This document shows, piece after piece, positions 1 through 12,590 of a stretch of DNA of 12,590 nucleotides. The stretch lies in contig JAVZYR010000017.1 of the NCBI GenBank assembly GCA_038999435.1, positions 1 through 12,590 on the forward strand, given 5' to 3'. Source of the DNA: Candidatus Aenigmatarchaeota archaeon. Its GTDB lineage: Archaea; Aenigmatarchaeota; Aenigmatarchaeia; QMZP01. The translations under genes were made by a program, and so were the position numbers. Below the pieces are notes generated by a model. It made no database searches and was not told where the DNA came from. It was given only the letters and a program-made list of their open reading frames with translations. Position 1 is the stretch's first letter; each line of letters opens with the position of its first letter.

Positions 1-3000
1 CTGTTGCAGTATCACCAGGCTTTACACCACATGATACTTGTGCATATTCTGCTGTCTCTTTATTTTTTTGCGATATTTCATCATACTGTTGCTTTGTGCA
101 ATTGCACTTATCACTCTTATCCTTATTCTCTGGATAGTATATTATTATATCAGCCCATGGGGTTAGTAGGTTTTTAACAGCATCTTGAGGGCCCTGGCCA
201 GGCGAGGATAGACAACCAACAGCAAATGAATGAGTTACGATAGATCCAGCCTCTGCACCAGGAGAACCTAATGGTGGTACAGAAAAATCTACAGTGCTTG
301 CTGTTGATATTATGCTAAGATCAGAGTCTTTGTGCAGTATAACAGGGTTCGCACAAGCTTCTGGAGGGACTCTTGCCTCCACTCTTATCTGTGTATAGAT
401 ACATGTTCCTGTGAAATTTACTGAAGCACATGTCGCGTATGGTGGTGTCACAACTGCGCCCTGTGGATGTATCCAATCTCTTACCAAAATCCTCATGCTT
501 ACTCCCATGCCTCCCATACCACCTGTCATATTGCCAAAGAGATTTACCATGCCTGTACCAAATTTGCCAAACGTGCTTGCCAAATCCGCTCCTGACTTGG
601 CTGCTGCACCCATCAAATTCTGTATGTTGCCAAAAACTGTATTCATGTTAGACATGCCATCCCTTATACATATTATCATTTTCTCAAAGCAGCCCTGTTC
701 ATTGCCCTTACACATACCTGTGTCCATCATATGTTGATGCATTGCCAAACACATATCCATCTGTATTCTCGCCATATGCAACTGTATAATCTGAAGTTCT
801 GCCATGCGTATGTTTATCATGAATTCGCAATACTTTCCTGGCATACTCATAAGTAGTTGACCAAGCTCTGCTGCCGTGCCTACGAAAAACTTTGCCATTT
901 TAATATTACCTTTTAGTGCAGCATATCCTCCAATACCCAATCCACTTAATGTCATAATAATTGAAAACCAAAGTGCAGCTTCCATCATTTTTATGCATTG
1001 GTCAATCAGGTCCTCCATCTTATCTGCTATGTCCATTGCCTTGTCAAGCTCTCTCTGCAACTGTTCAATCGAATCATTTATGATGTCACTTATTGTCCTC
1101 ACTGATTGATGTGTGACAATATCAGGCAAGCGGGCACTGAGATTCATAATCCGCACTACATTTCCATCTCTATAGCTGAGATAAATCATCATAGAATTTG
1201 GCTTGTATGTGTATGTCCAGCCCTGTGAGCATTCGGGTATTGTATTTAATCTTATCGTGCAGTTTACACTGCCTGTTATCTGGTCAAGTAGCTCACAACC
1301 TGCAAACTCGGCATTGCTGCCATTTATTGTGAATGCATACGAATTTAGTTGAAATTCACTTGGTGGGTTGGCAATGTGTGCACGCACATTCACATCCTGT
1401 GTAATCTCACACGAATCAAATCTAACTGTTGTTGTTGGGCTATCAATCACAAGCGACATATTGCTCAAATCCCTGCACTCACCTGTGCTCATAGGATCAT
1501 TCGGGTTCCAATCACAGTACTGGCCCTCAGGACAGCCCTCATCAAGACACGTTGCCTGTATTGTTATCGGGTCTATCGGTACAGAAAACTGTTTGCTCAG
1601 CATACTATTGCCATTTGCAAATCCTATCTTTATCTCAAGGCTAACAGGATTTAGCACATAATAGCTTGAACCTGTAAACTTCTTTATTCCTGGCATACCC
1701 TCAACACAGCCCTGTCCAGCAGGTATTGTTACAATGCATCTGTCAGTTTGGCCTGTGACAGGCATGCAATTAACAGGCCACCCCATACCTGCACCTGCTA
1801 TTGCAAATATCACCTCCTCAACAGTATGGTTTGATGGGCCCGAAACCCTGATTGTAATGTTCAAGTTATGGTCAATGCCACATCTCTTCAGCACAAACCC
1901 AGGACTTACCGAGACAATGCTGATATTTATATCAGATAGTGCCTTGCATTGCTCGGTTGAATATGGGTCACAATATTGGCCTTGTCCTGTACATGGACAG
2001 TCAAGACAGCATGTTGCAGGGCTCTCGCCAGTTGCTACATCGCAGTATCCATTGCCACAACTAGCAGCAGGTATTGTGACATCAGGCAGCCTTGCAGACA
2101 GTTCTTGTGTTATACTCTGCGCACCATCAAGATATGTGATGGTGAAGTTAAGGTTATTATTTCTTATAATGTACATCTTGTTTGGATTGTATGGCTCAAT
2201 CTTAAATGGCATCTGGCAGAAATATTTTCCTCCATCAAGCGGTTGACAGTCAAGGGATTGACTTGCACCCTCCATGTAGCCTGTATCCCAGGTTATATTT
2301 CCAAGCGAGCATACAGCAGATTCGAGTGTCATGCGTCCAGGCGCATTTAGCACGGTTGCTGTTATGTTTAGGAAATTGTCAATGTTTGGATTGTATCTAT
2401 AAAATGATGTAAAGGATGTGATGGTAAGCGAAATTGCTGCCTTTGGCTTGCACTCCTTTGCAACAGAATCACAATAAAGCCCTTCAGGACATGCACAGTC
2501 ATAGCCTATCTGTATGCTATTGAAGCTTGTATTCAAAGTCTGGCTAATCGAATTCCTGCCGTTCATGTAAATGATTGTCAGCTCAAGCTCGCCAGGGCCT
2601 GTATTATAGAAATCACGACCACATTTTGGAAATCCTTCTATACCCACATCGCAATTATAACTTCCTGCAACAGACAGGCTGCATGTGATAGGCCTTCTTA
2701 TGCCACCAAGTATGAGTGAGCCTGTTGCTGTCTGCTGAAGGCTAAGTGGTGCATTTGGTATGCTCACCCTCAATGGCACTGTTGGTGCTGCGCACTGTGT
2801 AACAGCAGTTGTTGGTGGTGAGACCTGAATCTGTGATGGTGTATCCTTGCACTGTGCAGGGCCTGTTTGTGGTGCATCGCAGTACTGTGCACCAATACAT
2901 CCACAGTCAAGACAGCATGTTGCAGGGCTCTCGCCAAGGTCAGATTCACAGAAGCCATTACCGCATGTAAATTCAGGATTTCTGTTCAGCGTTATTGGAT

Positions 3001-3760
3001 TGTTTATGCCAGAGCTTGTATTTGCAAATATGAGATGGAATTCCTTTGCAATCGTTGAAATCTCATTACCTGAAACTGATGCAGCAGAAAGGCCTACACC
3101 TCCATCCATTTGCATAGCATCCCCACCAACAGAATATAGCCGGTTTGCATCATAGAAAACAACCTTTTCAACCCATGTGAATGGTATGAGCTGGTTTGCC
3201 TCTATGTAAAACTTTATTGCACCGACAAGCTCAGGGCTCTTTGCATACACATCAACCCTGTTTAGGTCAAAATTCAGCACATTAAAGCCTGTCCTTGATG
3301 TCCTTTCAATGCGATACCATGCACCTGTCCACACAATCCTGCCATCCTTTAGCTTTGCAAGGATGAGCAGATTTGCAGCAGAACTCCATTGTGGGCCTGT
3401 CTTGTACGATATATCATCCCATGGCAGCTCTATGCTTGCAAATTCCATGTAAGTATCAGGGCTGACCTGTTGTACACATTCTGTTGGGCCAAGGTCCTTA
3501 CATTTGTATATCAGCACCCTTTCAATTGCCTTTGCAAGAGAGGCAGAGGATATTGCAACCTTTACCCTTGCATTCCTTGCATTTGGGCCATCCCATAAAA
3601 CGCTTACATCCCTGTCTACAATTCGACCTGCATCGATCTCTGTCTGCTGCACAACTTGTCCGCCTGATATGATGTTTATTTGGGTTGCACTGACAAAAGG
3701 TAGATTGAATATTAACCAAATCACTGCTATTACACCAAATTCGAGCAATGCCCTTTTCAT
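1..3760 (-). CDS. Giant secreted Cys-rich multidomain surface protein (>1253 aa, 3' end outside the window)
   Basis: Manual translation from ATG 3760 (ATGA overlap with the upstream stop, AGGTGG RBS-like upstream) finds no stop before base 1. The N-terminus MKRALLEFGVIAVIWLIFNLPFVSA|TQ resembles a Sec signal peptide. It has four Cys knots (e.g. CGNGFCESDLGESPATCCLDCGC, CGNGYCDVATGESPATCCLDCPC), each followed by a beta-rich domain, many N-X-S/T sequons, then a helical/hydrophobic region. Missing from the ORF track because it has no stop in the window. Confidence 0.93.
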   Translation of the reverse strand, partial: MKRALLEFGVIAVIWLIFNLPFVSATQINIISGGQVVQQTEIDAGRIVDRDVSVLWDGPNARNARVKVAISSASLAKAIERVLIYKCKDLGPTECVQQVSPDTYMEFASIELPWDDISYKTGPQWSSAANLLILAKLKDGRIVWTGAWYRIERTSRTGFNVLNFDLNRVDVYAKSPELVGAIKFYIEANQLIPFTWVEKVVFYDANRLYSVGGDAMQMDGGVGLSAASVSGNEISTIAKEFHLIFANTSSGINNPITLNRNPEFTCGNGFCESDLGESPATCCLDCGCIGAQYCDAPQTGPAQCKDTPSQIQVSPPTTAVTQCAAPTVPLRVSIPNAPLSLQQTATGSLILGGIRRPITCSLSVAGSYNCDVGIEGFPKCGRDFYNTGPGELELTIIYMNGRNSISQTLNTSFNSIQIGYDCACPEGLYCDSVAKECKPKAAISLTITSFTSFYRYNPNIDNFLNITATVLNAPGRMTLESAVCSLGNITWDTGYMEGASQSLDCQPLDGGKYFCQMPFKIEPYNPNKMYIIRNNNLNFTITYLDGAQSITQELSARLPDVTIPAASCGNGYCDVATGESPATCCLDCPCTGQGQYCDPYSTEQCKALSDINISIVSVSPGFVLKRCGIDHNLNITIRVSGPSNHTVEEVIFAIAGAGMGWPVNCMPVTGQTDRCIVTIPAGQGCVEGMPGIKKFTGSSYYVLNPVSLEIKIGFANGNSMLSKQFSVPIDPITIQATCLDEGCPEGQYCDWNPNDPMSTGECRDLSNMSLVIDSPTTTVRFDSCEITQDVNVRAHIANPPSEFQLNSYAFTINGSNAEFAGCELLDQITGSVNCTIRLNTIPECSQGWTYTYKPNSMMIYLSYRDGNVVRIMNLSARLPDIVTHQSVRTISDIINDSIEQLQRELDKAMDIADKMEDLIDQCIKMMEAALWFSIIMTLSGLGIGGYAALKGNIKMAKFFVGTAAELGQLLMSMPGKYCEFMINIRMAELQIIQLHMARIQMDMCLAMHQHMMDTGMCKGNEQGCFEKMIICIRDGMSNMNTVFGNIQNLMGAAAKSGADLASTFGKFGTGMVNLFGNMTGGMGGMGVSMRILVRDWIHPQGAVVTPPYATCASVNFTGTCIYTQIRVEARVPPEACANPVILHKDSDLSIISTASTVDFSVPPLGSPGAEAGSIVTHSFAVGCLSSPGQGPQDAVKNLLTPWADIIIYYPENKDKSDKCNCTKQQYDEISQKNKETAEYAQVSCGVKPGDTAT
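1997..2030. repeat. 34-bp exact intragenic direct repeat (partner at 2903-2936)
   Basis: acagtcaagacagcatgttgcagggctctcgcca is identical to 2903-2936 and encodes GESPATCCLDC on the minus strand. Confidence 0.95.
2903..2936. repeat. 34-bp exact intragenic direct repeat (partner at 1997-2030)
   Basis: Identical to 1997-2030; spacing is 906 bp (302 codons, in frame). Confidence 0.95.
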
Positions 3761-5601
3761 ACCACCTTTACCTCAACCTCATCCCAGCTGACTGTACATG
3801 CCTTGATGTCCTGTGGGGCTGTTGTAACAGCAGAGATGCCACATTTTTCGTATAGTTTTGAAATCATCAATGCAGCGCTTGAATGCTCAGATGCATTTTG
3901 AGGCCATATCATGCTGTAAGGCGCATATATCCACAGCTCTTGCGCATCCTTTGGTATGTTTATATTCCATCCAACCCCTCCTTTCAGCAATCCTCCTTCT
4001 TGCGTATTTATCCAAACATCCCAATTTCCAGATGTAGCCTTTATCTGTGATGTAAAGCTCTTTATGTAATACATATTTTGTAAATAATTTATTCTACCTA
4101 TAGGTGCAAGTGCGAGTAGTACGCCAACATTTTCATGCCCCTCACCAAGCCTGTAAAGCCCGGTTGGATATATTGCATACTGCTTGCTTGCCGTCAAGTT
4201 CTGCACATTCAACTCATAAACATGCACATTTATTGTTTTGAGCTTTCTCAGTGTGATATTCTTTTCAATCAACTCGCTTGATTGTACCCCTTCGCTGTAC
4301 GGTTCATAGCCCTGTCGATAGACATTTATCCATCCTACACCACACGGTGCAATACCATACCACCTTCCGTTGCTATCTGTTTGGCCAATTGGGCAACCCA
4401 TAAAGCTTAGATAGACATCTGAAAGGGAATTTCCATCCTCATCCTTTACATTCACACTTGATATACAGCTTGCAGTCTCGCATATCTCCTGCTGTGCCTC
4501 ACTGACATATCCCTCAGCACCCCATTCAGCAGGGAGATTATCTTTTATGTAAACATCAACAGCAAATCTGAAGTGCCTTCCTGTGATTGTATCCTTTACA
4601 TCAACCACAACAGGATAGCGCACCATATAGCTGACATTCACAAAATCAGGAATACACATCCCGAACAGGCCTGGCCTGGAAAATGCTACAATCGGATTTG
4701 GCCTGAATTGGAAATTCATTGATGAAAGGGCAAAATCATCAGGGAGATGAAAGCTAACATCAATGTCAGAGTAGTCCTTTCCATCCAGCTGTACAAGGCT
4801 ATATTTTGGATATGCAGATCTTGTCATTGTATTTGTTGGTGCTTTGCCTGGCATGTATATACCAGCAAGCGTTGCTTTTATTGCCTCCTCTGCAGCAGGC
4901 CTTATATCATACCATGATCTAAAAATAATTTCACATTCCATTGGCACAACATACAGCGGTACCTTTTTCACGCCATTCTCAACAGGTGAGAGGGCTATTG
5001 TTGATAATGTAGCATACTCAAAGAATCTGCTATCTTTTTCCCATTCAACAAAACGCTTTGCAAATTCGTATATCTCGCCAAGCTTTGTATCATAGCTAAC
5101 CTCATAAGGCTGGGGAACTGGCTTGTCGTTAACAGTTGTTGGCATCGTTACCTGCACATCAATCCTGTTTGGACCAATCTTTACATCTGAAATCAGTGGC
5201 TCTCCTAATGTGATGTTCTTTCCTGTCTCATTGATCAATATCTCCTCAAACTCTGCCTTGTATGTTTTTATCCAATTTGAAAGACTGGCTATAATGGATG
5301 CCTTGAGCTCAGGATATCTTGTTTGGCCTGATGCCAGCCAATACGGCACAAGGTCGTTCAAAAACAACACAGAACCACCATACGGTCGCTCTGTATACCC
5401 ACCATACTTTGTTACATTCTCCATTATCTGCTCAAGCCCTTCTTTAATAAATTGTTTAACAGACAACTTGACCGCCTCAACCTCTGTTGGCGGTGCAGGT
5501 GGACCACCTATTAGGCCTGATTGAAATGCATAGAATATCACAACAACTGCAACTATAACGATAGCAAGAATGAAGATTATCTCTACCTGCCCTTTGACCA
5601 T
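3757..5601 (-). CDS. Large type IV pilin-like protein (614 aa) with class III signal peptide and a probable carboxypeptidase-regulatory-like/transthyretin-like beta domain
   Basis: MVKG|QVEIIFILAIVIVAVVVIFYAF has a KG|Q cleavage motif plus a hydrophobic helix. SVNVKDEDGNSLSDVYLSF...GQTDSNG...INVYRQGYEPY resembles the CarboxypepD_reg-like pattern (recognised by eye). Confidence 0.85.
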   Translation of the reverse strand: MVKGQVEIIFILAIVIVAVVVIFYAFQSGLIGGPPAPPTEVEAVKLSVKQFIKEGLEQIMENVTKYGGYTERPYGGSVLFLNDLVPYWLASGQTRYPELKASIIASLSNWIKTYKAEFEEILINETGKNITLGEPLISDVKIGPNRIDVQVTMPTTVNDKPVPQPYEVSYDTKLGEIYEFAKRFVEWEKDSRFFEYATLSTIALSPVENGVKKVPLYVVPMECEIIFRSWYDIRPAAEEAIKATLAGIYMPGKAPTNTMTRSAYPKYSLVQLDGKDYSDIDVSFHLPDDFALSSMNFQFRPNPIVAFSRPGLFGMCIPDFVNVSYMVRYPVVVDVKDTITGRHFRFAVDVYIKDNLPAEWGAEGYVSEAQQEICETASCISSVNVKDEDGNSLSDVYLSFMGCPIGQTDSNGRWYGIAPCGVGWINVYRQGYEPYSEGVQSSELIEKNITLRKLKTINVHVYELNVQNLTASKQYAIYPTGLYRLGEGHENVGVLLALAPIGRINYLQNMYYIKSFTSQIKATSGNWDVWINTQEGGLLKGGVGWNINIPKDAQELWIYAPYSMIWPQNASEHSSAALMISKLYEKCGISAVTTAPQDIKACTVSWDEVEVKVV

Positions 5602-5622
5602 AATTTAATTTGGCTACACATT

Positions 5623-5630
5623 TTTATATA
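5623..5630 (-). promoter_or_regulatory. Putative archaeal TATA box for the 614-aa gene (leaderless transcript)
   Basis: The minus strand reads gaaaaatagc-TATATAAA, 22-29 nt upstream of ATG 5601, in a 30-bp intergenic gap with no RBS. Confidence 0.6.
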
Positions 5631-5631
5631 G

Positions 5632-6327
5632 CTATTTTTCTGCCCTCTTTGTGATAGCAAGCGTGACAGATATGCCACTTGTGCCTGAAACAGGTATGAA
5701 TTGATGCGCCACTGTCACAGGCAACCTGCAACCTGTCCTGCTCTTTCCTATGTAGCATTCATACCATTTAAGAAGCCTATCGCTACTGCTGACGTTCACA
5801 TATATAAAATCTTGTATACCTGCAAATCCAACAGGCCTTGCTGCAAGAAAATATTCATAGCCAGGCTTTAACCCTGCATATGTCTGCAGAGATTCATTGA
5901 GCCTTTTGACCGCAAGCACATCACATGAGAACTGTGGTGATGCAGAGCGACATACATAACCTGCTTTTGTCCAATAACAGCCGATAAGATCTGAGACATA
6001 CCTACAGCTTTTGTCCATCCAACATTCAGGGCATTCAGGGCCTGCGCCACCTGACCTGATGATGGCTGTCAGCATCTCATGGGCATAAAGCTCCTCATAT
6101 TCTGTTATGGTTATTGTCTGGGCAAAATAGAGAAGGAATATTGCCATGCCAATGAATATCATGACAGTGATAATCATTAGAATCAATGTTGTCTGACCTC
6201 TTACATACATATCTGTAGTTTTCTTTTCGCAAGCGTTTTCTTTTTCTAAAAGAAAAGGCTTTTGATAGGGAATTGTAGTTTTCTTTTCGCAAGCGTTTTC
6301 TTTTTCTAAAAGAAAAGGCTTAGCCAT
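5632..6327 (-). CDS. Cys-rich type IV pilin-like protein; start either 6327 (long repeat-containing leader) or 6210 (MYVRG|Q)
   Basis: RG|QTTLILMIITVMIFIGMAIFLLYFA class III signal and a Cys-rich globular part. ATG 6327 has GAGGTGA 6 nt upstream; ATG 6210 gives a conventional short leader but has no RBS. Confidence 0.8.
   Translation of the reverse strand: MAKPFLLEKENACEKKTTIPYQKPFLLEKENACEKKTTDMYVRGQTTLILMIITVMIFIGMAIFLLYFAQTITITEYEELYAHEMLTAIIRSGGAGPECPECWMDKSCRYVSDLIGCYWTKAGYVCRSASPQFSCDVLAVKRLNESLQTYAGLKPGYEYFLAARPVGFAGIQDFIYVNVSSSDRLLKWYECYIGKSRTGCRLPVTVAHQFIPVSGTSGISVTLAITKRAEK
6214..6321. repeat. Tandem pair of a 60-bp-period palindromic/triplex-motif repeat (locus A)
   Basis: tgtagttttcttttcgcaagcgttttctttttctaaaagaaaaggctt (48 bp) is exact at 6214-6261 and 6274-6321, separated by a 12-bp linker. 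It contains the hairpin ttttctttt-tct-aaaagaaaa. Confidence 0.95.
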
Positions 6328-6817
6328 ACCATCTCACCTCTATCGTGCCCAGCTCTATAATTGGATGTATGCCATATGTTGTGACCTGTCCTGCAGGCCA
6401 GTATATACCTGCTGGAAAAACATAACCGGTATAGTTGCCTTGTCTTTGACATATAATCCATTGACTGCAACTTGGCCAATTCTGTTCTGTGCAGTTTACA
6501 GGGTCTTTGCCTATGACTGATATAACAAGAGACCATCCTTTACCAAATATCTTTTCAAGTTCAGCACATTGTCCTTGAAGGGCAAGAAGTTTTCCTGTAT
6601 CGTATATACTCGGCTCCTTTACAAAGATTGGAGATGTTGAGACAAGCTTTAGTGTATTTAAGATATGCTGAGATTCTGTCTTTGCCTTTTCGAGCCTCAT
6701 CTGGCTTGCCTGCCATCCTGCGAGAAATAGTATAACAACAACGAGCACAACCATTATGAGGAATGTCATGAATATGTATTCCATCAACTCTGCCTGTCCG
6801 AGCATTTTCTTGCTCAT
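6320..6817 (-). CDS. Type IV pilin-like protein (165 aa)
   Basis: MSKKMLG|QAELMEYIFMTFLIMVVLVVVILFLAGW: basic leader, G|Q and a hydrophobic helix. Four Cys. ATGA overlap with the upstream gene and GAGGTGA at 6822-6828. Confidence 0.85.
   Translation of the reverse strand: MSKKMLGQAELMEYIFMTFLIMVVLVVVILFLAGWQASQMRLEKAKTESQHILNTLKLVSTSPIFVKEPSIYDTGKLLALQGQCAELEKIFGKGWSLVISVIGKDPVNCTEQNWPSCSQWIICQRQGNYTGYVFPAGIYWPAGQVTTYGIHPIIELGTIEVRWYG
6334..6340 (-). promoter_or_regulatory. Shine-Dalgarno GAGGTGA before ATG 6327
   Basis: The minus strand reads GAGGTGA-gatggt-ATG; the geometry (8-nt gene overlap) is the same as at the rpa3/pcn junction. Confidence 0.65.
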
Positions 6818-7845
6818 TCCCTCACCTCACAACCAAGCATAAGCAGGTTTTCATATATGCTTTTTGAATGTTCCAAAAGAGCAAAAGTGGGATATGTTGA
6901 TATGTAAGTTAGATTTGATTTAAAATTGTTTAACTCTCTAACACATTTTGCAACATCAGCAGTGCTGCTTATCCTTCCTTGACTGATAAGGTTTTGGATG
7001 TATGTAGAAATCCTTTCTGCCCTCCTTGCTGATGAGTTTGCAGCAATGCTTACATGGAGATTGAAAAAGTATTGTTTGGCATCATAAAGCCTTGGTGAAA
7101 GAGGGCCCCAGAAATCATCATGGTTTGCACCAAGCGTAATGGCAAGAATGTCAAGTCCATCAGCCCATGATATGCTTTGATTTGAGATGTATGCAATGCC
7201 CTGTGGATGTATGCAAAGGCCATACTGCTGATATGACTGGTCACAGTTATTTGAAATTGTTATCAGTGCCTGATTTTTGCCTGGCTTCAAAAGGCATTTG
7301 TTTGCATTTGCCTTTATCGAGAACCATGAAAGGCTTTTTGGTTCATCGATATCTGCACCATCACAGTTTGCATATTTTGTTGTATTGCCTGGCAAGTATG
7401 GCTCAATCTTTCTGAACAAATCGCCTGATGTTTGGTCATTGATTATGAAAAGAAAATCCTTAGGCACACCAACCACAAACCAGAATTCGTACCAGCCCCA
7501 ATCTATGCCCTTTCTCTCAAGCCAGAGCTCCTGTCCTGGTCTTATGAGCGCAGGCACAGGCATCTCCCAATCTCCAAGTTCTGTTGTAATTACAGGTCTG
7601 TTATCAGGCTTAAGCGTTATGACTGTAAAATTCAACCCTGTCTTTTTAAACTCATCAAATGTCTGTGGGTCATTGTAGGTATAGACATGCTGAAGGGTTT
7701 GGCTAAAGCTGCGCAGGGCCTGTGCCTGCATAGATGCGCTCTGTATACCGATGTATGTTGTGAGGTATGATGTGATGAAGTAGAGGATAAAGAATGATAT
7801 GATGAGCCCAAATATGATTCTAAAAAGCTGAAAGATGGATATCAT
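6814..7845 (-). CDS. N-terminally membrane-anchored, pilin-cluster-associated protein (343 aa)
   Basis: Long ORF co-oriented and overlapping with pilin genes. Single N-terminal hydrophobic helix (IIFGLIISFFILYFITSYL) followed by an amphipathic helix; paired Cys; no visible cleavage motif. Confidence 0.8.
   Translation of the reverse strand: MISIFQLFRIIFGLIISFFILYFITSYLTTYIGIQSASMQAQALRSFSQTLQHVYTYNDPQTFDEFKKTGLNFTVITLKPDNRPVITTELGDWEMPVPALIRPGQELWLERKGIDWGWYEFWFVVGVPKDFLFIINDQTSGDLFRKIEPYLPGNTTKYANCDGADIDEPKSLSWFSIKANANKCLLKPGKNQALITISNNCDQSYQQYGLCIHPQGIAYISNQSISWADGLDILAITLGANHDDFWGPLSPRLYDAKQYFFNLHVSIAANSSARRAERISTYIQNLISQGRISSTADVAKCVRELNNFKSNLTYISTYPTFALLEHSKSIYENLLMLGCEVRE
6822..6828 (-). 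promoter_or_regulatory. Shine-Dalgarno GAGGTGA before ATG 6817
   Basis: The minus strand reads GAGGTGA-ggga-ATG inside the end of the upstream CDS. Confidence 0.65.
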
Positions 7846-7869
7846 TATTAATATTGTTTTGTTAATTAT

Positions 7870-8367
7870 TCAAACTGCTATCAGTACATACTGTCCTGCA
7901 TTTACGAGCCATGCCTGTCTGCTTCCTGTTGTACAGAAATTATTTTGCTCTGGCCTAAGATATGCAATTTTATATCCCTCCCAGTCTCCTGGTCCAAGAT
8001 ATATCCACACATTCGAGCGATAATATTCGCTGTACTGGTCCTGTGTCAGGTTTATCATCAAGGGCTCTGGAGGCCAGTTCTTCCATGTTGCAGCACCCCA
8101 GCTTGATGCATTTGGAAAATCAGGGTCAATGAAGCAGAGCTTTGCACCTGCTGGTAATACAATCTGTATCTGCTTTTGACTTCCTTTTGATTGTTGAAAA
8201 ACCCATCCAACCTCTTTTTCTATATTCTTTACCTCATTGTACACCTGAGCCCGCTTACCAAACCCAAGTATGTCTGATATGGGACCTATTCCAAAGGCGA
8301 GTATTGAACCTATGAGTATCACTGCAATCAGGAATGCAAAAACCATCTCAGCTGATATCTGCGGCAT
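7870..8367 (-). CDS. Pilin-like protein (165 aa) with atypical minimal leader
   Basis: MP-QISAEMVFAFLIAVILIGSILAFG has a pilin-like Q+1...E+5 and hydrophobic helix but no K/R-G leader. TAATG overlap with the upstream gene. Confidence 0.78.
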   Translation of the reverse strand: MPQISAEMVFAFLIAVILIGSILAFGIGPISDILGFGKRAQVYNEVKNIEKEVGWVFQQSKGSQKQIQIVLPAGAKLCFIDPDFPNASSWGAATWKNWPPEPLMINLTQDQYSEYYRSNVWIYLGPGDWEGYKIAYLRPEQNNFCTTGSRQAWLVNAGQYVLIAV

Positions 8368-8960
8368 TATTTAACTTCTAATTGAAAGTATCGTACAGTA
8401 CCGCCCCACATGTTATCAGCACCTGGTTTGCATGTCTCCCATGTGAGTGCTTGGCCAACTATTTTATCATAACATGCTGTTATCCTAAGTGTATAGATTC
8501 CTGGTATAGCACCACTTGGAAGGTTTATATAGATTGGAATGGGGTTGTCTATATTTTTAAACATGGGTGCAATAGGTGTTGGTACTTTAACCCAATCTAT
8601 CCAGCTTTGAACAGTAGCACTAGTCACCCCTGTTGGTTGTTGAACGACATCAACATTTATAACAAAATTATGTTGTTTACGGTCTTCTGCATCATTTAAA
8701 ATTCCAACACCAATAAATAACTTTTTGCCTGAGGTTGTAGTATAGCTTTTTGGTGATATATCGAAATTTCCGGATGCTCCGGTTTGAAATGACTCTGTTA
8801 AATCTGAGAGGGCAGTTTGTCGCATTTGTCCTGTGAGATCCTCTATTCCTGTAAACATCCCTCGCAACCAGCTCAGAACAAGGCTCAGCATTACAACTGC
8901 AATCACTATCACAACAATAAAACCAATAGACATCTCTACTGCACCACGTAATTGTGCCAT
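8367..8960 (-). CDS. Type IV pilin-like protein (197 aa), candidate major pilin
   Basis: MAQLRG|AVEMSIGFIVVIVIAVVMLSLVLSWL: RG|A class III motif, beta-rich C-terminal domain with one Cys pair, and its own TATA box upstream. Confidence 0.85.
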   Translation of the reverse strand: MAQLRGAVEMSIGFIVVIVIAVVMLSLVLSWLRGMFTGIEDLTGQMRQTALSDLTESFQTGASGNFDISPKSYTTTSGKKLFIGVGILNDAEDRKQHNFVINVDVVQQPTGVTSATVQSWIDWVKVPTPIAPMFKNIDNPIPIYINLPSGAIPGIYTLRITACYDKIVGQALTWETCKPGADNMWGGTVRYFQLEVK

Positions 8961-8979
8961 AATAATAATTTTCTGAAGT

Positions 8980-8987
8980 TATTTAAA
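8980..8987 (-). promoter_or_regulatory. Putative TATA box for the 197-aa pilin gene
   Basis: The minus strand has TTTAAATA 20-27 nt upstream of ATG 8960, preceded by cgaaaaattgata (purine-rich, BRE-like). Confidence 0.6.
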
Positions 8988-8993
8988 TATCAA

Positions 8994-9094
8994 TTTTTCG
9001 TTAACGTTTTTCTTTTCTAAAGAAAAAGGTTATGATAAATCAATTGTAGTTTCTTTTTCGTTAACGTTTTTCTTTTCTAAAGAAAAAGGTTATG
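8994..9094. repeat. Tandem pair of the same 60-bp-period repeat family (locus B)
   Basis: tttttcgttaacgtttttcttttctaaagaaaaaggttatg (41 bp) is exact at 8994-9034 and 9054-9094. The second copy is preceded by aattgtagtttc as in locus A. Hairpin tttttcttt-tct-aaagaaaaa. Confidence 0.95.
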
Positions 9095-9422
9095 GCCAGC
9101 TCCACTTAGCTGTGCTTGTTGCCCTTGTGCTGAAAAGCGTGATGTTGACATTTAAATTCGAACAATCTCCATCCTGTCGAATTTGAAAATACATGCTTGG
9201 TATTTCCTGTCTGGCAAGCCATGCACCAAGTTGTGCCAATTTTTTGTCATTGCATGCAGAAAATGTCTGATTGTAGAGCCTCTTGATCTGAAGCATATAG
9301 TAGCCCTCATCCCTTGTAAATGGCTGAGAAAGGTCGAGGGTAGATTGTGTGATGTATGTATAGATTGAAAATATGAAACCGCATATCAGAATCATTGTGA
9401 GCAGAAACATCTGACCTTTCAT
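9090..9422 (-). CDS. Small type IV pilin-like protein (110 aa)
   Basis: MKG|QMFLLTMILICGFIFSIYTYI class III signal; ATGA overlap with the aspS stop. Confidence 0.83.
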   Translation of the reverse strand: MKGQMFLLTMILICGFIFSIYTYITQSTLDLSQPFTRDEGYYMLQIKRLYNQTFSACNDKKLAQLGAWLARQEIPSMYFQIRQDGDCSNLNVNITLFSTRATSTAKWSWP

Positions 9423-10717
9423 GGCACTAATTTCTCAGGTGTTCTTGGGAATAATATTGCCTCCTTAATATTTTCAAGCCCTATGATCTGTTGCACAAAT
9501 CTGTCTGCTCCAAGCCCAAAACCGCCATGTGGAGGCATACCAAACCTAAATGCCTCAAGATAGAATGTGAAGCTTTCTGGGTTTAGCCCTTTTTCCTTCA
9601 TCACAGCCACAAGCTTTTCATATCTATGTTCTCTTTGCCCACCTGACGCCAACTCCATACCCCTATAATCAAGGTCAAATCCCCTGCTATACTTTCCTTC
9701 CATCATGATATAGAATGGCTTAAGCTTGGCAGGATATCTCTTTATGAAATACCATTCAGTGCCTTTTTTTGCAAGCATCTCTCCGAGCATCTTTTCTTGT
9801 GGGTCAGAGAGGTCATCGCCCCATTCTATCTTTTCCCCTGCCTTTTGTAGCATGCCAATCACATCATCGTATGTAAACCTTTTGAATGGCAACTCAGGTA
9901 TATTCAATTTTCTTTCAAACATACCAAGCTCAACTTTGCATGCCTTTTTTATCCCTTTAAGTGTGTGCACAATCATTTGTTCAATAACACTTAGCACATC
10001 TTCCTCAGATTCTATCCAAGCTATCTCTGCATCGACAGAAAGGAATTCAGAAACATGTCTCCTTGTGTGAAATAGCTCAGCACGGAATGCAGGACCTATC
10101 TCATACACCTTGTCAAGTGTTGATGCCATGAGTATCTGTTTATAGAGTTGAGGTGATTGGCGCAGAAATGCCTCTTTTTCATAGTATATGATTGGAAATA
10201 TCGTTGCACCACCTTCTGCACCTGCTGCCTGTATGACAGGTGTTTGTACCTCAACAAAGTCATTGTCCTCAAACCATTCTCGCATAAATGCCAGTGCCTT
10301 ATCCCTTATCCTGAATATTGCCTGTATTTTCGGATTTCTCATATCAAGGAATCTGTAATCAAACCTCTTTTCAATTCCAGTTGCAATCTTATCTGTCAGT
10401 TCAATGGGAAGTGGCACAGCTGCCTTTGATACAATCTCTATCCTTTCAGGTATGACCTCGAGCCCGCCAGGTGCCTGTGTTGACTTCACAACCTTTCCCT
10501 CAACCTCAACGCAGTCCTGCCTAGTCAGCTTCCCTATTGCATTTACAATCTCTGGCTTAGCCACACCTTTCTTTGCAGTTATCTGAATCATGCCTTCCCT
10601 GTCGCGCAAGAGGAAAAATTTTATATTCCCAAGGTCTCTTATAAGCCATACCCATCCTTTGAGCAGAACATGTTGTCCTGCTGCTATCTCATGGCTATAA
10701 CTCCTTTTGATTGCCAT
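9419..10717 (-). CDS. aspS: Archaeal-type aspartyl-tRNA synthetase (probably aspartate--tRNA(Asp/Asn) ligase)
   Basis: N-terminal OB domain (GWVWLIRDLG..KF..LRDREG..Q), AEGGA, RQSPQLYKQ, motif 2 GPAFRAE..T.RH.SEF, SGGQREH, motif 3 GMPPHGGFGLG.DR. ATG 10717 is preferred over the track's TTG 10750. Confidence 0.96.
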   Translation of the reverse strand: MAIKRSYSHEIAAGQHVLLKGWVWLIRDLGNIKFFLLRDREGMIQITAKKGVAKPEIVNAIGKLTRQDCVEVEGKVVKSTQAPGGLEVIPERIEIVSKAAVPLPIELTDKIATGIEKRFDYRFLDMRNPKIQAIFRIRDKALAFMREWFEDNDFVEVQTPVIQAAGAEGGATIFPIIYYEKEAFLRQSPQLYKQILMASTLDKVYEIGPAFRAELFHTRRHVSEFLSVDAEIAWIESEEDVLSVIEQMIVHTLKGIKKACKVELGMFERKLNIPELPFKRFTYDDVIGMLQKAGEKIEWGDDLSDPQEKMLGEMLAKKGTEWYFIKRYPAKLKPFYIMMEGKYSRGFDLDYRGMELASGGQREHRYEKLVAVMKEKGLNPESFTFYLEAFRFGMPPHGGFGLGADRFVQQIIGLENIKEAILFPRTPEKLVP

Positions 10718-10780
10718 AAAAATTATTTGGCAGACAAAATAAAAAATCAAGCATTTAAATTAGTTAAACATTTTTAACAT
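10718..10780. promoter_or_regulatory. 63-bp AT-rich divergent promoter region (aspS / rpa3)
   Basis: Palindromic ATTTAAAT at 10753-10760 lies 21-28 nt upstream of ATG 10781, with an A-rich BRE-like stretch upstream. Divergent starts flank both sides. Confidence 0.6.
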
Positions 10781-11095
10781 ATGGAGTTTCAAAGAAGGCT
10801 TCCTGCAGTATACAGACAGATTGATAGTATAAGACAGAATGATATAAGGGTTTGCATTCTTGGCATGGTCGTTGATGCAAAGGCAGGCCGACTTGTGTTA
10901 GATGATGGGAGTGGAAAGGTGATTGTGAGCAGTGAAGAGGAAATAAATATCGGCTCGCGTGTAAGGATTTTTGGTCGTGTAATACCTACAGATGAAGGTG
11001 TTGAGATTTCAGCAGAGCTCATACAGAATATCGAAGGCCTTGATATCGAGCTTTGGAAAAAGGCCAAAGAAATGGAGGTGAGATTGGGTGTTTAG
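10781..11095 (+). CDS. rpa3: Replication protein A small subunit (RPA14/Rpa3-like single OB fold)
   Basis: RRLPAV.R.I..I...DIRV.ILG.VVD....LVLDDGSG...G.RVRIFGR......ISAELIQ....DIEL matches my recollection of Thermococcales RPA14; adjacent to PCNA. Confidence 0.8.
   Translation: MEFQRRLPAVYRQIDSIRQNDIRVCILGMVVDAKAGRLVLDDGSGKVIVSSEEEINIGSRVRIFGRVIPTDEGVEISAELIQNIEGLDIELWKKAKEMEVRLGV
11074..11081 (+). promoter_or_regulatory. Shine-Dalgarno GGAGGTGA for pcn
   Basis: GGAGGTGA 6 nt upstream of GTG 11088. Confidence 0.75.
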
Positions 11096-11831
11096 GGCAG
11101 TTTTGTCAGAAACAGAGCTGTTGAGGAGTACGATACCAATCATAGCAGAGATTATAGATGAGGCAATACTGAAATTTGACAGCAATGGCCTCTCGATATG
11201 CGCACCAGATAGAACAATGGTTGCAGTTGTTGATTTCAGACTTCTATCATCAGCCTTTGAGGAATGGAAGGTTGACACACCAACTGAGATTGGGCTGAAT
11301 ATGGAAAATTTGGCAACAGTGCTAAAGAGGGCAAAAGTGGGTGACAAGATCGTTCTTGAGATGAGCAAGGCAAAGTTTAAGATAAGGTTTGAGGGAACAT
11401 CTGTACGCATTTTTGAACTTCCAATCATTGATGTACGGCTTGAGAATCCTCCTGTTGACCAATTAAAATTTTCAGGAAAGGTTGAACTTAGCTCGTCAGT
11501 ACTTGAAGAGGGCATAGCCGATGCTGATGTTGTGTCCGATTCGATATTTTTCGAGGCTGAGAATGATGAATTCAGAATGGCTGCAAGAGGTGATATAAGT
11601 ACAACACAGCTTGAACTAAAAACAGGTCAGCCAAACCTGCTTTCTATACAGACAAAAGGGCATATAAGGGCACAGTATGCTCTCGATTATCTGAAAAAGA
11701 TGATAAAGGTTGCAAGGCTCTGTCCACAGGCAACGCTGGAGTTTGGTCAGGACTATCCAATGAGATTAGCATTTTCTATTCTTGACAAGATGTCTCTAAG
11801 TTTTATTCTCGCACCTCGCATCTCAGAATGA
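11088..11831 (+). CDS. pcn: DNA polymerase sliding clamp (PCNA)
   Basis: 247 aa with IIDEA.LKFD..GLSI.A.D...VA.VD, Y.LDYLKKMIK, FGQDYPMRLAF and the C-terminal FILAPRI typical of PCNA. Confidence 0.96.
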   Translation: MFRAVLSETELLRSTIPIIAEIIDEAILKFDSNGLSICAPDRTMVAVVDFRLLSSAFEEWKVDTPTEIGLNMENLATVLKRAKVGDKIVLEMSKAKFKIRFEGTSVRIFELPIIDVRLENPPVDQLKFSGKVELSSSVLEEGIADADVVSDSIFFEAENDEFRMAARGDISTTQLELKTGQPNLLSIQTKGHIRAQYALDYLKKMIKVARLCPQATLEFGQDYPMRLAFSILDKMSLSFILAPRISE

Positions 11832-12445
11832 GGCTTTTGTATGTTCTAAAAAGATATGCAGGCAAAATAGAGATTGGACAGCCTTTCAAAACGCTGATCA
11901 AATGCATAATATCTCAGAGAACAAGAGAGGAGACGACAGAAAAGGCAGCAAAGAGGCTTTTTGCTATTGCATCAAGCCCATCTGAGATTGCAAGGCTTGA
12001 TGTCAAAAGAATAGAAAAAGCAATAAAGCCGTGCGGTTTTTACAAACAAAAGGCAAAAAGGATAAAAGAGATTGCAAGGATTATTGCCAAACGATATGGC
12101 GGGCATGTTCCAAAGGATAGAAAGACCCTTCTCTCATTGCCTGGGGTTGGATGGAAGACATCTGCTGTTGTGCTTGCATATGGCCATGGCATACCTATAA
12201 TTGCAGTTGATACACACACAGCAAGGATTGCAAAAAGGCTTGGTTTAGCTGAAAGCAATGCTGGTGTTGAAGAGGTGAGAAAGGCGCTTGAGGTGAGATT
12301 CAAAAAGAGTGATTGGAAATGGGTAAACATTGGCATGGTCAATTTTGGCCGGGCTGTATGTCTTCCGAGAAGGCCAAAATGCCAGGCATGTCCTTTAAGA
12401 AGTATTTGCAAATTTTATAATGATAGACGTACACTGCCATCTTGA
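11828..12445 (+). CDS. nth: Endonuclease III (HhH-GPD DNA glycosylase/AP lyase with 4Fe-4S cluster)
   Basis: PF..LI..IISQRT, GFY..KA, HhH LPGVGWKT with catalytic Lys, AVDTH with catalytic Asp, and C-X6-C-X2-C-X5-C (CLPRRPKCQACPLRSIC). ATGA overlap with pcn. Confidence 0.95.
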   Translation: MRLLYVLKRYAGKIEIGQPFKTLIKCIISQRTREETTEKAAKRLFAIASSPSEIARLDVKRIEKAIKPCGFYKQKAKRIKEIARIIAKRYGGHVPKDRKTLLSLPGVGWKTSAVVLAYGHGIPIIAVDTHTARIAKRLGLAESNAGVEEVRKALEVRFKKSDWKWVNIGMVNFGRAVCLPRRPKCQACPLRSICKFYNDRRTLPS

Positions 12446-12590
12446 GCAGCATGACTATGACAAGGATAGAGATGAGGTTATATCTAAATGTAAAAAGGCA
12501 GGTCTGGCTGCTATTATCACATGCTGCGCACATCCAAGCGATTTTGATTTGAGCATCGAGCTTGTAAAAAAATATCGCGGTTTTATTTTT
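12420..12590 (+). CDS. tatD: TatD-family metal-dependent nuclease/hydrolase (5' part only)
   Basis: Manual translation from ATG 12420 gives MIDVHCHLEQHDYDKDRDEVISKCKKAGLAAIITCCAHPSDFDLSIELVKKYRGFIF, open to the window end. The D-x-H-C-H-L metal motif and D.D.DEVI..C...G are typical of TatD. Overlaps nth by 26 nt; absent from the ORF track. Confidence 0.9.
   Translation, partial: MIDVHCHLEQHDYDKDRDEVISKCKKAGLAAIITCCAHPSDFDLSIELVKKYRGFIF

Follow-up and report, generated by a model that had tools for sequence, protein, structure and literature searches.

The window, a 12,590-nt stretch of DNA from a DPANN-type archaeon, contains two intergenic loci (A and B) that we interpret, with evenly balanced confidence, as recent insertions of a small archaeal non-coding repeat with the pattern of a class II purine-motif intrastrand triplex. 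We observed the anatomy of this repeat, the covariation of its tracts, its family, its insertion polymorphism and the strand of its Watson-Crick fold directly in the sequences compared, and these patterns suggest to us that a triplex may form, in which nucleic acid it would do so and what purpose it may have. The repeat would have spread through many archaeal genomes, into tRNA and rRNA introns, behind tRNAs, onto stop codons and into spacers, and its second purine tract would run back along the stem of a hairpin to give a three-stranded fold on the gene-sense strand. This fold, more likely in DNA than in RNA, may serve the element's own life cycle, i.e., the copying, insertion or processing of a single-stranded form, and the neighboring pilin-like genes would obtain nothing specific from the element beyond stop codons and a stable hairpin between cistrons.

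Genes and repeat units in the window

Loci A and B are two spacers between genes of a run in which each product has a (K/R)G-Q/A motif and a hydrophobic stretch in addition to a short, charged N-terminus; judged by eye, these N-termini resemble class III or pilin-like signals, and no Pfam matches were found among the genes of the run. The sample that yielded the archaeon came from hot springs. Each locus carries two tandem units at 60-nt spacing, in the gap from a stop codon to the following start or promoter, and the two loci are 74% identical across 95 nt. The features, all on the minus strand, are as follows:

5632..9422, minus strand: co-directional run of pilus-type, pilin-like genes (signal-peptide reading by eye)
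6325..6329, minus strand: GTATG at the 5' junction of insertion A (alignment to the empty site of the same-genus genome G001)
6275..6322, minus strand: locus A unit 1, in sense order TAA, N4, C, Y, loop, R2, turn, R3, CTAC
6322-6320, 6321-6318 and 6317, minus strand: 5' part of locus A unit 1 (TAA stop, N4 AAGC and C, respectively)
6316-6308, 6307-6305 and 6304-6296, minus strand: stem of locus A unit 1 (Y TTTTCTTTT, loop AGA and R2 AAAAGAAAA)
6295-6288, 6287-6279 and 6278-6275, minus strand: 3' part of locus A unit 1 (turn CGCTTGCG, R3 AAAAGAAAA and CTAC)
6215..6261, minus strand: locus A unit 2, with a 47-nt core identical to unit 1 and R3 at 6227-6219
9046..9092, minus strand: locus B unit 1, beginning with N4 TAAC (9092-9089) and C (9088)
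9087-9079, 9078-9076 and 9075-9067, minus strand: stem of locus B unit 1 (Y TTTTTCTTT, loop AGA and R2 AAAGAAAAA)
9066-9059, 9058-9050 and 9049-9046, minus strand: 3' part of locus B unit 1 (turn CGTTAACG, R3 AAAAAGAAA and CTAC)
8994..9032, minus strand: locus B unit 2, with hairpin and turn as in unit 1 and R3 shortened to AAAAA (8998-8994)
8979..8990, minus strand: TATA-like box ATATTTAAATAA, ~20 nt upstream of the ATG (8960-8958) of the next pilin-like gene

The foot of the locus A unit 1 hairpin contains the stop codon of ORF 6320-6817, and the R3 of unit 2 stops 8 nt short of the ATG (6210-6208) that starts the downstream gene (MYVRGQ...). At locus B, the N4 of unit 1 contains the TAA stop (9092-9090) of ORF 9090-9422, and unit 2 directly abuts the TATA-like box, a putative promoter element that is ancestral, being present also at the empty locus B site of the sister genome. 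The R3 of locus B unit 1 matches R2 at 9/9 positions as a mirror and at 7/9 as a direct repeat; both locus A units likewise have mirror scores of 9/9, and locus B unit 2 scores only 6/9. An earlier note on this DNA had delimited the tracts on the plus strand, and its boundaries stand, both for locus A (ttttctttt 6279-6287, cgcaagcg 6288-6295, ttttctttt 6296-6304, tct 6305-6307, aaaagaaaa 6308-6316) and for locus B (tttcttttt 9050-9058, cgttaacg 9059-9066, tttttcttt 9067-9075, tct 9076-9078, aaagaaaaa 9079-9087).

A conserved hairpin on the gene-sense strand

Read on the minus strand, which is the gene-sense strand, the unit has the order N4-C-Y-loop-R2-C-N4'-RCG-R3, in which Y pairs with R2 and N4 with N4' to give a conserved hairpin with a 4-bp N4:N4' foot, a C.C mismatch, a 6-10 bp pyrimidine:purine stem and a tight YTNR turn. 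Loop 1 is 3 nt long in the window units and 3-13 nt across the family, and loop 2 is the 8-nt turn. The earlier note had described this connector as a mini-hairpin that varies with its pairing kept; the connector is not a mini-hairpin alone, as its positions 2-5 (N4', the first half of the proposed mini-hairpin) form base pairs with the four nucleotides that precede the pyrimidine arm on the sense strand. When 11 nine-bp variants (10 distinct rows) were aligned without gaps, Y:R2 and N4:N4' were paired in 130/130 cells, with five pairs changed on both sides, compared to 53-69% of cells in slid controls. N4 and N4' occur in seven Watson-Crick combinations among 80 copies chosen for a paired foot, and n1:N5 is Watson-Crick in 98/102 copies, with all four pair types used. 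The minimum-energy fold of locus B contains both units as local hairpins (-20.9 kcal/mol, z -2.18), the RNA optimum of locus A (-28.2, z -2.57) pairs arms between the two units, and the plus-strand DNA fold of locus A shows local hairpins; these ViennaRNA folds give the hairpin only, being secondary-structure energies without triplex terms.

Non-Watson-Crick pairs, when read on the sense strand, comprise 17 G.T and a single A.C, and on this basis we assign the Watson-Crick fold to the gene-sense strand. The sequence order on that strand, pyrimidine, purine and then a putative reverse-Hoogsteen purine, is that of a class II purine motif. The earlier note had favored a pyrimidine-motif (class IV) fold of the plus strand, against which this bias speaks, and had added that the mRNA strand carries Y-R-R, making a purine-motif or DNA-level structure at least as likely; this caveat proved the better reading. 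Every copy outside the window in the window genome (G000) is sense to its tRNA or rRNA host, and a sense ORF ends at the 5' side of 15/55 copies, compared to 7/55 with the end of an antisense ORF at the 3' side.

The second purine tract mirrors the stem

R3 matches the purine strand of the stem base for base, A opposite A and G opposite G. The 6-10 triads of a unit are mostly of A, with only 1-3 G, and A.A-T triads are the weak ones; this composition and the hot-spring origin of the sample count against the proposed triplex. Among 67 distinct copies that were picked blind to R3, R3 is a full in-register mirror of R2 in 51 and has one mismatch in seven more, so that 16 are not full mirrors; in the 56 copies with an asymmetric R2 there are 42 full mirrors vs three full direct repeats. 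These counts are inflated and the statistics overstate the mirror case, as the copies are related and are not independent events. The mirrored variants include those with G at positions 2, 4, 5, 6, 1+5, 1+6, 1+5+8 and 6+8. For 15 of 21 distinct R2 sequences the commonest R3 is a full mirror, compared to a permutation mean of 2.09, and 0/20,000 permutations reached 15. The idea that the three tracts covary in a mirror, triplex-like geometry, drawn originally from two variants, thus extends to many variants and genomes and is well above chance. In the nine-bp-variant alignment Y(k) and R3(k) are parallel complements in 39/40 cells (50-75% in slid controls), with covariation in three of the four pairs tested, the sole miss being the shortened R3 of locus B unit 2; antiparallel Y:R3 pairing stands at 84% vs 81.7% in shuffles. 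R3 length also tracks stem length (rho 0.43), with a 9-nt run in 11 of 15 nine-bp stems.

Family distribution and insertion polymorphism

The dispersed repeat that had been proposed for a DPANN-type archaeon is borne out by copies in the window genome and its relatives. In the window genome, introns of the 16S and 23S rRNA genes and of ~20 tRNA genes begin with the module, and paralogous copies of it, in this genome and in relatives, form the 5' part of rRNA inserts and of introns in the T-loop, D-loop and anticodon loop. In relatives it also follows stop codons and the 3' ends of tRNAs, and copies occur in spacers. Of 80 copies, 13 begin exactly on the in-frame TAA of an ORF that is at least 50 codons long, and others begin 0-4 nt behind tRNA 3' ends. 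The spread is patchy (62/371 genomes of the phylum), and the exact motif was found at 51 loci in named MAGs from at least nine archaeal groups, including Methanophagales and Methanosarcinales records with oligo-T runs after R3. The element also combines with other shared modules in mosaic arrays. A literature search found no published account of the repeat family. The kinship with tRNA and rRNA introns, the overlap with a stop codon at each locus and the insertion status of both loci had escaped the earlier note.

The same-genus genome G001 has empty sites at both window loci, and in one public run a contig joins 6213 to 6274, omitting exactly one 60-nt unit and leaving a one-unit locus A. Judged from these alignments, both loci are recent insertions of two tandem units each, absent from the congeneric genome, and the inserted element supplies the stop codons of the upstream genes. 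The GTATG at the 5' junction of insertion A recurs as (G)TATG at its 3' junction (6208-6204), which may be a short target duplication, a weak indication because the genomes compared are ~27% diverged. We found no transposase candidate for the element; the Y1 transposase profile PF01797 had 0 matches in the window genome (86% complete), with matches in 6/14 known genomes used as controls.

Alternative explanations

One alternative, which we consider unlikely, is a fold of the sense RNA with a function for the host, in which a hairpin with a docked purine tract (a purine-type RNA triple helix or a minor-groove triple) would be nuclease-resistant or would define processing at the 3' ends of cistrons, tRNAs and exons and inside excised introns. 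The excess of G.T over A.C on the sense strand is the usual signature of RNA pairing, and the copies that start on in-frame TAA codons or just after tRNA 3' ends, together with the excess of sense ORF ends at the 5' side, fit such sites; the oligo-T runs would in addition place R3 at the 3' end of a transcript. However, RNA strands were reported not to enter purine-motif triplexes (Semerad and Maher 1994, cited in PMC4666352), the solved natural RNA triple helices listed in PMC7583470 all belong to the U.A-U / C+.G-C type, neither locus of the sister genome has the element, and unit number varies within the population.

It is quite unlikely, in our view, that there is no triple helix and that the hairpin carries a purine tail or loop that is single-stranded and is either recognized by a protein or paired alternately with the pyrimidine arm, with the mirror register due to some further constraint or to the shared ancestry of low-complexity tracts. 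The tracts are indeed low in complexity, the relatedness of the copies inflates the counts, and R3 can still form 7/9 pairs with Y when wobbles are included. Several intron copies have a complement of the turn further downstream, with R3 as exactly the loop between the two (e.g., GCTTGC-GGAAAGAA-GCAAGC), and in that fold R3 cannot lie along the stem. The pyrimidine arm of simple D-loop and 23S introns pairs with a fourth tract at the intron 3' end, which means that Y has competing partners; both observations count against the proposed triplex. The preponderance of full mirrors over direct repeats among asymmetric variants nevertheless argues against this alternative, as does the mirroring of every G placement listed above, and a two-fold symmetric protein would, by argument only, need a direct repeat and not a mirror repeat.

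The fold first favored, in which the plus (antisense) strand, read as Y1-turn-Y2-tct-R, would form a pyrimidine-motif class IV triplex of T.A-T and C+.G-C triads in ssDNA or antisense RNA, we now regard as improbable. The mirror relation is equally valid for both strands, triplexes of this motif rich in T.A-T are physically robust and form in RNA too (PMC4666352, PMC7583470), and the plus strand folded as DNA gives a hairpin (z -5.8). On this strand, however, the 17 G.T pairs become A.C mismatches, with only one case of the reverse, and since the element is sense to every tRNA and rRNA host the antisense strand is the template and is not transcribed as such.

H-DNA driven by supercoiling would be expected to have longer arms than the 6-10 bp found here. 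The R2-turn-R3 segment is a textbook homopurine.homopyrimidine mirror repeat (9-nt arms around an 8-bp spacer) and H-DNA stalls DNA and RNA polymerases (PMC11667243), but it is very improbable that the duplex extrudes such a triplex under supercoiling and stalls polymerases at gene ends, as this would need the mirror repeat alone and leaves the same-strand pyrimidine arm, the N4:N4' foot and the G.T bias unexplained.

Comparison with known systems

REP / BIME repeats with RAYT, and IS200/IS605 hairpin ends, are likewise short structured extragenic repeats that lie singly or in tandem/mosaic arrangements between cistrons and at gene ends, and the presence of REP / BIME likewise differs between close relatives. 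Unlike the archaeal element, REP elements have no mirror purine tract and do not reside in introns; a REP/RAYT or IS200/IS605-type element was rejected based on the lack of a cognate Y1 (HUH) transposase among the PF01797 results for the 86% complete genome. Bulge-helix-bulge (BHB) introns lie in a gene, and helices of exon and intron, with two bulges of 3 nt separated by 4 bp, bring their two ends together; an archaeal intron of this kind was rejected for the window loci, where the copies are intergenic and neither complementary flanks nor exon helices fit for a BHB were seen by eye or in the folds. DPANN archaea have non-canonical BHB introns, e.g., the ARMAN-2 59/60 T-loop introns cut by the epsilon2 splicing endonuclease (PMC3239211, PMC3488258), and paralogues of the window module form the 5' part of tRNA and rRNA introns, whereas the window copies lie between protein genes and not inside an RNA gene. 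As far as our search reached, published descriptions of these introns do not include the repeat module.

The earlier note had also likened the strand order to ENE/MALAT1-type RNA triple helices, in which one A-rich strand is clamped between two U-rich strands by U.A-U triads (PMC7583470). The archaeal element likewise has an A-rich tract downstream of a hairpin that could tuck in at the 3' side of a transcript; the resemblance fails in that the transcribed sense strand has one pyrimidine and two purine arms, and we therefore rejected a U.A-U clamp of this type.

A close structural counterpart is the PIT / BoxC / TMECO group of class II potential intrastrand triplex repeats in bacteria (Hoyne and Maher 2000-2002; Holder et al. 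2015, PMC4666352), which has the same three-tract order on one strand, is likewise short, dispersed and mostly intergenic, and is likewise linked to local insertion/deletion variability. Class II is defined there as 5'-pyrimidine, purine and reverse-Hoogsteen purine-3' on one strand, with the third tract antiparallel to the purine tract of the duplex in A.A-T, T.A-T or G.G-C triads, a stem of at least 6-7 nt with at most one mismatch, and loops of 1-6 nt (ITxF) or 0-10 nt (Hoyne et al.) (PMC4666352). All four window units have this tract order (Y-loop-R2-turn-R3 on the sense strand), the third tract of both locus A units and of locus B unit 1 agrees with the stem within this limit and that of locus B unit 2 (6/9) does not, and the 8-nt loop 2 is inside the limit of Hoyne et al. 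and outside that of ITxF. For the TMECO motif of E. coli, class II intrastrand DNA triplexes form in vitro, whereas the same paper found no support for a stable triplex in vivo, which counts against our reading, and no promoter or terminator activity was found for the motif (PMC4666352). Membership in the TMECO / BoxC sequence family was rejected by inspection, as its consensus as given there (CCCTCNCCC-N3-6-GGGNGAGGG-N3-GGGNGAGGG) is unlike the window tracts TTTTCTTTT / AAAAGAAAA; TMECO is G/C-rich and the archaeal family is A/T-rich with 1-3 G, so that the two have the structural class in common and no sequence likeness. Third-tract covariation across many variants is a feature of the archaeal family, and we saw none reported for TMECO in the portions of PMC4666352 consulted. 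Unlike TMECO, the archaeal family has a conserved 8-nt CGYTNRCG turn, the first half of which also pairs with the upstream 4-nt foot, and it has members inside introns of tRNA and rRNA genes and others that start on stop codons.

Repeat units at two loci of a putative pilin-like gene cluster

The assembly of this archaeon (G000) comprises 549 kb in 30 contigs, of which contig C17 (12,590 nt) is the window in full. For positions 5600-9500 the public runs listed are four DNA runs of a single hot-spring study, with no RNA run among them. The earlier note had described three homopurine or homopyrimidine tracts at locus A (6279-6287, 6296-6304 and 6308-6316) and three at locus B (9050-9058, 9067-9075 and 9079-9087), and every one of these is present. 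Each locus contains two tandem units at a 60-nt spacing, with 74% identity between the loci across 95 nt and a shortened third tract in the second unit of locus B. The genes around both loci lie without exception on the minus strand, on which the unit has the layout N4-C-Y-loop-R2-C-N4'-RCG-R3, where N4:N4' is a 4-bp foot, Y the pyrimidine arm, R2 the stem purine arm and R3 the third, mirror purine tract.

Repeat units at the two window loci
Locus A (6215-6322), minus strand, unit: AAGC C TTTTCTTTT AGA AAAAGAAAA CGCTTGCG AAAAGAAAA
Locus B (8994-9092), minus strand, unit: TAAC C TTTTTCTTT AGA AAAGAAAAA CGTTAACG AAAAAGAAA

The 8-nt turn between R2 and R3 had been read as a mini-hairpin, and its positions 3 and 6 do co-vary (C..G or T..A); that description missed a second role, in which positions 2-5 pair with the four bases 5' of Y (AAGC/GCTT at locus A, TAAC/GTTA at locus B). 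YTNR turns closed by a Y:R pair are known in RNA as the CUUG tetraloop and in DNA as the two-residue loops CTTG/TTTA. Thermodynamic folding of locus B gave the long hairpin (foot, C.C mismatch and stem) in both units (-20.9 kcal/mol, z -2.18), the RNA optimum of locus A paired the arms across its two identical units (-28.2 kcal/mol, z -2.57), and DNA folding of the locus A plus strand gave the hairpins locally, in one case as the full long form (z -5.8).

A Pfam search left 8 of the 12 ORFs scanned in the window without a match. The N-termini of these eight (MVKGQ.., MYVRGQ.., MAQLRGA.., MKGQ.., then a hydrophobic stretch) look by eye like those of class III (type IV pilin-like) signal-peptide proteins. 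Eight or more ORFs, two of them 1253 and 614 aa long and none with a Pfam match, run in the same direction on the minus strand of 2-9422 and may together form a DPANN pilus or adhesion locus. The 1253-aa ORF includes a 41-nt direct repeat (1990-2030 and 2896-2936, 95% identical, 906 nt apart), which suggests an internal domain duplication.

Covariation of the foot, hairpin and third tract

Further copies were fetched by several pattern searches, and as these copies are mutually related the covariation figures that follow are not true probabilities. One foot position, n1:N5, is Watson-Crick in 98 of 102 distinct copies, with all four pair types used, in a set defined by the hairpin and mirror only; the foot as a whole (N4/N4') shows seven Watson-Crick combinations among 80 copies chosen for a paired foot. 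For the third tract we used a set blind to R3: requiring the foot plus a purine stem of 6 bp or more without mismatches gave 67 distinct copies, whose sources are 53 loci or contigs. This set includes four loci from a pattern demanding five purines after the turn, and it excludes 51 loci of an exact 7-7-7 motif whose R3 was fixed by the pattern. R3 mirrors the full stem of R2 in 51 of these 67 copies, while a full direct repeat of R2 at any offset from 0 to 10 occurs in 12. Restricting the count to the 56 copies whose R2 is asymmetric leaves 42 full mirrors and three full direct repeats; all three of the latter are full mirrors too, and we rejected the direct repeat as a description of R3. The mirror is in register for each of the variants with G at 2, 4, 5 or 6, or at 1+5, 1+6, 1+5+8 or 6+8, and among 21 distinct R2 sequences the commonest R3 is fully mirrored in 15, against a permutation mean of 2.09 (0 of 20,000 permutations reached 15). 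The co-variation of three tracts that the earlier note had seen between loci A and B extends to many variants and genomes.

When 11 nine-bp variants (10 distinct rows) were aligned without gaps, tool-based counting found the hairpin paired in 130/130 cells (five pairs changed on both sides) and the parallel complement Y(k):R3(k) in 39/40 cells. An alternative hairpin with Y antiparallel to R3 paired in 84% of cells versus 81.7% in shuffles, and so gains no support over composition. R3 length follows stem length (rho 0.43), and a 9-nt purine run is found on 11 of 15 nine-bp stems. The full mirror failed in 16 of the 67 R3-blind copies, and in several intron copies of G000 a different module is joined directly after the turn.

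The strand that folds

The mirror relation alone cannot discriminate between the strands; non-Watson-Crick pairs can. With both G.T and A.C permitted by the search patterns, the foot and turn contain 17 G.T pairs (11 at turn positions 3:6), one A.C pair and eight other mismatches. All copies in tRNA and rRNA genes of G000 are sense to their host, and near protein genes there is a weaker bias, with a sense ORF ending at the 5' side of 15/55 copies and an antisense ORF ending at the 3' side of 7/55. Based on the G.T excess and the sense orientation in RNA genes, it is therefore the gene-sense strand that folds, and in the scheme of Hoyne/Maher and Holder et al. the fold would be class II, with the order Py, Pu, reverse-Hoogsteen Pu. 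The pyrimidine-motif form first drawn on the plus strand (class IV) is disfavoured by the same ratio of G.T to A.C.

Insertion at both window loci

In a congeneric genome (G001) the orthologous operon lacks the element at both loci. Its locus A site reads ..TGGTATGAATAGGGGACAGACAAC.., with two genes overlapping there (ATGAATAG), where G000 has two units, GCTAAGCC to CAGATATGTATG, between TGGTATG and TAAGAGGTCAG, with (G)TATG at both ends; at locus B it reads ..GAATGG/ATATTTAAATAGG.., and G000 has AGCTGGCCATAACC...AAAAATTG at that junction. By this comparison both window loci are insertions; the junction sequences (G)TATG (locus A) and TGG/TTG (locus B) do no more than hint at target duplications. 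At both loci the upstream protein takes its TAA stop and its final 1-3 codons from the insert, so that the protein ends differ between G001 and G000 (WYE* to WYG* and WIFK* to WSWP*). One public DNA run gave a contig joining 6213 to 6274, that is, a one-unit locus A, and reads from other samples have zero substitutions within the covered parts of the elements, a result that says little on population variation because contigs break in repeats.

Two other readings of the window copies were considered. As coding sequence, the element would belong to ORF 5632-6327, which is open through the locus A units; the G001 orthologue starts MNRGQTT without the extension, and the element is therefore read as non-coding. 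As an mRNA intron, it would be expected to have a bulge-helix-bulge, which was not seen by eye or in the folds of loci A and B. The minus-strand frame at 6208-6327 is open across both locus A units, each of which spans exactly 20 codons, and it continues into the frame of the downstream gene, whose protein, judging by G001, begins after the element.

Distribution in tRNA genes, rRNA genes and gene ends

The 19-nt core of the module has 22 occurrences in G000, and a looser scan gave ~30 copies, nearly all directly after GGTTCGAAT, inside the tRNA T-loop. About 20 tRNA genes are cut right after GGTTCGAAT by long modular inserts (contigs C2, C3, C7, C8, C11, C14, C16, C18, C26 and C29); Aragorn identified 10 tRNA genes only in the 549-kb assembly, and the element accounts for standard tRNA finders seeing so few. 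The same modules occur in rRNA genes.

Inserts in rRNA genes of G000 with the same modules
Contig C8, minus strand (C8 rRNA inserts ~1900-2100 and 330-530): 16S rRNA insert near GGTAGCGGT/../AATGCGTT
Contig C8, minus strand (C8 rRNA inserts ~1900-2100 and 330-530): 23S rRNA insert, GAACTGAAAC/../ATCTTAGTA

A recurring intron module on C2, C8 and C18 (e.g., C8:6900-7420, minus strand; ..GCTCTGAATGATGTCTGAC..) resembles C/D-box motifs (TGATG / CTGA) and may represent a guide RNA carried by the intron. In two other genomes, short introns of the D-loop and of 23S (L097 and L098 in G020, L005 in G085) consist of one module and a 3' tract (AAAAGGTT, GAAAAGGGTT, AAGAAAGGGTT) that pairs with the module's first 8-11 bases, closing the intron.

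A pattern with five purines after the turn matched 62 of 371 genomes of the sampled phylum (by family, f8 24/44, f1 8/46, f6 6/14, f2 4/23 and f10 2/4), with a reversed-pattern control near zero in those genomes; this stricter count replaces an earlier one made without the third tract (116/371), which included chance matches, its reversed control not being zero. The exact variant CTTTCTT-N3-5-AAGAAAG-CGYTNRCG-GAAAGAA was found at 51 loci, in MAGs named Nanoarchaeota, Altiarchaeota, Aenigmatarchaeota, Micrarchaeota, Parvarchaeota, Methanophagales, Methanosarcinales, Thermoplasmata, Hadarchaeum and others, and the exact 7-7-7 motif had no matches in a viral contig collection. Rfam at gathering thresholds (window and five loci) matched 16S and 23S rRNA and nothing for the element itself. 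Four non-DPANN loci in Methanophagales/Methanosarcinales MAGs (L118, L132, L142 and L161) have the module in spacers, with long oligo-T runs beginning no more than a few bases downstream of it, as at archaeal terminators.

Among 80 copies in relatives, 13 begin exactly on an in-frame TAA (TAAGCC or TAACC) of ORFs of at least 50 codons and 18 are in T-loops; most others are at D-loops or anticodon loops, close behind tRNA 3' ends (0-4 nt), in rRNA or in AT-rich spacers. In a same-family genome the linker joining tandem units resembles that of G000 (CACAATTCCATA as against CTACAATTCCCTATCAA in G000), and the units are followed by other modules also present in the tRNA introns of G000; the elements therefore form mosaic arrays.

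Proposed mechanism

Position-by-position identity of two antiparallel purine tracts is what a purine-motif triple helix requires (A.A-T and G.G-C triads), the only motif that tolerates A-to-T changes in R3. By argument alone, such identity would be the product of neither duplication nor inversion nor a two-fold symmetric protein. On these grounds a three-strand fold is taken as encoded, on the sense strand. We regard a triplex in DNA as more likely than one in RNA, because RNA strands are reportedly excluded from purine-motif triplexes (as cited in PMC4666352) and the natural RNA triple helices with solved structures listed in PMC7583470 belong to the pyrimidine motif. A conserved purine-motif (A.A-U / G.G-C) triple helix in RNA, which would cap or mark cleaved ends in tRNAs, intron RNAs and cistrons throughout the Archaea, with the repeat itself as the seed of non-canonical archaeal tRNA/rRNA introns, seems to us improbable.

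Against a stable triplex stand the A-rich tracts, the hot spring habitat and the E. coli analogue, for which PMC4666352 reports no in vivo triplex signal. In several introns, moreover, a second hairpin has R3 as its loop or Y has a fourth partner at the intron 3' end, which suggests different folds in different states.

The turnover of the element, its patchy spread and its occurrence irrespective of host context suggest that it is selfish, in which case the three-strand structure would serve its own copying or insertion. A search of G000 for a transposase gave no matches to PF01797 (Y1 transposase) and no other candidate.

Significance and comparison with known systems

In this short and abundant element, selection apparently keeps the register of three strands, which is rare comparative evidence for a triple helix. 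The A and B variants of the window are a ready-made swap experiment, and the triplex is cheaply testable with oligonucleotides. As the same module starts unusual DPANN tRNA and rRNA introns and lands on stop codons and behind tRNAs, it provides a handle on intron gain, and it bears on gene-end annotation because stop codons are supplied and the last 1-3 upstream residues rewritten.

Our literature search on triplex/mirror repeats and tRNA introns of archaea/DPANN, with subscription journals largely outside its scope, found no paper describing this repeat. The window copies are not BHB introns, and the element is not an RNA clamp of the ENE type, to which the earlier note had likened it (ENE/MALAT1). 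Its nearest known kind is the bacterial class II intrastrand triplex repeat (PIT/BoxC/TMECO), which it resembles in strand order and in its dispersed, unstable, intergenic habit; the two share no sequence. The archaeal repeat goes beyond these bacterial elements in its paired foot and conserved turn, in its location inside archaeal introns and its starts on stop codons, and in having a third tract backed by covariation.
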